Positions 1 through 64,000 of a DNA stretch of 64,000 nucleotides are shown one piece after another. The notes under the pieces are model-generated. The model worked only from the letters and a program-made list of their open reading frames with translations. It was not told the origin of the DNA and searched no databases. Source of the DNA: Anthoceros angustus (Eukaryota > Plantae > Anthocerotophyta); contig MU008150.1 of NCBI GenBank assembly GCA_010909165.1, positions 248,001 to 312,000 of the forward strand, read 5' to 3'. A program made the position numbers and the translations under genes. How positions within the stretch are numbered: position 1 is the stretch's first letter; the number at the start of each line of letters is the position of its first letter.

Positions 1-60
1 AGAATGGTGTATGTGGTGTAGCACGGGGATGGCTGGGATTGAACTTGAATGCTATTTTAG

Positions 61-1388
61 CGTTTTGCTGGATGGAAACGATGGTCTGTAGTGGGCAAGC
101 TTGGTGTCAACATGGAGGACGAGGATTCCGAGTGGAGGCGCCGGTCACCGAGGACTGAAGACCGGGAGGGGGAAGAGGAGGCGACCATTGTGCCTAATCG
201 TCCTGGATTTGGACTCGCACTGCTCGTCTTGGCAGCCTTCGCGGTCAGTATTTCTGTCATTGGATTCGCTAGGTATGCACAGTCCTGTTCCGTTGCAGTT
301 TCGGAAATTCTCATGGATACGTAAGTGGATGGGACTTCGTGCAGCTAGGAGCTCTTCGCCGGAGGCTTGCAAGGTTTAACGAAAGGGTTTATCGGCAGGT
401 AGGTGATTCTGCGTCTCTCTCCTGTATGGCTGCAGGGCAGGAGGGAGGTCAGGCAAGCAGGAAAGCAATGTTGGTAACGATGTTTCAGCCTCTGATACCA
501 TTGTGTAGAGCTACGGTTCCCCCGAACATGGCACTTCCAGGACCGTCGTATGGTGGGTTTGGAGAGATGGCCAGGGTTTTTCCTCCGGGCCTTACACCGA
601 TCCATGGAGGTTTCGACGAACACACCAGTTTTGGGACGAGTACTTCGAGGAGCAGCTAAAAAAGGTGAGCTTCTGGTTTGTTCCAGAAACGTCCAAAAGT
701 GATCTGTGAAATACTTCTCCTTTGGCAACGGAGACGATATTGTTACGTTTGTGTAAACAGGAACGTATGAGGCGAATGCAAGAGGCGTTTTACAGGGAAA
801 AGACTCGGTACACCAGAGATTTTAGATGGCAGGAGCAACCAGGCAACTGGTATTCATCACGACACTGGGACTCCAGTAATGCCCACAGGACCACAGCGGA
901 AGGTCAAAGACAACAAGCCGTCAGACAAGCGGGAGTGCAAAGACATTATGAAGTTTTAGGTCTTGATCCGTATGTTTTCTCCTGCCTCCAGTTTTGGTTG
1001 ATGGAGCCTTTTGGCATTCGCTGCCCTCAGGTGCTCACAGAGAGACATGTTTTTTGTGTCTCAGGAACTTGCAGTACTCCGAAGCAGAGCTCAAGGTACG
1101 GCGTAGCATGTGGGGTTAATTTGTCGCTTCCATTGCACCCATTCCTTCGTAACAATCGCTTTGTTGAGTTTCCAGGCTGCTTTCAGAGCAAAAGCCAAAC
1201 AACATCATCCTGACCGAAACCCCAATCGCAAAGGTAACAACTCCGCAGTTATGTCCTACCTCTTATTCGTGCTCTCCCTTGGCAGTACCGATTCATGATT
1301 GTTCTGTATCTCAGCTGAGGCCGAGGAGAAATTCAAAGCTGTTGTGGAATCATATGAGGCACTTCGTGCCCGGAGCAATCTGAAGTAG
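61..1388 (+). CDS. DnaJ/J-domain protein with an N-terminal transmembrane segment and a C-terminal J domain; multi-exon, probably 5'-partial
   Basis: Spliced exons give GFGLALLVLAAFAVSISVIGFAR (hydrophobic), then RHYEVLGLDP...SEAELK|AAFRAKAKQHHPDRNPNRK|AEAEEKFKAVVESYEALRARSNLK* with the HPD motif; TAG at 1386-1388. A ttttag acceptor at 55-60 suggests the gene starts before the window; the first in-frame ATG in the window is at 112. Confidence 0.85.
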
Positions 1389-2087
1389 CCGTAGCTTATG
1401 GTTAAACATAGCACATTTCTTAAGAGGTATAATTAATATTTCACTGTGTTGAGAAGTCGAAATTCATCTTTCCAAATGGCTTGCTTACTACATATGTATC
1501 TAAACATAGTTAACTCCTTTGGAGAAAATCGTCGACAAATTACAGTTGGTTCCGTGTGCTTGGATGAACAACCACGGGCGGATTTCGTAGGCTTGAATTG
1601 AGTTGGTGATCATTTGTCTCAAGAATACCACCCATCCTGCTAACTAGACTTTTCGAGAGGGCACGTTCCCACCTGCACAAACAATTGTCTGCCCATTAGA
1701 ACAACCTTGGTTTGTAGTCGCTATCCAATAACGTACATGTAACCCAAGAGACCAACCTGAAGATTCCTTGAGATATGATATAGACCGCACTCCAACTCAG
1801 ACAACAACCATACCACCGGAGGAGCAAACTGGCAACCGTGTCAATCAGGGTTTTTGTTGGCAACAGGTGATAAAAGTGAGCTAAAGCTTGTATTAGACAA
1901 AAGTGCCAACAGAAAAAGAAAAACCCTGCAGAAGCGCAGGAAAACGCCACCAGCTTAGTGGCTACAGGGAGTAGCTAAAAAGTATGCTTTTTCACGGGTT
2001 TTCCTTCGGAGGCAATTATAACAATATCTTTTGTGTCCCAGCCGTGATGTTCCTTGTTCATTGCATATATCCTGTGTTAAACTAATA

Positions 2088-5000
2088 TTATCCTTCAACC
2101 ATAATCCCCCGACTCTGACAAAAACTATCCACGTTTTCGCTGTCAAGGAACTTTGCCAACTCCACTGAAAATGGATAAGCTTTTAGAGCATGTCTACAAA
2201 ACTCTTTTGATGCACTGGGCTCCCCAATTGCATGTATGAAATTGAATGCCTCCAGCCATTGTGCTTCTGGGGCTGTGGGACAAGAACTCACAAGTGCATT
2301 TGCAAGCAAAGAGTTGGCCCAAACTGCCACAGCCTGAGCCCTCACTGATGCTGATCCCCCATAGATACTGCCTACCAACCGCCGCAGAGCAAGAGCAACT
2401 GCAACATTTCCAGGCATCATTTCCAGGATACCTTCAGCGAAACTTGCTGTCCTTCGAAATGAGTTTGCATCTACAGGAAGCAAGGTGTGCCCAAATGTCG
2501 CAAATAGAATGTCATTGAACAAAGAATAATCTGCAGGGGGTGGACCCAGCAGCTCCTTGACAAACGATCTAACCCGGCGTTTCTTGATACTATCAGCAAT
2601 ATGTGACAGTGGCTCCAGCTTAGATGCCAGCCGGGACTCTGCAAAACACCTGTCAAGGAGCTCCAAGATGTTTTGCCCAAATAGAGAGCCACATTCAGAC
2701 TCCAGTTCACACGTACGATATAAGAACACCACAAACTCTTTCCAACAGTGTTCAGCATCCCTCTCCTTGAGTGCGATCTCCACACTCTTGTCAATAGTAG
2801 CCTGTGCTGCAGATGTTTCACCAGTTAGAACTTGAAGGAGAGCAAGGTTCAGAAGAGCAAACACTGAATCCTGACCAAGTGACATCCGACTGCCTTTACT
2901 ATCTAACCTAACAGACGTCTGCTTCTCTGCAGCTACAGACAGCTGCTCCTGGATCTGCCGCAGATACCCACTGTCATTGATTACCACACTTGAGGAACTT
3001 AAACCAATACTCAATCCATTGCCAGTAGTAGGCCTACAGGATTCACGTTCCCAAGATGAATATTTAGCTAAAATGCCAATGGCAGCATCCTTCCCATTCC
3101 ATTTCAATGCATGTCCAGCATATTGATTCCATAAGCAGTGGATGCCCGGCTTGCCCTGAAATTGTAACACTGCCTCGTCAAACACATGAAGACCCTGTTC
3201 CATTCCTTTCAGCAGGAATTCTAGAGCGGCACATTCCACAACTAGCTCCAACGAAGTTGGGTGCAAGTTCAGTATCTGACGACAAAAACGTAAAGCTGAG
3301 TGCCCTCCCACCAAAACTGCTAGACACCTGACATAGTTGACAGCAAGTGCTTGCCTGGACAAGTTGGCTACATCATCATCAGAAGTGCAAATATGCAATG
3401 AGACACAACCAGTTCCTGCAGAAGCAGCTGTTTGCAGCAACCTCATGACACGATCCAAACGTACAGACTCCTGAGACATCCATCGAAGACCAAAGGGCAA
3501 CTCCTGCTTGCAACCAAAGTGTAAAACCACAGAGGAAGGCAGCTCCGAATATGCAGCAACGTGTGCACAGCATACCCAGAGTATGCATGCGTCATGCAAA
3601 GTCAAACCAATCAGAACATGTGACGTGCTGCGGTCCCCTGGGGGCAGACATTCAGCAGAAGCATCAGTAATCAATCCATCTATCCAAGACAGTGCCAACT
3701 CGATATTCCCGGATATAATCATGCAATATAGCATTTGCAGTGACAGATCCAATAAATAAGGGCTTTGTGTCTTCTCATTCATGGAGCTCTTTCCTCCTTG
3801 ACCAAGAGCTGACAAAGCCCTCTTATAACAATCTAGTCTCTGATTTAAGTTCGGTCTGCTGTCTATGAGAAGGCACCAAAGCTCGTAAGAGTTGCTATGA
3901 ATAACCTGCAGCACCACGAGCAGACAAAGTTATGTAATCATGTGAAGCTCCTCAATCCTCACAAACATGTAACAAGCATGCCACAAGCATGTTTGGAATA
4001 ACTTTCTCCCATAGAAATGTATAGAAAAGTCTGATCTTCATCACGAGCATAAAGTACTTCAAATGTTGAAGGCAACTGGAGCCAGACACAAAATACAGCC
4101 AGTGCCAGAAGGAAATACCGCATGGTGGAACAAGTCATCCTTGTCAATCCCATCATTGCTGTAGAAAATGGAAAGATACACAATCCACAGAACACATGAC
4201 GATGAATTTGCCTCCAATGCTCGGGATAGATAGTATAAAGCCTGCATAGAAATGACCAATGTAGGTAAGGAACCAGAGTCATCACCAACTGTCAGCATGA
4301 ATGTCGAAGTCAAGAAAACCGAACATGCTTCCACATGCTCCGTTCCCTACTGTTCAGGGCAATGACGATTGGTTGGAATTTTCTCGCTGACTGTGCTCAG
4401 GCCCTTATTAGAATGGTATTACAAGTGCAAGTGGCTCACCAAACTCATGATTGCATCAATCTTAACTCTGCATTCTATAGTCTGCAAAGTTCACCATAAA
4501 TGCTTTTCAAACAGAATGTTTACTTTTCTATACATAGCTGAAAAAAACCCATGTCATATTATCCTCATCCTGACTAGCATGAACGGTGCTGGTTTGAACT
4601 TCCAAAAAATATCACGTAGCCAGTTTTCCAGTCAGATCATTCACAGAACATGCAAGTAAAATCATAAAGACTAGCAGCACCTACTGAGTTTTTGTTGACT
4701 TCCTCCATATTCATGTCATAATGGATAGCATCAAGTGCAAGTTCCAGCGATGACTCCACATCATTAGGTTCTCCCTGAAGATAATGAACACAGCCAAAGG
4801 AATGAAAGGGCACCTAAGGAGAGAAAACACTTAGCAGGACAAAATACAGAAACATCTGCAGACGATTCCATATACCTCAACCCGTAGCTGCTTGTCTGTG
4901 CGATCAGCAAGGTCACACCACCGAGGAGCATCATAGATCCGTGTCTTAAACAAGCTCCTCTTGCCACCCTTGTCGAAAAGGCAGGGCACACCCACAGGTA

Positions 5001-8000
5001 GGGGCCTGCTTGCAGAATATGAGAGGAGGACAGATTGAAACGGGCCTAGTTTCACAAATGGCTGTGGCCTTGAGTCCAGCGACCACTTAAGGTGAGACCC
5101 CATCCGGCAAACTGGTACTTTCCCGACATAGCTGATCCAATGCCGATCAGGACAAACCAAAGGTTTCACAATACAGGAACCATCTTTGTGCACTGATTCA
5201 GGGACCAATGATGTATCTGTTTCAACATCCGTCAATGCTCCCATGTTTTCCCCTGTGGAGTATGAGACATCTACAACTTCCTTCATATTTCCAGGAATAA
5301 CATGATTTACTTGTGAGATCCTGGCCTCCTTATAGTTTCTCAACTGATGCAAAACGCCGTGTGTGTTTAATCTGTAATCCCTCATATGCTGCGATTTACA
5401 TTGTACACTCTTGCATGCCCCCCTTAGCTCATAGTTACATAAACTTTTGAAACAATCAATCGCATTGCTCCATGTTATCGATTCCAAAGAATATTTGAAC
5501 CAGGGAGAGAGTCTATAAGAGCGGAAATTGAGGAGAGGGCTTCTATAACAGGGATGCTGATATGGGGGTGCACACATTTCCCTAGAACCTGCATCCTCTG
5601 ACATGCACTTTTGCTTTGCAGTCACGAGATGGAGACGCTGAATATCAGAGTCTGCTAAAGAACCGAACGCGACATTGAGAGAGGACCCGGGCACATACAA
5701 GTTCAAATCACTTCCGCAAGTTGGAACGACCAAGTCGTCCACAGCTGCTTCAGCTCCTGAAACAACATCTTGCTGTCTGGCAGACTCAGGATCTAAGACT
5801 ACTTCTGGCAACACTGGAGATCCCATGCTGATCTCATTGAGGCTTTCACCAACCTGCAAGGCTGCACTACCATTGGCTTCTGATCTCATCTCATCAGCAC
5901 CTTGCACTGATGTACCACATAGTGTTTCTCCCTCCATGTCCCCACCATGACACTGTTGGTCCTGTGACACATCTTGCACAGCCCTTATCACCTCGGCAAA
6001 CTGCCCTTCAGAAGATACTTCATTTCCAATATTTAAATCAAAGTCTGCAGAGGCAACAGTGACTTGCGCAGCTCTAAGGTCCTCTGACAAAGGTATCACA
6101 GGTAATTCAACGACAACATGTTCATCCTCAGGATCAGAGGCATCAAGCCCAATCTGAAGATGTTCCACAACTTCGCTTTGATCGTGACATGCATGCTCCT
6201 CGCTTAACAAATTTACAGGTTGTTGCGTACCTTCGCTATATGTTCCTACTTCTTTGATTGAACAGTCCTGCCCAGAGAAACAAAAGAATGACATGTAGGC
6301 AGTTTGACCCAGGTCACGAAAAATCTCCCACAATTATCGAGATGCACCATGCCAAATCTGAAGTTCTCCCAGCCTCTGATAACCCTGCACCTTGCATATT
6401 ATGCATGTCAAAGAAATAACTTCAAACATATCCTCTTACCATAAGAGGCTTCTCATGACTTCGTGGAATTATGCTGTCTGATCCACTTTTCTCAACTCCC
6501 AGACAAGTCAGAAATCCCCCACGATCCGTACCTGCAAAATGAGTCAAGAAGGGCTTCATAAATGTCGGTTATACGACACCGGTCACAAATTCAGAAATTA
6601 GGAGGTCCAGTTTCGCCTCCATCACAATGGAACATGAAAACCTGAAGCACGCAGCTGGTCAGAGCCTTCTCCCCGTGTCAAACTTGCAACCTCAGTATTG
6701 ATGTTGGGGTTTTCAACCCTATCCAGTTGGTCACCGATGTCGTCTGCGGCCACTGATGAACTCTCTTTGTACATTCCAGTTAGTCTGCATGGGTCAGCAA
6801 ATGTCACTGTTGCACCATCAGAAGCAGTAATATGATCCAGTTCACCATATGCAGGAGCTGATGAGAGTTCGGAACCCTGAGGTGGAGCACTTGTACCAGG
6901 ACTGCGGAATTTTTGAAAACCAACTTTTCGAGCTTTTGCACTCTTGGCAGCTCTCCCAGCTTGCTCACCTTTCTTCCGACTCCTCTTCTTAACTGATTGG
7001 TTTTTCACGGCGGCTGCCTCCTCAGCAACTTCTGGCAAAGAGATGAGCTGTCCTGGATTGCCCAATGATGAATGCACCTCTTGTCTACTCAAAGCCAGAA
7101 GTTTGCCACCTGAATCATGCTCGGGACGGTTAGCAGATCCATCGCCAGACCTATCACCACTCCCTAAGACTGGTTCAGGCTGGAGAGCAAGTGCAGGTTC
7201 TGCTGTCCGTAATTGATGCATGTCCTGGAATTGACGTAATCTAAGGGTTTTGGCAGGAGCTGAAGATAATTCCCCAGACTTAGGGAGAAGCGCACCGTCA
7301 CCATCCGTGCCAAGATTTGTCTCCAACAGTTCCCTATCCACACTGTCAGCAGGAGCTGAATGTGTTACTGCAGCAGCTGAGAACCCGGAAATATCATTCA
7401 CGGACGAGACATGCTGGCCCCTGCGAAGACCCTCAAGTGGGATTCCAGGCCTAGCAGAACACACTGGGGTGCTTGACACCGGCAGGTTGGGCAAAGTATT
7501 CTGAGGCTCAGTTGGGAGCACCACCCTGCTTCCCTCTGTCTGCCTCAACATAATTGTGTTCATGTTCCCACCTTTCTGGCCATAGTGAGTGGTGCAGTTT
7601 GTCTCATAAGTCCCTTCGTTGCCAGCGAACCCCCCACTTTGAGCAGCTGCATTGATGCCTGGAATCATGCCAATGTGCTGATTGCTTATACGAGCACTCA
7701 TTGCTGCCATATCTACTCTGTCTGGAATGTTGACGGGAGTCCTGAGCTGAGAGATGTGGGGGTGCGTATTCCTCGGTGCTGGAAGCTGGTTATTCATCAA
7801 TGGCCCCCTCCATTGCGCTGAATCCCCAATATGATGGCTAGTTGGTTCTGCCATGGGCCAGGCCAAGGGTGCAGGATAGAAAGAAGTCATATCCATAGGC
7901 CATTGAGGTGGTTGCAAAAATGCTCGAGCTGCATAGTGCTGTATTTCAGCTGCCCGAACTTGAGATGCTAAAACCTCTCGTCTCTGGTGTAGATCATCAC

Positions 8001-11000
8001 AGAGACGACTGGCTGTCTGCAGTGAGACTTGGGCATCCCTGTAAGCTCTTCGAGCTGCCCGTTCCTGGGCTTCATATCTGTGCCTACTGTCTTGGGCCTC
8101 ATCTAACTGTCTGTCAATTGCCTCTTCCTCTGCCTGTAACTTAAGATAATACTCTTGCCACTGTGAATGTCCATTCGACTCAGCCCCACTCACACCTGTC
8201 GGGACAGGTAGTAGCTGGTCCTTCGGTAAGTTGGCCTCTGAATGATGTGGTTCATGAATGCTGGCCAATTGTCTGTCTTCCCTGCTAGCAAGGAGACCAT
8301 GTCCAGTGCCATTCAACTCTGAACGTCGATTGGAGGTGACATTCAGCATCGGTGCTGCAGCTGGTGTGAGGGGTGTAGCATTCCTCAGTAGACCTGATGA
8401 GAGGACTTGTTGAGGGCGGTGCACTTCATCTTCTTGACGGCTAGATATTGTCCTGGCATTGCAGACAGCATCACCAATTGAAGAATAATGTGTGCCTCCT
8501 CCTACCAGTTGCTCCTCAGAAGGAGGTTGGACTAGTAGTCCAATACAGCTGGAGGTGGCTAGAGATGAAGCCCTTTCAGCCTCATGTTGCAAGCCATGCC
8601 CAGCTCTAAAACCTGATGCATCTTCCTGCTGATAGGTGACAGGCTGCAATGCCTCAACAAAATTACTAGCTCGGCTAGTAACATTGGCTCTCGTGTCCAG
8701 TACATCAGACCTCAGCCTCTTAGGAGGCCTATCTTGCACAACATCAGCATTTCCCTTGGCTTGCAAGTGGTCAGGTGGATCTCGGACATATTGCCGACGT
8801 TTTAGTGGCTGCACTGCTTTAGTACTAACAGCTGCTTTCCCTCCAACAGTGCCAATCTGAGCCTCCAATCGTCTGATATCATGGGCAAGCTTTTCAGCTC
8901 GCGTTCTCTTCTGTTTAGCAAAAAGAGGTGACTGGTTCTCTTGCACCTCATGACCAGAAAATCTTGACACATCTGAGACAATTTGTAGACCCTGAGTTGG
9001 AGGTGTAAGTACGTTTCCAACCAGTGCCCTCTGCTCAGAAGCCGCACATCTGGTGGTCAGATTCTTACTCAACTGGCTTCCTGAGTTGGTTGGTGTTGCC
9101 AAATAGCCTGCAGATACAAGAGGCCTAGACATTCCAGCCCAGGCTTGCAGCTCCCCATGGTTCCCCGTACTGTTGTCTCTTAAAGTGAGGGAATTCCCTC
9201 GGGTTTGAACATAACCTGCTTTCCGGGGATTAATTGCAACTCCAGCGAGTTTTGGCACACCCCGCTTCTTAGCAGGGTTTAGTTGGCCCTGCCGATGCTT
9301 TTCTAGTCTCAGCCTTTCCTGCTCAAGCTCGTTCTGTTTCTGCAGAATAGTTTGCCGCAGTGTCTCTCTTTCATCATCTCCTGCTGGGCCCACTGACCCG
9401 CCATTAAGGACACCTGACATAAACTGCTGAGGCTGTGTAGCAGACTGAGACGACTTCAAACCTTTGATGGAATTCTGAACAGGTTGTTTGCCCTTTTGCT
9501 CCATGGCCGCAATTTGTTTTTTCATCTTGTCAATCTCCGACTGCAACATCTCAGGCTTTTGAGCTGCACTGTTTGAGGTTAGGTGAAGACCATGGGAAAC
9601 AATCATTTGCAAAGGAACTCTTCGGTAACTCCTTCCAACAACTTTGGTGGTACCTTGAGCGGTGCTTGCTGCCAAGAACTTGTTCTCACCATCACTGTCA
9701 GTGCTTTCGTCAAAGTTTATCACAAAAGCTTCTTCTTTGTAGTCAGCTGAAGGTGGGTTGCTCACAGCTGCCGGAACAAGCGGTATGCACAGACTGGCAA
9801 GGAAGGAATCAGCTTCCTTTTGAGGAGGAATAACCGCAGGTAGTGCTGTCCTGGTTGGAATTTCAGGGACAGAGCTGCCAACCAGAGATTCTACCTCCCT
9901 CGCCCCAACAGATTCTTGGCGGCCAACTAAAATCCAATGCAACACATAGTTAGCATCAGACGACTCCAGTAGGGTGCTCACACCATTGGTTGTTAGATGC
10001 AGCACAAAAGCAAATTAAGGTGGAACAGACAAGCTCGGGTCACTACAGTGCTGCAGATCTAGGGACAAGAGGCCGTCGGAAAATACCCAGAGACACCTTT
10101 GGTGGAGTAGATAAAATCCTCTGTGCTGTGAAAGAAGCGCTTAAGACAGCTGTAGGCACGTTTGGTGAAGGTACAGGTCCTAGAACAGCTGTAGAGGGAG
10201 CAGCCACATCTGCTTCTGCTGGTCTAGTTGACAACCCCACGCCTGAGGAAGGAAGCACTGGCATATTTGGGATAACAGCATTTTCTTGAGGACTTTTTCT
10301 CCCTTGATTGTATGACTCACCAAGAACAGAAGTGGACACTTTCAGCGATCCACTCGTCTCGGGTGAAGACCTATGTTTGGTACTGTTGTCCGCTGAGCTA
10401 GTGGCTGCAGCAGGGTCCGTTTGCAGGCCAATCTGGGACTGTGTGTGCTCGGTGTGAGATATCTGCACAACCATCACCCATACTTTACATCAAACCCATT
10501 ACACAAGTGTGACAACTGTGTGCCATTGAAGTCCAGAAAGCAAGCCTGATCCACAGGGTGGTTCTTGTAGCACGAGGAGCCTAATTGACAAAGAGTTGGC
10601 TTTTGCATCAACGAGCATCTCCTGGGAGTTCATAGGGGGTGCTAGCTTACAACGAAACCCTAAATCAGCAGACGAGCACAAGCTGCGAGCAAGATTGGCC
10701 TGGAAGGCGGGCCAGCTTATGATGCAAAACAATTATAAAAGGGAGGGGGAAAGAGTTGAGACGGTATCAGGACCTGTTGAGAGACCTGAAACGGAACACA
10801 TGCATCAGGTACACCAGCAGGAACTTGTGGTCCTAATGCAGTAGCATTCTCTGCTGCTAATTCAGAAGAAGACCTTTGCGCTGCAAGTCAGGTGCAAAGA
10901 ATACGTTGAGCTACACAGACAATCGCCTCGGAGGCAGCTCCAATCAGAAATACGAGAAGCAGTTAAGCACAAAAGTGTGAGGGGCGCACAAACACAAACC

Positions 11001-12137
11001 CTAAATCAGACCACAGGAGCCATGAGCAGATGATCATACCGAGAACGAAGAGCGACGGAGCTGAAGCGCAATCCAGAGGGGGAGCTTGAGCTGTAAAAGC
11101 GCTGATCAACTGCGCCTTGTTCACTATGGCGCAGACTCGCGAAACGGGCGTGCTGGTTGCCTGAGACAAGGGAACAGCAGCAGCTGAGGGAAATCCCCGG
11201 GTCCGCTGCCGCCGACCACCACTCCCAGGCGGAGAACGGGGGCGGGGTGACGAAATCCTGCGTCCCGAAGCGGAGCCTGTAATCTCCTGCACAGGACACA
11301 CCAAACGCCGCTTGTAGGATGTGCATAGGAGCAGGGAATGCAGTCCACCCCAGCGCGGGGTACTCAGAAACCCGACATCCAACTATACCTACCAGCTTGT
11401 GGTGGATATGCCAGGCAGTGAAAAGAAAGGCAAGGCAAATCTCCCCGACCGGGTACGAGACACCGCATTCCGTCCGTCCCAGAAATGTGGAGACCAGATC
11501 CGCACCAAGGGACGAGTAGTGGACCCAGACCTCAAGACAGCTCAAAGTCCGCGAGCCGGCCGGCCGGCCGGCACAGTGAATTGCAGCAATGCACAGACGA
11601 GCGGCTCCGGAAGAAGGCCCGGGTTCACATAAACTCCCGAATGGGAGCGCAGACGGGAAGAATATAAAAATCCAGGCGAGCATGGGAGGAGCTTGCGGCA
11701 CATACCAGCGAGGACGGCGGCGGCGGTGCAGGGTCGTCGTCAGACGAGGATAGCTCCCCTTCTTCCTTCTCCTCCGGGGGCTCGGGTGATGAGCAGACCA
11801 CAACGGTGGAGGCGATCCTGACTGGAAGCAGCTTCGGCTGGAGTTGCTGCTTGGCCTGCTGGTAGTGGTCGAAGTATTGGTGTTGGTGTTGGTGTTGGTG
11901 CAGCAGCTGCTGCTGCCGGTGGTGCTGGTGCTGGAAGTGGTGATAGTACTGGTGCTGCTGCTGCTGCTGCGGCGGCGGCTGGGGCTGGGGCTGCGGCTGC
12001 GGCTGCGGCTGCGGCTGGTGTGGCCAGTAGCCGGCGTCGTGCAGTACCACCCGGCGAACTGGTGGTGGGTGGCGCGCGTCGTAGTTGGTATAGGGCCTGG
12101 GATTTCTGAGTTGCCAATGCTCGCGCCGGTCTGTCAT
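2088..12137 (-). CDS. Large ZFC3H1/Red1-like zf-C3H1 protein (Arabidopsis At2g39580-like; nuclear exosome adaptor family), multi-exon
   Basis: ATG at 12137. Exon 1 has a polyQ/H/P tract and EEKEEGELSSSDDD. The motif YRSPLLNFRSYRLSPWF...SITWSNAIDCFKSLCNYELRGACKSVQCKSQH (~5380-5550) is the zf-C3H1 signature. HAT/TPR-like helical repeats follow (LSRALEANSSS, SYELWCLLIDSRPNLNQRLDCYKRALSAL). Long exonic ORFs at 6622-10005, 4831-6333 and 2088-3917; TAA at 2088-2090. Confidence 0.85.
11871..12020. repeat. Coding microsatellites (CAG, CAC/CAA and CAGCCG types) encoding QPQPQP, polyQ and HQHQ tracts
   Basis: (ggctgc)n, (ctg)n and (tggtgt)n runs visible on the + strand within exon 1 of the zf-C3H1 gene. 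Confidence 0.9.
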
Positions 12138-13656
12138 CTCGCCTCACCCTCCAGCCATCAAGTCGAGAGCACCAAACGCCGCAGGCACGCTGCTAAGGAG
12201 TGTGAGCGCCGCCGCAATACATGCATACATGCGGTCAGGCCGATCGACGCGGCCCTATTTCGGTGCCCTCCTCCACACCTCCGCCTCGGGCCTCAGGCCT
12301 CAAGGCCGTTCCTTCCCACGATTCCTTTCCACGTTCGAATCATTCGCACTTATATATATACACCACCTATATTGTTGCCCCCTTCACCTCTGAGGAACCA
12401 TGCACCCATGCTCACCAAACACTCTTACCGGTACACCTTTTAAAGGTATGACTATTACTATTACTTTATATCTGTCGAGCATAATTTTAAGTATAAAATA
12501 AATCTATTCGTTCTATCTTATTATAACCCTTGGTATTATATGTTTGACTATTACATTATCACCCTTAGATTGTTGCCTAGAAGGAATAGAAGGAACCACC
12601 ATACTATAACTGCAAGAGCAAGAGCAATATCACCCCACTGCAACATGATCACAAGGCCACAAGGGTTCCTTCTAACAACTCAGCCCCTAGAAGGATTGCT
12701 TTCAGTTTTCTTAAGACCTGTGATGTATTCTTCTTGGCTAGTTTTGAGCTAGCCAGCAAACATGAACCCTAAGAGGATCTCTGTCTGCCTAGGAAGATTT
12801 TGGGTTTTAAATTTCTTTCAAAATTTTCCTACACTCCTCCAATTTTATTGCAATTTGGTAGGAAATCGTGACGACACCCCATCTCTTCTTCTACCCTTAC
12901 CAAGTTAGTTTACATAAGGACATGAGAGCGGAGACAAGAAGGTACAATAACTAGCATAGTTAAACTTGCCATACTGCGACAACTGCATTAAGTACTATGT
13001 ACTTACGTTGAATGTCTCATATTGCTACATTCATATCACACCTTGCCACCAGGTCGTATCAGAAACAACATCAACGGAGACAAGAAGGTACAGCATCAAC
13101 GGAGACAAGAAGGGAGACAAGAAGGTACACGAACATCGAACAACAACTAACATATGTACTTGAACTCGCTGTACTACTGCGACAACCGTCTGGATACTAC
13201 GTACTCATAGTATCCAGACATAATAATCCGCTATGTACTATATGCTTACTACTAATAATTATAACTAGTAAGTTATCATATAGTTCATGTCATTCCAAGA
13301 TATATATACAATTTACGTAGGTGTACTGGACAGAAGTAGTAGGAATATAGGTGTGCGCAACGTGTTTGCCAAGGGTTGCAGTTGTGGGCAAGACCCGGTG
13401 TAGAAACGACGGAAACAGGTACACACGAGTAATCAGATTTAACATGGTAAACGGGTATGAGTTGGAGGAATGGTAGGAGGAGACGGAGTTGCTTAACCTA
13501 ACTTTTGTAGGTGTCCGTCCGAGTGTGGCCTTAGAGAGTGAGCAAGTACTGGGCGCAGGGCTGACAGTCAATTGGTAATTCCGGTTTGTTATTCGGGCTG
13601 TTTAGCGCAGCTGGTCTGGTTGTGGAGCGCAGTCTCCCTGGAACTTGCGGGCGGGG

Positions 13657-16119
13657 ATGGGGGAACAGCCGGAAAACTCAGCTGGCGCGAGCGGTGGGGA
13701 TCATGTCACCATCCATATCCGCTGTTCAAACGGAAACAAGTTCTTGGTCGAAGCCGTCCTGACTTCCACGGTGGGAGCGCTTAAAGTTTCACTGGTGGAG
13801 AAATCCGAGATACCAGTCGACCAGCAACGCCTCATCTACAAGGGCCGAGTGCTCAAGGATGACAATTCTCTAGAAAGCTATGGTATTCCGCCTCCCTCCA
13901 TTCATGTGCATTCTACCTACCTGAGGTGTGCGGAGCACAAACCCTAGGCTAATCCATAATCGTGCCTCCATAGTCGCGGCCATGGGAATGTCTTGCCTTC
14001 GCAGCTTCGCTGGGATGAGCAGTTTGTGGAGGCTGACTGGGGTTTGGGTGAAGTATGGATGGGGATTGTGCGGGAATTCAGAGTTGTTTGAATTTCCAGT
14101 TCCGGGTCAGGGCGGATCTGATGCTTCCGGGTATGTGTTCGTCTGACTTTTTTTTTCTCACTGTGCTCGGCGTCGCCAGGGTTGCAGCATGATCACACAG
14201 TCCATCTTGTTAGAGGAGCTCCGTCATCAGCGTCGGTTGCGGCGGCAGCTGCCACTCCGCCTGCTGCATTGCCAGGGTTAGCTGGAGCGTTTCCTGCAGC
14301 TGCGAGCCCGGGTTTGGGGGCAGCTGGCGGTTTGGAGGGCCTGCCATTTCTGGGACCAGGGGGAGCTACTGCTGCCGGTCTTGGACCTGAGTTTCAGCAT
14401 GTACAGCAGCAACTGATTCAGAATCCCAACTTGATGCGGGAGATGATGAACATGCCTGCAGTGCAAAATTTGATGAACAATCCCGAGATGATGCGTAGTT
14501 TGATTATGAGCAACCCGCAGATGAGGGACATAATTGACAGGAATCCTGACCTTGCACATATTTTGAATGATCCTGGCACTCTTCGCCAAACATTGGATGC
14601 TGCTAGAAATCCGGAGCTGATGAGGGAGATGATGAGGAACACAGACCGGGCTATGAGCAATATTGAAGCCTCTCCTGAAGGTTTCAACATGCTCAGGAGA
14701 ATGTACGAGACTGTCCAAGAGCCATTGATGAATGCTGCAGCTATGGGGAGTGATTCTGGTGGTGACACTGCAGCTAATCCGTTTGGAGGATTGTTGGGGT
14801 TACAGCAGTTGACGCTGAATCAGAATCCGCCTCCGGATTCGGCTGCGTCTCCCTTGGGTGCACCAAACTCTGCCTCCACAACCACGGCTCTCCCTAATAC
14901 TGCTCCTCTCCCGAATCCTTGGAATCCTCAACGTAAGTGTCAGCTGCGCTGCCCTTACATGCTTATCAAGAGTCAGGAGTGAGCCTCTTTTCCTGTATCT
15001 GAGGAATTCTTGTTTTCTTTTTCCAGGAGGTACAGGGGGTGCAAACACAACACCGCAGGGACTCGGAGGATCAACTCCTGCAAGTACAGGGTTTGGGTCA
15101 CTAGCGGGGCTCACTGGCTCTGGAGGTCTTGGTGGGTCTGGAACACCAGATTTGGGTGCGTTTGGTGGTTTGGGGTTTGGTTTGGATCCAAATGCAATGC
15201 AGCAGATGCTGCAGAACCCTGCATTTCAGCAGATGCTGCAGAACCCTGCAATCCAGCAGATGATGCAGGGTCTGCTCGCCAACCCACAGTCCATTATGCA
15301 GGTATTTGGAAATATTGGCCCTCCAGGTGGTGCTTTTCCTAGAGTTATCTTTCTGAGCTGTGACCCTCCATGTCCTAACCCTTTGGCTTGGATGTTTCTG
15401 TAGATGTTGAATATGCAGCCTCATTTACAGATGCTGCTAAATGCAAATCCCCAAATCCGAGAGATGATGCAGAGCCCTGATTTCGTGCGGCAAATCACTA
15501 GTCCAGAAAGTTTTCAGGTCTGTATACTTATGCCTGTTGCTTTCTCGGTGTGCTGTCGGTTCGGTGCTTCAGTTTAGCCTGACGCTCTTTTCTTTCGGCA
15601 GCAAATGTTTCAGCAGGCTGCTCTCGGTCAGATTCCAGGGAGGCCACAAGCAGACCAGTGAGTATCAACAAGATTGTCGATGGCAGTAAGGACCTGTTTG
15701 TGGGAATCCCACGTATGGTTGCTGTTGTATGTGAGCAGTAAACTTGTTATGTATTGTGCAGAACACCAGCTCAGGGTGGAGCTCCTGGCAGCGTTCCTGT
15801 TCTTGATTTGAACTCATTGTACAGCATGTGGGGTGGGCTTGGAGGTGGTTTCCCATTGGACTCTGCCGGAGGTAGGTCTGCAAGCAAGTACCTCCTTAAT
15901 CTGAGTGTACTACAATTGGAGTCATTTCGTGACGTCTCATGAGCTGCTGGTTTGGCAGCAAATGTGCCTCCTCCAAACGCGGAACAAGTGTTTGCCCAAC
16001 AGCTCTCCCAACTGCAAGAAATGGGGTTTTTTGACCAGCAGACCAACATCCGGGCTTTGACTGCGAGCGGGGGCGATGTCCAGGCGGCCGTGGAATGGTT
16101 GCTGAGAAATCAAATCTAA
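13657..16119 (+). CDS. DSK2: Ubiquilin / ubiquitin receptor DSK2 homolog (UBL-STI1-UBA)
   Basis: N-terminal UBL ([13 protein letters not shown]...[21 protein letters not shown]|[12 protein letters not shown]), STI1 repeats ([22 protein letters not shown]...[30 protein letters not shown]) and a C-terminal UBA ([38 protein letters not shown]). ATG 13657, TAA 16117-16119. Confidence 0.95.
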
Positions 16120-16580
16120 CAGCTGACTAACAGAATGGGCACGATTCGGGTGACGGCTCTATTACCCCTCCCGCTTATCCGCTTCTATACCAGGTCATGT
16201 ATGTAGCTGGTTTTGGCTTGCTGGGCGATTGTGTATATCACAGCTGTGGCTCTTCTCTCCGGGACATTCTCAGCGTTATAAAACATACAGTAGCTTGCAT
16301 TTATGAGTGGACGCTCACACAGCGTCCACTCTGCTTCCCTTCTCGCCACTAAGAAGGATAAAAAACCAGAAGATGCAGCAGATCTTGTTCTTGGTAGACT
16401 TGCCGTCGTTTGCTTTATGAGTCCTTATCAGCTCCCTCTTTAGCAGGACTTGATGCAGCCTATTCCCAGAAGCTGTGGATTTGTTACTAATTGGGGACCA
16501 TTTTCCGCCGACAGGATGGGTCTAATACGTATCTCAATCCGGGGAAGATAAACGATGAACTCCAAGGCAGTCCTACAGAG

Positions 16581-16720
16581 CATCGGTGCATGGGTGGAAC
16601 ATCACTGTCCTGTGTTTGGGCTACATCAAACTCCTAACACTCTTTCACCGCATCAGTGCACGGATGGAACATCACTGTCCTGAGTTTGGCCTACATAAAA
16701 CCCCCAACACTCATCGGTGA
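16581..16720. repeat. Imperfect 70-bp tandem repeat (2 copies)
   Basis: catcggtgcatgggtggaacatcactgtcctgtgtttgggctacatcaaactcctaacactc at 16581 recurs with substitutions at 16651. Confidence 0.85.
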
Positions 16721-17687
16721 AAGAGTGGAGACTTCATAGATATGAAGAAATGGGAAGGAACGCAGAAACTTCATAGATAGATGCCGGGTGGGGAACAACC
16801 CACTGAAGGGCCTTAGGCCATGGGACTAGTCCCGCGATTGTTTACCCTGAAATTACCTCCAAGGTGTCATACTTTACCTTGAAATTATCTATTGTCCCAA
16901 GACGTAATCGAGAATAAAAAAGGGCATAATTACCACGGGAGCTGAAGATGCCGGCCTGAAAATCGGGCCGAAACAGAGCCAGCACATGGCATAGAGGAGA
17001 CCTACCCCTTTCTTACGGCTGTGGCAGGCCATGTAAGCTGAAACTGTTAAGGCACTTTGGTGACGAATTAAGCACAGTTATTAGTAGGTCTGTAAATGCC
17101 AGAAATGCAGGGTAAGGGACTTGTGTCTTACCATAACTTGTAGGCTCCGGCGTCCCATCAGACTCCCAAGTGGTCCGTGATTCAGCCCCAGCCCTGGACT
17201 GTACAGACACGTCGCTATCGCCGGCAACTTGCCGGGCGTAAAACCCACGGGTGCATTCCTTGACATGTCACACCATAAGTGTCGTCTTGTACCGCCACCA
17301 TTACGCAACTAATCCACGATTCACTCACAAGACGTGAGCAAGTCCATAATTCTGGTGCTGCTGTCCTTGAGAGCAACTCGTGTCCGAGTGAGTGGAATGC
17401 ACGCCAGACTGTTCAAATGTGAGGGGATCAAGATCTGCAAAGAACGTGGAATCGCATGCACCATGGCTGCCGCAGATGGAAGGCTGTAGGATAATTCCCT
17501 TCTCGTAAGCGCAAATTGAGGTCGGTTCTTTCCAAGTTGAAGCGTGAAGCTGCAGTCAAGGCATGCGAGGTGCACCGCGCCAGAGTTGCTTCTTAATTGG
17601 ACAATGTGGTGCTTACAGGTGGAAACATTACATAATCCGTTGGAGGTTTCACATTCGGCACGAATTCGGGAGCAGCCGGCTTGCAGG

Positions 17688-20600
17688 ATGATGAACTTCA
17701 AGGCTCTGGTGATCGCGATCCTGTTGACGCTGAATTTCAGCCGAGGAGATGACAATTCTTCCCCACCTCCAACGAACACGATGAAGAAAGGCCTGCAGGT
17801 CACCTACGACAGACGTGCTCTTGTCATTGATGGCCAGCGCAGGATACTCAACTCTGGCTCCATCCACTATCCCCGCAGCACTCCGGAGGTCAGTTTCGGA
17901 ATTGCATGCATATGGCTCTCACGCGCATTCAGAGACACAGCCAATTCAATCTTCAGTTGTTTCCGAGTCCGTTCTACACTTGTCCCTGCCGAAGTTTTCG
18001 AAGTGTGCATGGACTATGATGTGCCTATTTGTGACAGATGTGGCCGGGTTTGATTTCGAGGGCTAAAGATGGAGGGCTGGACGTCATTCAGACTTATGTG
18101 TTCTGGTCTGGCCACGAACATTATCGGGGACAGGTAGAAATCCTGGTTTGGCCACTGGTGTGCATTGCTATCTGCTTTGGTGACGTGCTCACGTGCTTAC
18201 AGCGTTCTGCCGTTGCCACACAGTACCATTTCCGGGGCCGATACGATTTAGTTCAATTCATCAAGCTGGTCCAGGACGCCGGGCTGTATGTCAACCTCCG
18301 CATTGGTCCATATGTCTGTGCAGAGTGGAACTTCGGGTATGGAAATCTCAGGTTATGCTGATTTGCAAGGCGTGTCTTGATTTTCAAATGTGGATCACTT
18401 TCTTGATCGTTTACTCAGAGGCTTTCCAGCTTGGCTAAACGAAATTCCTGGTATCGCATTCCGGACAGACAATCAACCGTTTGAGGTACATCCCTGGAGT
18501 CCAGACCGACTGATTTCTGTTTGATAAGTCGAGCGTTCTCTGAAACTAGACTGTGTCTGACTCCACGGAATCGATGTCCTTGCCAGGATGAGATGCAACG
18601 CTTTGTCCAGGAGATAGTGAGTTTGATGCGAAAAAACAACCTCTTCGCTGAGCAAGGAGGACCAATAATCCTGGCTCAGGTGTGTTGTGTTGTCTGTGTT
18701 GGTTTACTTCTTTTTTAGAAAAGTCTGCTGGTCTACGCGTATGCTCATAGATTCCTGAAGGACGTGTTTGAATCTTGCAAATGAATCTTGCAGATCGAAA
18801 ATGAGTATGGCAACATACAGAGTGCGTTTGGAGATGCTGGGCACAGGTATATGGAATGGGCAGCGGCCTTGGTGACAACTTTGAACACCACAATTCCGTG
18901 GATTATGTGCCAACAAGACGATGCTCCAGCAAACATTGTAAGGATCTGCTGTTTGTTCGCTGCTCTCCCAACTTCACTTCGTTGGGTGTGAAGAGCAGGA
19001 GTCCAGGTTGGACTGATGTATATGTTTGCATTGCAGATAAATACATGCAATGGATTCTACTGTGATGATTTTGAACCATCTGATAGCAACAAACCTAAGA
19101 TGTGGACCGAGAACTGGACAGGCTGGTATGTTGCTCAATCGTTCTGTTTGGTGAAATTGCCTCCTGATATGGCGGAAAAGAACTGTAGCGGCATCAGTGG
19201 TTTTGATACCGTTTTCAGGTTTCATCTTTGGCAAGGCTCGAGACCTCGTCGTCCAGTTCGGGATGTCGCTTTTGCTGTGGCACGGTTTTTCCAACGAGGC
19301 GGCAGCTTTCAGAACTACTACATGGTACTGGGCTCACCATAGTGTCTTTGACCTAGGATGAGGGACGGTGACTGCTCTGTTGAAGTTGACGCGGGCCTAA
19401 GAAGCGCCTGCTGCTTAATTTGAGCAGTACCATGGTGGAACAAACTTCGCACGGTCATCCGGAGGCCCATTTATCACGACAAGTTATGACTATGATGCCC
19501 CTATAGATGAATACGGTGAGCTCCTGTACAGGACAAGTTTGCTCGATCTCGTGAAACATGCAGCTGACAGATACGATGCTTGTAGGATACGAGAGACACC
19601 CCAAATGGGGTCACTTAAGGGAGCTTCATTTAGCGATCAGAATGATCGAGCCTGCCCTGGTTGCAAGTGATTCCTTGTCTCTTTACTTGTCACTCTCCGA
19701 CTCTGGCGAGCAAGAGGTAGGCACTGCATGCAGAAATGCTGAGTAGGGGGCAACGTGTTTGCGAATCGATGGCAACTGATACATGCCGGTTTCATAAACG
19801 TGCAGGCCTATGTGTACTCGGATGTTCAGAATGCTACATCTGTGGAACAGATACTTCGAGATGGAACCCTATGTGCAGCATTTTTATCGAACACAAACAC
19901 CTCTTATGCGACAGTTTCCTTTAATGGCCACGCCTACGATTTGCCCGGGTGGTCTGTCAGCATCCTCCCTGACTGCCGGACTTCTGTGTACAACACAGCA
20001 AAGGTATGGTCCTCATATGCATGGGTGTACAGTCGTTGAAGCCCAAAGAAGATACATCCTCAACAGTGTTTTGCTGTGTTTGAACAGATCACAGCAATGT
20101 CTTCCTTGATGAAATTCAATACCGTTTGGTCTTCATCGGGATGGGCCTCGTACCAGGAGCCCACGGGTGTATCACTGGGCTCAGCATTCTCCCATGCTGG
20201 CTTACTAGAGCAGATTCGTACCACACATGACCTGACAGATTATTTGTGGTACACAACCAGGTCGGTAGAGTGTACGCTGCTGTCGATCAAAACATAAAGT
20301 GCTTCTGGCGAACCTATCGAGCTGCTTGAATATGTAGTGTGGACATTCGCCAGGCTAAATTTGCCTCCTAACATGCAGTCTGCAGATCTCAGAAACCGAG
20401 TTTAGCGCTCTTGGGTCAAGTCAGGCCTCCATTTCTATTACATCCCTCAGGGATGGAGTTTATATCTTTGTGAATTCGGAACTGCAAGGTTGGTTGGGTA
20501 TGACAACTTCTTGTGCTATGCAGTATTGACCAGCATGCCCCTCCTAATGTGTGAAGCTGTCAGGAGGGAGAATAGGAAACGGTTCAAGTTTGATATTCGA

Positions 20601-22149
20601 TCTGGAGCAGGCTGTTACCCTACGGGCTGGGATCAATGATATTGCACTGCTTTGCTTCACTGTAGGCCTCCAGGTATGGATCACTTGGATGTCTTTCTCG
20701 TGGATGTCTAGTCTTAATCCGTCCAGTCTCCAAGATTCGTTCCATGTAGTGCATGCGTTTTGGAAGTACGTGAGGCATGGACATAATGTTTTAGTTCCTG
20801 CCCATGTTTCATTCATCACGTGAAAAGAACTACGGTGCAAGATTTGAGGCATTTGGAGCAGGAATTCGAGGCAATGTTACATTAAGAGGTCTTCCTTCTG
20901 GAGAAAGAGATATTGGTGCTGGTAATTGGACCTATCAGGTGACGGATTTTTCCACCCTAGAATCTTGCGTCTTATTTAATCTCCTGCTTATCTGTGACAG
21001 TCCTATAATCAGAGAGATGATATGTAAGCATGGTGTTTTGGTCTATTTTCCAGGTTGGCTTGCAAGGTGAAAGCTGGGAACTTTTTAATCACACTGTCTC
21101 TCCATCTGTCTCATGGAGCTCAGTAATCCCGTCAAGCAATCAGTCTTTGGTGTGGTACAAGGTAAAATTCCCGAAAGCCAACACAAGTGACCAATCATAA
21201 AGCTGACACTCTAAAAGAGTTCTTTTGGCAAGCTGTAGACGCTAGGAGTTGGAAAATCATGCCTTCTGACAAGTGAAGGACTGACAGACTACTTTCAAAG
21301 CTCCACCTGGACAACACGCATTAGCTCTCGACCTGAGCAGCATGGGAAAGGGGCAAGCTTGGATCAACGGTTTTCACATAGGGCGGTACTGGGCTACCGC
21401 TCTCGGTCCTGCAACCGGTTGCTCTCCAGATTGCAATTGGCGAGGACGATACGATCCAAGCAAATGCGCATATGGTTGTGGAAGACCTTCGCAACTTTTG
21501 TAAGTTTGACCTTCTCCCCAAGAAATCCATCTCATGTCCCTGCATTTCACCTTCCGTGGCAGAAGTTTCTGAAACGCTGTTTGATGGGTTCAGGTATCAT
21601 GTTCCTAGATCGTATATTTTTGAAGCAAATGATAATTTGCTGGTTCTGTTCGAAGAAACGAGAGGCAACGTTTCTGGAGTTACACTGCGTACCTTCACTC
21701 CGTCTACAGTCTGTGCGCATGTCAGAGAGTCCGATCCACCCCCTATTGAGGCGTGGGCTCCATTCCAAGAAATTAGTCCATTGCCTCAGGCACGACTGCG
21801 ATGCCCCGAGGGGCAAGTCATCTCAGGTATCAAGTTTGCTAGTTACGGCAACGCCCAAGGTCGGTGCGGAAAGTTTCAACTAGGGACTTGCCACGTCGCA
21901 ACCTCAACGGAAACGGTCAGTCAGGTAGGATCTCGTCTTTGGTTGGCTCGTTCCATGTTTGTGAACGGCAAGTTTCTTTTGGTCAATGCTGGCATTGCGG
22001 GATCTTGTATGTAGGCATGTACTGGGAAGAGTTCGTGCGCACTTCGGGTCGATTGGCGGCAATTCGACGCTGTCGACCCATGCCCTGGAACAGCGAAGAG
22101 CTTGGCAGTGGAAGCAGAGTGCACACCCCCATCCTCTCAGCAAACATGA
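17688..22149 (+). CDS. BGAL: Beta-galactosidase, glycoside hydrolase family 35, with C-terminal galactose-binding (SUEL) lectin domain; many exons
   Basis: Signal peptide, then [59 protein letters not shown] (acid/base Glu), [11 protein letters not shown] (nucleophile Glu), GGSFQNYYM|[20 protein letters not shown] and [10 protein letters not shown]. Lectin domain [25 protein letters not shown]...[16 protein letters not shown]; TGA at 22147-22149. Confidence 0.96.
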
Positions 22150-22595
22150 GGCACTGCAACGGACAAACCCAGATTCCCCAACACGCAACAATCCATACAA
22201 ACGTTCTGCAGATAGCCTACAGCTGATCATGCTGTGCCCAAGGTGCATTGGGTTAGTCTCCGACTACCCTTATGCACAGCACTTATGAACATTAGCTAGG
22301 TGTCTCCCTTCTTGTCCATCCTCTTTGTAGGTTAGGACTGGAATGGGAAGATGGATTCTCTACGATGCCTTCACCATCCCTTGACACTGAAGTACTGAGA
22401 GTAGGATTGTGCTCCTCTCCAGTGATGTAAAGCTGCCCGGTTTTCCGTGGATGCCCCTGGATTGGACCTGGACTCTTTGAGCACAACCTGGCACAAGACG
22501 ACAAGGAAGGTAATGCTGTGAGAGCAGGCTTGAATGGAAAATTGAATGCATCTGAAGTGGTGGTGTGGGCCAAGGCTTACGAGTATAGGGATGAA

Positions 22596-25500
22596 TCACA
22601 CTTCCCACCAATTGCAAGGCAAGCCTCCTGATCTGCTGTCGACGAGCTCGAACTGGCTTGAGCTGGACTGATCTGCTGATTGTGGGAGGAGCCCTGGGAC
22701 AAAGTCCGGTTCCGGCTCCACTTTGGCGGCTTGGTAGGTGAGCTGCTGGAAAGGATGGTGATGAGCGAAAGCCTGCGGCTGCGGCTGAGGCTGAGTCTGC
22801 GCCTGCATTGTTGGTACCTGGGGCCGGTGGAGAGGTTCAGTACTAGGCTGGCCGCCATTGGCATCGCCACCAGCTGCAGGGGGCACGTGAAATATGCTAA
22901 CGTTGCTCATGCTGCCAGCGGCAGGTTGGGGTGAGGCATAGTCTGTAACTGTTCGGCTCACTGCAGTGACTGCACCCATGTTCAAGGGCAGCCCATGGCC
23001 AGCTTGGGACATGCTGGGAATGACCAGCTTGGCCAGATTGTTGAGATGGCTGCTCTTCATGAACTGGTAAGTGCTGCTCAGCAATGGCCCGTGCGCATGC
23101 CCAACAGGCCGAGGGCCAGCGTAACCACCTGCAACGCTAACATGCACACCCGTAGAAGCTGGACTAGGCTCAACAACATTCATGGAAAAGCCTGAAAGCT
23201 CTCTCCTCATACCAGGGACCATGTTGGTAGGTTCGCTCAAGGAAGGTGCAGAGGGCCCATCACAGGGTGGTGCTATCTCGAGCGTCGGCGGGGGCCCGGG
23301 CGTGGCCTGGCCCAGGCCTATGGGACACAGATTCAACTGACACAGATTCTGGTTCACTTGGTGGAGAGATGGGGAAGACAGGTTCCTCCTAAGTCCTCGC
23401 AATTGCAGGGCTCGGGCTGATGCAGCAGGGTCAGCGAAGGAGAAGAGGCAGTTGTCAGCGGACACCACTCTGCTGGGCACACCAACACCTGGTCCACTAG
23501 TACTGGCCTGATTGACAGTAGCGGAGACCGAACCGGGTGTTAGGTCATGAGGAGTGTCGGCCTGCAGCTGCGAATGATGGATGTGGTCCGTCTGGCTGTT
23601 GTGACATGCATAAGGGACATGGACGTGGTGGTGAGCTTCAGTGCTAGTGGCGTTAGCTGCAAGCAAATGCTGACCTGGTCCAGAGCTGGTAGCATCCAAG
23701 GCCTCCAGCGGTACCGGGTTGGCCATGGGCGGCTGATCTGCAGGAATGGAATCCAAGGTGGGCATGGCATTGGCGGATTCAGGAACACATGGAGGAAAAG
23801 TAGTGGCACTGATGACACTTGTCTCACCCGCAGTCACATTAGTGACAGACAGGGCAGGCAAGTCGACTGCAGCAACGAGCTGTATGTCTTGGGCCGTGGG
23901 CTGCTGGCCATGGGGAGTCTTTGACAGAGAGGTGGTGGAGACCATGGAGGAGTCGCTGGGAGAAGAGACCTTGATGACCGGACTGGAAACCTGGGACATG
24001 TCATAGCCCATCATGGAGGTGTTGTCCGCCAGTGTAGCCATAGTTCCAACTTCCCCCGAGTGCCCTGTTGCGCAGGTTGTTGAACCCTCCGTGAGGGCCA
24101 TCCCAGTCTCATCTGCAGAATTGGCCGGAGACAGTGCGAATCCGGATGATCCCGGGCCCCCGGGCCCGAGCTGCAAAAAGGATTCCCCTTTTCCTGATTC
24201 AGCGGCACGCGATTGCGCATGCGCAGCAGGAGCAACATCAACAGGCGTGGCTTCATCTTCGTCTGCTGTGTTGCGCAGTCCAACATGGTGAAATCCAGTA
24301 GCAGACCGCGGTTGTAATCGGCCAGTAGAGGTGGAAGTACCGGACATAGGTGCAGGAGAGGCCTGCATCTCCTCCACCTTAAGCCTGCTGGTGTGCTGCA
24401 TGCCAATGTCGTCCCCGTCGGGCCTCGGGCCCGGGGGCTCGAATGCTTGCAGCTTTGTTGTGAGAAGTTGCACCTGCAAGAAAGATTTTGGAAGGAAGGA
24501 AGGAAGGGAGGGAGGGAGGGAGGGAGGAGTGTGAGTCCCGACTTCAGCTGGTCAAGAGGACGACGTGCGAGGTGAGGTGAGGTAGGTAGGGTGGCAAGTG
24601 CACTGTAAAGGCGTAGGATGGATACCTGCGACTGGAGATTGTCGCGCTCAAACATGAGGGTGTCGTACTCCAGCTTGAGCTGATCGTAGTCCTTCTCCAG
24701 TTGCTTGTTTTTCCAGCGGGCTCGACGGTTCTGGAACCAGACTGCAACCTGGCGCGGCTGTAGGCCCAGGTCGTGCGCAAGCTGCATTTTGCGTTCCGGC
24801 TCCAGCTTGTTCTCCTTGTCGAAATTGGACTCGAGGGCTCGCAGCTGCTGCACGGTGAGCCTCCGTTTCTTCTCCACATGAGTGCAGTCGACTATGCAGG
24901 TATCCAGGTCGTCTGCAGCGTCGTCAGAGGCGTCGCTGAACATTGTGTAGAAAGAGCGCTTCATCGGGGACACGGTCGCACCTGTGGCTGTGCAGGTAGC
25001 GGCAGCGCATGCTAACGCTGCTCTGGATCCGGATCCAGATCCCCTGTTGTTGTTGTTGTTGAGGTGGAAGTAGAGAGCTGCCGCTGCCGCTTCATCCGCC
25101 ACTACGGCACGGGCCAAGTCCGGGCCTCCCATAGCTAGGTGTGGGCCAACTTCTCTGGAATTAGGTGCAGCAGCAGGTGGAGGGGGATCGGGCAGTGGAA
25201 GCACCTGGAGCGCTACCTCACCCGGGCCCGTTTCCAGCACGCCTCCCCCCAGCTGGTGCCCGTTGTGGGCATGATTCGCGATCGGATTGGCAATATTCAG
25301 CGGTAGCAGCCCATGGCCGTGGCCGTGGCCGTGGCTGTGCCCCTGGTGGACGCTCCACGTTCCGGACTGGTTGCTCCATTGCAGGTGATCTGCCAACATC
25401 GATCACAGCAAGCTTATAACAAGGGATCCGGAACAAGACGCTGCACCTCTCCTCTAGACACGCAATTGTAGGACACCGTTGTGTCGCTCTTATCCCGGAC

Positions 25501-26131
25501 TTATAAGCTACAGTACAGACCGGAATGAGGAGCTTCAAATCAACGCGTTGCATTGCATTGGTGGCACGCAATGACAAGACAAGGCAAGGCAACTCCAGAC
25601 AAGGCAAGTAGCTGGAAGGTACCTTTGAGCGAGGAAGCAGAGCAGCCGGAAGCAAGGTCAATCATGGCGAGCATTCGCGATGGGTGACTAGCAGGCCTGA
25701 CGGATGAAGTGGTAGAAGCGGGCATGTCATTTCCTATCATGAGCATCTTCCCGACGTGCTCATCGCTGCTCGTGTCCCGGGCCCGTTCCATAACATGCTG
25801 GAACTGGTTCAGGAGCTCATCCACCACACTTGCGATTTCCAATCCTGGACCATGGCCAGGTCCGTATCTGCAGGCCTAGGGGAGGATCCGTCTCCGGAGC
25901 CGCGCGCGGCTAGTCGATGGCAAGTTCAAGTCACTCCACACAGATTGCTATCCACATCACCATTGCTCCAAACAACCGGCTGCAAACTCCACTTGCAGAT
26001 GTGGGCAGCAGTGGTGGTACCGGAGGCAAGCTCAAGGCGGCGCCAGCCGCCAGGGGCAACCAGGACGGTAACGCGTGCCTCATCACACCCCATGGTCACT
26101 CGCCTTCAAGCTCTCCTCCGGATCCACCCAT
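22596..26131 (-). CDS. Class I homeodomain-leucine zipper (HD-Zip I) transcription factor with very long N- and C-terminal extensions
   Basis: Homeodomain [63 protein letters not shown] followed by a zipper; upstream KRSFY..DDLD motif. Intron 24625-24474 (GT-AG), then a ~626-codon last exon ending in an AHA-like PCNWWEV*. The 5' end is uncertain: ATG 25399 in the homeodomain exon, but in-frame splices (AAAG|gtacc...ggcag|AT at ~25620/25391 and GA|gtgacc...ctgcag|A) extend the frame to ATG 26131 or 26263. Confidence 0.9.
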
Positions 26132-26599
26132 GTAGTCCCCTCCGGATCCCCGTGAGCGCCTGTTGCCTGTGGCCCAGCCACAACCGGCCCCCACCAATCG
26201 GCGTAACAAAGACACAACGGGCGCCCGGGCTCTAATTCTAAGCTTGTCAATCTCAAAGCTCATGATGAGGCTGCTTGGCCATACGATCTAGGCCACTCCG
26301 GATCCGCAGCCGGTGCCGCGTCATGACACGACGCGTACGCTAGGTAGCGCCAGCGCTAGCGCTGTGAAGTCACGGTGGCAACCGGCCGGTGGTGGTACAC
26401 TAGCTGTACTCACACCAGCTACGATTGCCATCGATCTAGACAGCGCTTTTGTAGATGTGTTCCACGATCCCGACCAGCTGGCCATGCCCCGGATCGACAT
26501 GCAGCACCGGTAGCAGGTGCAGGTGCAAGCGGGGCATTGTGATGCTGCTCCGGATCCACAAGCACAGGCGACGAAGCTACATATGTACTGTGATGGGCC

Positions 26600-27035
26600 G
26601 CGGGCAGCGACAACGACAACGACGACAACGACAACGACAACGACAGTGTGATGCGGAAGTTGGGACGAGTTTGAAACAAGCTGAAGGGCTGAAGGAAGGA
26701 AGGTTGCGAGAGAGTTGCGCGCCTGGGCCTGGGCCTGCGCCTGGGCCTGGGCCTGCGCCTGAGCCTGTGCCTGCCAAGTGAGAGTGTGTGGCGCTTCGCT
26801 CCTGTTCCTTCTGAGCACACCTTTTGGTGTGGTGGCTGCAGCGGTAGCCTGGGCATGAAGGTCAGGGTCATAATCAGGAGACGACAGGGGATCCGGATCC
26901 GGAGGAGAATCCGGTCATCACGTCTTGCTGCTGGCCTAGGCCTGCCAGGCGGTCAGAACTCATGAGTACACTGCTGATGCGCATTCTGCGCGCGCCGCGG
27001 CCTGGGCATGGGCCTGGGCCTGGGCCTGGGCCTGG

Positions 27036-27094
<59 letters not shown>

Positions 27095-27105
27095 CGCCTG
27101 CGTCT
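26600..27105. repeat. Cluster of hexamer microsatellites (acaacg)n, (cctggg)n, (cctgcg)n and (cctgtg)n upstream of the HD-Zip coding region
   Basis: Runs visible at ~26605-26645, 26720-26772 and 27001-27100. Confidence 0.9.
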
Positions 27106-27819
27106 GGTCTTGACAGCAGGGGACAATCATTTCTCGCGCGCTCACAGCTCCACCTGCACCTGCACCTGGTCCCGCTTCCTTCCCTGCCACTCTTTATCGC
27201 CCAGCAGCAGCAGCCGCGGGGCCCGGGGCTCTACATTATTATTCACCTTGTCCAGCTCTGGAGCTGGACGTCCCAAGGTCACAGCCTCCCTTTCTCATGA
27301 CACCAAACAAGTCCTCTCTGGACACGGCTTGCGGCTGCCTGCTGCCTGCTGCCTGCTGCCTACTGCCTGCCTGGATTCTCGCACTGATCCCAATGTCCAT
27401 CTTACGTAACAAGAGCTACACATGTCTCCGGGCCTGTATGAGCGTATGTCCTAGCCTCCTAGCCTCCTACCCTCCCTCATCCACGTCAAAAATCCATGTC
27501 CACTCCGACTCCTGCCCACACATGTGATCTACTGCACACTACGCAAAAACCGCTGCCGCACAACATCTCCAGCTCCACCGTGCTGCTGTATCCTCCGCCG
27601 CCGTCACCCAACTCTGCCATGCCAGTATCTCCATACTCATTTATTACATCCAACGCTGTTTTCCCCGCCTCCGCCGGAACCGCCGGAACCGCCGGTACCG
27701 CCGGTACCGCCGACTCCGCCGACTGCCTCCCTGCTTCAAACTGCCGCCACAGGCGTATCCTGTTCCCGGTGACGCGGAGGCCCTATCCCACGCCAAAGTT
27801 TTTGGAGGGAGTTGGGAGA

Positions 27820-27829
27820 CTTTTATAAA
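27820..27829 (-). promoter_or_regulatory. Candidate TATA box (TATAAAAG) for the HD-Zip I gene
   Basis: The minus strand reads ATTTATAAAAG at the boundary between an AT-rich block (27830-27950) and GC-rich leader-like sequence. Confidence 0.35.
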
Positions 27830-28091
27830 TATTTCACCACGTCACAAAATTATACTACGTGGATCAAAATAAATTATTTTCTTTATTTTTTACTCTTCTT
27901 TATATGTATATATATCTTACTTAATTTAATTCAATTCCATAAAAGTGGGTTCACGCAGACACAACTCCCAAGGCGGACTCAAGGGTGCCCTAACGCACGG
28001 ACGACACCATAAAAGCACGAAAGCCTCCATCACTCATTATTTTGGCACCAAGCTCCGACTGGACTCGGGGAGTGCGTGGAAGGATCCATGG

Positions 28092-28147
28092 CCGTGAGCC
28101 GTGACGCGTGACGCGTGACGAGTGACGCGTGACCCGTGAGCCATGAC
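28092..28147. repeat. 7-bp tandem array (8 units, consensus gcgtgac) rich in TGACG/CGCG motifs
   Basis: ccgtgag ccgtgac gcgtgac gcgtgac gagtgac gcgtgac ccgtgag ccatgac. Confidence 0.85.
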
Positions 28148-28371
28148 CCGTTCAACGGGACAGTATATTGGCATGACAACTGGAGTGTCGCACACTTGCC
28201 CCCAGGGCCCCAGCCCGGCCAGGCGGCCAGGCGGCCAGGCAAAAGCCTGCATCCCCAGCAACCACCTCCTACGCCTACGCTTCAACGTACACGGTAAAAC
28301 GTATATGTATATGATTTACAAGCACTGGGCCCACCACTACGTTCAACTACAAGTACCAAGTACACCACATT

Positions 28372-30479
28372 ATGCATTGCATGCGTCTCACACGTCTTGT
28401 ACCCGCTCCTTCCATCATACACGCCACCCCCGGTCCTTTGTCCTTTTCTATATCATATTATATATTTCTTATGCTTCCTTTTTCCTTGTACCATACACAA
28501 CAAAAATATTTGCCATCTTTACGAGGAAAAGCAAAGACTGGACGGCTGGATCTGGGCCTCATTCTTCTCTGTCTTCGTACTCTCATCTACCTCTACCCGC
28601 GCTTGCTCGGAAGGGAAGGGAAGGGAAGGAAGGGAAGGAAGGGAACAGGACGGAATCCAGTACGCCAGGCCCAGCGCCCAGCTTGCATACGTACAATATA
28701 CCGTCTCCCGTTGGCGGAGGAAAGTCTGACCGAATGACAAGCGCAACATGAGCCATGGACCATGCAGCACCCAATCACGCTGGTGCCGGCCGGCGGCATG
28801 GCTGATATCTGAGCGCGTGGCCGGCGGGCTCGTCCGCCCCTTGAATTGCTTCTGTTGTCCGCGACATTGCAAAACAGTGAAGAGAAACTGCCGGGGCTAG
28901 GAATTCGAAAGAGGATGACATTAGCGTCTGAACGCAAGAAGAGCGTTTTTTCTAGGTACGACTTCTGCCTGAGTTCCACGACAAGGCATGCGCAGGCTGA
29001 GTTCCAAGACACTGCAGGCTGATGAGTCTTCTTGTGACTCATGATCATGGAGGCGGCAGAAGGCCAAGGGATCGCCATGTGCTGAGGAATCAGCTGAATA
29101 AGTGGTTAAGAGCTTTGATCAGGTACCGGTGAGCGTGCTGCTCAATGCTGGCCATATGCACATGTGGTAGCTGTACCGGTGTACTGCATGCACGAAGAGA
29201 GCCTAGGTTAGTGGACTTTGTGCACTGTGGACATGGGCAAGCAGGCGTTAAATAATTGGGCCTGCAAGCCTCCCGGGTCCAGGCTCCCACCAAGTTGTTG
29301 AGAAGGCCACGTGAAGTGGAGGTCCAAATTATGCAGTGCCCAAGATACGTACTCACCAGCCCTCCAACAAAGGCCTAAACCCTGGAACCTTCAATGAATG
29401 TTGCAGATGAGGAGCAGCCATGCATTGCATGCGTCTCACACGTCTTGTACCCGCTCCTTCCATCATACACGCCACCCCCGGTCCTTTGTCCTTTTCTATA
29501 TCATATTATATATTTCTTATGCTTCCTTTTTCCTTGTACCATACACAACAAAAATATTTGCCATCTTTACGAGGAAAAGCAAAGACTGGACGGCTGGATC
29601 TGGGCCTCATTCTTCTCTGTCTTCGTACTCTCATCTACCTCTACCCGCGCTTGCTCGGAAGGGAAGGGAAGGGAAGGGAAGGGAAGGGAAGGGAAGGGAA
29701 CAGGACGGAATCCGGTACGCGCCAGGCCCAGCGCCCAGCTTGCATACGTACAATATACCGTCTCCCGTTGGCGGAGGAAAAGTCTGACCGAATGACAAGC
29801 GCAACATGAGCCATGGACCATGCAGCACCCAATCACGCTGGTGCCGGCCGGCGGCATGGCTGATATCTGAGCGCGTGGCCGGCGGGCTCGTCCGCCCCTT
29901 GAATTGCTTCTGTTGTCCGCGACATTGCAAAACAGTGAAGAGAAACTGCCGGGGCTAGGAATTCGAAAGAGGATGACATTAGCGTCTGAACGCAAGAAGA
30001 GCGTTTTTTCTAGGTACGACTTCTGCCTGAGTTCCACGACAAGGCATGCGCAGGCTGAGTTCCAAGACACTGCAGGCTGATGAGTCTTCTTGTGACTCAT
30101 GATCATGGAGGCGGCAGAAGGCCAAGGGATCGCCATGTGCTGAGGAATCAGCTGAATAAGTGGTTAAGAGCTTTGATCAGGTACCGGTGAGCGTGCTGCT
30201 CAATGCTGGCCATATGCACATGTGGTAGCTGTACCGGTGTACTGCATGCACGAAGAGAGCCTAGGTTAGTGGACTTTGTGCACTGTGGACATGGGCAAGC
30301 AGGCGTTAAATAATTGGGCCCTGCAAGCCTCCCGGGTCCAGGCTCCCACCAAGTTGTTGAGAAGGCCACGTGAAGTGGAGGTCCAAATTATGCAGTGCCC
30401 AAGATACGTACTCACCAGCCCTCCAACAAAGGCCTAAACCCTGGAACCTTCAATGAATGTTGCAGATGAGGAGCAGCCG
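28372..30479. repeat. Near-identical head-to-tail tandem duplication: copy 1 28372-29419 (1048 bp), copy 2 29420-30479 (1060 bp)
   Basis: Both copies start atgcattgcatgcgtctcacacg and end gatgaggagcagcc. Identical ORF translations (e.g. 28593-29078 and 29567-30136). Differences seen are in the (gggaa)n tract, short runs and one a/g substitution. Confidence 0.95.
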
Positions 30480-30928
30480 TACGTGCAGCGTGCGGGCTAT
30501 AGTACTGCCAACCATGGCCAGCCTTGATTCCCTGCCTTGCATGCATTCTTCCTCTGGATCGGGCCGGCGTCTGAGGCAGCTGATTGCATCCCAAGAAAAG
30601 AAGGATAAAGAATTTTATTCAAGTCCAGGAAGGACGGAGCATCGATTGTATGCCCGGCCCTTGGTTGTTCGTCCAAAATTGCAAGAGTCGCCACTGCCTG
30701 GAGACACGAGACTACCGTAGCAAAGAAAAACAAGCTTATGGCCTGGGCATCCGGAATCCGCCGTGTTTGACTTGCCAGCGCCCAATTTACTAGGCTGCTT
30801 GGTGGGTATTGTGCCATATCCATTATGTAGATGCATGTACTGGATGTACATGCGGAACAGGTTGATTATTCCGCGGATAATACGTATATGCATTGGTTAT
30901 GCAGTCCATGGGCTTATGCATGGACGGC

Positions 30929-30973
30929 CTGATACTGGTACTGTGTACACTGATACTGGTACTGTGTACACTG
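30929..30973. repeat. Perfect 21-bp tandem repeat (ctgatactggtactgtgtaca x2)
   Basis: Directly visible. Confidence 0.85.
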
Positions 30974-33900
30974 TACAATAGTGATAGCTTTAGTAATTAG
31001 ACCTACGATTACTACTGAGCTGCTTACCTGGAGCCTGGAGCCTGGGATCTGGGTAGGCTATGGCCTGTCTCCCAGGCATTTGAGCCCAGCCCATGATTGC
31101 CACTCGTACTGAATCTTATTAAACAACCTTCAAAAATCGAGATATACTCTGGACGCTTGAAGTCTGAACGCATTCCTGTCAATGTGTGTGATCTGGAAAA
31201 TCAGAATCCGTAATCGTGCCCCAGCAGTCTGCTGCTTCTGTTACAGCAAAGCTTGTTGCAGTCTGTCACACTGGATCGAATCCCAGGTTGACTGCAAGTC
31301 AGCACGTGCGAGGCTTGGCCCCCTTGATATTTTGCTTTTGATAAAAGCCTGTGCATTCGTAGCAAATTGCAAACGGCTACTGTAGGTTGTCTCTGCCACT
31401 ATCTACAAGCTTAAGCTAGCGTCTGCACCGTGCAACAACCTTGATTTTAAATTTGCGAGTGTCTAGAGACCTCATCAGAAGGCCCATGTTTCACAGGTGT
31501 GATCGCTGAACAGCTGGAAGGGATGGCCGCCAGCTCCAGAGATGACGTACATGGAGGACATCATGGCCCTGAGCTTGCAGGTTGTACACAGTACTGTGCA
31601 TGAGGATTCCCAATATCGTATGTAGCCCAGCTTGTGGGCGACTCGACCGTCTGCTGACATGCAGTAGTTGGCTTCGGCAATCGTCCCCCAGCTCCTTGTT
31701 GCGACAGTTAAACAAGGCTCCTCCCACACAAGCATATATTCACATGTAGGTACCTATTTCCTATTTGGATGTACTTAGAGCTGTTGGAAAATGTTGCCTA
31801 CGTATATATCCTGTACCATTTACTAGACTTTGTGAAATGTGTCTTTTCTTCGTGTACCTATTGGAGACTTCACTTTTGAATGTGTTTGCATTGCAAGTGG
31901 CCGTTGTACATGGCATTCCTGTGACGTCACTAAGGAGGTGGTTCAGAGGTTCGGTGTGCCCATGGACTTCAGAAGCTTCCTTGGAATCCCTTCTCAAGTG
32001 CTTTCACAAAATTCATATCCCTTGGGCCATGGCGGATGTGTGTTGCACAGTGCACAGCAATTGGACTGTAGCTTTGCTTCGAACTCGTCCAGCAGATTAG
32101 AGTATCTTGAGCATAAACGATCCCACATTCACTCTGCTCTGCAAGAGAAGGCTGAAACGGCAACGGCAACTGAAACGGCTACTGTGTCGTGGCGCATTCT
32201 GGGCGTTACAATCGAGTTTATCTAAAGCTCCAACACGCGGGTCGATGCCTGCAGCTTAGGCTTGTGCCCCCGGGGCCCGGGCCCCCGGGCTCTCATCAAA
32301 CTTCCCACAGACAACAGTCTGCCCTGCGAGGGGAGATGCTGCACCACGACGCCTGGCAGGGGAAGGGGCAGGGGCAGGGGGAGGGGCAGGGGCAGGGGCA
32401 AGACAGGCGGCCCGTGGGCGACAGTGACACGCACGCGGGAGTTCGAGGCGGTGCGTGCAATCGGACACAAGTACTGGACAGCCTCTCTACAAATGCTTTT
32501 TCCACAGGTCTGAGAAGATACCTCGCCAGACTGATTTCCCGCTGCACATACGACAGCAGAGAGGGGTGAGCGCGAGCCATGTTGGTACCCCGTGCACAGT
32601 GCGTCCGCCAAAATAGTACTGTACAGGGAAACCACAAATCTGGCTCCTACAGCCATTACGGGGTCAGGATGGATGGGATGGGTGGATGGAGCTGTGCTGG
32701 CCCTGCAGCTGCCCGCCACGTAAGCTGTGGTCCAATACCCTCTCCCTGCGGGTTCGCTCTCACCGTTGGTTTTAGGCTGCGCACCAGTCCAGAGCCCGAG
32801 CATCATGCAGCAATGCAGGCTAGGGTGCCTCCCATGCAGCGTGCAGGGCCCCGGTACAATCTTTGTCCGAGATCCAGCTGCCCTCGTTTCTCATCACATT
32901 CGCGCTCCTGCGCGCGCGTAATTGTCAGGAGGGCTGGCGACTAGCACTGCCGGCCGAGGCCGAGCAACGCATGCATCCAAGTATCGGCGTGTACAGTATC
33001 ATGTACATGTGTGGCAGCCCGTGTCGACATTAGCAGATCTGTTTGTCAACCCAAAGCTTGACTTGTAAACCTCTCCTCCCGACGTCGTCGGCTGGCAGTC
33101 CCCAATCGCGCTAACCAGTGCGTCTCAGTCTGACCTTCTCCTCCTGCAAATTTAAATGCTCGCCAAATGTCAAAGCTGTAAAAGCGCGTCTCCAGTGCTT
33201 GTCTTCATCTGCCGAGAGCCGACATGGTGAAGTCTGCAGGCGATCACTGCCCATAGTCTCCGTGTGCATTGGGTACCCTAGCGGCTAACGCACCGATAAC
33301 TGCACCGATCTGGAAAGAACACGCAGTGCACATATCCAAGTCTCCTCCAAAGCTTCATACGCGTCCATGCGGCCGGAGTGTACCATCCACCGAAAGCAGC
33401 AGCAGTCCGTGGAATCTCGTTACTGAGGAAACGTGCTGTGTAGAGTAGATCGCTGAAAACGAGCAGTCCGTGACCGATTGCAGCACAAGGTCCAACGGAG
33501 GCAGCACGAGCGAGCTTGGTACTTGGTACTCCCCATGGCATCCTACAATTTCAGTGCAGATACACCTGTGCACGCTCTTGTAAAGCCCCATGAACGTGGA
33601 CGTATGTAGTTTCTCAGTTTCAAACCATTCCACCTGATAATGCACTAAATTAAAGAATCGATCGTACTTTCTCAGAACTCACCCATGCTATGGCCGTACC
33701 TTGCCCCACAGCACAAAACGAAAACGTAGTTCCCAACAAGCGTACACATCTTGTGACCCACCACAAGGTGGCTCACCTGCTATCTACTATCTCTAATTGC
33801 AGCTGCGCTCTTGCAGCAGATCAAATAACTGTGCTGATAACCCGCGTTGCCCTGTCAAGTTCTGGTGAGTGCAAACAAAATACCCCCATGAACACTTTCT

Positions 33901-34292
33901 GAGATCATTAGCCATCTGTAGGTTTCGTTTTGTTGGAGGAGGACACATGAACCTGCCAATTCAATGCGACACTGTTCAGCCAGCAACTCACATCATGCCA
34001 ACACTTCAAGCTACGCACACACATACCAGAAGAAGAACACAGCTTTTCGTAACATGTAACCAAGAGCCCCCGCTCATCTGGGATGGTCATTTCGTGCCAT
34101 CACCACGTCACATGTACATATGTATTCCCTGACAGGAAAAGAAAATAAAAGATTTAAGGTCAATTTGCTTAACGAGGTCAACACACTGGGACCTGCCAGG
34201 ATCACTAGTAATACCAGAAGCTCCCTTACCTACGATACAGCCACGTGTCCGATTATTTGATACTAAAATCATGAACTCCCCTCCTGCTACTG

Positions 34293-36764
34293 CTAGTGTC
34301 TCAAGTCCCCGACCGGTTTTGTGCTTGAAAATAGTGGCTCCCTCCTAGCAGAATACGAACTTGCCTCAGTACCTGTTGTCCGAAAGCTCAAAGATCCTGG
34401 GGTTCCATAAGTGCTCTGGCTTGGTGGTGCCATTCCCCTTACTGGAGAGGAGAAACGCCTACGTTCCAGAGCTTCCCTTGGCTCTCCTGATCCAGCTCGT
34501 ATATTTTCGTACTTAAGCACGCCAGGGGTTGCAGGAGCAGCCCCGGTCCCAAACGTCGGATCCGTCTGGTTTTCTAGTCCAAAGTCCCTTTTCTTACTGA
34601 AGTAGAGCCATCCTACAAACATCAAAAGGATGGAAAAGAATATAGGACTACTCCACAGCTTTGCATTGAAATCCGGGGGCCTTTGAACGGGCAGGTTGGA
34701 TATGTAAATGCCTACGTATCCATCACCAAAACCAACCACCACCAACTTGTCACGATTGCCAGTCATCACAGGCCACTGTATCTGTTCAACCGGTGTATTG
34801 ACAAACGAGAGGGATACCTCATCCATTGAGGAAGTAACAACAGGTCGTGTACCTCCAGCACGAATGTTTGCATAGCTGAAGCCAACTTGCGATGTTGTAT
34901 TGTACACATACAGGTACTTGGGAGTTGCCACGAGCAGGTATCCTTTGATGGCATGAGGAACTAACGGTCTCTCCACGTCCAGTGCCTTCTTTGTTCCCAC
35001 TTGACACTTGAAATGGAAAGTGTCCCCAGATAACGCTACGTAGATAAGGTCACCATCAACAGTAAAACCATAGGCTTTAGATCGTCCACCAGCATCGAAT
35101 GTGTAAGCAACCACCTTAGAATCATTTAAGCCTTCACAAAAGCTGCTACGCACCGTCATATTCATAAGATCCAGGGATCCTGCACCCGTCTCTGTGAGAA
35201 AGAGAAGCCGCTGGGTGTTTGGAGTCCGCAGGAACGCTAGCGGCCGACTGGGTGAGTGTGCCACTCCATGCAGTGATCCGTTCTCACGAAACACCTGTAA
35301 CTTTCCTCCTACGTCTGAAACCAGGAGGTAACGAATCTTGCCCACTCTGTACATTTCAATGTTTGTCACAGGCACATGATCCCCTGCAGCCACTTGTTCT
35401 TTTTCTGAGACTGAGCCTTTCGCTCCACCTGCTGCATCTGAGCTTTCATCTTCATTGACAAGAACCTTTTCACCATACATTGTAGCCAGAGAAGGTGACA
35501 CCGGAATACTTGGAGGTGCCACCAGAGAGTACATATCCTCCATCGACAGTGCATGCCATTCATCTCCGGATGAAGGTCCACGATACAGAGTTTCACATAT
35601 ACGGTGCATCAGCACAGCTCCATCGGAGTGACCAGTGATGAGAACTGTCTCGTTGGTACGCAAAACATAAGAAAGCATGGAGGTAATTGGGGAAGTCGAC
35701 AGAGTCTGATGATGCAGCAACAGATCTCCGTACGCCAGGAAAAGATAAACCTGGCCACTTTCATCACCCACAGCGACGTATCTACTGAATCCATCCTCTC
35801 CTTCATGCGGGAGAACGTGCAAACAAGAGACATTGGAGTCCACCTTCACAGCAGACAGAAAGTGAAAGTGATCAGACCAGGCAGGCTTGTACCTTGCTAT
35901 AGTCCTACCACCAAATTTCTGGCGCAAGCTCTGGCTGTCAAGTGCTGCAGTATCATCCTGGTGCAAATGTTCAGTGCCACGTAGAGGTGTCTCGCCCTCG
36001 GCCCTGCCTGCAATCATCGATGGCATTCTCCGCGGTAGCTCTACATCAACTGACTTCGGACTATGGCCACTTTCAGCTTCATCTGAATCGTGGAACTCTG
36101 CACATCCTTCAACCCTCACCTTCTCTTGCGCTGTTAGGTTGATAACCGTGTCAGATAGCTTGTTAACAGCATCACCCATAGCAGCGACAAGGGATCTAAG
36201 TTGTACAACCTGATCTTCCTGATGCTGAGCCAACATCTCAAGCTTCCACAAGTGCTCCTCAGCACAGAGCTTTTGCCGACCTACCTGACTGTCCTCCACA
36301 TCTGCAAGCACAGTTTCTTCCCCAAGAATTGTCTCTGTCCCAAGAGCTTCATGCTTCCCAACAGGTAAGACTTTGAATTCCATTTCGGGACAAATCTCCA
36401 CTCCCAGTAATTCCAAATCTCCATCCAGCTGTCCTGTTACCAGTGGCGGATCTCTTTCCTCTGAGTGCAAGCGCTCTACCTTCTCTGTCCCAAAAGCCTC
36501 ATGCTTCCCAACTGGTAGAATTTTGTATTCCTTCTCAGGGCACATATCCAGTCCCAGTTCTTCCAAAGCTTCATCAAGCTCCATTGCTATCGGTAAAGGA
36601 TCTCTTTTCATCAGTTGCACACTGTGGCCTCCCTCCGACGGCAGATCCACTCCCGAATGCAGTACCTCTCCAGATCCATCAAGGACGGAATAAGCAGGAG
36701 AGATCGATGCGGAACAGATCATCCATGCTGAAATCAGCACGGTAAGCTGAAGACTTCTCATCAT
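34293..36764 (-). CDS. Single-exon type I membrane protein, At1g75140-like uncharacterized family (signal peptide, coiled coil, beta-propeller-like region, C-terminal TM helix)
   Basis: 823-aa ORF starting ATG ATG at 36764. Contains YKPAWSDHFHFLSAVKVDSNVSCLHVLP..GFSRYVAVGDESGQVYLF, which I recognise as matching the plant At1g75140 family, and a TM segment LWSSPIFFSILLMFVGWLYF followed by SKKR. Confidence 0.8.
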   Translation of the reverse strand: MMRSLQLTVLISAWMICSASISPAYSVLDGSGEVLHSGVDLPSEGGHSVQLMKRDPLPIAMELDEALEELGLDMCPEKEYKILPVGKHEAFGTEKVERLHSEERDPPLVTGQLDGDLELLGVEICPEMEFKVLPVGKHEALGTETILGEETVLADVEDSQVGRQKLCAEEHLWKLEMLAQHQEDQVVQLRSLVAAMGDAVNKLSDTVINLTAQEKVRVEGCAEFHDSDEAESGHSPKSVDVELPRRMPSMIAGRAEGETPLRGTEHLHQDDTAALDSQSLRQKFGGRTIARYKPAWSDHFHFLSAVKVDSNVSCLHVLPHEGEDGFSRYVAVGDESGQVYLFLAYGDLLLHHQTLSTSPITSMLSYVLRTNETVLITGHSDGAVLMHRICETLYRGPSSGDEWHALSMEDMYSLVAPPSIPVSPSLATMYGEKVLVNEDESSDAAGGAKGSVSEKEQVAAGDHVPVTNIEMYRVGKIRYLLVSDVGGKLQVFRENGSLHGVAHSPSRPLAFLRTPNTQRLLFLTETGAGSLDLMNMTVRSSFCEGLNDSKVVAYTFDAGGRSKAYGFTVDGDLIYVALSGDTFHFKCQVGTKKALDVERPLVPHAIKGYLLVATPKYLYVYNTTSQVGFSYANIRAGGTRPVVTSSMDEVSLSFVNTPVEQIQWPVMTGNRDKLVVVGFGDGYVGIYISNLPVQRPPDFNAKLWSSPIFFSILLMFVGWLYFSKKRDFGLENQTDPTFGTGAAPATPGVLKYENIRAGSGEPREALERRRFSSPVRGMAPPSQSTYGTPGSLSFRTTGTEASSYSARREPLFSSTKPVGDLRH

Positions 36765-37946
36765 GACTGACCCTAAGCCCCCGGAAATGCAACCACTCTG
36801 TCGGACTAGCTAGCAAATTTGGCAAGTTCAAAGCCACAGGACATTGCAGATGTAGAAGCATAACCAGGAACAGCCAATCAGCAGATCTACTTGATCCCTC
36901 TCGACGCAAGCACTTGCCAGCTCGTTGCCCTAACAGTCCTAAGGTTGTCAACAGCCTGAGAATTCTGCCGCCTCCGACTATCCGCCTGTGCTCCCATACC
37001 GCCGGACAATGCCAAGAAGAGATGCATCAACATCTCCAATTCCACCAGACAAAGTGACGAGATCTCCTCGCAGAAGGTTGTCCAACCCTTGACCCCGACG
37101 AATCCATGTCCCAATGCACGAGTGCAAGCGAGAGGAGCACCGCAGCAATGACAGAGCTCAGCACAAACAAGGTTTCATCAATCCTGCACCTCGCATCGCA
37201 CTGCAACTTGCCTGCCTAGCCACAGCTCCTTCCAGAACGTTCGGATACCTTCCAATACCAGAACCCGGAGCAGTGCGGGGCGTGCGCATCGAACACCGCC
37301 AAGCTGCACGAGGTATGCACATCCACAAGCATCCCCTCCTCCGGATTCTCCGATCCGCCTTGTCCCTGCTCCTACCGGGAGCTGCTGGAGTGTCGGGGCC
37401 AAGGATCCCGCCACCGCGGCTGGAGCCTGGAGGTGGCGGGCTGCGTGTGGCGTAGGGGTCGCGCCACTTGTCGATATACGTTATAGCAAAGGGACAAAAG
37501 TAACCGCGTCAAAGTCGATGGCTGAAATGCTTCCTCTTCGTTAACAAAGAAGGGGGGTGTTTTCACGGACTTCGAAAGCATCTGGCATCTGGCGCTGTCC
37601 ATACACATTAGGCAACCTTGTCACAAACTCATGTTCCCAGCACCCAAGACGCTATGTTTGCTGCAGTTGCCCTTCTGAGCTTAAATAGTCGAATTCCCTG
37701 ACACTGAGCACACACAGTCGCACAGTAAGTCAATTACCTCAGCTGGTATTCGAACCAAGAAATTTTTTTGGGGGGCTGGAAATATTCTAACAAGAGATTC
37801 AGTTGCAGGAACAAGGATGTTGACGACATACTGGCACTGCTGATGCAGCTTGAATGACTGGGAAGCCGGATTCACGCTTGCACACTACTCCTGCAGGACC
37901 TCATTGTATGAATGAGCACAATACAGTGCTTCATTGAGCTCAACTC

Positions 37947-39444
37947 TCAGTTCCTTGTGACCTTGGGCGTGGCTTTCCGATTGCTCTTCACTTTCACCCT
38001 GGTGACCCTGGGGGCACGCAGCTGTTCTGGAAGGAGGTCTCGCTGGGAGGACAGCTCGGCGATGAAGAGAACAGTGTGTGCCCACCCAGCATACTTGCCA
38101 AACCTTGTCACAAATGCCTGGGCAACATCATGATGTAATTTTGGTGTGAGCCGCTCCCCTGCAAGTTCTGGCATGAGATAACGCACAGCAATCTGCGTAT
38201 GACAAAACGTTCAGATGTTAGCTACACTCAGGAGGCAGTGGGAGGAAAGTGCTTAGTATGGCTCTCACCTGCCAAACATGGGTATCAACTGGAACGGCGT
38301 GATGCTGGTCAAGGGAGAAGAGAGCAATGCAGGCTGCCACTTTGGGCCCAACACCAGGCAGAGTGCATAATGCTGCGACAGCCTCAGGAAGAGATACCTT
38401 CCTTAGGGAGAGAAGCCAATCCCTGCCCCCGTCCTTCTGAAGCAGTACCTCTGCAGCTCCGACGATAAACTTTGCTCTGCAGCAAATAACGTAGGGCAAG
38501 AATGTGAGAGGGACGTGAGATGTCAAACCGTAGGTGGCCATGACTGTAGAGCATTGGTGTCACCTGTAGCCAAACCCAGCCTCACGCAGGGCAGTTTCCT
38601 TCACACTAGCCAGCTGCTCAAGGGTTGGAAATTGGTGGAACCGGAGGCCTTTGACTGTTCCCAGGTAAGTCCCCAAGCTGGCCAAATGATCCACCATGCC
38701 AGTGATCCTTTGCAGGTGATTGTTGGACGAACAGATGAACTGGAAGACGCACTCCAAGGGATCTTGCCTCAGCAGACGCGCACCTGACATGTATGGAGCA
38801 ACTGCCGCAAATCTTTCATCAGCTGCTTCAAAACCAGTCCAGAGATCCTTCAAAGACGTGTCCAGGTTCAGATAATCCTGAAGGACGGCCTCCACGTCTC
38901 CCCCAACCTTCCTTCCAGGCACCAAGACATCAAGGCAAGACAGCTCCGTCTTTGCACATGCGCTGCTGCTGCCCCAAGAAGGCTGCGCTGCAGCAGGTGG
39001 GTGCAGCAGAAACTCCACATCACGGTCAGTCTGGCGCAGGGAAACAAGGTGGGAGCCCACCACACCTGTATACTCTGCATCACCCGTCTTCCTCCACCGG
39101 AATGTTTGGCCTGTGGGAAGCGTGAGCGCCAGACACAACTCATCAACAGTGACACCCAGACTTATCCAAGTCCCCAACCTCCCCCCACCACAGGGCTCCT
39201 GCTCCCGATCCTGCACCTGCTCCAGCCGCTGCTCAAGATCAAAGGTCAGAACTCTCCTTGCCCGCTCCCCGCGCACTCGCAAGTCCTTGCCTGCAATTCC
39301 AGCGCCCCCACCAGCACCCAAAGCCCTCTTCCGCATTACCGCTGGCGGGCTCTGCTTCCCCACCCCAGTACCAGTACTAGGCCTCAGTGCACGGTCCAAG
39401 GATGTCATGCTGGGACTGGTGCAGCTTCTTGGCAACCTCCACAT
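37947..39444 (-). CDS. OGG1: 8-oxoguanine DNA glycosylase/AP lyase
   Basis: LTLPTGQTFRW, ARLLRQDPLECVFQFICSSNNHLQRITGMV, LREAGFGYR|AKFI, the HhH-GPD motif LCTLPGVGPKVAACIALFSLDQHHAVPVDTHVWQ, and FGKYAGWAHTVLFIAEL. ATG 39444; two introns. Confidence 0.96.
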
Positions 39445-39789
39445 TCAGAGCATGAGCCGACGATCCAATGCCCCAGAAAAGCAAATGCGATGCAAGCCCG
39501 CCTGACACCCGAATCCAGGCCAGCGGGACCACTGTTACAGAATTGTTTGCGCGTTTCTTGACGTGGAAGGATGCAGGGACATCGCATCTGCCGTGGCCTG
39601 TGTGGTGTACATGTACGTGTGGTTTACCCGTTTACCGTGAGGGTTGCGCGGTAAGCCCAAGCCCTGGGGGCTGCCGCCGCCGGGGCTTGGAGCAGAAGCT
39701 GGTGGGCAGAGGGTGGGAGGGAAGAAGAGCTGCCTTGCTTGCCTGCTTGCTGGGTTGTCTTGCCCTTCTCTCTGTGTTGCGAGCAGGCC

Positions 39790-39824
39790 ATGGCAAGTGG
39801 TGGGGATGCAGCAGAAGCAGGAAT

Positions 39825-39856
<32 letters not shown>

Positions 39857-40902
39857 AGGCAGCAGGGTGGCAGGAGAGCTTGATTCCGGGGCTGCCGGAG
39901 GAGGTTGCCTTCAAGTGCCTGACCCACGTCCCGCGGCGGTGCCACCGGGTGATGCGCAGGGTGTGCACACAGTGGGACAGGCTGCTGGACAGCGACGAAT
40001 TCTTCGAGGCTCGGGCGAAGGCGAAGCTGGCGGAGCCGTGGATCCACGTCCTCACGCGGATCCAGGGGAGCCGGAACCCGTGGCGGGCCTTCGACCTGCA
40101 CTCCAGGAGGTGGATCAAGTTCCCGGACCTGCCATCGTCCGTGTACGAGAAGCTCTCCCTGGTGGGGCTGCAGTGCCAGGTGGTGAAGGGAAAGCTGGTG
40201 CTGTGCGGGGGGCGATGGCAGGGCTCCATCATCAAGGACGTGCTGGTGTACGACCCCAGGGCGGACAGGTGGAGGGAGGGGGAGGGCATGCTTTCGCACC
40301 GGGCGGATTTCGTGAGCGGGGTCATCGAAGACCAGCTCTACGTCGCCGGGGGGAACAACGGGGTGCAGGGACGGACCAGGTCCGTGGAGCGCTACGACAT
40401 CGAGCAGAACCGCTGGTTCCCGGCGCCCAGCATGAACTACGACACTGCTTTCTGTCTGGGGGTCACCTTGGACGACAAGTTCTTTGTGCATGCCAAGGGC
40501 GGGCTGCCGGAGGAGACCCAGGTCTTCTGCCCCTTTAGGGGGCTCTGGAGCAGCTTCGAGGCCGAGATGCTCACCTCGCACCGGATCCATCCCTACGTTG
40601 TCAGCAATGGTCAGCTGTACAGGGCGGACATGCTGCCCACCAAGTTCGAGATCAAGGCGTATGATGTGGGGAGCGATACCTGGATCAGCATGAAGCCCAC
40701 TCTCACCATCTTCCATCCCACCAAGTATGTGAAGGAGCTGGTGGACCTGGACCAGAAGCTGGGGATTGTCATGGATGACTTCAGTGTTGCTGTTGTGGAG
40801 ATCGACCTGCCCAACCACAGCCTCAAGTACCAGTGGTTCTACTTGACTGCAGCAAATCCTTCCACCGACAGGATTGTCAGCTGCCATGTCCTGTATGCAT
40901 GA
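39790..40902 (+). CDS. F-box/kelch-repeat protein, intronless
   Basis: F-box LIPGLPEEVAFKCLTHVPRRCHRVMRRVCTQWDRLL, and kelch repeats with GG..Y..W (LVLCGG...VLVYDPRADRW; LYVAGG...VERYDIEQNRW). ATG 39790. Confidence 0.93.
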
Positions 40903-41140
40903 ATGATGGATGGATGGTAAATGGATGTTGAAGGTCAACACTTGAAGCTAGTTTGCTAGAGCTAGAAATGGCTTGTTTGTGTGGGGAGTGTAGTGTGCTG
41001 TGGACTCAGGACACATGATGAAAAAGCTTTTTCAGCTGTGTACTAGTATACAAGGTGGCAGTGGGCAGATTAGTATGCTGTACAAGGCTAGCACTGATGG
41101 ATGGATCTACCGTCTGCCCATGGTAGATGCACCATCAGGG

Positions 41141-44100
41141 TCATGGCCGGTTGTGCCTGAACAGGATGAAGGACACAAAGGCTAAGGAAGCGAACATGAG
41201 GCTCATACCTCCTAGGGCTACAAAATCGAGACCGATCCGGGAGTAGTCGAGGGATCGGAGGTCGCTTATTCTGTCCCACACAAACTCACCGTCCAAGTCT
41301 GCAAACCGCTTGCAGGGGCAGGCTGGGCAAGGGCTGTGAGGAGGAGCAGGGCATGCCATGCATGACGGCTGCTTGGTGTCGCAGAAGAAGCTGATGGATG
41401 TTAGGGTGTTGGTGACGTACTGGTAAGGGTTCGCCCAGAAGAGCCAAGTGTAGGAATTGGGTACAAGCAGCTTGGGGACCACCACGCCTGATGCTGTTAT
41501 CCACAGTGACGAGATGATGGAAACTGCGAAGGCTGCAAGAATCGGCACCGGCGTTGCTATGGTGAGCAGCATCCCGAAGTAGGTCACAGCCAGAGTGAAC
41601 ATGAAGAGTCCCATCCAGTACTGCACGAAGTTGGCCAGAGAGTCTGTTGCGATGCCAGCCATTCCGTTGCCGATGGCCACGAACACGAGCGTGGCGATGA
41701 GGAGATAGGGCATCTCAGCCAGAGCCCAGGATATCGGGTAGAAAATGGCTGCGTACATTCTGGCCCTCCTCTCCCGGAAGTACGCCAGCCGGTCCGTGCC
41801 AATCTGGGGTATGATATTGTTGGCTGTCACCACTCCGATGAGCATGATCTGGATGTACACAAACAGGGAGCGGGATGTAACAGCGAAGCTGTCCTTCTCG
41901 CCGATCTGGAAGTAGAGAGAACCCAGCAGCAGACCGATGGATATGGAAGCCGTGAGTCGGCCGAAGGTGTACTGGACATTCCTCCATAGGAACTTCTGTG
42001 TCCGCAGAAACACCATGGCCGCCTGCTTCCAGTACGAGGCTGCATATGCGGTATCCACATCCTTGATGACATGCCTTCTGCTTTTCCTGCGTAGTTTGCC
42101 CAGCTCCTTGCTGTTGTCCTCCCCCAACCTGCTCTCTCTGTAGACTGTGGCGAAGTCATGGACGGGTGCTCTTCTCCTGATTCCAGCTCCCAGGATATCA
42201 AGCACATAGGTGATGGCGTTCTGGGAGCTGTGGTACTCAGGTACCTTTGGGATGGACGTGAAGTACCTCAGCAGCTCGGTGCAGTTCCAGCCCACAGGCC
42301 CGAAGTAGGCCTGCTCTCCCCCAGGTCCGAGGATGAGCACGCTGCTGAAGGCACTGAGCATTCTGGCACTGGGGTGCTGGATGGTGCTGATCACAGTCCG
42401 CCCCGTGGAAGCGATAGTCTGCATGGCTTGCAGGATGTTTCGAGCACCGATGCTGTCCATACCGGAGGTGGGTTCGTCCAGGAACAGGACGCTTGGGTTC
42501 GCAGCCAGCTCCACTGCAATGGTTATCTTTTTGGCTATCTCGTAGGTCCTCCCTGTTGCATCTCTGAGAGACCCCACCAGCTGGTCACTCACAGGATGGA
42601 GATCCAGTAGTTCTAGGATCAGCTCCACATGCTGCTCAAGGTAGCCCGAATAGACGCTGTTCCCCAGCCGCAGGATGGCGCTAAATCGTAGCGATTCTTT
42701 CACGGTCAGGAAGGGTTGATGGGCATCCAACTTCTCAGCGAAGCCCGAGATGCGTGAGAATGTGGCAACACTTGGCTTATACCCGTTCACCAAAATCTCG
42801 CCCAGTTGCTCACCGTGGGATGCCCTGTTTGCCAGACACTTGAGGAGGCTGGTTTTACCGGATTTGGTGCCCCCCAGTAGTGCTAGCATCGCTCCTGACT
42901 TGCAGTATCCCGAGACTTTGCTCAGAATCACTTGGCTCTGCCCCTTGGCGTCCTTGCAGGTGAATGTGAGGTCGTGGAATGAAATTGCCACAGGCGTGAC
43001 CGGGATGTGGTGGTCAGACCATCCTTTCATCCCCTCTTGATCACTGGCGCATGCCTCTTCGTCATAGCCTTCCCTCTGCTGTTTACTGAGAAAGTGCGAT
43101 CCAACATGACTGTCGCCCCCAGAAGACGAGGAGGATGGAGACTCTTCCACCTGCAAGACCATAGAAGTGGTCTTTTCTTGGGGGAGAGAGTTGTTGAGCT
43201 CGGTAAACCTTAGTCTGCTTATTGCTCGGTGTGCAAGGATTAGTATGAGAACTGTCCACCCCAGAATCACGGCGAAGGAAACCATTATCCAACCACTCCC
43301 TGTCTTCAGCTGGTAATATTTGAGATAGGCGTCGCCAGTCTGCATGTTGGGATACACCTCGCAGAATGGCAAGTCCAGGTGGAGGTGGCAGGAATCCTTG
43401 TAAGCACTACCTCCGATTTGGGTGATGCAAAAGGCCATGTTTGCCCAATGAATTGGATTGGCGTAGTACATCCACTTCCACCACTTGGGAATGTTGTGTG
43501 GGTAGATGAGAAAGCCGGAAAAGAGGAGGAATATGGAAACGAGTAATCCTGTGAGACGGTTCCCACTTGAGGTGTTAAGATTTCTACTGAATACCAACAA
43601 GCCGGAAGGGGGTTGCATCTTAGAACTGCTTGTTTGTGACCGACCAGGACACGAAAAGGAAAGTGTTCGAGGCTTACCACCCAGTGCATTTGCAGCCTCC
43701 AGGATTGGTGAGATAGCGCTCAGTAGGAAGAAGAGGCATGATCCAAAGAATGCTATTGAGCACAGAAGTCCCCAGTACACGAAGAAGTGCAGTCCATCGT
43801 CCTTTGTTGAGAGGCCTGCTCCAAAATAAACGCAGACACAGTAGAGAGTTCCCTGCCAGTCCAAGTCCAGTACAACAATTTGTTAGATGTGCCCACCTCT
43901 GAAAGGCAATATCTGGGCTTATTAGCTTGAGGATGATTTATCAGGATCCACCTCAATTATGGACTGTGGCAAGGAAATGGCACTATGAGCAACAACGTAG
44001 GAAGAAGCTCTGAAGAAGCGCTGGTCCCGTTGCTTGTAGAATATAGGCCGTTGCATCATGTAAACAGGTGCTTGTACTGAGTTGATGAGCATAATACCCA

Positions 44101-47100
44101 TTGTGGACACAAATCCGAGCCCGCGGATAGCATTCATTTCCAGGATTCCGGGTTTGCCTCCCAGCCCCTTAAAGATGGTTCCAGCAACCAAACTCAGGAT
44201 CAACACCTGCAGGTTCAGGCAAAAAGGGCATTTTTTAAAGATGCGGTTGTGGGGCGAACCAATGTATGGCACGACCTCTATCTCCTTCCTCAAGGAAAGG
44301 GAGGCTGGTGCGTAATTCTGTAAAAGAGTGCCTACCTGCAAGAGTCGGAGTTGAAAAAGGATGGTGAGTCTCTTGGTAAGTTTGAGCTGGCGCTTGATGA
44401 GCGTCAGTGTGGATGGCCACCACCGTTGGACATGCTCTTGCGAGAATTGGCCCTCCACCATCTCTTCCCCATCCTCTGCATTTGCCTGAAAGGAACAAGG
44501 GCACAGAATTTCATCATCGTTTTTCACGAGCATTCCTAGCCTCCACTTCATCCTTCAAAATATGGGCAGTACGCTTGATGAGTTTCAAGAGGAAGGAGCA
44601 GTTTGAGCAATACGTAACATCGAGCTGGAAGCAGACCTGGGTTTCAAGTGTGCGTTGCAGTTGCAGACGAACATGACCTCGTGCATTGGATAGAAGAGTG
44701 GACACCCTGGCAGCTTGGTTGGTCTGGTGGTCCTGTGACCCAAGAGCGAGGTACTGCATTCCGCCAGCTGGGCTTGAGATAGCGGTCACCACATCCCCAA
44801 CCTGAATGTTCCCTGTGCTCTCGATCCCTCGGCTGTGATCCACGTTGCCGGACAGCTTGGCCACCACCACTTCTGCAGGACGTGAAAACAAGACGATGGA
44901 GCTGAGTCGGCAGGCACATGACAGCGCTGCGCTTGGGCAGGCACCCACACAATCTTAAGCTTCACCAATGACTACATGTAGCACTCACTGGATGGCCATG
45001 GCCACACTTGTGCGACACATACCAGGGCCGAAGAACACTTTGGATGTGGAGCCATCGTCAAGATGCTCGGCCCGCTCCGCCTTGCGAACTGAGAGACCCA
45101 AGTTGGGCTCGCTCTCCACCCAGAAGGTGTGCAAAACCTCGTCGCTCGTCACGATCCGCATCACATCCCGACGGAGCTCCGAGTCTCTGTAAGCCTTGAG
45201 CAGGTCCTGGAGGTGGGGAACGGGCAGCCCGTCCTCCACGTACTGAGACCCCTCGCCCGCTGCAATCTCCTGAAGAAACTCTCCCGAATCGACATGCGCG
45301 GGCTTCACAAACCTGTGGCACCCAACAAATTGCCGATCTCGTCACTCTGCTGTACACCGAGGGGGAGGACACAACAAAGTGCTCTGGTAACTCGCTCAAT
45401 GTTGCAAGCGCAAGCTTGCAATTTCCTCACCCGAGCTCCTCGAAGTAGTGCAGCGCGTCCTGGCGCGGGCCCTGGTACAGGATCCTGCCCTCCCCGAGCA
45501 GGATGACTCGATCGAACAGGTGGAACACCTCCTGCGACGGCTGAACCAGCGACATGACTGCGGAGCACTGCTGGAACCTGCTGATGGCCCTCAGCGTGCA
45601 CACGAGGTCGTAGGTGGCCAGCGACTCCTGCCCCGAGCACGGCTGGTCGTACAGCATCACGGCGTACGTCCCCATGGCGATCTCCGCCGTGGTGAGCCGG
45701 TTCCTGTCGTTGTCCGTGATCCCAGCCCCCGGGTTGCCCACAATCTCGTTCTCGATGCCCTTCAGCCCCAGCACATGCAGAATGTACTCCAGGTATGGGT
45801 CCTGCCCCTCCACCAGCGCGTGCGCGAAGAACTTGCGCAGCTGCGGCGAGAAGTTCTTGGGCCGCAGCCCCTGGGTGCACTCCCCCGCGAACTCCAGCGT
45901 CTCCCGCACCGTCAGACCCGGCAAATGCCTGCAATCGTTCACCAGTCAGGCCGGTGGAATCCGAATTCTCGCAGTCTGCAGCAAACTGGTTGCATCCACA
46001 TGTCTCACTTGTTGAGCTGCCCGTTGATGTAGGCGATGAGGCGAGTGAGCACAACCTCCGACGCGTCCCGCCCGTTGTACTTCACCCAGCCCTCCAGCTT
46101 CACCGTCTTGCTGGTCTCCGCTCTCCCAGCAAGGACCTGCCAGACACGGCACAAGCCTCTCATCACCGACTGTGACAAGCATCCATGGACCAAACAACAT
46201 GGCGAGCTGGCCCGTAGCTGGGTGGTACCTTGAGGAGGGACGTTTTGCCGCTCCCGGGAGGACCCAGCAGCAGCGTCATGGAGCCGGGCATGATGTAGCC
46301 GTGGACGTCGTGGAGGATCTCGTAGGTGACGGCGGCCTTGGATCGGTCGCGGAGGAAGGGGTTGAGGAGGAGGCCGGCGGTGATGTTGTACACCTTCTTG
46401 CCGAAGGTCTGGAAGGCCTGGTCCTGCGGCAGCAGCTGCGCGGTGTAGCTGATGCCCCCGAAGCGGACCACCTGGCGGGGGACGGGCGGGGTGAGCCTGG
46501 CCACGTCCCGGAGGTAGTTCACGATGCCGTCCTTCATGATGAAGTCCATGCCCACCAGCATCGGCAGCTGGTCCCCGCTGCCGCCATCCACATCGTGGTG
46601 CAGGCGCTGGAACGCCTTCTCCGCCTCCGCCAGCATCCCCTTCTGCTTCAGCAGCCGGTACATGTGCAGCGCCACGTCCTGCACATTCTCCGTCGCCGCA
46701 TGCGCCAGCTTCCGCGCCACGTCCGGGGTCTGGGAGCCCTGCAGCCCCGGCAGCCTTGCCCTGGTCATGGGCGTCTCGCTTCCCCGCACCGGCACCACGA
46801 ACACCTGCTGGCAGCAGCACAAGAAGCAGACGCCTCACTCTCACATTGCAACAATGCGGGAACGAACGCGTCAACGAGAAGCAACGCCAGGCTGAAGCAG
46901 CCGAGGACGCACCTGGTCCCGGTGCGGGGTCTGGGTGGCGGGGAAGTCGAATCCGGGGGAGGGCAGGAAGGCGGACTGGCCCGGGGTCGGGGCGGACATG
47001 AGGCTGAAGCCGGAGACGAGGTGGTCCACCGACGCGGGGTCGAAGCTGTCCGTGCTCGTGTTGTTGTAGAAGCTGTAGCCGTTGGCGCTGGCGCTGGAGA

Positions 47101-47242
47101 TCCTGCTGGTTCCATCGGCCCCGTCCCCGTCTTCCAGCACCACGGCGTGCTCGCCCTGCCACCAGATGGGCCTCGCCGCCGGCTTGGACCGGAAATGCAG
47201 CGGCGAGCGCATCCAGCTGCCCCGCGGACTGGGACTGGCCAT
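41141..47242 (-). CDS. Full-size ABCG (PDR-type) transporter, NBD1-[PDZ-like]-TMD1-NBD2-TMD2, ~10 exons, roughly 1,700 aa
   Basis: NBD1: ILHDVHGYIMPGSMTLLLGPPGSGKTSLLK, LTVRETLEFA, SLVQPSQEVFHLFDRVILLGEGRILYQGPR. TMD1: QRPIFYKQRDQRFF, FSGFLIYPHNIPKWWKWMYYANP. NBD2: GKTSLL, IAVELAANPSVLFLDEPTSGMD. TMD2: DRLAYFRERRARMY. ATG 47242. Confidence 0.93.
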
Positions 47243-47750
47243 GGCCGAGGCCAAGGATTTGGAGAAATCTCGAAGCGACTGCCGTCGCTCCCGTTTCCGA
47301 CTCCGCTCCCAAGCTCCCAAGCTGCTGTTACTCTACATGCAATGGTTCTTGTCGAATTGGAATGGCGTCTTCTTGCGACTGCGGGGCTTGGAGGTGGACT
47401 CCAGCGTCTGCCATGGAGACTCGGTTCCTGGCTGCCAAGGCTTTGTAGTGGAGGGTCCAGGATCCCAGTGGAAGGGGAGGGTGGACGCGAATCTGGGCGA
47501 ACGTGGGGTCTTGAAACTCGAGCGGAGTGTGGTGCCAATGGGGAATCGGAAAGCGCCAAGGCCGGCTGCTCCACGCGGCGGCAGCCGGCTCCATGGCAGG
47601 TTGCTGCCAAGTGGCGCCTTGGTGAACTCTGGGTGGGGAGAGGGACGGCCGAGGCTACTGCTCAGACTCACAGTGGAAGGGGGAAGGGGGCGGCGTACTG
47701 TGTAGGTCACGGAGGGAAGACAGGAAGACAGCAGCCGACCCGACAGGAAA

Positions 47751-50074
47751 ATGGGGAGCCTCGCTTTTGCGCCTGGGGCAGCATCACCCGGGCCGGGCCG
47801 ATTCCGATTCCCATCCCTTCGCTCCCGCCCCTGTCGGGCCTGGCGGCTGTGCCGTGTGGGTGCCACCACGGCGCGGGCTGCCACGTCGGCGGAGCCCTTG
47901 GTGCATCTCCTGCGGCACAATCACAATGCGGCCGCCTCCGGGGGATGCTCTCCGGAGGATGCCCTGCGCCGGGGCCGCTGGGTGAAGCTCATTTGTGGGG
48001 CGAGCTTTGAGGTAGGAAGGAGGGTGGATTGCTTTGCTTTCCTTCGCGTTGGAGGGTTGAGCATTGAGAATTTAGTTGGTGGAGCAGGATTTGGCACGAG
48101 TGCGGAATTTGGCTCTGGTCTACACGCTTGCCGGAGGTTAGTTTCCCGTGATGCAAGCGAGGTGCGAAAGGACAGGGCGCCCTGGAGCAGGGTGGCTGAT
48201 GATGGGGTGGTGTGGTGTGGTGTGGTGTGGTGGGCAGTGGACTGCATCGACTGTGCTGCCGACCCTGCTGTGGTGGGTGCTGTGGTGGAGGGTGTGGAGA
48301 CGGCAACCCATTTGGCATCGGCTTGTGCTGCTGTGGAGTGGCTCAAGCCCTGGCTCATGGTGAGCATCAACGATGACCGAGACCCCCATTTTCGGAAAGC
48401 CGGTGAGTCTGTCTTGCATTATGTCCCAGCCCAACCATGTACGACATGTGCTCACTCACAGCTTTTCGCACTGGTGCTGCAGAATTCGATGCCGACCAAT
48501 GTCCTGCCGACTGCCCCCGTCCTTGCGAGCGGGTGTGTCCTGCGTCCGCTATAACCTTCGGCCAGCATAGGGTTCGTGCTCCTGCTACTGCTTCTGCGTC
48601 TTTTCGCAATTCCTTGCTTCTCTTGCACATTACATGACATGACCCTTGGGACTGTGGCGGGACACAGGAAGGTGTCACCACCGAGAGATGCTATGGGTGC
48701 GGAAGGTGCCTGCCAGTTTGCCCCTTGGCCTTGATCCGTAAGTATGTCCATGCCCTATGTCAGCTCTCGAGTCGATAGTGGCCGCAGCCTACTGCAATGA
48801 GGATAACCCTCAAGCACGGAATTTCCAGGAGCAAATACCTACATTAGAGGATTGGACACGGTCCTTGAGCTTCTGAGCAGCAAACATGTCGACGCTGTTG
48901 AGATTCACACAGGAGCAGGGTAGCTTTTCGTCCCACCAGTAGCTTTGCTTTCCAGGATGTTTGCTCAACTAGCTCTCCTGCACAACTCACCATATCAGTT
49001 TGTCTCTGTTGTAGCCATTTGGAAGCTTTTGAAAAGCTGTGGACCAGTTTGGCAGGGGCTGTGCAACAACTGAAGCTCGTGGCTGTGAGTGCTCATTGTC
49101 TTCTCGCTTTCTCGTTCGGCTATGTACACCCTCCCCTTTTTCAGATCACACAAATGAATTGCGTGCCTGCCATTGTCTTGCTTGCAGGTGAGTGTACCTG
49201 ACCTACGCGAGTCCATGGTTCCGAGCTTGGCAGCAATGTATACGATCATGCAACCCTCTTTGAGAAGCTTGAATTTGTGGCAGGTCCCCTTCCCTTCATT
49301 TCGGCAGCTAGTATCCAGCGGCCTCGCTTGCTGCTTCTTGCACTAATCACATTACTGTGTCTTACTGTAGCTGGATGGACGGCCTATGAGCGGAGACATA
49401 GGTGCAGGTGCCACACGGGCTGCAGTGGCACTTGCTTCTCGTGTGGCTTCCTCGTTAGATCGACCTCCTGGTAAACAACTTTCTTACTTGCGTTGAACAG
49501 AGAGTGAACTGTTTGCGACTCAACTGGCGGGACCTCGCTTCTTTCTTCAGGCTTTCTTCAGCTCGCTGGTGGAACCAATGCTTACACACTGGAAGCCTTG
49601 AGGAACGCTGGTTTCTACACGGATAGTAAGGCACACTGACTGCCTGTGGACAAGTGATTTCTTTAGCGAACGTCACAGTGGGGAACCACGTATTTCTAAA
49701 ACCAACTCACACGAGGTCTTGCTGCTGCAGTCACAGGTGTGTCTGGAAGGGAAGTAGCCATAGCTGGTGTAGCTTATGGCGGGTATGCCCGGAAGGTACG
49801 GTTTCTTTACAGTCAAAATGTACCTCCTTGCCCCTACTGGGTACCTAGGATCTTATGCACTACTGGTATTGCTGCCCTGTAGATTGTGAGTAAATATCTT
49901 GCCGAGATGGAGAAGAGTGAGCAAAACGAGCAAGACACAAAGAAGCTCATGCCTCATCTCCGGTTGGAAGGTCATCCAACCCTTCTCTTCGAAGCGGTGA
50001 AGCAAGCCAGTGCCTTAGTGCAACCTAGCAAGTCTGGAACAGTAACTACAGTCTGTGAAATGGCTAGAATTTGA
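47751..50074 (+). CDS. ldpA: LdpA-like iron-sulfur (2x[4Fe-4S]) protein with probable plastid transit peptide
   Basis: WVKLICGASFE, DCIDCAAD, PWLMVSINDDRDPHFRKAEF, CPADCPRPCERVCP, RCYGCGRCLPVCP and a C-terminal GVAYGGYARK|IV...LEGHPTLLFEAVKQASALV. These match cyanobacterial LdpA as I recall it. The N-terminus is rich in Ser, Arg and Ala. Confidence 0.85.
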
Positions 50075-50150
50075 AGGAAAAATACAGTGGGCAGCGACGA
50101 ATTTGAGGTATGTCCAGCAAAATCTGGCGATATCCTCCGACTCGGCACTG

Positions 50151-51822
50151 TCAGACCATGGTTTTTGGGCTTACTATCTCCTTCTTCGAATGCTTGAATG
50201 CGTTCGTCAGCTCTTGCTCCACAAGGTCTCTTGCCCCTTCAACTAAACTCCTTACAACAGAGGCCGCTGACTCGATGCTCTTTATACGCCCAACACCAGT
50301 TCCAGCGTACATACACATGCTCTTGATGTCACCCTTTGCCATCACGTTGGGAACCTTCCCCGAAAAGCGTGGAACAGACTCATCCTGGTTGAGAAGTGTG
50401 AGCCGTCAGTAAACAGTGTCGGGATCGGGATGCCTGCCCAGGTGGTACACATGACATACATCCAGCGTGCATGTTGCATGACCACTTTCGGCAATGATGG
50501 GAGATGATGGCCAACGGACTAGCACATAAGGACTTGCGGCTTTGTTACCTTCTCATATATTGTGGTTGAGCCTACAAAGGGCTGATTCAGCTCAGTCGTG
50601 TCATCAGTGACCTTGTCCTTCCATTCTTCGAAGAAGGCTGTTCGCAAAACTCTCTGAGGAGCTCCAGGCCATCGTGCTCGGCCATAAATATTCGTATATT
50701 CTGTGCTTGAATCAGAAGCGTCAACGAGCGCTCTTTTGTATACAGGATGCGCATAAGCCTCGAACGTAGCCACAAACCTGTCCCGTGCAGTGCAAAACAA
50801 GGTCATTTCCCACTTTCAGTAGTCTCAGCATACACATCGGCATCAACAGCATGGGTTAGATACAAGGCTCACCGGGTTCCAAGACACACACCCTTGGCAC
50901 CAAGAGCCACAGCAGCAACATATCCCCGTGCGTCCACGATGCCCCCAGCAGCCACCACCGGAATGCCAAACGATTTCACAGCTTCAACAACACTTGGGAG
51001 GAGCTCAAACATGGGAACCTGGCACGCATCAAACAGTCCTTGTCACCGCCTTGTACATCACCCCAGACAAGACTCGCTATGAAGCTACCTTCCCGCAGAC
51101 ATGTCCTCCAGCTTCAATGCTTTGCGCAATGATGGCATCGACACCTGCTTCAGCCGCTTTTAAAGCCTCTTCCACTGAGCCAACCTGCATAAGAGAACAC
51201 AACAAAATGCTCACTCCAAGTATCTCTTCTCTGCAGATAAACTTCGGGCATCACTAGTGTATTTACAAAAACGTCCTCTTCACAATTACGATCATCGACA
51301 TATACCTGATGTACTACTTTCACACCTGCCCGATGAGCTTTCTCGACAAGTGGCTTTGGAAATTCACCCCAGGAGATGTGCAACACGGCAACCTCCTCGT
51401 GCAATGCAGCCTTCAGATTCCGCTCGTGAGGAAAGGCCAGAATGATGCCGATTCCGAAAGGCTTATCTGTCTGCCTCCTGGTTTTGCGAATAAGGTCCTG
51501 AACCAACTCTGGATTGTCCTAAATCCCGTTAAACCACGAGAAAGACTGGACGTCAGAAAAATCTGAACAGAGCTCCCAATTCTAACACCTGCTAGCTAGA
51601 CTTCCATCTCTCCCATCCAGATTTCCCTCCGATGCGCTGGAATGCTAGTTTCCAGCTGAAATCCCAGTTCCTCAAACCAGAAAATCTGGAATTCAAATAG
51701 ACCTGATCTGGAGCTCGCAAAAAGCCGATACCACCGGCGCTGGAGACGGCAGCTACCAGCGTTGGCCCGCTGATATCAGGCCCCATAGGAGCCGACATGA
51801 TTGGATACTGCGCTCCAAACAT
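50151..51822 (-). CDS. Nitronate monooxygenase / 2-nitropropane dioxygenase-family FMN enzyme
   Basis: YPIMSAPMGPDISGPTLVAAVSSAGGIG, TDKPFGIGIILAF, AQSIEAGGH (catalytic His), IPVVAAGGIVDARGYVAAVALGAKGVCLGTR|FVAT.EA.AHPVYK, GRARWPGAPQRVL and MYAGTGVG. ATG 51822. Confidence 0.92.
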
Positions 51823-52223
51823 TTCCGCCTCAAGCGCACTGCTCGGAGAGGGAAATGGGCACGTTCCTCGGCAAATCGTCTTCTTCCAACCTGACCCTTC
51901 TGGGCGCCTGCTCCACACGACGTCAGCTCCTCAACCGAATACTGTAGTGTAGGCCGTAGGCAGGCAGTGACACTTGGCGCCTTCAAGTTCGCTGTGTGAA
52001 ACGGGCGCGCTGGTTCTCGCTCCGGGTTTAGGGCTTTATACGGATCGTTGAGAGCTTGATGAGAGAGCATCTGCCTCTCGCTGAACTTCGAAGAAAATTG
52101 GAAGGCTTGCCATTCTGGTTCATTGTACTTTGAGTTGCGGCGGGACACGTATATATATATTTGAGCTAGTGAAGCAGAAGGACCTTGGGTTGGTAATTTT
52201 ATCCACGACGTGTTTTTGTGATC

Positions 52224-55200
52224 ATGCTCGCCGCCTTGTCCTGGATTCCCAGGGGGGCTGCCAAGAGCCTCCCAGTGAACGCGGAGCCCAACCCTGAGGA
52301 ACTGCAGGCTATTCTGCAGGCCGAAGGGCAGGAGGAATTTGATGCTAGGTGCAATTCTGATAGCAAGAAAGCCTTGGATTTTGGTAGTTTCGGCGGTTCG
52401 GGGATGTGACTCTGTGGAGTTTGCCTGGATGCAGTGCTGAAAGAGACGAGGAAGAGAATGTTGAGGATGCAGATGAAGAGGAACGTGCTGAGAGTAGTAA
52501 ACGTAATGACAGTGTAAGAAGGGCTGTAGAAGCTGCTAGGGCTCTGGGAACCAGTAATGGCAGGAATGGATTGGATGAACTCGCGGACGGGCTTGCTGAG
52601 CTGGATATGGATCATTACGATGAAGAAGATGGAGGTGGGCAGGCTTTTTTCTTGCGGCAACAGGGCTTGTTTGTGAACCTTGTGAACTGCAGCGCTCCTT
52701 TTGAGCTCATGGATTTTATTGCTTGTTAAGTGGAGTAACCCGGGGCCTGGGTGTTGGGAATGATGCAGCAATTGACCTGTTCGGCAATGGAGGGCTTGGA
52801 TCGAGTTTTTATCCAAGCAACAAAGATGACCCCTATTTGCTCGACAAAGATGTATTTCCCTCATTTTCTTACCAGCTGAACGGTGCTTCTTGTTTTGTGG
52901 CTTCTTTCACCGGTTTACAGCTGGTTGTTGTATTTCTGGATCGTAGGATGATGACGACGATGAGATAGAAGACCTGACATTGAAGCCAACAGATCTCCTT
53001 ATTCTTACTGCACGGAATGAAGATGATGTCAGTTTGATAGAGGTATTGCTGAGTACCTACACTGTGCAATGAAGCATTGCTTTTTGGGCATACTTGTCGC
53101 AAGGGTTTTTAATTGCGCTTAGGATATGGGCAGGTTTGGGTGTATGAGCCAGGAACAGATAATGATCCAGAGACCAACTTGTATGTCCATCATGACATCA
53201 TGTTGCCCGCTTTCCCCCTCTCTCTTGCATGGATGGACTGTAATGTCGCCAGTGGTGAGAAAGGTAGGTCGGGTTGGGCATCTGGAATAATCTTTTATCG
53301 CCTAGTTTACAGCTACTAATTGTCTTATTGGCAAATGTGATTGGGTTGCAGGGAACTTTGTCGCTGTTGGAACAATGCAGCCTCAGATTGAAATTTGGGA
53401 TCTAGATGTGGTACAATCCCTAATCTTGTGGCTGGTTGTGTCTTTCTAGTAAGATAAGCTGGGATGTAATTAGGTTCTAGTAGCTACCAGCGGCTCGGCA
53501 CTTGGAGCTCTTGTCCCTCATATCTAGACATGTTCTCCTCCCGCATTTTGACTGATATTTTGTTACTTTATACAGCTTGACGAGGTAGAACCCGCGGCTG
53601 TGTTGGGTGGTCAAGTTGACGCCAAGTCAAAAAAGAAGAAAACGAAGAAAAAGGTAATGCTTTTCATTGTTCAGCTCCTAGAATTCTACCTGAGGGCTGC
53701 TATCTCTCAATGAGGAGTGTTTGTTGTCACAGGAGATGAAGCTAAAGGAAGGCAGCCATACAGAGGCAGTTCTCGGACTGTCATGGAATCTGGAGTATCG
53801 GTAGGTCCCCTGACTAACTTCGGGGTACAGCTCTGGGGATTGCAGTCAGTCATAACCATAGTAATTCTTGTTCCTGTTTTTTGGTTCCAACAATCATAGC
53901 TGTTTTATTGCACTCTTTACTGAAAAAGTGGCTTTCTTCAGAAATGTTCTAGCAAGTGCGAGTGCTGATACCTCCATAAAGATTTGGGACATAGTTGGCC
54001 AGAAGTGTGAACACACACTGCAAATTCATACTGACAAGGTGTGCATTATTATCAGTTTCCACATGCCGATTACAAACGAAGTGGTTTTGCTAGCTGCTTT
54101 ATTCGGTGAATGTTAGGTCACACCTTTGCTCTGTGGCTTACACTGCTGTGTCCTTATACAGGTTCAGGCTGTTGCCTGGCATCAGAAAGAGTCAACGGTT
54201 ATTCTCAGTGGTTCCTTTGATCGCACAGTGGCTGTGGTATGTTCAGGGGCGGCCAGAAGTAAACTCTTCAAAGTGTTCTCGAGCAAGAGTTCTGTTAGCT
54301 TATTTCGCTGAGTTGTGTTTTGCCACCTGACAATGTAGTGACTTTTGCAAATTCTGCCCCAACAGGCAGATATGAGGGCCCCTTCTCGTGGAGCTCTGAG
54401 GTGGATTGTCTCTGCTGATGTGGAGAGCGTCGCTTGGGATCCCCACACCCCGAATCAATTTCTGGTAATCAATCTCTGGCAGAAGCAAAGAATTCAGGAA
54501 GATGTAAGGTCACCTGATCTTAACCTTGCTTATTGTCTTTCTGGTGCAGGTCAGCCTAGAAGACGGCCTGGTCCGTTGTCATGATATTCGTGTCGGGAGT
54601 GTGTCATCCCAGGAACCTAGAACCGATTCTATCTATACTATCCATGCACATGATAAAGCTGTGTGCAGCATCTCGTACAATACTGCAGCCCCCAGTGTAA
54701 GCTCTGAGCCTAGACCTTCCAAGATACTTGACTCGTTCAAACTTCTCGGGTATTTCCAACATTTTGATGTCTTCTTTAGGTCTGAAAATGAATTTTCTCT
54801 GATTGCAGCTACTTGCTACTGCGTCTTCTGACAAAACGGTGAGAGCTGTGCCTCGTCTTTCCCTTCTGTGTATCTTTGCTGTTTCGTGCCCTATACAGTA
54901 GTGACAAGGCAGTGTCCTCGGTTATGCAAGGGAAGTGGTGGTTGTTTGGAGAATCTGGTCGTTTGACTTAGGCCCTTTGCGCAGGTTAAGCTGTGGGATA
55001 CTACCGGGAACCAACCATCTTGCATCGTTACCACAAACCCAAAAGTGGTAGGTCCGAGTCCTCCTGATTAGGCTGTATTAATTGGGTGTCTTTTCTTAGC
55101 AATAACACTCTAAATCTGCTCACCATGTTTTGTCCAGGGAGCGATTTTTGCATCGGCTTTTTGCAAGGATTCTCCATTTCTGCTAGCACTTGGAGGCTCC

Positions 55201-55369
55201 AAGGGTACTTTGCAGGTAAGCTACAGTGAGGACGTGCTTCTGTGGACATGGTAGAGTCCGCTGAATCCTGTTGTTTAAATCCTGTTTGCAGATCTGGGAT
55301 ACGTTGGAAAATTCAGAAGTTTCAAAAAGGTTTGGCAAATATGCTCATTCGCAGCAAAGACATACTTGA
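52224..55369 (+). CDS. PWP1: Periodic tryptophan protein 1 (WD40; ribosome biogenesis / chromatin), many exons
   Basis: N-terminal MLAALSWIPRGAAK, acidic region, LYVHHDIMLPAFPLSLAWMD, GNFVAVGTMQPQIEIWDL, NVLASASADTSIKIWD, VILSGSFDRTV, DVESVAWDPH and HAHDKAVCSISYN; TGA at 55367-55369. Confidence 0.93.
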
Positions 55370-56389
55370 GTTACCACATAAGACGGTGTTCACATCCTTT
55401 GGAAACTGTAACTGGATGACAACTGTAAGCTGGTTGTCAATTGGGGTCTCCTTATGTCGCGATCTGGAGCCAGGTCGGTGGCCTCTCCACTAAATATAGT
55501 GCGATTGAAGGGATATCCGATCCATGTCCTGCTATGATGGTAGGCACTTCCGCAGGCACTTCAAGGGCGAATGAGCGCACACAGCTGAGCCGCCGATGGG
55601 ACAGTGTGCAGCCATCGGAACTGTTTGCCAGTGTGGGTGCCACGCAAATAGCAACCCAGATGGTGGCCACGGTGCACCTGTTTTGCCAGTTCGTGAATGT
55701 ACCATGACAGTTGGGTGGCAGTGTCATGTCAAGGTCACTCCTGTTTAGCCGTTCACGAGCTTTACGGTCTAACACAAGCTGATGACATTAATCATATCTC
55801 CAGTCACGGGTGTGTTTACGATCGCTTTTCAAATACGCGGAACGCTCTGAAACGGCAGGACAACCATTGACTCTCGCACTGATATGCTACTTCATTTCAA
55901 AATTTTAGAGACACAAAGTTCACCAACAATTTTTGTTTGAATGAATGGCAACGACAATACAGATCAGGAAGGCAAAGCCACCCATGTTACAGCGAAGAGG
56001 TATGCCTAGCGCACAGAACGATAACCCAATAGAAATGAAATAGGACAAGATTCGTAGAACGATGAAAATCAGCTCAAGAAGAGCTAACAACTAGCCTGCT
56101 ACCAATGCTATAAGTCGATGAGAAAACATCCCAGGACACCCTCGCCATGAGCGTTATTGCAAAGCGTGAAGAAGATCCTTCCACAACAGGAAATGCGTGG
56201 CATGCGCCTCCTGCGTCACAGACCAAGAAGAACAAGGTGCCAAACGCCGTCAGGCCGGCACGCCTAGAGACCGATTTTGGTGTTCGCGGCCCAGGCGACA
56301 GCAAGATGGAAAAGCGGAACCGCTTAAGCTTTGGAAACACTTGGATATGCACCTCATATTTGTATAGTACATGATACGTTGGTCCATGA

Positions 56390-57203
56390 CTACGCCTCCT
56401 GCTTCACAGCTTCAGCAGCAGCCTGCACCTTCTCTACTGCCGCAGCCTGAGTCGCTTCCAGATTCGCCTTAGCATCTTCCAGTCCTCTCGAAAGCTGATC
56501 TTGCAAAGAACCCGTATTGGCTGTGCTCGTTCCCTCTGTCTTGGAACTGCAGATAGAGCTGCACCATGTAACAACCGACAGCGGGAACTTGACGGATTCT
56601 TCGTCGCTGGCCCCCTGGATAACGGCATCAACAGTTAGCTCGCTCTGTTGGACAAAGGACAGGGATCCGCAAATGCAGATCGGAGCAAATCTGCGGTCAA
56701 CTTCCTCCAGATGACGCGTCTGTGTGCCACTAGACCGGAAATATATATTGCACCGCCATCCACTCCACGGCTCCGAGACGGAGCAATGCGGAGTCAAGCG
56801 CGATGAAAGAAAGAAAGCATAAAACGGCAGCAGAGTGTACACCTCCGCTGATTTTTCCCTGATTTTTACTGACCGTGCTCGCGCCTCCAGAAGTGGACGG
56901 GATAGCGATCGCCTTGGAAAGAGTGTCCCGCAAGCCGGTGGAGGTCGTAGAGGATGTAGAGGTTGCAGAGGAGCTGGCCGACGACTGCGCGCTCTCCGCG
57001 TACTTCTGCACCTTGTTCACAACCTTGGAAACGTAGTCCTTGGCAGAATCCGCGGTTTTGGACGCGGAATCCTTGATCTGATCCGCGTACTTCTGCACTC
57101 TGGACTTGGCCTCCTGCGCGTTCGCACTTGCGTCCGCGGCGGACGCCAGCAGCTGCTCCTTTGCAGCCTGCAGATCCCCAGCCGGCGCGGTCTCGGACGC
57201 CAT
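56390..57203 (-). CDS. Small two-exon LEA-like (Ala/Lys/Gln-rich amphipathic) protein with an internal Cys-containing segment; function unknown
   Basis: ATG 57203. Exon 1 ends at 56874 (ACG|gtcagt) and exon 2 starts at 56719 (acacag|ACG), phase 0, giving ~220 aa. Repeated VQKYADQ/VQKYAES and AKD/AKA periodicity resembles group 3 LEA proteins. Confidence 0.6.
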
Positions 57204-58914
57204 GACCGTGTCGCGGGCTGCGCTTGCCTAGGCCTGGATCTGCCTTCGCTCCGGCTCGGAGCAGAGCTGGAGAGGCAGAGGCAGAAGGAGAGCAGGGAGT
57301 CTGGGAGTCTGGGAGTCGGGCCTCCGGTGGCGTAGAGGCCTGGTTAAGCTGTGCAAGGGGAGCGTGCGCGGCTCCACTCACATCACTTGCGGCCGTGGCC
57401 AGCCGTGCGACTCCTTGTCTCTCTCACAACACTCCCTTTATGGCGTCCCGTGCCCGGAGGAGCAGCCGCAGCAGGCGCGCCACCCGCCACCGGCTGCCGC
57501 CGGTCGCGGTAACGGAACAAAAGGGCGGCAGCCTGGCCTGCCCGTGTCTCGCCGTTACAATATGACCTGGGAATGCTCGCCTGGAAAAACACGGCATTGC
57601 CAGCTGGACGTTGGTGTCCAGGAGAGAGGGATTCCCCTTCTCATGGTCCGCGCTCCGAGTAGTAGGCAGTTGGCAGCTTCTCGGTTCCGAACTTCCTCCT
57701 TGTCGGCAGCCACGGGATGGGAAAGCCGTTGCTTCCCATACAAACGGCTTTCACCTGTCTTTCCCCGTCTTTCCCCGTCGACACCGCGTTTCCTAACCCG
57801 AATCTCCTCGCCAACACGTCCATTGGCAGGCCCAGCTTTCAGGATCAGGTACACGATCAGACTACATAGGTAGGTACCTACACGCTGCTGGTCTTCAGCA
57901 AGCACTTTACATGTGGTAGTAGGTACATGTGAAAAGAGGGACTGCTTTTATATTCCTTCATTATTATTATTATTCATAAATACCACTGATTCATATTAAA
58001 AATAATGGGTTAGGCAGACAAGAAGCTGAACCGCGAAGCTCCTTCAAATGTGGACTTGGATTTTGAGGACTTGCAGTGTCCTACACTCCTTATGGATGAG
58101 GTTTCATCATTTCTTATAGCTGTAATGAGCATTTTATCATCTGCTACGGTTTCGCCAGTGTTTCATCAGCTCAAGTAATTATAGTCTGCATTTCATCAGC
58201 TTTTGTGATTATACGTAGTCAGCTATTTCTTCATCCTCTAGCAAGCATTTCATCAACTTCTATAATTACAGCCAGCATTTCATCATCAGCTGGGGAATCA
58301 GCCAACATTTCATTTCTTGTGTAACTCATTCAAATGAATCTAAATAAATACAATAGAGTGAGCCATTAAACCCCAAAATAATAGACCAAAAAACTAAGAA
58401 CGGAAATCCGCTGGCAGCCTACTCATCGGGATTTAGAAGCCCGGACGCCGGAAGAGCGAGAACTGAAACCATTAGAGACTCGGTTTTACAGACTTGCTAG
58501 TTCCTCGGTATTTGGGCTCCGGAGTTTTGAATCGAGCCGGTCTGTCGAGAAATAAGTGTTTTCATTCGAAACTCGCTGCAACCATGAATTGAAGTTGGAC
58601 GGGGTGAAATGGACGAGGCTATCTAGAAACAACCAATGCCGGTAAACTTTGATTCACACTGCGCTTGTGTTCAATAGTACATATAACTTCCTCGCTTGTC
58701 CTCGAAAAGTGTTCGACTCCTATCTCGAAGCCATGGACTGTCCACGACCAAGAATGATATCCCGCGGAGCAAGGAAGAGACTGCATACATCCTCACTGCC
58801 ACCCCCCAATACTGAATAGGGCCAAAACTTTGTGTGCCCTGCAAAATCAACTCAGAGCTCGACAGGCACTTGCTGCAGCACTTCATGACCGGGCTGACCG
58901 GTCTCCATTCCCTT

Positions 58915-60851
58915 TCAGTCCTCGTCACCGAAGTCTACGTCATCGTCATCGTCTTCCAGCTGATCGGCAAGGTCAAGGTCATCATCCTGCTTGAATGCCT
59001 CCGAAAGAGCTTGCTCCCCAGCCTGCTCCTCTTCTAGAAGCGAGCTGCGCATATGCTGTTCCGCTCGCACCTCCCAGGCAGGCCTAAATCGCCTCTCGTT
59101 TTCTATGTCTTTCTGGATAGCTTTGCGAATAGGGTTCAAAATAAAGAAAACTGCAAGCACCAAGGCTGACACATTAGCTCCAGCTGACACAAAACTTTCA
59201 GCTCAAGAGCAGGAGGAACGATCTACTGCTGCTGCACGAAAATTACCTGGGCAGCAAGAATTAGAGGGATCCAAATCTTTCCCTTTTATTTGCGTTGGGG
59301 CCCTCTATCAGCTTCTTGTTTATAAGCAAAGATGGTGTATCGTTCGACACAATGTCCACGATTTGCTCCACAAGCCGAGGAAGCCAGACCGTATCATCTG
59401 GCAGAACCTGTATCATTTGTTGCAGCGTTGGAATTGACCACTTTGAACCCTCGCCCACATCACAGTACAAGATACAAGCAAAATACAAGGAAAAGTCTTA
59501 CCTTCTCTCCTCTGCATTCGTTGAACATCGATTACTGTTCTCCACCAGAACTGTAGGTACCTGACAACAGATCAGAAAACCTTAGCAGCACATCACACTC
59601 TGCAACACAAACACAGACCTGACAGACCGATGGTCAAGCACAAGTTTGCAAGCTCAAAAATCTCACCTCAGGCTCATGCTTCTTGAACCCTGCCTCTTGC
59701 CTGATGGCTGCCTCCAAAGCAGAAGACCTCTTTGCCACATATTCTTTGTAACTCACTCCATCTGGCGGGAAAATTGCGCATGGGTGAGAACTATCGTCCC
59801 CAATCGCCAAATCTGAGGCCGAACGCGGGCAATGGCCCTTATTACTTGTCTATCCAGACTATCGACCCGGTATCCATCAAGCCGATCAACAAAAGCAGCA
59901 CATCGATGGTCTTATCCACTAGAAACCTGCAAGCCCAAGGGCATGTTGCATGTTAACAGCGTCGAAAAAACTAGAAAGCAAACTAATGTCATACCCAAAC
60001 ACAGGAGGAACTACGCAAAAAAATCTAGGAGTGAAGGAATTTTCAGTAGAGAGCCAAACGACTGGCAAAAAGTTGGCCCCTCGGTACGAATACCAGTGCT
60101 GCTTCTCTCAAAAACTGTCCTCAAGACCCTTGTGTGAAGGTTACCAAATGCCCACACCCATGCAGACTACATTCCCTACTACCATTCCAATAAGTATGCA
60201 TGGCTAGGCTACACCCAAAAGTCCCTCACACATGGACCTGTCACAAGTGGTGAAGAAAGTCGTACTTTCTAATGACATCCATGGCTTGATCATTCACGCA
60301 ACCACCTTCAACCAAACCGGGGGTATCAATGATGTTCAAAGTGAATCCTGTTTTCGACCGAGAACACAAAATCGGCCTCAGGGTCTCTGCCTGAAATATC
60401 ACAGCACATATATGCAGACGTGGTCACGTGTCAGAAACTTTCACAAATCCTTGCCCATTCCATTTACCAAACGGAATCGCAGGCACTAGGGCCTCACCTG
60501 AAACGCACTTGCCACAGTAACTCTCTCCCCGACCATGGAATTAACAGTCGAGCTCTTGCCAACTCCGCCCTTTCCCAGTACGAGGACGGTGAGAGTATCC
60601 ACATTCTGCAAACATCCCACTCTGCCGTGCTCAAATTCACAAACTGCGCAAAACAACTCGCCGCCGTGACAATGCAGGTTACATGAATCCTCCTGTGGAC
60701 ACATGAGCACATGCAGTACAGATTTCCGAGCATTCATCCGCTCTCCACCGACCTCTTGCCGGAGCTTGCCGAGCAGACCATGCAGCGCCGTCTGCGTGGC
60801 TACGGGGAACTGCTGCAGCCCGGTCCACTCCTTCACCGCCTGCCCCGCCAT
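58915..60851 (-). CDS. TOC34: Chloroplast outer-envelope import receptor GTPase TOC34/TOC33, interrupted by about five small indels (assembly error or young pseudogene)
   Basis: MAGQAVKEWTGLQQFPVATQ, LTVLVLGKGGVGKSSTVNS, RPILCSRSKTGFTLNIIDTPGLVEGG, KTIDVLL/FVDRLDGYRVDSLDRQV, LTHAQFS/PPDG, LVENSNRC, VLPDDTVWLPRL, KKLIEGPN/GKIWIPLILAAQ|FFFIL. The frame changes fall at short runs. Confidence 0.93.
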
Positions 60852-61356
60852 CGCGAGGGAGCCCGATCTCATGCAGCTGCTCTTCACAAGCCCGATATCA
60901 TGCACCTGCTCTTCACAAGCGGGATCTCTTGCAGCTGCTCTTCTTCCATTTTGTTCGCTTTGTTTGTAACCATGAATCTGTCAAAGTATGGCGAACTGTT
61001 TTTGTCTCGATACGTTTGAGGCCTGTGTTTAAGGGTTTTACCGCCGCAAACTTCACTAAACAGTCGTTTGACGATACCGGCCACAGGGGTCGTTATCGTC
61101 ACACGGTGAACCGTTACCGTCACTTGTCACAAAACATTTTTTCTGGGATGAATGTTACGTGTTTCTTTTAGGGTTAGGGTTGGAGTTGTTTGATGCGCAT
61201 AAAGGAATGGAGGCGCACTACACCCTCACCAAGTCCTTAGACTGTAGCATACGATCATGACGGTTTGCAGGCTTGCTCGCAAGCTGTAGTCATGTTCATA
61301 GTTTGCCGAGAGAGCTAGCCACCATCTTCACTTCTGCGCAGCAGTAAGAGAGCTCG

Positions 61357-61470
61357 TAAGCTCTTGTATTCCTTAGTTCCATTGTCATACTTATAAGCTC
61401 TTGTAAGCTTTTGTATTCCTTAGTTCCATTGTCATACTTGTAAGCTCTTGTAAGCTTTTATATTTCTCAT
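61357..61470. repeat. Imperfect ~47-bp tandem repeat
   Basis: The unit taagct(c/t)ttgtattccttagttccattgtcatactt recurs, followed by a partial third copy. Confidence 0.75.
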
Positions 61471-61687
61471 TCCTTAGTTATGCCATCAATGAGAAAGTTC
61501 TTTTCTTAGTTTTACAGTCAGCTACGGAATACCGATTTGGTCACGCACCATCCACATATTTTTTTAGGGTTGTGGAGAGAAAGAAATAGTCCTGCCGCAT
61601 ACGGCGGAACTATTTTGTTATGTCACACATGACCACATCAGTCTTGGCTGCGGCCCTCGGTGTACCGATCTCGTCAAGCTGATGATG

Positions 61688-61867
61688 CACACAAACTTTT
61701 GACGATGATACACACAAACTTTGCACACAAACTTTTGACGATGATACACACAAACTTTGCACACAAACTTTTGATGTTGATACACACAAACTTTGCACAC
61801 AAACTTTTGACGATGATATACACAAACTTTGCACACAAACTTTTGACGATGGTACAAACAAACTTTC
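61688..61867. repeat. 36-bp minisatellite, ~5 copies (gcacacaaacttttgacgatgatacacacaaacttt)
   Basis: Directly visible; it produces the periodic 12-aa pseudo-ORFs in the ORF track. Confidence 0.92.
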
Positions 61868-62819
61868 TTTCTCTCGCCCACTTCCGGCTAAGGTTTAGGG
61901 TTGCATCTTCTCATGGGCGTTTGTGTGCCCTTGCATCATGCATCATTGCATCATGAGGTTGTCCTCAGTGGCTTGGATGCCCATGCCATCAGATGCTATG
62001 TGACGGAGGCCCGGGGGAGTGACGAGAAATGACACAAAGGGACCCTAAACCCGTGCCTATGTTGAGCCCCTTATGCAGCACGATGCACAAGCCTTACTTC
62101 CATGTTGTAGCCACGGTGCATGAGAAGCAGGCGCAGCAGGCGAGGCCTTGGTGAGAGCGAACCACTGTGAACCAAGCCCCATCGCCCAAAAATTTGTGTC
62201 TTGGTCGCGTGTTAACATGTATGTGTGGTCATCGGAATCTTGAAACCCTAAAGAACAAAACATCTCCATGACACAATGGGAATACCAGACTCTCTTTAAG
62301 CTTAATGATTTCACATTTCTGTAGATAAATGATTTTACTAGAGAGTTTCTTGGTTATAGACAAGCATTTTAGCCAATCTTATATATATGGCCATCACAGG
62401 CTGCAATCCATGAGTATGTGTGCTGCCACATGGGTGCATATATGTGGAACGCAGGGGGCCCTTGCAAGGTTCTTGGCCTTTGTGAAAATTCTTTGTTTTT
62501 GCAACTAGGTGGGATGATCTTGAAAGTGGTAACTCATGAGGTATGATGTTCATATACTAAGTAGTAATTGGGGTGTAAACTCTATAAGTCATTATGATAG
62601 TTTGAAGTTGAGAACCGCTAATTGCTTTTAGCTGCTTGAGAACTTAAGAAACATGAGATTTTAAATCACTATGCAATGATAAATATCTACAATGATAAAT
62701 ATCTACTACAGACTAATTGGAACTATTGAACCTCAGCTATTAGGCAGGTGTAACTGTGTTGAGCGTTTTAATCTAATCTATTTTATTTATTTTGATCATT
62801 ATTTAAAATATTACCCTTT

Positions 62820-62935
<116 letters not shown>

Positions 62936-62984
62936 CACAGACTTTATAAATATGCGAGATGGAAAGTCCCATCTTTGGCGAGAC

Positions 62985-64000
62985 TTCCCAATCTTAGGGG
63001 CCATGCGATAATAGAGGTTGGAAGGAGACCCATAAAAGGAGCGGACAAAGGGAATAAGGCTGGCCAACTGCCCACCTGTGTTCTTGAGCTCGTCGAAGAT
63101 GGCCGACCGTGAGACAAAGTTAAAGGCATTCTCCACGTCGACCTGAAGAGCAACCCAATTAGGGTGGGTCTCGAGAACCGCCTCCACCCCAAAAGCCACA
63201 GACTCGCAGCCCCCCGGCGTTGCAATCCCAAACTGATAAGGACTAAGATGGGCCTAGAACTGCTCCCGGAGCTGGATGGCAATACTACGACCAATAAGCC
63301 GCAGAAACGCCTCCCCGACAGCGATAGGATGCACCCCAGGGGTGGGCTCCTCCATCGCTAACAACCTGCTTGCACCCAACACTTGAGAGATCCGAGGAGA
63401 AGTCTCCCCCCTCGCCACAGCGGCAGCCAAAAGAAACAGCTCAGAAAAACCGCTAGAAGGATCCTCAGGAGTAAAATGGTCCCGAAGGTGGTCATATACC
63501 ATTCCAGACAGGCCAGCAAGAGGCGGCGGGGCGGTGGAGCAGCCTGTCAAGCAGAAGAGCTTCTGGGACAAAGTCCGAATATCACAGCAAGTGGAGCTCC
63601 TTGGGCCCGGATGAAGGGCGCGAAGGGCAGCAATGGTCTCCTCGGAGGCAGCCGCCATCGGCACCGGGCGAAGAGCCTGAGCCGCCCTAGCATACTCCCC
63701 AGTGCGACCCAGTAGGAGGCACCGTTTGAGACACACCTTTGCAGGGTCCGGACGAACCTGATCCACCTTTGCAGAATCCAACCGAGACCTCGCTGCGCGC
63801 CCGGCCTCCTCCTGCAAAAGCTCCCAATCCCTCGCCGGAAGCAGCGAGGCGGAGGCAACCTCCGATGCGGAAAAACCACCAGGGGCGGCGGAGACACCAC
63901 CAGGAGAAATAGGAACAAGGCCCAGGCAGCCTCGTCCCCCGGGTCCTGTGCAAGGCGGTCCAAGGGAAGGTGATAGGCAAGGCGGACATCGTCCTGAAGG
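62985..64000 (-). mobile_element. Degenerate non-LTR retrotransposon reverse transcriptase fragment, CRE/SLACS-like (RLE-type) clade; continues beyond the window end
   Basis: TGEYARAAQAL, AGLSGMVYDHLR, GVHPIAVGEAFLRLIG, F*AHLSPYQFGIATPGGCE and LQVDVENAFNFVSRSAIF correspond to early RT subdomains. There is an in-frame TAG at ~63254-63256 and no QGDPL/YADD segment. Confidence 0.85.

What the first reader, a model, noticed from the sequence alone, without database searches (positions are those of the whole stretch)
42360..46270. Both composite ATP sites of the ABCG look degenerate: a possible non-hydrolysing, receptor-like ABC protein
NBD1 keeps Walker A (GPPGSGKT). Its signature is GITDNDRNRLTTAE instead of G(I/V)SGG(Q/E)xKRVT, and its Walker B/D-loop is MLYDQPCSGQES instead of LFMDEISTGLDS, so the catalytic Glu is naturally Gln, the classic hydrolysis-dead E->Q change. 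NBD2 keeps Walker A/B (GGTKSGKT; LFLDEPTSGMD). Its Q-loop is FAEKLD instead of YCEQND, its signature is GRTYEIAKK instead of GLSTEQRKR, and its H-loop is TIQHPS instead of TIHQPS. Typical plant and fungal PDRs have one degenerate and one canonical site; here the NBD1 signature needed for the canonical site is also lost. The long intact ORF, including an ~800-codon last exon, argues against a pseudogene. Together with the PDZ insert, this suggests a repurposed sensor or regulator, by analogy with the sulfonylurea receptor.
Basis: partly seen in the sequence, partly recalled or inferred. Interest (0 to 1): 0.78.

Follow-up and report, generated by a model that had tools for sequence, protein, structure and literature searches.

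The report
Plant ABCG with two crippled ATP sites
This is an intact, expressed plant gene for a large ABC "pump" in which both ATP-burning sites depart from the working pattern in the same way in about 40 land plants, so it is an old family that probably binds ATP without using it to pump.

Summary
Observation confirmed. The gene has ten exons, 47242-41144, about 1681 codons, all introns GT-AG. RNA contigs of the same species confirm six introns and a relative's contigs the other three. Of 40 differences to a relative, 28 are synonymous.

The deviations are not private decay. In 38 orthologs plus the window (liverwort, lycophyte, fern, conifer, Amborella, many angiosperms):
- NBD1 Walker A lysine: 39/39.
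- NBD1 Walker B Y-D-Q (catalytic Glu replaced by Gln): 39/39.
- No sequence has the SGG signature in NBD1.
- The NBD2 Q-loop Gln survives in 4/39.
- The NBD2 His is shifted by one place in 33/38.
- The NBD2 P-loop was lost at least three times independently; the window keeps it.

Canonical plant PDRs in the same alignment carry the textbook motifs.

The PDZ-like insert is real at fold level. It is older than the degeneration and also sits in relatives with canonical motifs. A sister clade that includes Marchantia MpABCG27 is degenerate too.

"Non-hydrolysing" is well supported by comparison but not shown biochemically. "Receptor like SUR" is untested. I found no paper describing the motif loss. 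The scan also holds notes on the PDZ insert here and at a second locus.

The parts
41141..47242 (-). Whole gene: full-size ABCG (NBD1 - PDZ-like insert - TMD1 - NBD2 - TMD2). Ten coding exons, 5043 nt = 1681 codons, plus the stop at 41143-41141.
   Evidence: tblastn with orthologs; GT-AG junctions read from the sequence; RNA-contig joints; Pfam ABC_tran and ABC2_membrane.
46913..47242 (-). Exon 0: 110 codons from the ATG at 47242. Poorly conserved N-terminus; ARPIWWQGEHAVVLE matches the N-terminus of a Selaginella ortholog.
   Evidence: tblastn with P0137; joint 46801->46910 (cut +3) in runs X1 and X2.
46229..46804 (-). Exon 1: N-terminal domain and NBD1 Walker A (GPPGSGKT, 46241-46264).
46009..46136 (-). 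Exon 2: NBD1 up to the Q-loop (YINGQLNK; one extra residue compared with canonical PDRs).
45431..45928 (-). Exon 3: NBD1 core with the degenerate signature (45682-45723), Walker B Y-D-Q and D-loop (45622-45660), and H-loop position without His (45535-45552). The most conserved part of the protein: 64-80% identity to clade members.
45023..45312 (-). Exon 4: linker after NBD1. Its end (WVESEPNLGLSV, 45087-45122) aligns with the first strands of the PDZ-like domain in the ortholog model.
44637..44872 (-). Exon 5: body of the PDZ-like insert (78 codons). Canonical PDRs have only about 16 residues in these alignment columns.
   Evidence: PDZ fold matches for the orthologous segment P0001:445-566.
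43678..44485 (-). Exons 6-8 (44485-44336, 44206-43952, 43852-43678): first part of TMD1.
41144..43548 (-). Exon 9 (about 801 codons): end of TMD1, linker, NBD2 (Walker A 42851-42874, Q-loop 42725-42742, signature 42527-42553, Walker B/D-loop 42452-42487, H-loop 42368-42385), and TMD2 with a six-Cys extracellular loop (41291-41392).
43549..43677 (-). Intron 8: 129 nt, in frame, no stop. Spliced out in a relative's RNA contig but retained in the contigs of the same species and two other relatives.
   Evidence: joint 43547->43677 in X19; X1 record 1 runs through it; absent from all orthologs.

Best explanation
The locus encodes an intact, transcribed and selectively constrained full-size ABCG protein. 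It belongs to a land-plant-wide clade, called here the YDQP clade, that lies inside the early-diverging lineage of plant PDR-type transporters carrying a PDZ-like insert. In this clade ATP is most likely a bound ligand, not a fuel. Shown: NBD1 keeps an invariant P-loop, and its Walker B aspartate is always followed by Gln instead of the catalytic Glu. The NBD2 signature facing that site is replaced by a different but conserved motif, G[KR]T[FY]EIAKK. Inferred: site 1 binds ATP stably and does not hydrolyse it, as engineered E-to-Q mutants and the degenerate site of yeast Pdr5 do. Shown: site 2 has lost its partner signature (SGG replaced by acidic residues), its Q-loop Gln and the canonical position of the switch His. 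In liverwort, fern and angiosperm orthologs it has also lost the P-loop glycine or lysine. Inferred: the clade's conserved function does not depend on ATP hydrolysis at site 2. The protein is therefore not a conventional hydrolysis-driven pump. Its strongly conserved TMDs work as an ATP-bound or ATP-gated membrane module (facilitator, channel, receptor or scaffold). Which of these it is remains unknown.
For: Motifs are present at the stated places. Counts over 38 orthologs plus the window: NBD1 Walker A Lys 39/39; Y-D-Q 39/39; SGG 0/39; NBD2 Q-loop Gln 4/39; NBD2 P-loop Gly 6/39 and Lys 25/39; Walker B Asp replaced by Glu in 32/38; His shifted by one place in 33/38. Canonical plant, oomycete and algal PDRs in the same alignment carry the consensus motifs. 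The clade is monophyletic (SH-aLRT 100, stem 0.59-0.63) and follows the species tree. NBD2 Walker A changed state at least four times on the tree, three of them inside the clade. The NBD1 core is the best conserved part, 64-80% identity against 48-63% for NBD2. Spliced RNA contigs of the same species and of relatives confirm the introns. Of 40 listed differences to a relative, 30 lie at third codon positions (binomial p = 8e-8) and 28 are synonymous, a rough omega of 0.14. A sister clade that includes MpABCG27 shows the same pattern: NBD1 P-loop kept, catalytic residues lost.
Against: There is no biochemistry; the case is inference from motifs. In this species NBD2 keeps GGTKSGKT, LFLDEPTSG with the catalytic Glu, the D-loop, and a His one residue off its usual place. 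That His is itself conserved in 33/38 and the Glu in 31/38, so some constraint on NBD2 catalytic-type residues persists and slow or unconventional hydrolysis is possible. ATP binding at NBD1 is inferred from P-loop conservation, not measured. The same-species RNA contig retains the in-frame intron 8, so the dominant isoform is uncertain. The RNA status of the runs is a guess by the tool, supported only by the spliced joints.
Confidence: 0.65

Rival explanations
1. In this species and other non-seed plants it is still an active, low-turnover transporter. It would be driven by site 2, using the intact NBD2 P-loop, Walker B Asp-Glu, D-loop and the neighbouring His, with an unconventional partner loop from NBD1. 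Complete loss of catalysis would then have come later and only in some lineages.
For: NBD2 Walker A and Walker B are canonical in the window, Cryptomeria and Selaginella. The shifted His is conserved in 33/38 and the catalytic Glu in 31/38. TMDs are well conserved, 50-60%.
Against: The NBD1 signature that must close site 2 has Asp/Glu where the phosphate-contacting Gly-Gly sits, in all 39 sequences. The Q-loop Gln is Lys or Arg in most. The same orthologous protein has persisted, with comparably short branches, in lineages that lost the NBD2 P-loop. This argues that the shared function does not need site 2.
Confidence: 0.2
2. One reading: a receptor or regulatory subunit that uses the PDZ-like domain to hold a partner (for example a channel) and reports nucleotide state, like SUR with Kir6.x.
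For: The orthologous insert segment gives a PDZ-like fold (top 50 structural matches are all PDZ domains, Z 6.3-8.2). NBD1 is conserved for ATP binding without hydrolysis. A Cys-rich extracellular loop and a conserved C-terminal [KR]HN tail are present. The paralog MpABCG27 changes phosphorylation in a receptor-kinase pathway mutant (bioRxiv 10.1101/2024.08.14.607940, read).
Against: The PDZ-like insert and the Cys-rich loop are also present in relatives with fully canonical ATP sites, so they do not mark a switch to a receptor role. No partner is known. SUR belongs to another subfamily (ABCC) and keeps one consensus site (PMC7756269). Pfam finds no PDZ.
Confidence: 0.15
3. A decaying gene, lineage-specific degeneration, or a sequencing or assembly error.
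For: None beyond the unusual motifs themselves. NBD1 alone scores below Pfam's ABC_tran cut-off when scanned exon by exon.
Against: All ten exons are open with GT-AG introns. Spliced transcripts with 0 mismatches exist. The same substitutions occur in 38 orthologs from liverworts to angiosperms. Synonymous differences to a relative are in excess.
Confidence: 0.02

Closest known systems
Canonical plant PDR / full-size ABCG transporters (AtABCG29-43 type; 'V3-Type' of Cho et al. 2020, PMC8359288)
   Same: Reverse NBD-TMD-NBD-TMD architecture. ABC2_membrane and ABC_tran domains; best NCBIfam match is TIGR00956, the PDR family. NBD1 already lacks the H-loop His and the NBD2 signature is already non-consensus (LSTEQ), so site 1 is the weak site in both.
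   Different: Canonical PDRs keep SGG in NBD1, Walker B Asp-Glu in both NBDs, the NBD2 Q-loop Gln and HQPS. They lack the roughly 100-residue PDZ-like insert and the Cys-rich TMD2 loop. They carry ABC_trans_N and PDR_assoc, which the window's pieces did not match. Identity to the window is only 19-38% by part.
'V1-Type' early-diverged full-size ABCGs (Cho et al. 2020, Physiol Plant, PMC8359288)
   Same: Described as an early-diverged group found in charophytes, mosses, Selaginella and Amborella. The lineage found here has that position and includes Selaginella and Amborella proteins.
   Different: The paper says the type is absent from other angiosperms; here orthologs were found in many magnoliids, monocots and eudicots. 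The paper holds no occurrence of 'Walker', 'degenerate' or 'motif'. That the groups are the same is inferred: its supplements are not held.
Yeast Pdr5 / Candida Cdr1 (asymmetric fungal PDRs; PDB 7p03, 9iuk)
   Same: Closest solved structures by sequence (E 8e-73). One composite site is naturally non-hydrolytic and keeps ATP bound (PMC8421411).
   Different: In Pdr5 the other site is fully canonical and drives transport. Here the second site is degenerate as well. The degenerate residues differ: Pdr5 NBD1 has Walker A Cys and Walker B Asn (alignment), while this clade keeps Walker A Lys and has Walker B Gln.
SUR1/SUR2 (ABCC8/9) and CFTR (ABCC7): ABC membrane proteins that are not pumps
   Same: They show that an ABC exporter fold can be reused as a regulator or a channel in which nucleotide binding is a signal (PMC7756269).
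   Different: A different subfamily and fold type (ABCC, type I exporter). They have one consensus site that does hydrolyse, and no PDZ-like insert. The resemblance is an analogy of use, not membership.
MpABCG27-type sister clade (Marchantia Mp7g16260, Physcomitrium, Adiantum, Zygnematophyceae)
   Same: Same insert-bearing lineage; sister to the window's clade (SH-aLRT 99). NBD1 P-loop kept. NBD1 signature, NBD2 Q-loop and H-loop lost. Walker B Glu replaced by Gln or His in the land-plant members.
   Different: Different replacement motifs (for example YFFDQLN, YVDKIDAY, LNY-PS; FLDNP in ferns). Paralogous, not orthologous. The algal members keep the NBD1 catalytic Glu.

Membership tests
Full-size ABCG / PDR family | Reverse domain order NBD1-TMD1-NBD2-TMD2 with ABC_tran and ABC2_membrane domains | tested here: met
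   Pfam on the exon pieces: ABC2_membrane 8.9e-36 and ABC_tran 5.7e-12 in exon 9; ABC2_membrane in the exon 6-7 ORF; a P-loop piece in exon 1. The ortholog P0001 has two stretches of each.
Full-size ABCG / PDR family | Match to the curated PDR family model TIGR00956 | tested here: inconclusive
   It is the best NCBIfam hit for exon 9 (E 1.3e-121) and exon 3 (4e-29). P0001 scores 638 bits against 1221 bits for a canonical plant PDR. Both are below the 1959-bit cut-off.
Full-size ABCG / PDR family | One consensus, hydrolysis-competent composite site (NBD2 Walker A/B, Q-loop and H-loop plus the NBD1 SGG signature) | tested here: not met
   The NBD1 signature is ITDND, the NBD2 Q-loop is Lys, and the His is displaced. 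SGG is absent in all 39 clade sequences.
Canonical plant PDR (V3-type) | Plant-specific ABC_trans_N (PF14510) and PDR_assoc (PF08370) domains | tested here: not met
   Neither was found in the window's pieces. P0001 has a marginal PDR_assoc hit (25.3 bits, cut-off 24.9). The canonical P0158 has both.
V1-Type early-diverged full-size ABCG (Cho et al. 2020) | Branches outside the main seed-plant PDR radiation; present in streptophyte algae, bryophytes, Selaginella and Amborella | tested here: met
   Trees: the lineage (SH-aLRT 99-100) is separate from the canonical PDRs plus Trebouxia, Klebsormidium and Mesostigma, and includes Selaginella, Amborella, liverworts, Zygnematophyceae and Chlorokybus. 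That these are the paper's own sequences could not be checked.
PDZ domain | PDZ fold (six strands, two helices) | tested here: met
   Tested on the ortholog segment P0001:445-566, which is about 50% identical to window exons 4-5. The AlphaFold2 model has pLDDT 67. All top 50 of 48,161 chains are PDZ domains, Z 6.3-8.2, 75-94 residues aligned. The exon-5-only model gave no significant Foldseek match.
PDZ domain | Match to a PDZ sequence profile | tested here: not met
   No Pfam family at E <= 0.01 for the exon 4 and exon 5 ORFs.
SUR-type regulatory ABC protein | ABCC fold with TMD0, association with a Kir6 channel, one consensus NBS | tested here: not met
   The protein is of ABCG type. No consensus site is present. 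Association with a partner is not testable here.
Pseudogene | Frame disruptions, no expression, neutral substitution pattern | tested here: not met
   Open exons, spliced RNA, 28 synonymous against 12 non-synonymous differences.

The most novel reading that the evidence does not exclude
Streptophytes have kept, since before the origin of land plants, two paralogous clades of PDZ-bearing ABCG 'pseudo-transporters'. They bind ATP at NBD1 but have given up hydrolysis at both sites. This would be a new functional class of ABCG protein (an ATP-gated or ATP-stabilised receptor, channel or scaffold), and it is absent from Arabidopsis, which would explain why it went unnoticed. A further guess: the acidic residues that replace the NBD1 signature pair with the lysines of the decayed NBD2 P-loop, so that site 2 closes without nucleotide.
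Probability: 0.3. Interest if true: 0.8.

Novelty: new variant of a known kind. Interest (0 to 1): 0.62.

Why it matters
ABC exporters with one degenerate site are common and much studied. A membrane ABC protein in which both composite sites are degenerate, yet which has been kept under purifying selection from liverworts to flowering plants, is unusual. It would give a natural system for asking what an ABC exporter fold does when it can bind ATP but not burn it.

It also corrects the picture of plant PDR evolution. The early-diverged lineage is not confined to non-seed plants and Amborella. It is present in many angiosperms, and no Arabidopsis or other Brassicaceae member appeared in the lists, which were cut at 120 hits. 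Automatic names such as "ABCG36-like", "PDR1-like" or "AtPEN3 homolog" imply a pump function that these proteins probably do not have.

Genetically tractable species carry members: Marchantia and Physcomitrium for the sister clade, and hornworts, if this genome is one, for this clade.

Tried and rejected
1. A Pfam scan of the insert exons found no PDZ profile.
2. An AlphaFold2 model of exon 5 alone (pLDDT 73.5) gave no significant Foldseek match in the PDB (best E 0.78; PDZ and PII-like chains mixed). Only the longer orthologous segment, which includes the strands encoded by exon 4, gave a consistent PDZ answer.
3. My first model started at the ATG at 46768. The RNA joint 46801->46910 and the Selaginella N-terminus showed a further 5' coding exon.
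4. The merged "window" row was corrupted for three NBD1 motifs by a misplaced exon 0 fragment. The exon-wise rows and the exact string search are the ones to trust.
5. The supplements of Cho et al. 2020 are not held, so the equation with their V1-Type rests on taxon distribution and tree position.
6. Seven literature searches found no description of the motif loss, of a PDZ domain in plant ABCGs, or of any ABC exporter with both sites degenerate. The library lacks most subscription journals, so this is not proof of novelty.
8. The pseudogene and sequence-error readings were rejected (see rivals).


Full report
**Anatomy**

The feature is a minus-strand, multi-exon gene. ORF listing and Pfam gave ABC_tran and ABC2_membrane pieces in the order expected for a full-size ABCG. 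I placed the junctions by tblastn with the best homologs and by reading the sequence. All introns are GT-AG and 80-151 nt long.

| Exon | Coordinates |
|---|---|
| E0 | 47242-46913 |
| E1 | 46804-46229 |
| E2 | 46136-46009 |
| E3 | 45928-45431 |
| E4 | 45312-45023 |
| E5 | 44872-44637 |
| E6 | 44485-44336 |
| E7 | 44206-43952 |
| E8 | 43852-43678 |
| E9 | 43548-41144 |

The stop is at 41143-41141. The total is 5043 nt, or 1681 codons, which matches the 1600-1690 residues of complete orthologs. Every search used exon references or stored orthologs, and the exon peptides entered alignments as separate fragments.

**Expression and constraint**

Contigs of a public run that match the window without a single mismatch (X1) carry joints at exactly my introns 1, 2, 4, 5 and 6, and at the E0/E1 intron. 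A relative about 93-95% identical (X19) shows introns 3, 7 and 8. So spliced RNA of this gene exists in this species and in at least three relatives.

One caveat concerns intron 8 (129 nt, in frame, no stop). It is retained in the contigs of X1, X2 and X6 and removed in X19. No ortholog has the corresponding 43 residues.

The table of differences lists 40 positions between 41162 and 41837. Thirty lie at third codon positions (binomial p = 8e-8). Twenty-eight are synonymous and twelve are non-synonymous, mostly conservative, which gives a rough omega of 0.14. The pseudogene reading is excluded.

**The observation**

Yeast Pdr5, shown in the PDB alignment, has its own pattern: NBD1 Walker A Cys, Walker B Asn, and NBD2 signature LNVEQ.

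**Orthologs**

The word search with exon 9 returned a block of plant proteins at 41-51% identity, then a drop to about 30% for oomycete PDRs. A second search with the N-terminal 600 residues of the Cryptomeria protein added a fern, a liverwort, Selaginella, Amborella and many angiosperms, followed by canonical PDRs at about 30%.

In an alignment of 38 clade members plus the window:

| Element | State in the clade |
|---|---|
| NBD1 Walker A | G..G.GK[ST] essentially invariant; Lys 39/39 |
| NBD1 Walker B | Y-D-Q in 39/39 |
| NBD1 signature | [IFL][ST][DE]x[DE] followed by an invariant LTTAE; never SGG |
| NBD2 Q-loop | Gln in 4/39 |
| NBD2 signature | conserved new motif G[KR]T[FY]EIAKK |
| NBD2 H-loop | His directly before Pro (xH-P, not HQP) in 33/38 |
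| NBD2 P-loop | sixth-position Gly in 6/39; Lys in 25/39 |
| NBD2 Walker B | Asp replaced by Glu in 32/38 |

The NBD2 P-loop is intact in the window, Cryptomeria and both Selaginella proteins. It is broken in Calypogeia (GGHKSGTT), Adiantum (GSSKSGRA), Amborella and all other angiosperms. On the tree this needs at least four changes, three of them inside the clade.

The comparison adds a stronger argument than the window alone could give. The same orthologous protein has persisted where site 2 can no longer hold a nucleotide.

**Where the constraint lies**

The NBD1 core exon is the most conserved part, at 64-80% identity to clade members. NBD2 is at 48-63%, TMD2 at 50-60%, and the linkers and N-terminus are much lower. 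Both halves of composite site 1, the NBD1 P-loop with Y-D-Q and the NBD2 EIAKK motif, are close to invariant. The P-loop half of site 2 is variable.

My reading is that site 1 is a constitutive ATP-binding, non-hydrolysing site and that site 2 is vestigial. This step is inferred from established knowledge: Walker B Glu-to-Gln mutants bind ATP but do not hydrolyse it, and the degenerate site of Pdr5 keeps ATP bound (PMC8421411, PMC7756269).

**Phylogeny and the insert**

Trees on the exon 9 columns show a lineage (SH-aLRT 99-100) separate from the canonical plant PDRs. It contains three groups:

- (a) Members with fully canonical motifs: Riccia, Marchantia AXG93_3426s1070, a second Calypogeia protein, Closterium, Spirogloea SM157, Chlorokybus and Cymbomonas.
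- (b) The window's Y-D-Q clade (100, stem 0.59-0.63), which roughly follows the species tree. The window is closest to the fern Adiantum (57-58%).
- (c) A sister degenerate clade with MpABCG27, Physcomitrium, a second Adiantum protein and Zygnematophyceae.

Groups (b) and (c) together have 99% support.

The roughly 100-residue insert between NBD1 and TMD1 and a Cys-rich loop in TMD2 are present in all three groups. Both are absent from canonical PDRs, oomycete PDRs and Capsaspora. The insert folds like a PDZ domain when the strands encoded by exon 4 are included. This was tested on the Cryptomeria segment (pLDDT 67); all top 50 matches among 48,161 chains are PDZ domains, with Z 6.3-8.2. The Z values are middling and no sequence profile matches, so I call it PDZ-like.

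Because group (a) has the insert together with canonical ATP sites, the insert cannot be evidence for a change of function.

**Comparison with what is known**

The lineage fits the "V1-Type" of Cho et al. 2020 (PMC8359288). That paper reports it as absent from angiosperms other than Amborella and does not mention nucleotide-binding motifs. MpABCG27 appears in one preprint as an "AtPEN3 homolog" whose phosphorylation rises in Mpbir mutants. I found no paper on the motif loss, on a PDZ domain in plant ABCGs, or on ABC exporters with two degenerate sites. SUR and CFTR show that ABC exporter folds can become regulators or channels. They are ABCC proteins with one consensus site, so this is an analogy of use, not membership.

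**Verdict**

"Probably non-hydrolysing" is well supported by comparison but unproven. "Receptor or sensor" remains a guess. In this species residual activity at site 2 cannot be excluded.

**Organism**

The organism is a non-seed land plant. Other agents' notes call the genome a hornwort, which fits the GC content, the short introns and the tree position. I did not test this.

Noticed in passing
window 39739-40902 (+): An intronless F-box/Kelch gene (F-box 1e-4, Kelch_1 2.7e-21) lies convergent with the ABCG gene, only about 240 nt from its stop. One RNA contig of run X1 (4026 nt) runs from inside this gene across the gap into ABCG exons 9-8, so the two 3' ends probably overlap or abut.
   Followed up: partly
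window 43549-43677 (-): Intron 8 is 129 nt, in frame and without a stop. It is retained in contigs of the same species and two relatives and spliced out in a third relative. If translated it would add 43 residues inside TMD1.
   Followed up: partly
window 41291-41392 (-): A six-cysteine extracellular loop in TMD2 (SFFCDT...CPACPCKRF). The whole insert-bearing lineage shares it, including members with canonical motifs; it is shortened to about four Cys in angiosperms and absent from canonical PDRs.
   Followed up: partly
window 41144-41161 (-): The C-terminal tail F-R-H-N-R-P belongs to a conserved [KR]-H-N-x-x-P ending in nearly all clade members. It could be a ligand for the protein's own PDZ-like domain. 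This is pure speculation.
   Followed up: no
P0240 (MpABCG27, Mp7g16260), P0242 (Physcomitrium), P0234 (Adiantum), P0045/P0249 (Zygnematophyceae): A second, paralogous clade of insert-bearing ABCGs is degenerate at both sites with different replacement motifs (YFFDQLN, YVDKIDAY, LNY-PS, FLDNP). The algal members still have the NBD1 catalytic Glu.
   Followed up: partly
It is probably the canonical-motif or the MpABCG27-type paralog. I could not read that locus.
   Followed up: no
window 46001-48000: The stretch richest in G+C in the window (65.6%) covers the 5' coding exon and the presumed promoter. A long antisense ORF there (46172-48010 +, 612 aa) is most likely a by-product of composition.
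   Followed up: no
window 42455-42487: Contigs of relatives match only these 33 bases (the NBD2 Walker B LFLDEPTSG codons) and then run on unlike the window (table 7). These are transcripts of paralogous ABC genes and say nothing about this gene.
   Followed up: no

What the first reader, a model, noticed from the sequence alone, without database searches (positions are those of the whole stretch)
44637..45134. PDZ-like domain inserted between NBD1 and TMD1 of a full-size ABCG/PDR transporter
Splicing the strong phase-1 donor (CCT G|gtatgt, 45022) to the acceptor at 44873 gives LHTFWVESEPNLGLSVRKAERAEHLDDGSTSKVFFGPEVVVAKLSGNVDHSRGIESTGNIQVGDVVTAISSPAGGMQYLALGSQDHQTNQAARVSTLLSNARGHVRLQLQR. This follows the PDZ pattern in order: a GLGF-like carboxylate loop (NLGL), beta-C (EVVVAKL), an alpha-A/G segment, the hallmark G-x-I-Q-V-G-D-x-V/I-x-A-I strand, an alpha-B helix (VSTLLSNA) and beta-F (VRLQLQR). 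It occupies the linker where plant PDRs normally have only a short spacer. ABC transporters such as CFTR and MRPs are known PDZ ligands, but I know of no ABCG that carries its own PDZ domain, and PDZ domains are scarce in plants. The domain could let the transporter bind C-terminal peptides of partners, acting as a scaffold or regulated channel.
Basis: partly seen in the sequence, partly recalled or inferred. Interest (0 to 1): 0.9.

Follow-up and report, generated by a model that had tools for sequence, protein, structure and literature searches.

The report
PDZ-fold domain inside plant ABCG transporter
A plant multidrug-type (ABCG/PDR) membrane transporter gene carries, between its first ATP-binding domain and its first membrane domain, a transcribed and conserved ~110-residue module predicted to have the PDZ protein-docking fold, and this built-in module is shared by an old clade of such proteins from streptophyte algae to flowering plants without being annotated or, as far as I could find, described.

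Summary
On the minus strand, exon 45023-45311 joins exon 44637-44872 (phase 1). A 903-nt, 100%-identical spliced RNA contig carries both joints, and relatives' transcripts carry the first. The reading frame stays open from NBD1 through the insert into TMD1.

The insert is not peculiar to this genome. It aligns (E down to 1e-29) with the same position in PDR-like proteins of Spirogloea, Marchantia, Riccia, Selaginella, Adiantum, Cryptomeria, magnoliids, monocots and eudicots. It is absent from oomycete, Capsaspora and amoebozoan full-size ABCGs.

A scan of 1.84 billion proteins found it only in this ABCG context.

By sequence, PDZ is only hinted at: Pfam PF00595 hits 8 of 40 members, best E 0.0048, below threshold.

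By predicted structure the PDZ fold is clear. Two AlphaFold models (pLDDT 67-69) returned only PDZ domains in the lists shown from five of six structure searches (one non-PDZ-named row in the sixth), with Z up to 8.9.

Ligand and function are untested. I found no paper describing it. The scan noted a second copy elsewhere in this genome (s1-300163).

The parts
41141..46825 (-). Full-size ABCG/PDR-like gene (NBD1, PDZ-like insert, TMD1, NBD2, TMD2). The 5' end was not mapped beyond 46825.
   Evidence: tblastn of P0001 (residues 1-1573) and P0005 is collinear from 46825 down to 41138. Pfam finds ABC_tran and ABC2_membrane twice in the homologues. The 907-aa ORF 41141-43864 hits PDR proteins at E 0.
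45430..45927 (-). NBD1 exon carrying a degenerate signature (GITDNDRNR) and a Walker B with Q in place of the catalytic E (LYDQ)
   Evidence: Translation and MAFFT alignment. RNA joints at 45927/46008 and 45310/45429.
45023..45311 (-). Exon A: the post-NBD1 helical segment, then the N-terminal part of the domain from about 45140 (strand A, N-L-G-L loop, strand B, start of the variable B-C loop)
   Evidence: RNA contig X1 record 2 covers 45023-45283. Model strands E4-10 and E15-20.
44873..45022 (-). Intron, 150 nt, GT..AG, phase 1, inside the B-C loop of the domain
   Evidence: Joint 44872/45023 in X1, and the equivalent joint in X4 and X6.
44637..44872 (-). Exon B: strand C, helix-A region, GD..VTAI strand D, strand E, long helix B, RLQLQR strand F
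   Evidence: Translation. Model elements E38-44, E65-71, H84-100 and E105-112. The same exon is recovered as stand-alone ORF fragments from many plant contigs, starting at profile positions 36-45.
44486..44636 (-). Intron, 151 nt, phase 0
   Evidence: Joint 44484/5 to 44636/7 in X1.
44336..44485 (-). Exon C: acidic linker and the start of TMD1 (RWWPSTLTLIKRQLKL...)

Best explanation
The segment is a genuine, expressed protein domain of about 110 residues with a canonical-order (not circularly permuted) PDZ-like fold. It is inserted in the connector between NBD1 and the first membrane domain of a full-size ABCG (PDR-like) protein. It is the hallmark of an old streptophyte clade of such proteins, found in Zygnematophyceae, liverworts, lycophytes, ferns, gymnosperms and angiosperms. 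These points are shown: the splicing, the conservation, the confinement to this ABCG context, and the predicted fold. The following is inferred. The domain would sit on the cytosolic face beside NBD1 and just under the membrane. It most likely serves as a built-in docking module that takes up a short strand of a partner protein, or of the transporter's own linker, in the groove between strand B and helix B. In that way it would couple partner binding, localisation or regulation to the ABC engine. In this gene and in the lycophyte and seed-plant members aligned, both composite ATP sites carry non-canonical motifs, so regulation or scaffolding is as plausible as high-turnover pumping.
For: Splice joints in RNA contigs and an open frame across them. 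Homology at the same position in 28 plant ABCGs and an alignment gap in non-plant full-size ABCGs. Only 27 representative clusters out of 1.84 billion proteins match, all of them ABCG proteins or exon fragments. Two independent AlphaFold models share one topology. Foldseek against PDB: the top 50 are all PDZ, probability 0.91-1.00. AFDB Swiss-Prot: the top 30 are all PDZ proteins. VIA-align: Z 8-8.9, rmsd 2.4-3.0 A over 82-90 of about 90-95 PDZ residues. The Foldseek-independent scan of 48,161 chains: the top 50 are all PDZ, Z 6.7-8.5. The ESM Atlas shape search and AFDB clusters are dominated by PDZ. PDZ is the only recurrent Pfam family among members. A hydrophobic-G-hydrophobic loop (LGL or IGL) is conserved at the GLGF position in most members. 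Substitutions within the genus are mostly synonymous.
Against: No Pfam PDZ model reaches its threshold (best E 0.0048), and the family profile finds no solved PDZ sequence significantly (E 1.2). Model confidence is moderate (pLDDT 67-69, helix A region below 50). Foldseek E-values are only about 1e-2. The residues before the loop are acidic (E-S-E-P) where classical PDZ domains have a basic residue, and the loop has diverged in Selaginella P0029 and fragment P0145. The invariant residues (GD, T, Y, LQ.ER) lie in core strands and not in the groove. No ligand is known. The clade's own C-terminus is short with a variable last residue, so it is not an obvious ligand.
Confidence: 0.72

Rival explanations
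1. The fold is PDZ-like but the domain has no external ligand. It would be an intramolecular structural or regulatory element that packs on NBD1 or on the linker, for instance stabilising an NBD pair whose catalytic motifs have decayed.
For: The invariant positions are core residues and not groove residues. Acidic residues replace the usual basic residue before the loop. The ATP-site motifs are degenerate in this gene and in the lycophyte and seed-plant members aligned. No conserved C-terminal ligand motif exists in the clade itself.
Against: The LGL loop and the long helix B are retained from liverworts to angiosperms. Riccia members keep canonical ATP motifs and still have the domain, so the domain predates the decay.
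Confidence: 0.2
2. It is not a PDZ fold at all. It would be another small beta-rich insertion that AlphaFold forces into a PDZ-like shape from a shallow alignment.
For: pLDDT is only 67-69 with 23-40 sequences. Sequence-level PDZ evidence is sub-threshold. The tool notes say that a best Z of 7-8 is common for unrelated models.
Against: Two models with different lead sequences agree. The lists shown from five of six structure searches hold only PDZ domains or PDZ-containing proteins, down to rank 50 at Z 6.7, where unrelated models typically have 4-5 (one search likewise). The AFDB-clusters list has one row named for another domain, though there too the aligned stretch may be a PDZ. Weak Pfam hits and language-model neighbours point to the same clan.
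Confidence: 0.06
3. It is a gene-model artefact: a retained intron or a pseudo-exon read in a fortuitous frame.
For: One related-species contig (X2 record 6) runs unspliced through the intron.
Against: Spliced contigs in three runs carry the exon in frame. The exon is conserved across land plants at the protein level. Changes are mostly synonymous.
Confidence: 0.02

Closest known systems
Canonical eukaryotic PDZ domains (e.g. MPDZ PDZ3 2iwn, GRASP/tamalin 2pnt, ZO-1 PDZ1 4oep, Scribble PDZ1)
   Same: Same order of six strands and two helices, a hydrophobic-G-hydrophobic loop after strand A, a GD turn before strand D, and a long helix B. Z 8-8.9 and rmsd 2.4-3 A over nearly the whole PDZ.
   Different: Sequence identity is only 11-22% and no Pfam threshold is reached. 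Acidic residues replace the basic residue before the loop. The B-C loop is long, disordered and interrupted by an intron. The domain is embedded inside a membrane transporter, not in a soluble scaffold.
Plant PDZ proteins MET1 (Q94BS2) and LSF1 (8j5d chain D)
   Same: Plant proteins with a non-protease PDZ fold that appear among the structural matches.
   Different: They are soluble chloroplast proteins combined with TPR or phosphatase/CBM domains, with no detectable sequence relation to this domain.
Canonical full-size ABCG/PDR transporters (plant PDR clusters, yeast Pdr5, oomycete ABCGs)
   Same: Same NBD-TMD-NBD-TMD order and the same Pfam families.
   Different: They have no domain at this place (gap of about 110 columns). 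This clade also has a changed NBD1 signature and Walker B in this gene and in the lycophyte and seed-plant members aligned.
ABC transporters regulated by PDZ scaffolds in trans (CFTR or MRP with NHERF-type proteins; established knowledge, with NHERF PDZ1 among the fold matches)
   Same: A PDZ module coupled to an ABC protein.
   Different: In those systems the transporter's C-terminus is the ligand and the PDZ is on a separate protein. Here the PDZ-like module is part of the transporter and its ligand is unknown.
'V1-type' early-diverged full-size ABCGs of Viridiplantae (PMC8359288)
   Same: An early-branching full-size ABCG type reported in charophytes, mosses, Selaginella and Amborella, which may be this clade.
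   Different: The paper mentions no extra domain and says the type is missing from other angiosperms, whereas the PDZ-bearing clade is present in many of them. Whether the two are the same clade was not tested, because no supplement was held.

Membership tests
PDZ domain (Pfam PF00595 / PDZ clan) | Sequence match to a PDZ profile at the curated threshold | tested here: not met
   The exon alone gives no hit. Among members, PF00595 hits 6/25 and 8/40 with best E 0.0074 and 0.0048, PDZ_6 and PDZ_2 are weaker, and none reaches the gathering score. The family profile against PDB sequences gives MPDZ at E 1.2.
PDZ domain (Pfam PF00595 / PDZ clan) | PDZ fold: strands A-B-C, helix A, strands D-E, helix B, strand F, in canonical order | tested here: met
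   Tested on two predicted models of homologues. The top hits are all PDZ in PDB, AFDB Swiss-Prot and the wide VIA scan, with alignments running 1..116 against whole PDZ chains. Helix A is poorly modelled (pLDDT below 50).
PDZ domain (Pfam PF00595 / PDZ clan) | Carboxylate-binding loop (basic residue, then x-hydrophobic-G-hydrophobic) between strands A and B | tested here: inconclusive
   The window has N-L-G-L, seed plants G-L-G-L and Riccia P-L-G-L. The loop has diverged in Selaginella P0029 and fragment P0145. The preceding residues are acidic (E-S-E-P), not basic.
PDZ domain (Pfam PF00595 / PDZ clan) | Binds a peptide strand in the strand B / helix B groove | not testable with these tools
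   No binding data. The clade's own C-terminus is not conserved at the last residue.
Full-size ABCG / PDR transporter | Reverse order NBD-TMD, duplicated, with ABC_tran and ABC2_membrane domains | tested here: met
   Collinear tblastn with P0001 and P0005. Pfam on the homologues and on window ORFs.
Full-size ABCG / PDR transporter | At least one canonical composite ATP site (Walker A/B and H-loop of one NBD plus the signature of the other) | tested here: inconclusive
   The NBD2 Walker A (GGTKSGKT) and Walker B (LFLDEP) are intact, but the partner NBD1 signature reads GITDNDRNR and the H-loop reads IQHPS. The NBD1 Walker B has Q for E, and the NBD2 signature is degenerate. Activity cannot be judged from sequence.

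The most novel reading that the evidence does not exclude
An ancient streptophyte clade of ABCG proteins fused a PDZ adaptor in cis. In the lycophyte and seed-plant members aligned it then let both ATP sites decay. On this reading these proteins are no longer pumps but membrane-anchored, nucleotide-sensing scaffolds or receptors that recruit a signalling or trafficking partner through the PDZ groove. That would be a previously unrecognised functional class of plant ABC protein.
Probability: 0.2. Interest if true: 0.85.

Novelty: new variant of a known kind. Interest (0 to 1): 0.66.

Why it matters
Plant PDR/ABCG transporters are central to defence, hormone and cuticle transport. Their domain plan is taken to be fixed, and PDZ modules are rare in plants and typically found as accessory domains of proteases or in soluble plastid proteins. 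A conserved, unannotated PDZ-fold module built into one ABCG clade gives a concrete handle on how these proteins might be regulated or positioned. The clade is lacking among the hits from Arabidopsis but present in crops (Setaria, cassava, tea, eucalypt) and in the tractable liverwort Marchantia. It also flags a clade whose ATP sites look unusual. The idea is directly testable by deleting or mutating the domain in Marchantia and by peptide or partner screens.

Tried and rejected
- Pfam on the window exons alone gave nothing.
- The family profile against all PDB sequences gave nothing significant.
- Self-binding of the protein's own C-terminus was considered and set aside. The clade ends in KHN plus a 2-10 residue tail, usually 5, whose last residue varies.
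- Exon skipping or another reading frame was rejected by the spliced RNA contigs.
- I looked for the domain outside ABCG proteins. Among 1.84 billion representatives, all 27 matches at E 0.001 or better were ABCG proteins or exon-sized fragments of them.
- A profile-profile comparison with a PDZ alignment could not be run, because no canonical PDZ sequences were available by reference.
- The spliced window protein itself could not be folded because it has no single reference, so homologues 58-59% identical over the second domain exon (exon B) were used.
- Literature searches combining PDZ with ABCG, PDR, full-size, Arabidopsis or land plants found nothing relevant.
- Linking the clade to the 'V1-type' of PMC8359288 failed because no supplement was held.
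- The two region-restricted protein searches returned few candidates because of the word filter. The taxon list is therefore a minimum.
- My first script placed the third exon at 44480 and got a frameshift. This was corrected to 44485 from the RNA joint.

Full report
**What is in the sequence.**
The region lies inside a minus-strand gene. Its ORFs and exons are collinear with full-size ABCG/PDR proteins: Cryptomeria P0001 residues 1-1573 and Tasmannia P0005, mapped by tblastn from 46825 down to 41138. The 907-aa ORF 41141-43864 hits PDR proteins at E 0.

Reading the minus strand shows exon A ending in CCT G followed by gtatgt, so the last exon base is 45023. A polypyrimidine tract and an ag follow at 44874-44873. 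Exon B runs 44872-44637 and ends CAG|gt. An acceptor ttcag then places the next exon start at 44485.

With the preceding NBD1 exon (45430-45927) and exon C (44336-44485), the frame is open for 391 codons.

**Transcript evidence.**
I laid contigs from four RNA-labelled runs on 43700-46300.

- Run X1 is from the same organism. Its record 2 (903 nt, no mismatch) joins 45283-45023 | 44872-44636 | 44484-44334 | 44204-43951, with GT..AG ends on the minus strand.
- Runs X4 and X6, from related species at about 95% identity, show the same first joint.
- One contig of X2 runs unspliced through the introns, so it is pre-mRNA or DNA in that library.

The only correction is the third exon start, 44485 and not about 44482. 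Within exon B, five of the six differences from the relatives are synonymous and one is L to V.

**The insert is conserved and defines a clade.**
phmmer with the spliced 116-residue segment against the proteins fetched gave E 1e-29 to 4e-7 at the equivalent position. The hits are 28 plant ABCGs, including Tasmannia, Psidium, Cryptomeria, Tetracentron, Camellia, grasses, Selaginella and Riccia.

A family profile also detects the Zygnematophyceae protein from Spirogloea, P0045, at E 6e-13 in the local set. Region-restricted searches added Magnolia, Asimina, the fern Adiantum and Marchantia polymorpha.

In a MAFFT alignment of N-terminal halves, all these proteins carry about 110 extra columns. 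The insert lies between the segment that follows NBD1 and the basic amphipathic stretch that opens TMD1. Pythium, another stramenopile, Capsaspora and Stygamoeba full-size ABCGs have a gap there.

Pfam leaves exactly this stretch unannotated in the homologues. In P0001 it falls between ABC2_membrane_7 at 353-409 and ABC2_membrane from 585.

An exhaustive HMMER scan of 1.84 billion representative proteins with the domain profile found only 27 clusters at E 0.001 or better. All are long ABCG proteins or exon-sized fragments, several of which carry the end of NBD1 upstream. Many fragments start at profile positions 36-45. This matches the exon B boundary and suggests a conserved intron position.

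Invariant residues across 40 sequences are the GD pair, a T three residues later, a Y in the next strand, and L-Q-x-E-R in the last strand.

**Is it a PDZ domain?**
By sequence there is only a hint.
- The window exons alone hit nothing in Pfam.
- Scanned one by one, 6 of 25 and then 8 of 40 family members touch PF00595 (best E 0.0074 and 0.0048), and a few touch PDZ_6 and PDZ_2. No other family recurs, and none reaches its threshold.
- The family profile finds no solved PDZ sequence significantly.
- Language-model neighbours with a name are PDZ-clan clusters, but at scores that count only as a lead.

By predicted structure the answer is clear. I made two AlphaFold2 models with different lead sequences:
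- Tasmannia P0005:500-615 with 23 sequences, pLDDT 69, pTM 0.61.
- Cryptomeria P0001:447-562 with 40 sequences, pLDDT 66.6, pTM 0.59.

Both give the same order of elements: strands at 4-10, 15-20 and 38-44, a poorly modelled stretch at 49-55, strands at 65-71 and 77-78, a helix at 84-100, and a strand at 105-112.

| Search | Result |
|---|---|
| Foldseek vs PDB | Top 50 all PDZ, probability 0.91-1.00, TM by target up to 0.60 |
| AFDB Swiss-Prot | Top 30 all PDZ proteins, including Arabidopsis MET1 |
| VIA-align on Foldseek's matches | Z 8.0-8.9, rmsd 2.4-3.0 A over 82-90 residues of 90-105-residue PDZ chains |
| Foldseek-independent scan, 48,161 chains, second model | Top 50 all PDZ, Z 8.5 down to 6.7 |
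| ESM Atlas shape search and AFDB clusters | Dominated by PDZ, including plant MET1-like and LSF1-like clusters |

For the wide scan, the tool's notes give 4-5 as the typical Z at rank 50 for unrelated models. The alignments run from the first to the last residue in sequence order. The topology is therefore the canonical one, not the circular permutation typical of bacterial PDZ domains such as those of HtrA-type proteases.

**What speaks for caution.**
- The models are of medium confidence and are of homologues, because the spliced window protein has no single reference.
- The residues before the loop are acidic where classical PDZ domains have a basic residue.
- The loop has diverged in one Selaginella paralogue.
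- The strictly invariant residues are core residues and not groove residues.
- The clade's own C-terminus (KHN plus a 2-10 residue tail, usually 5) varies at the last position, so it is not an evident ligand.

**Context that bears on function.**
In this gene and in the lycophyte and seed-plant members aligned:
- The NBD1 signature is degenerate (GITDNDRNR here).
- The NBD1 Walker B has Q for the catalytic E.
- The NBD2 signature is degenerate.
- The NBD2 H-loop reads IQHPS.

The Riccia proteins keep the canonical VSGGE signature, LLDE Walker B and IHQPS H-loop, yet already carry the insert.

**Most likely mechanism.**
The domain hangs from the NBD1-TMD1 connector on the cytosolic face. That position is inferred from the known ABCG architecture. 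I take it to be a built-in docking module that binds a strand of a partner, or of the protein's own linker, and thereby regulates or positions the protein.

I put the PDZ-like fold at about 0.9, and the whole statement including a docking role at about 0.7. Rivals are a purely intramolecular structural role (0.2), a wrong fold call (0.06) and a gene-model artefact (0.02).

**Novelty.**
Five full-text searches found no paper linking a PDZ domain with a plant ABCG or PDR protein (one search found the phylogeny paper). That paper (PMC8359288) describes an early-diverged 'V1-type' of full-size ABCGs that may overlap this clade, but it mentions no extra domain.

The proteins are in public databases under automatic PDR/ABCG names without a PDZ annotation in Pfam. 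Other resources (Gene3D, PROSITE) could not be checked. I class the finding as a new variant of a known kind. The scan has also noted a second such gene elsewhere in this genome (s1-300163).

Noticed in passing
window 45430-45927 (NBD1) and about 42300-42900 (NBD2), minus strand: ATP-site motifs are non-canonical. The NBD1 signature reads GITDNDRNR, the NBD1 Walker B reads LYDQ (Q for E), the NBD2 signature reads GRTYEIAKK and the NBD2 H-loop reads IQHPS. The NBD2 Walker A and B are intact. The lycophyte and seed-plant clade members aligned share this, whereas the Riccia members are canonical.
   Followed up: partly
window 38560-39444 (-) and 39739-40902 (+): Neighbouring ORFs encode an 8-oxoguanine DNA glycosylase N-terminal domain (OGG_N, E 1.6e-25) and an intronless F-box/Kelch-repeat protein.
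   Followed up: partly
P0143 (NCBI KAJ7300328, filed under the lizard Phrynocephalus forsythii): A 220-aa protein carries the end of a plant-type ABCG NBD1 followed by the PDZ-like exon. It most likely comes from plant or algal DNA contaminating that animal assembly.
   Followed up: no
window 44643-46300, run X2 record 6: A 3,556-nt contig from an RNA-labelled run of a related species runs through the first domain intron unspliced and has divergent sequence of similar length at the three upstream introns (71 for 76, 67 for 56, 76 for 81 letters), so that library holds pre-mRNA or genomic DNA.
   Followed up: no
window 46800-48000: A very G+C-rich stretch upstream of the mapped gene start has long overlapping ORFs on both strands (up to 612 aa), rich in Gly, Ala, Arg and Pro. 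This looks like compositional ORFs and not genes. The true 5' end of the ABCG gene was not determined.
   Followed up: no
L001 (Logan contig SRR23617307_564250), 732-2830: An unidentified organism's 3.6-kb contig carries a divergent copy of the NBD1-end plus PDZ-like segment, followed by an ABC2_membrane ORF. It is a further and more distant member of the clade.
   Followed up: no
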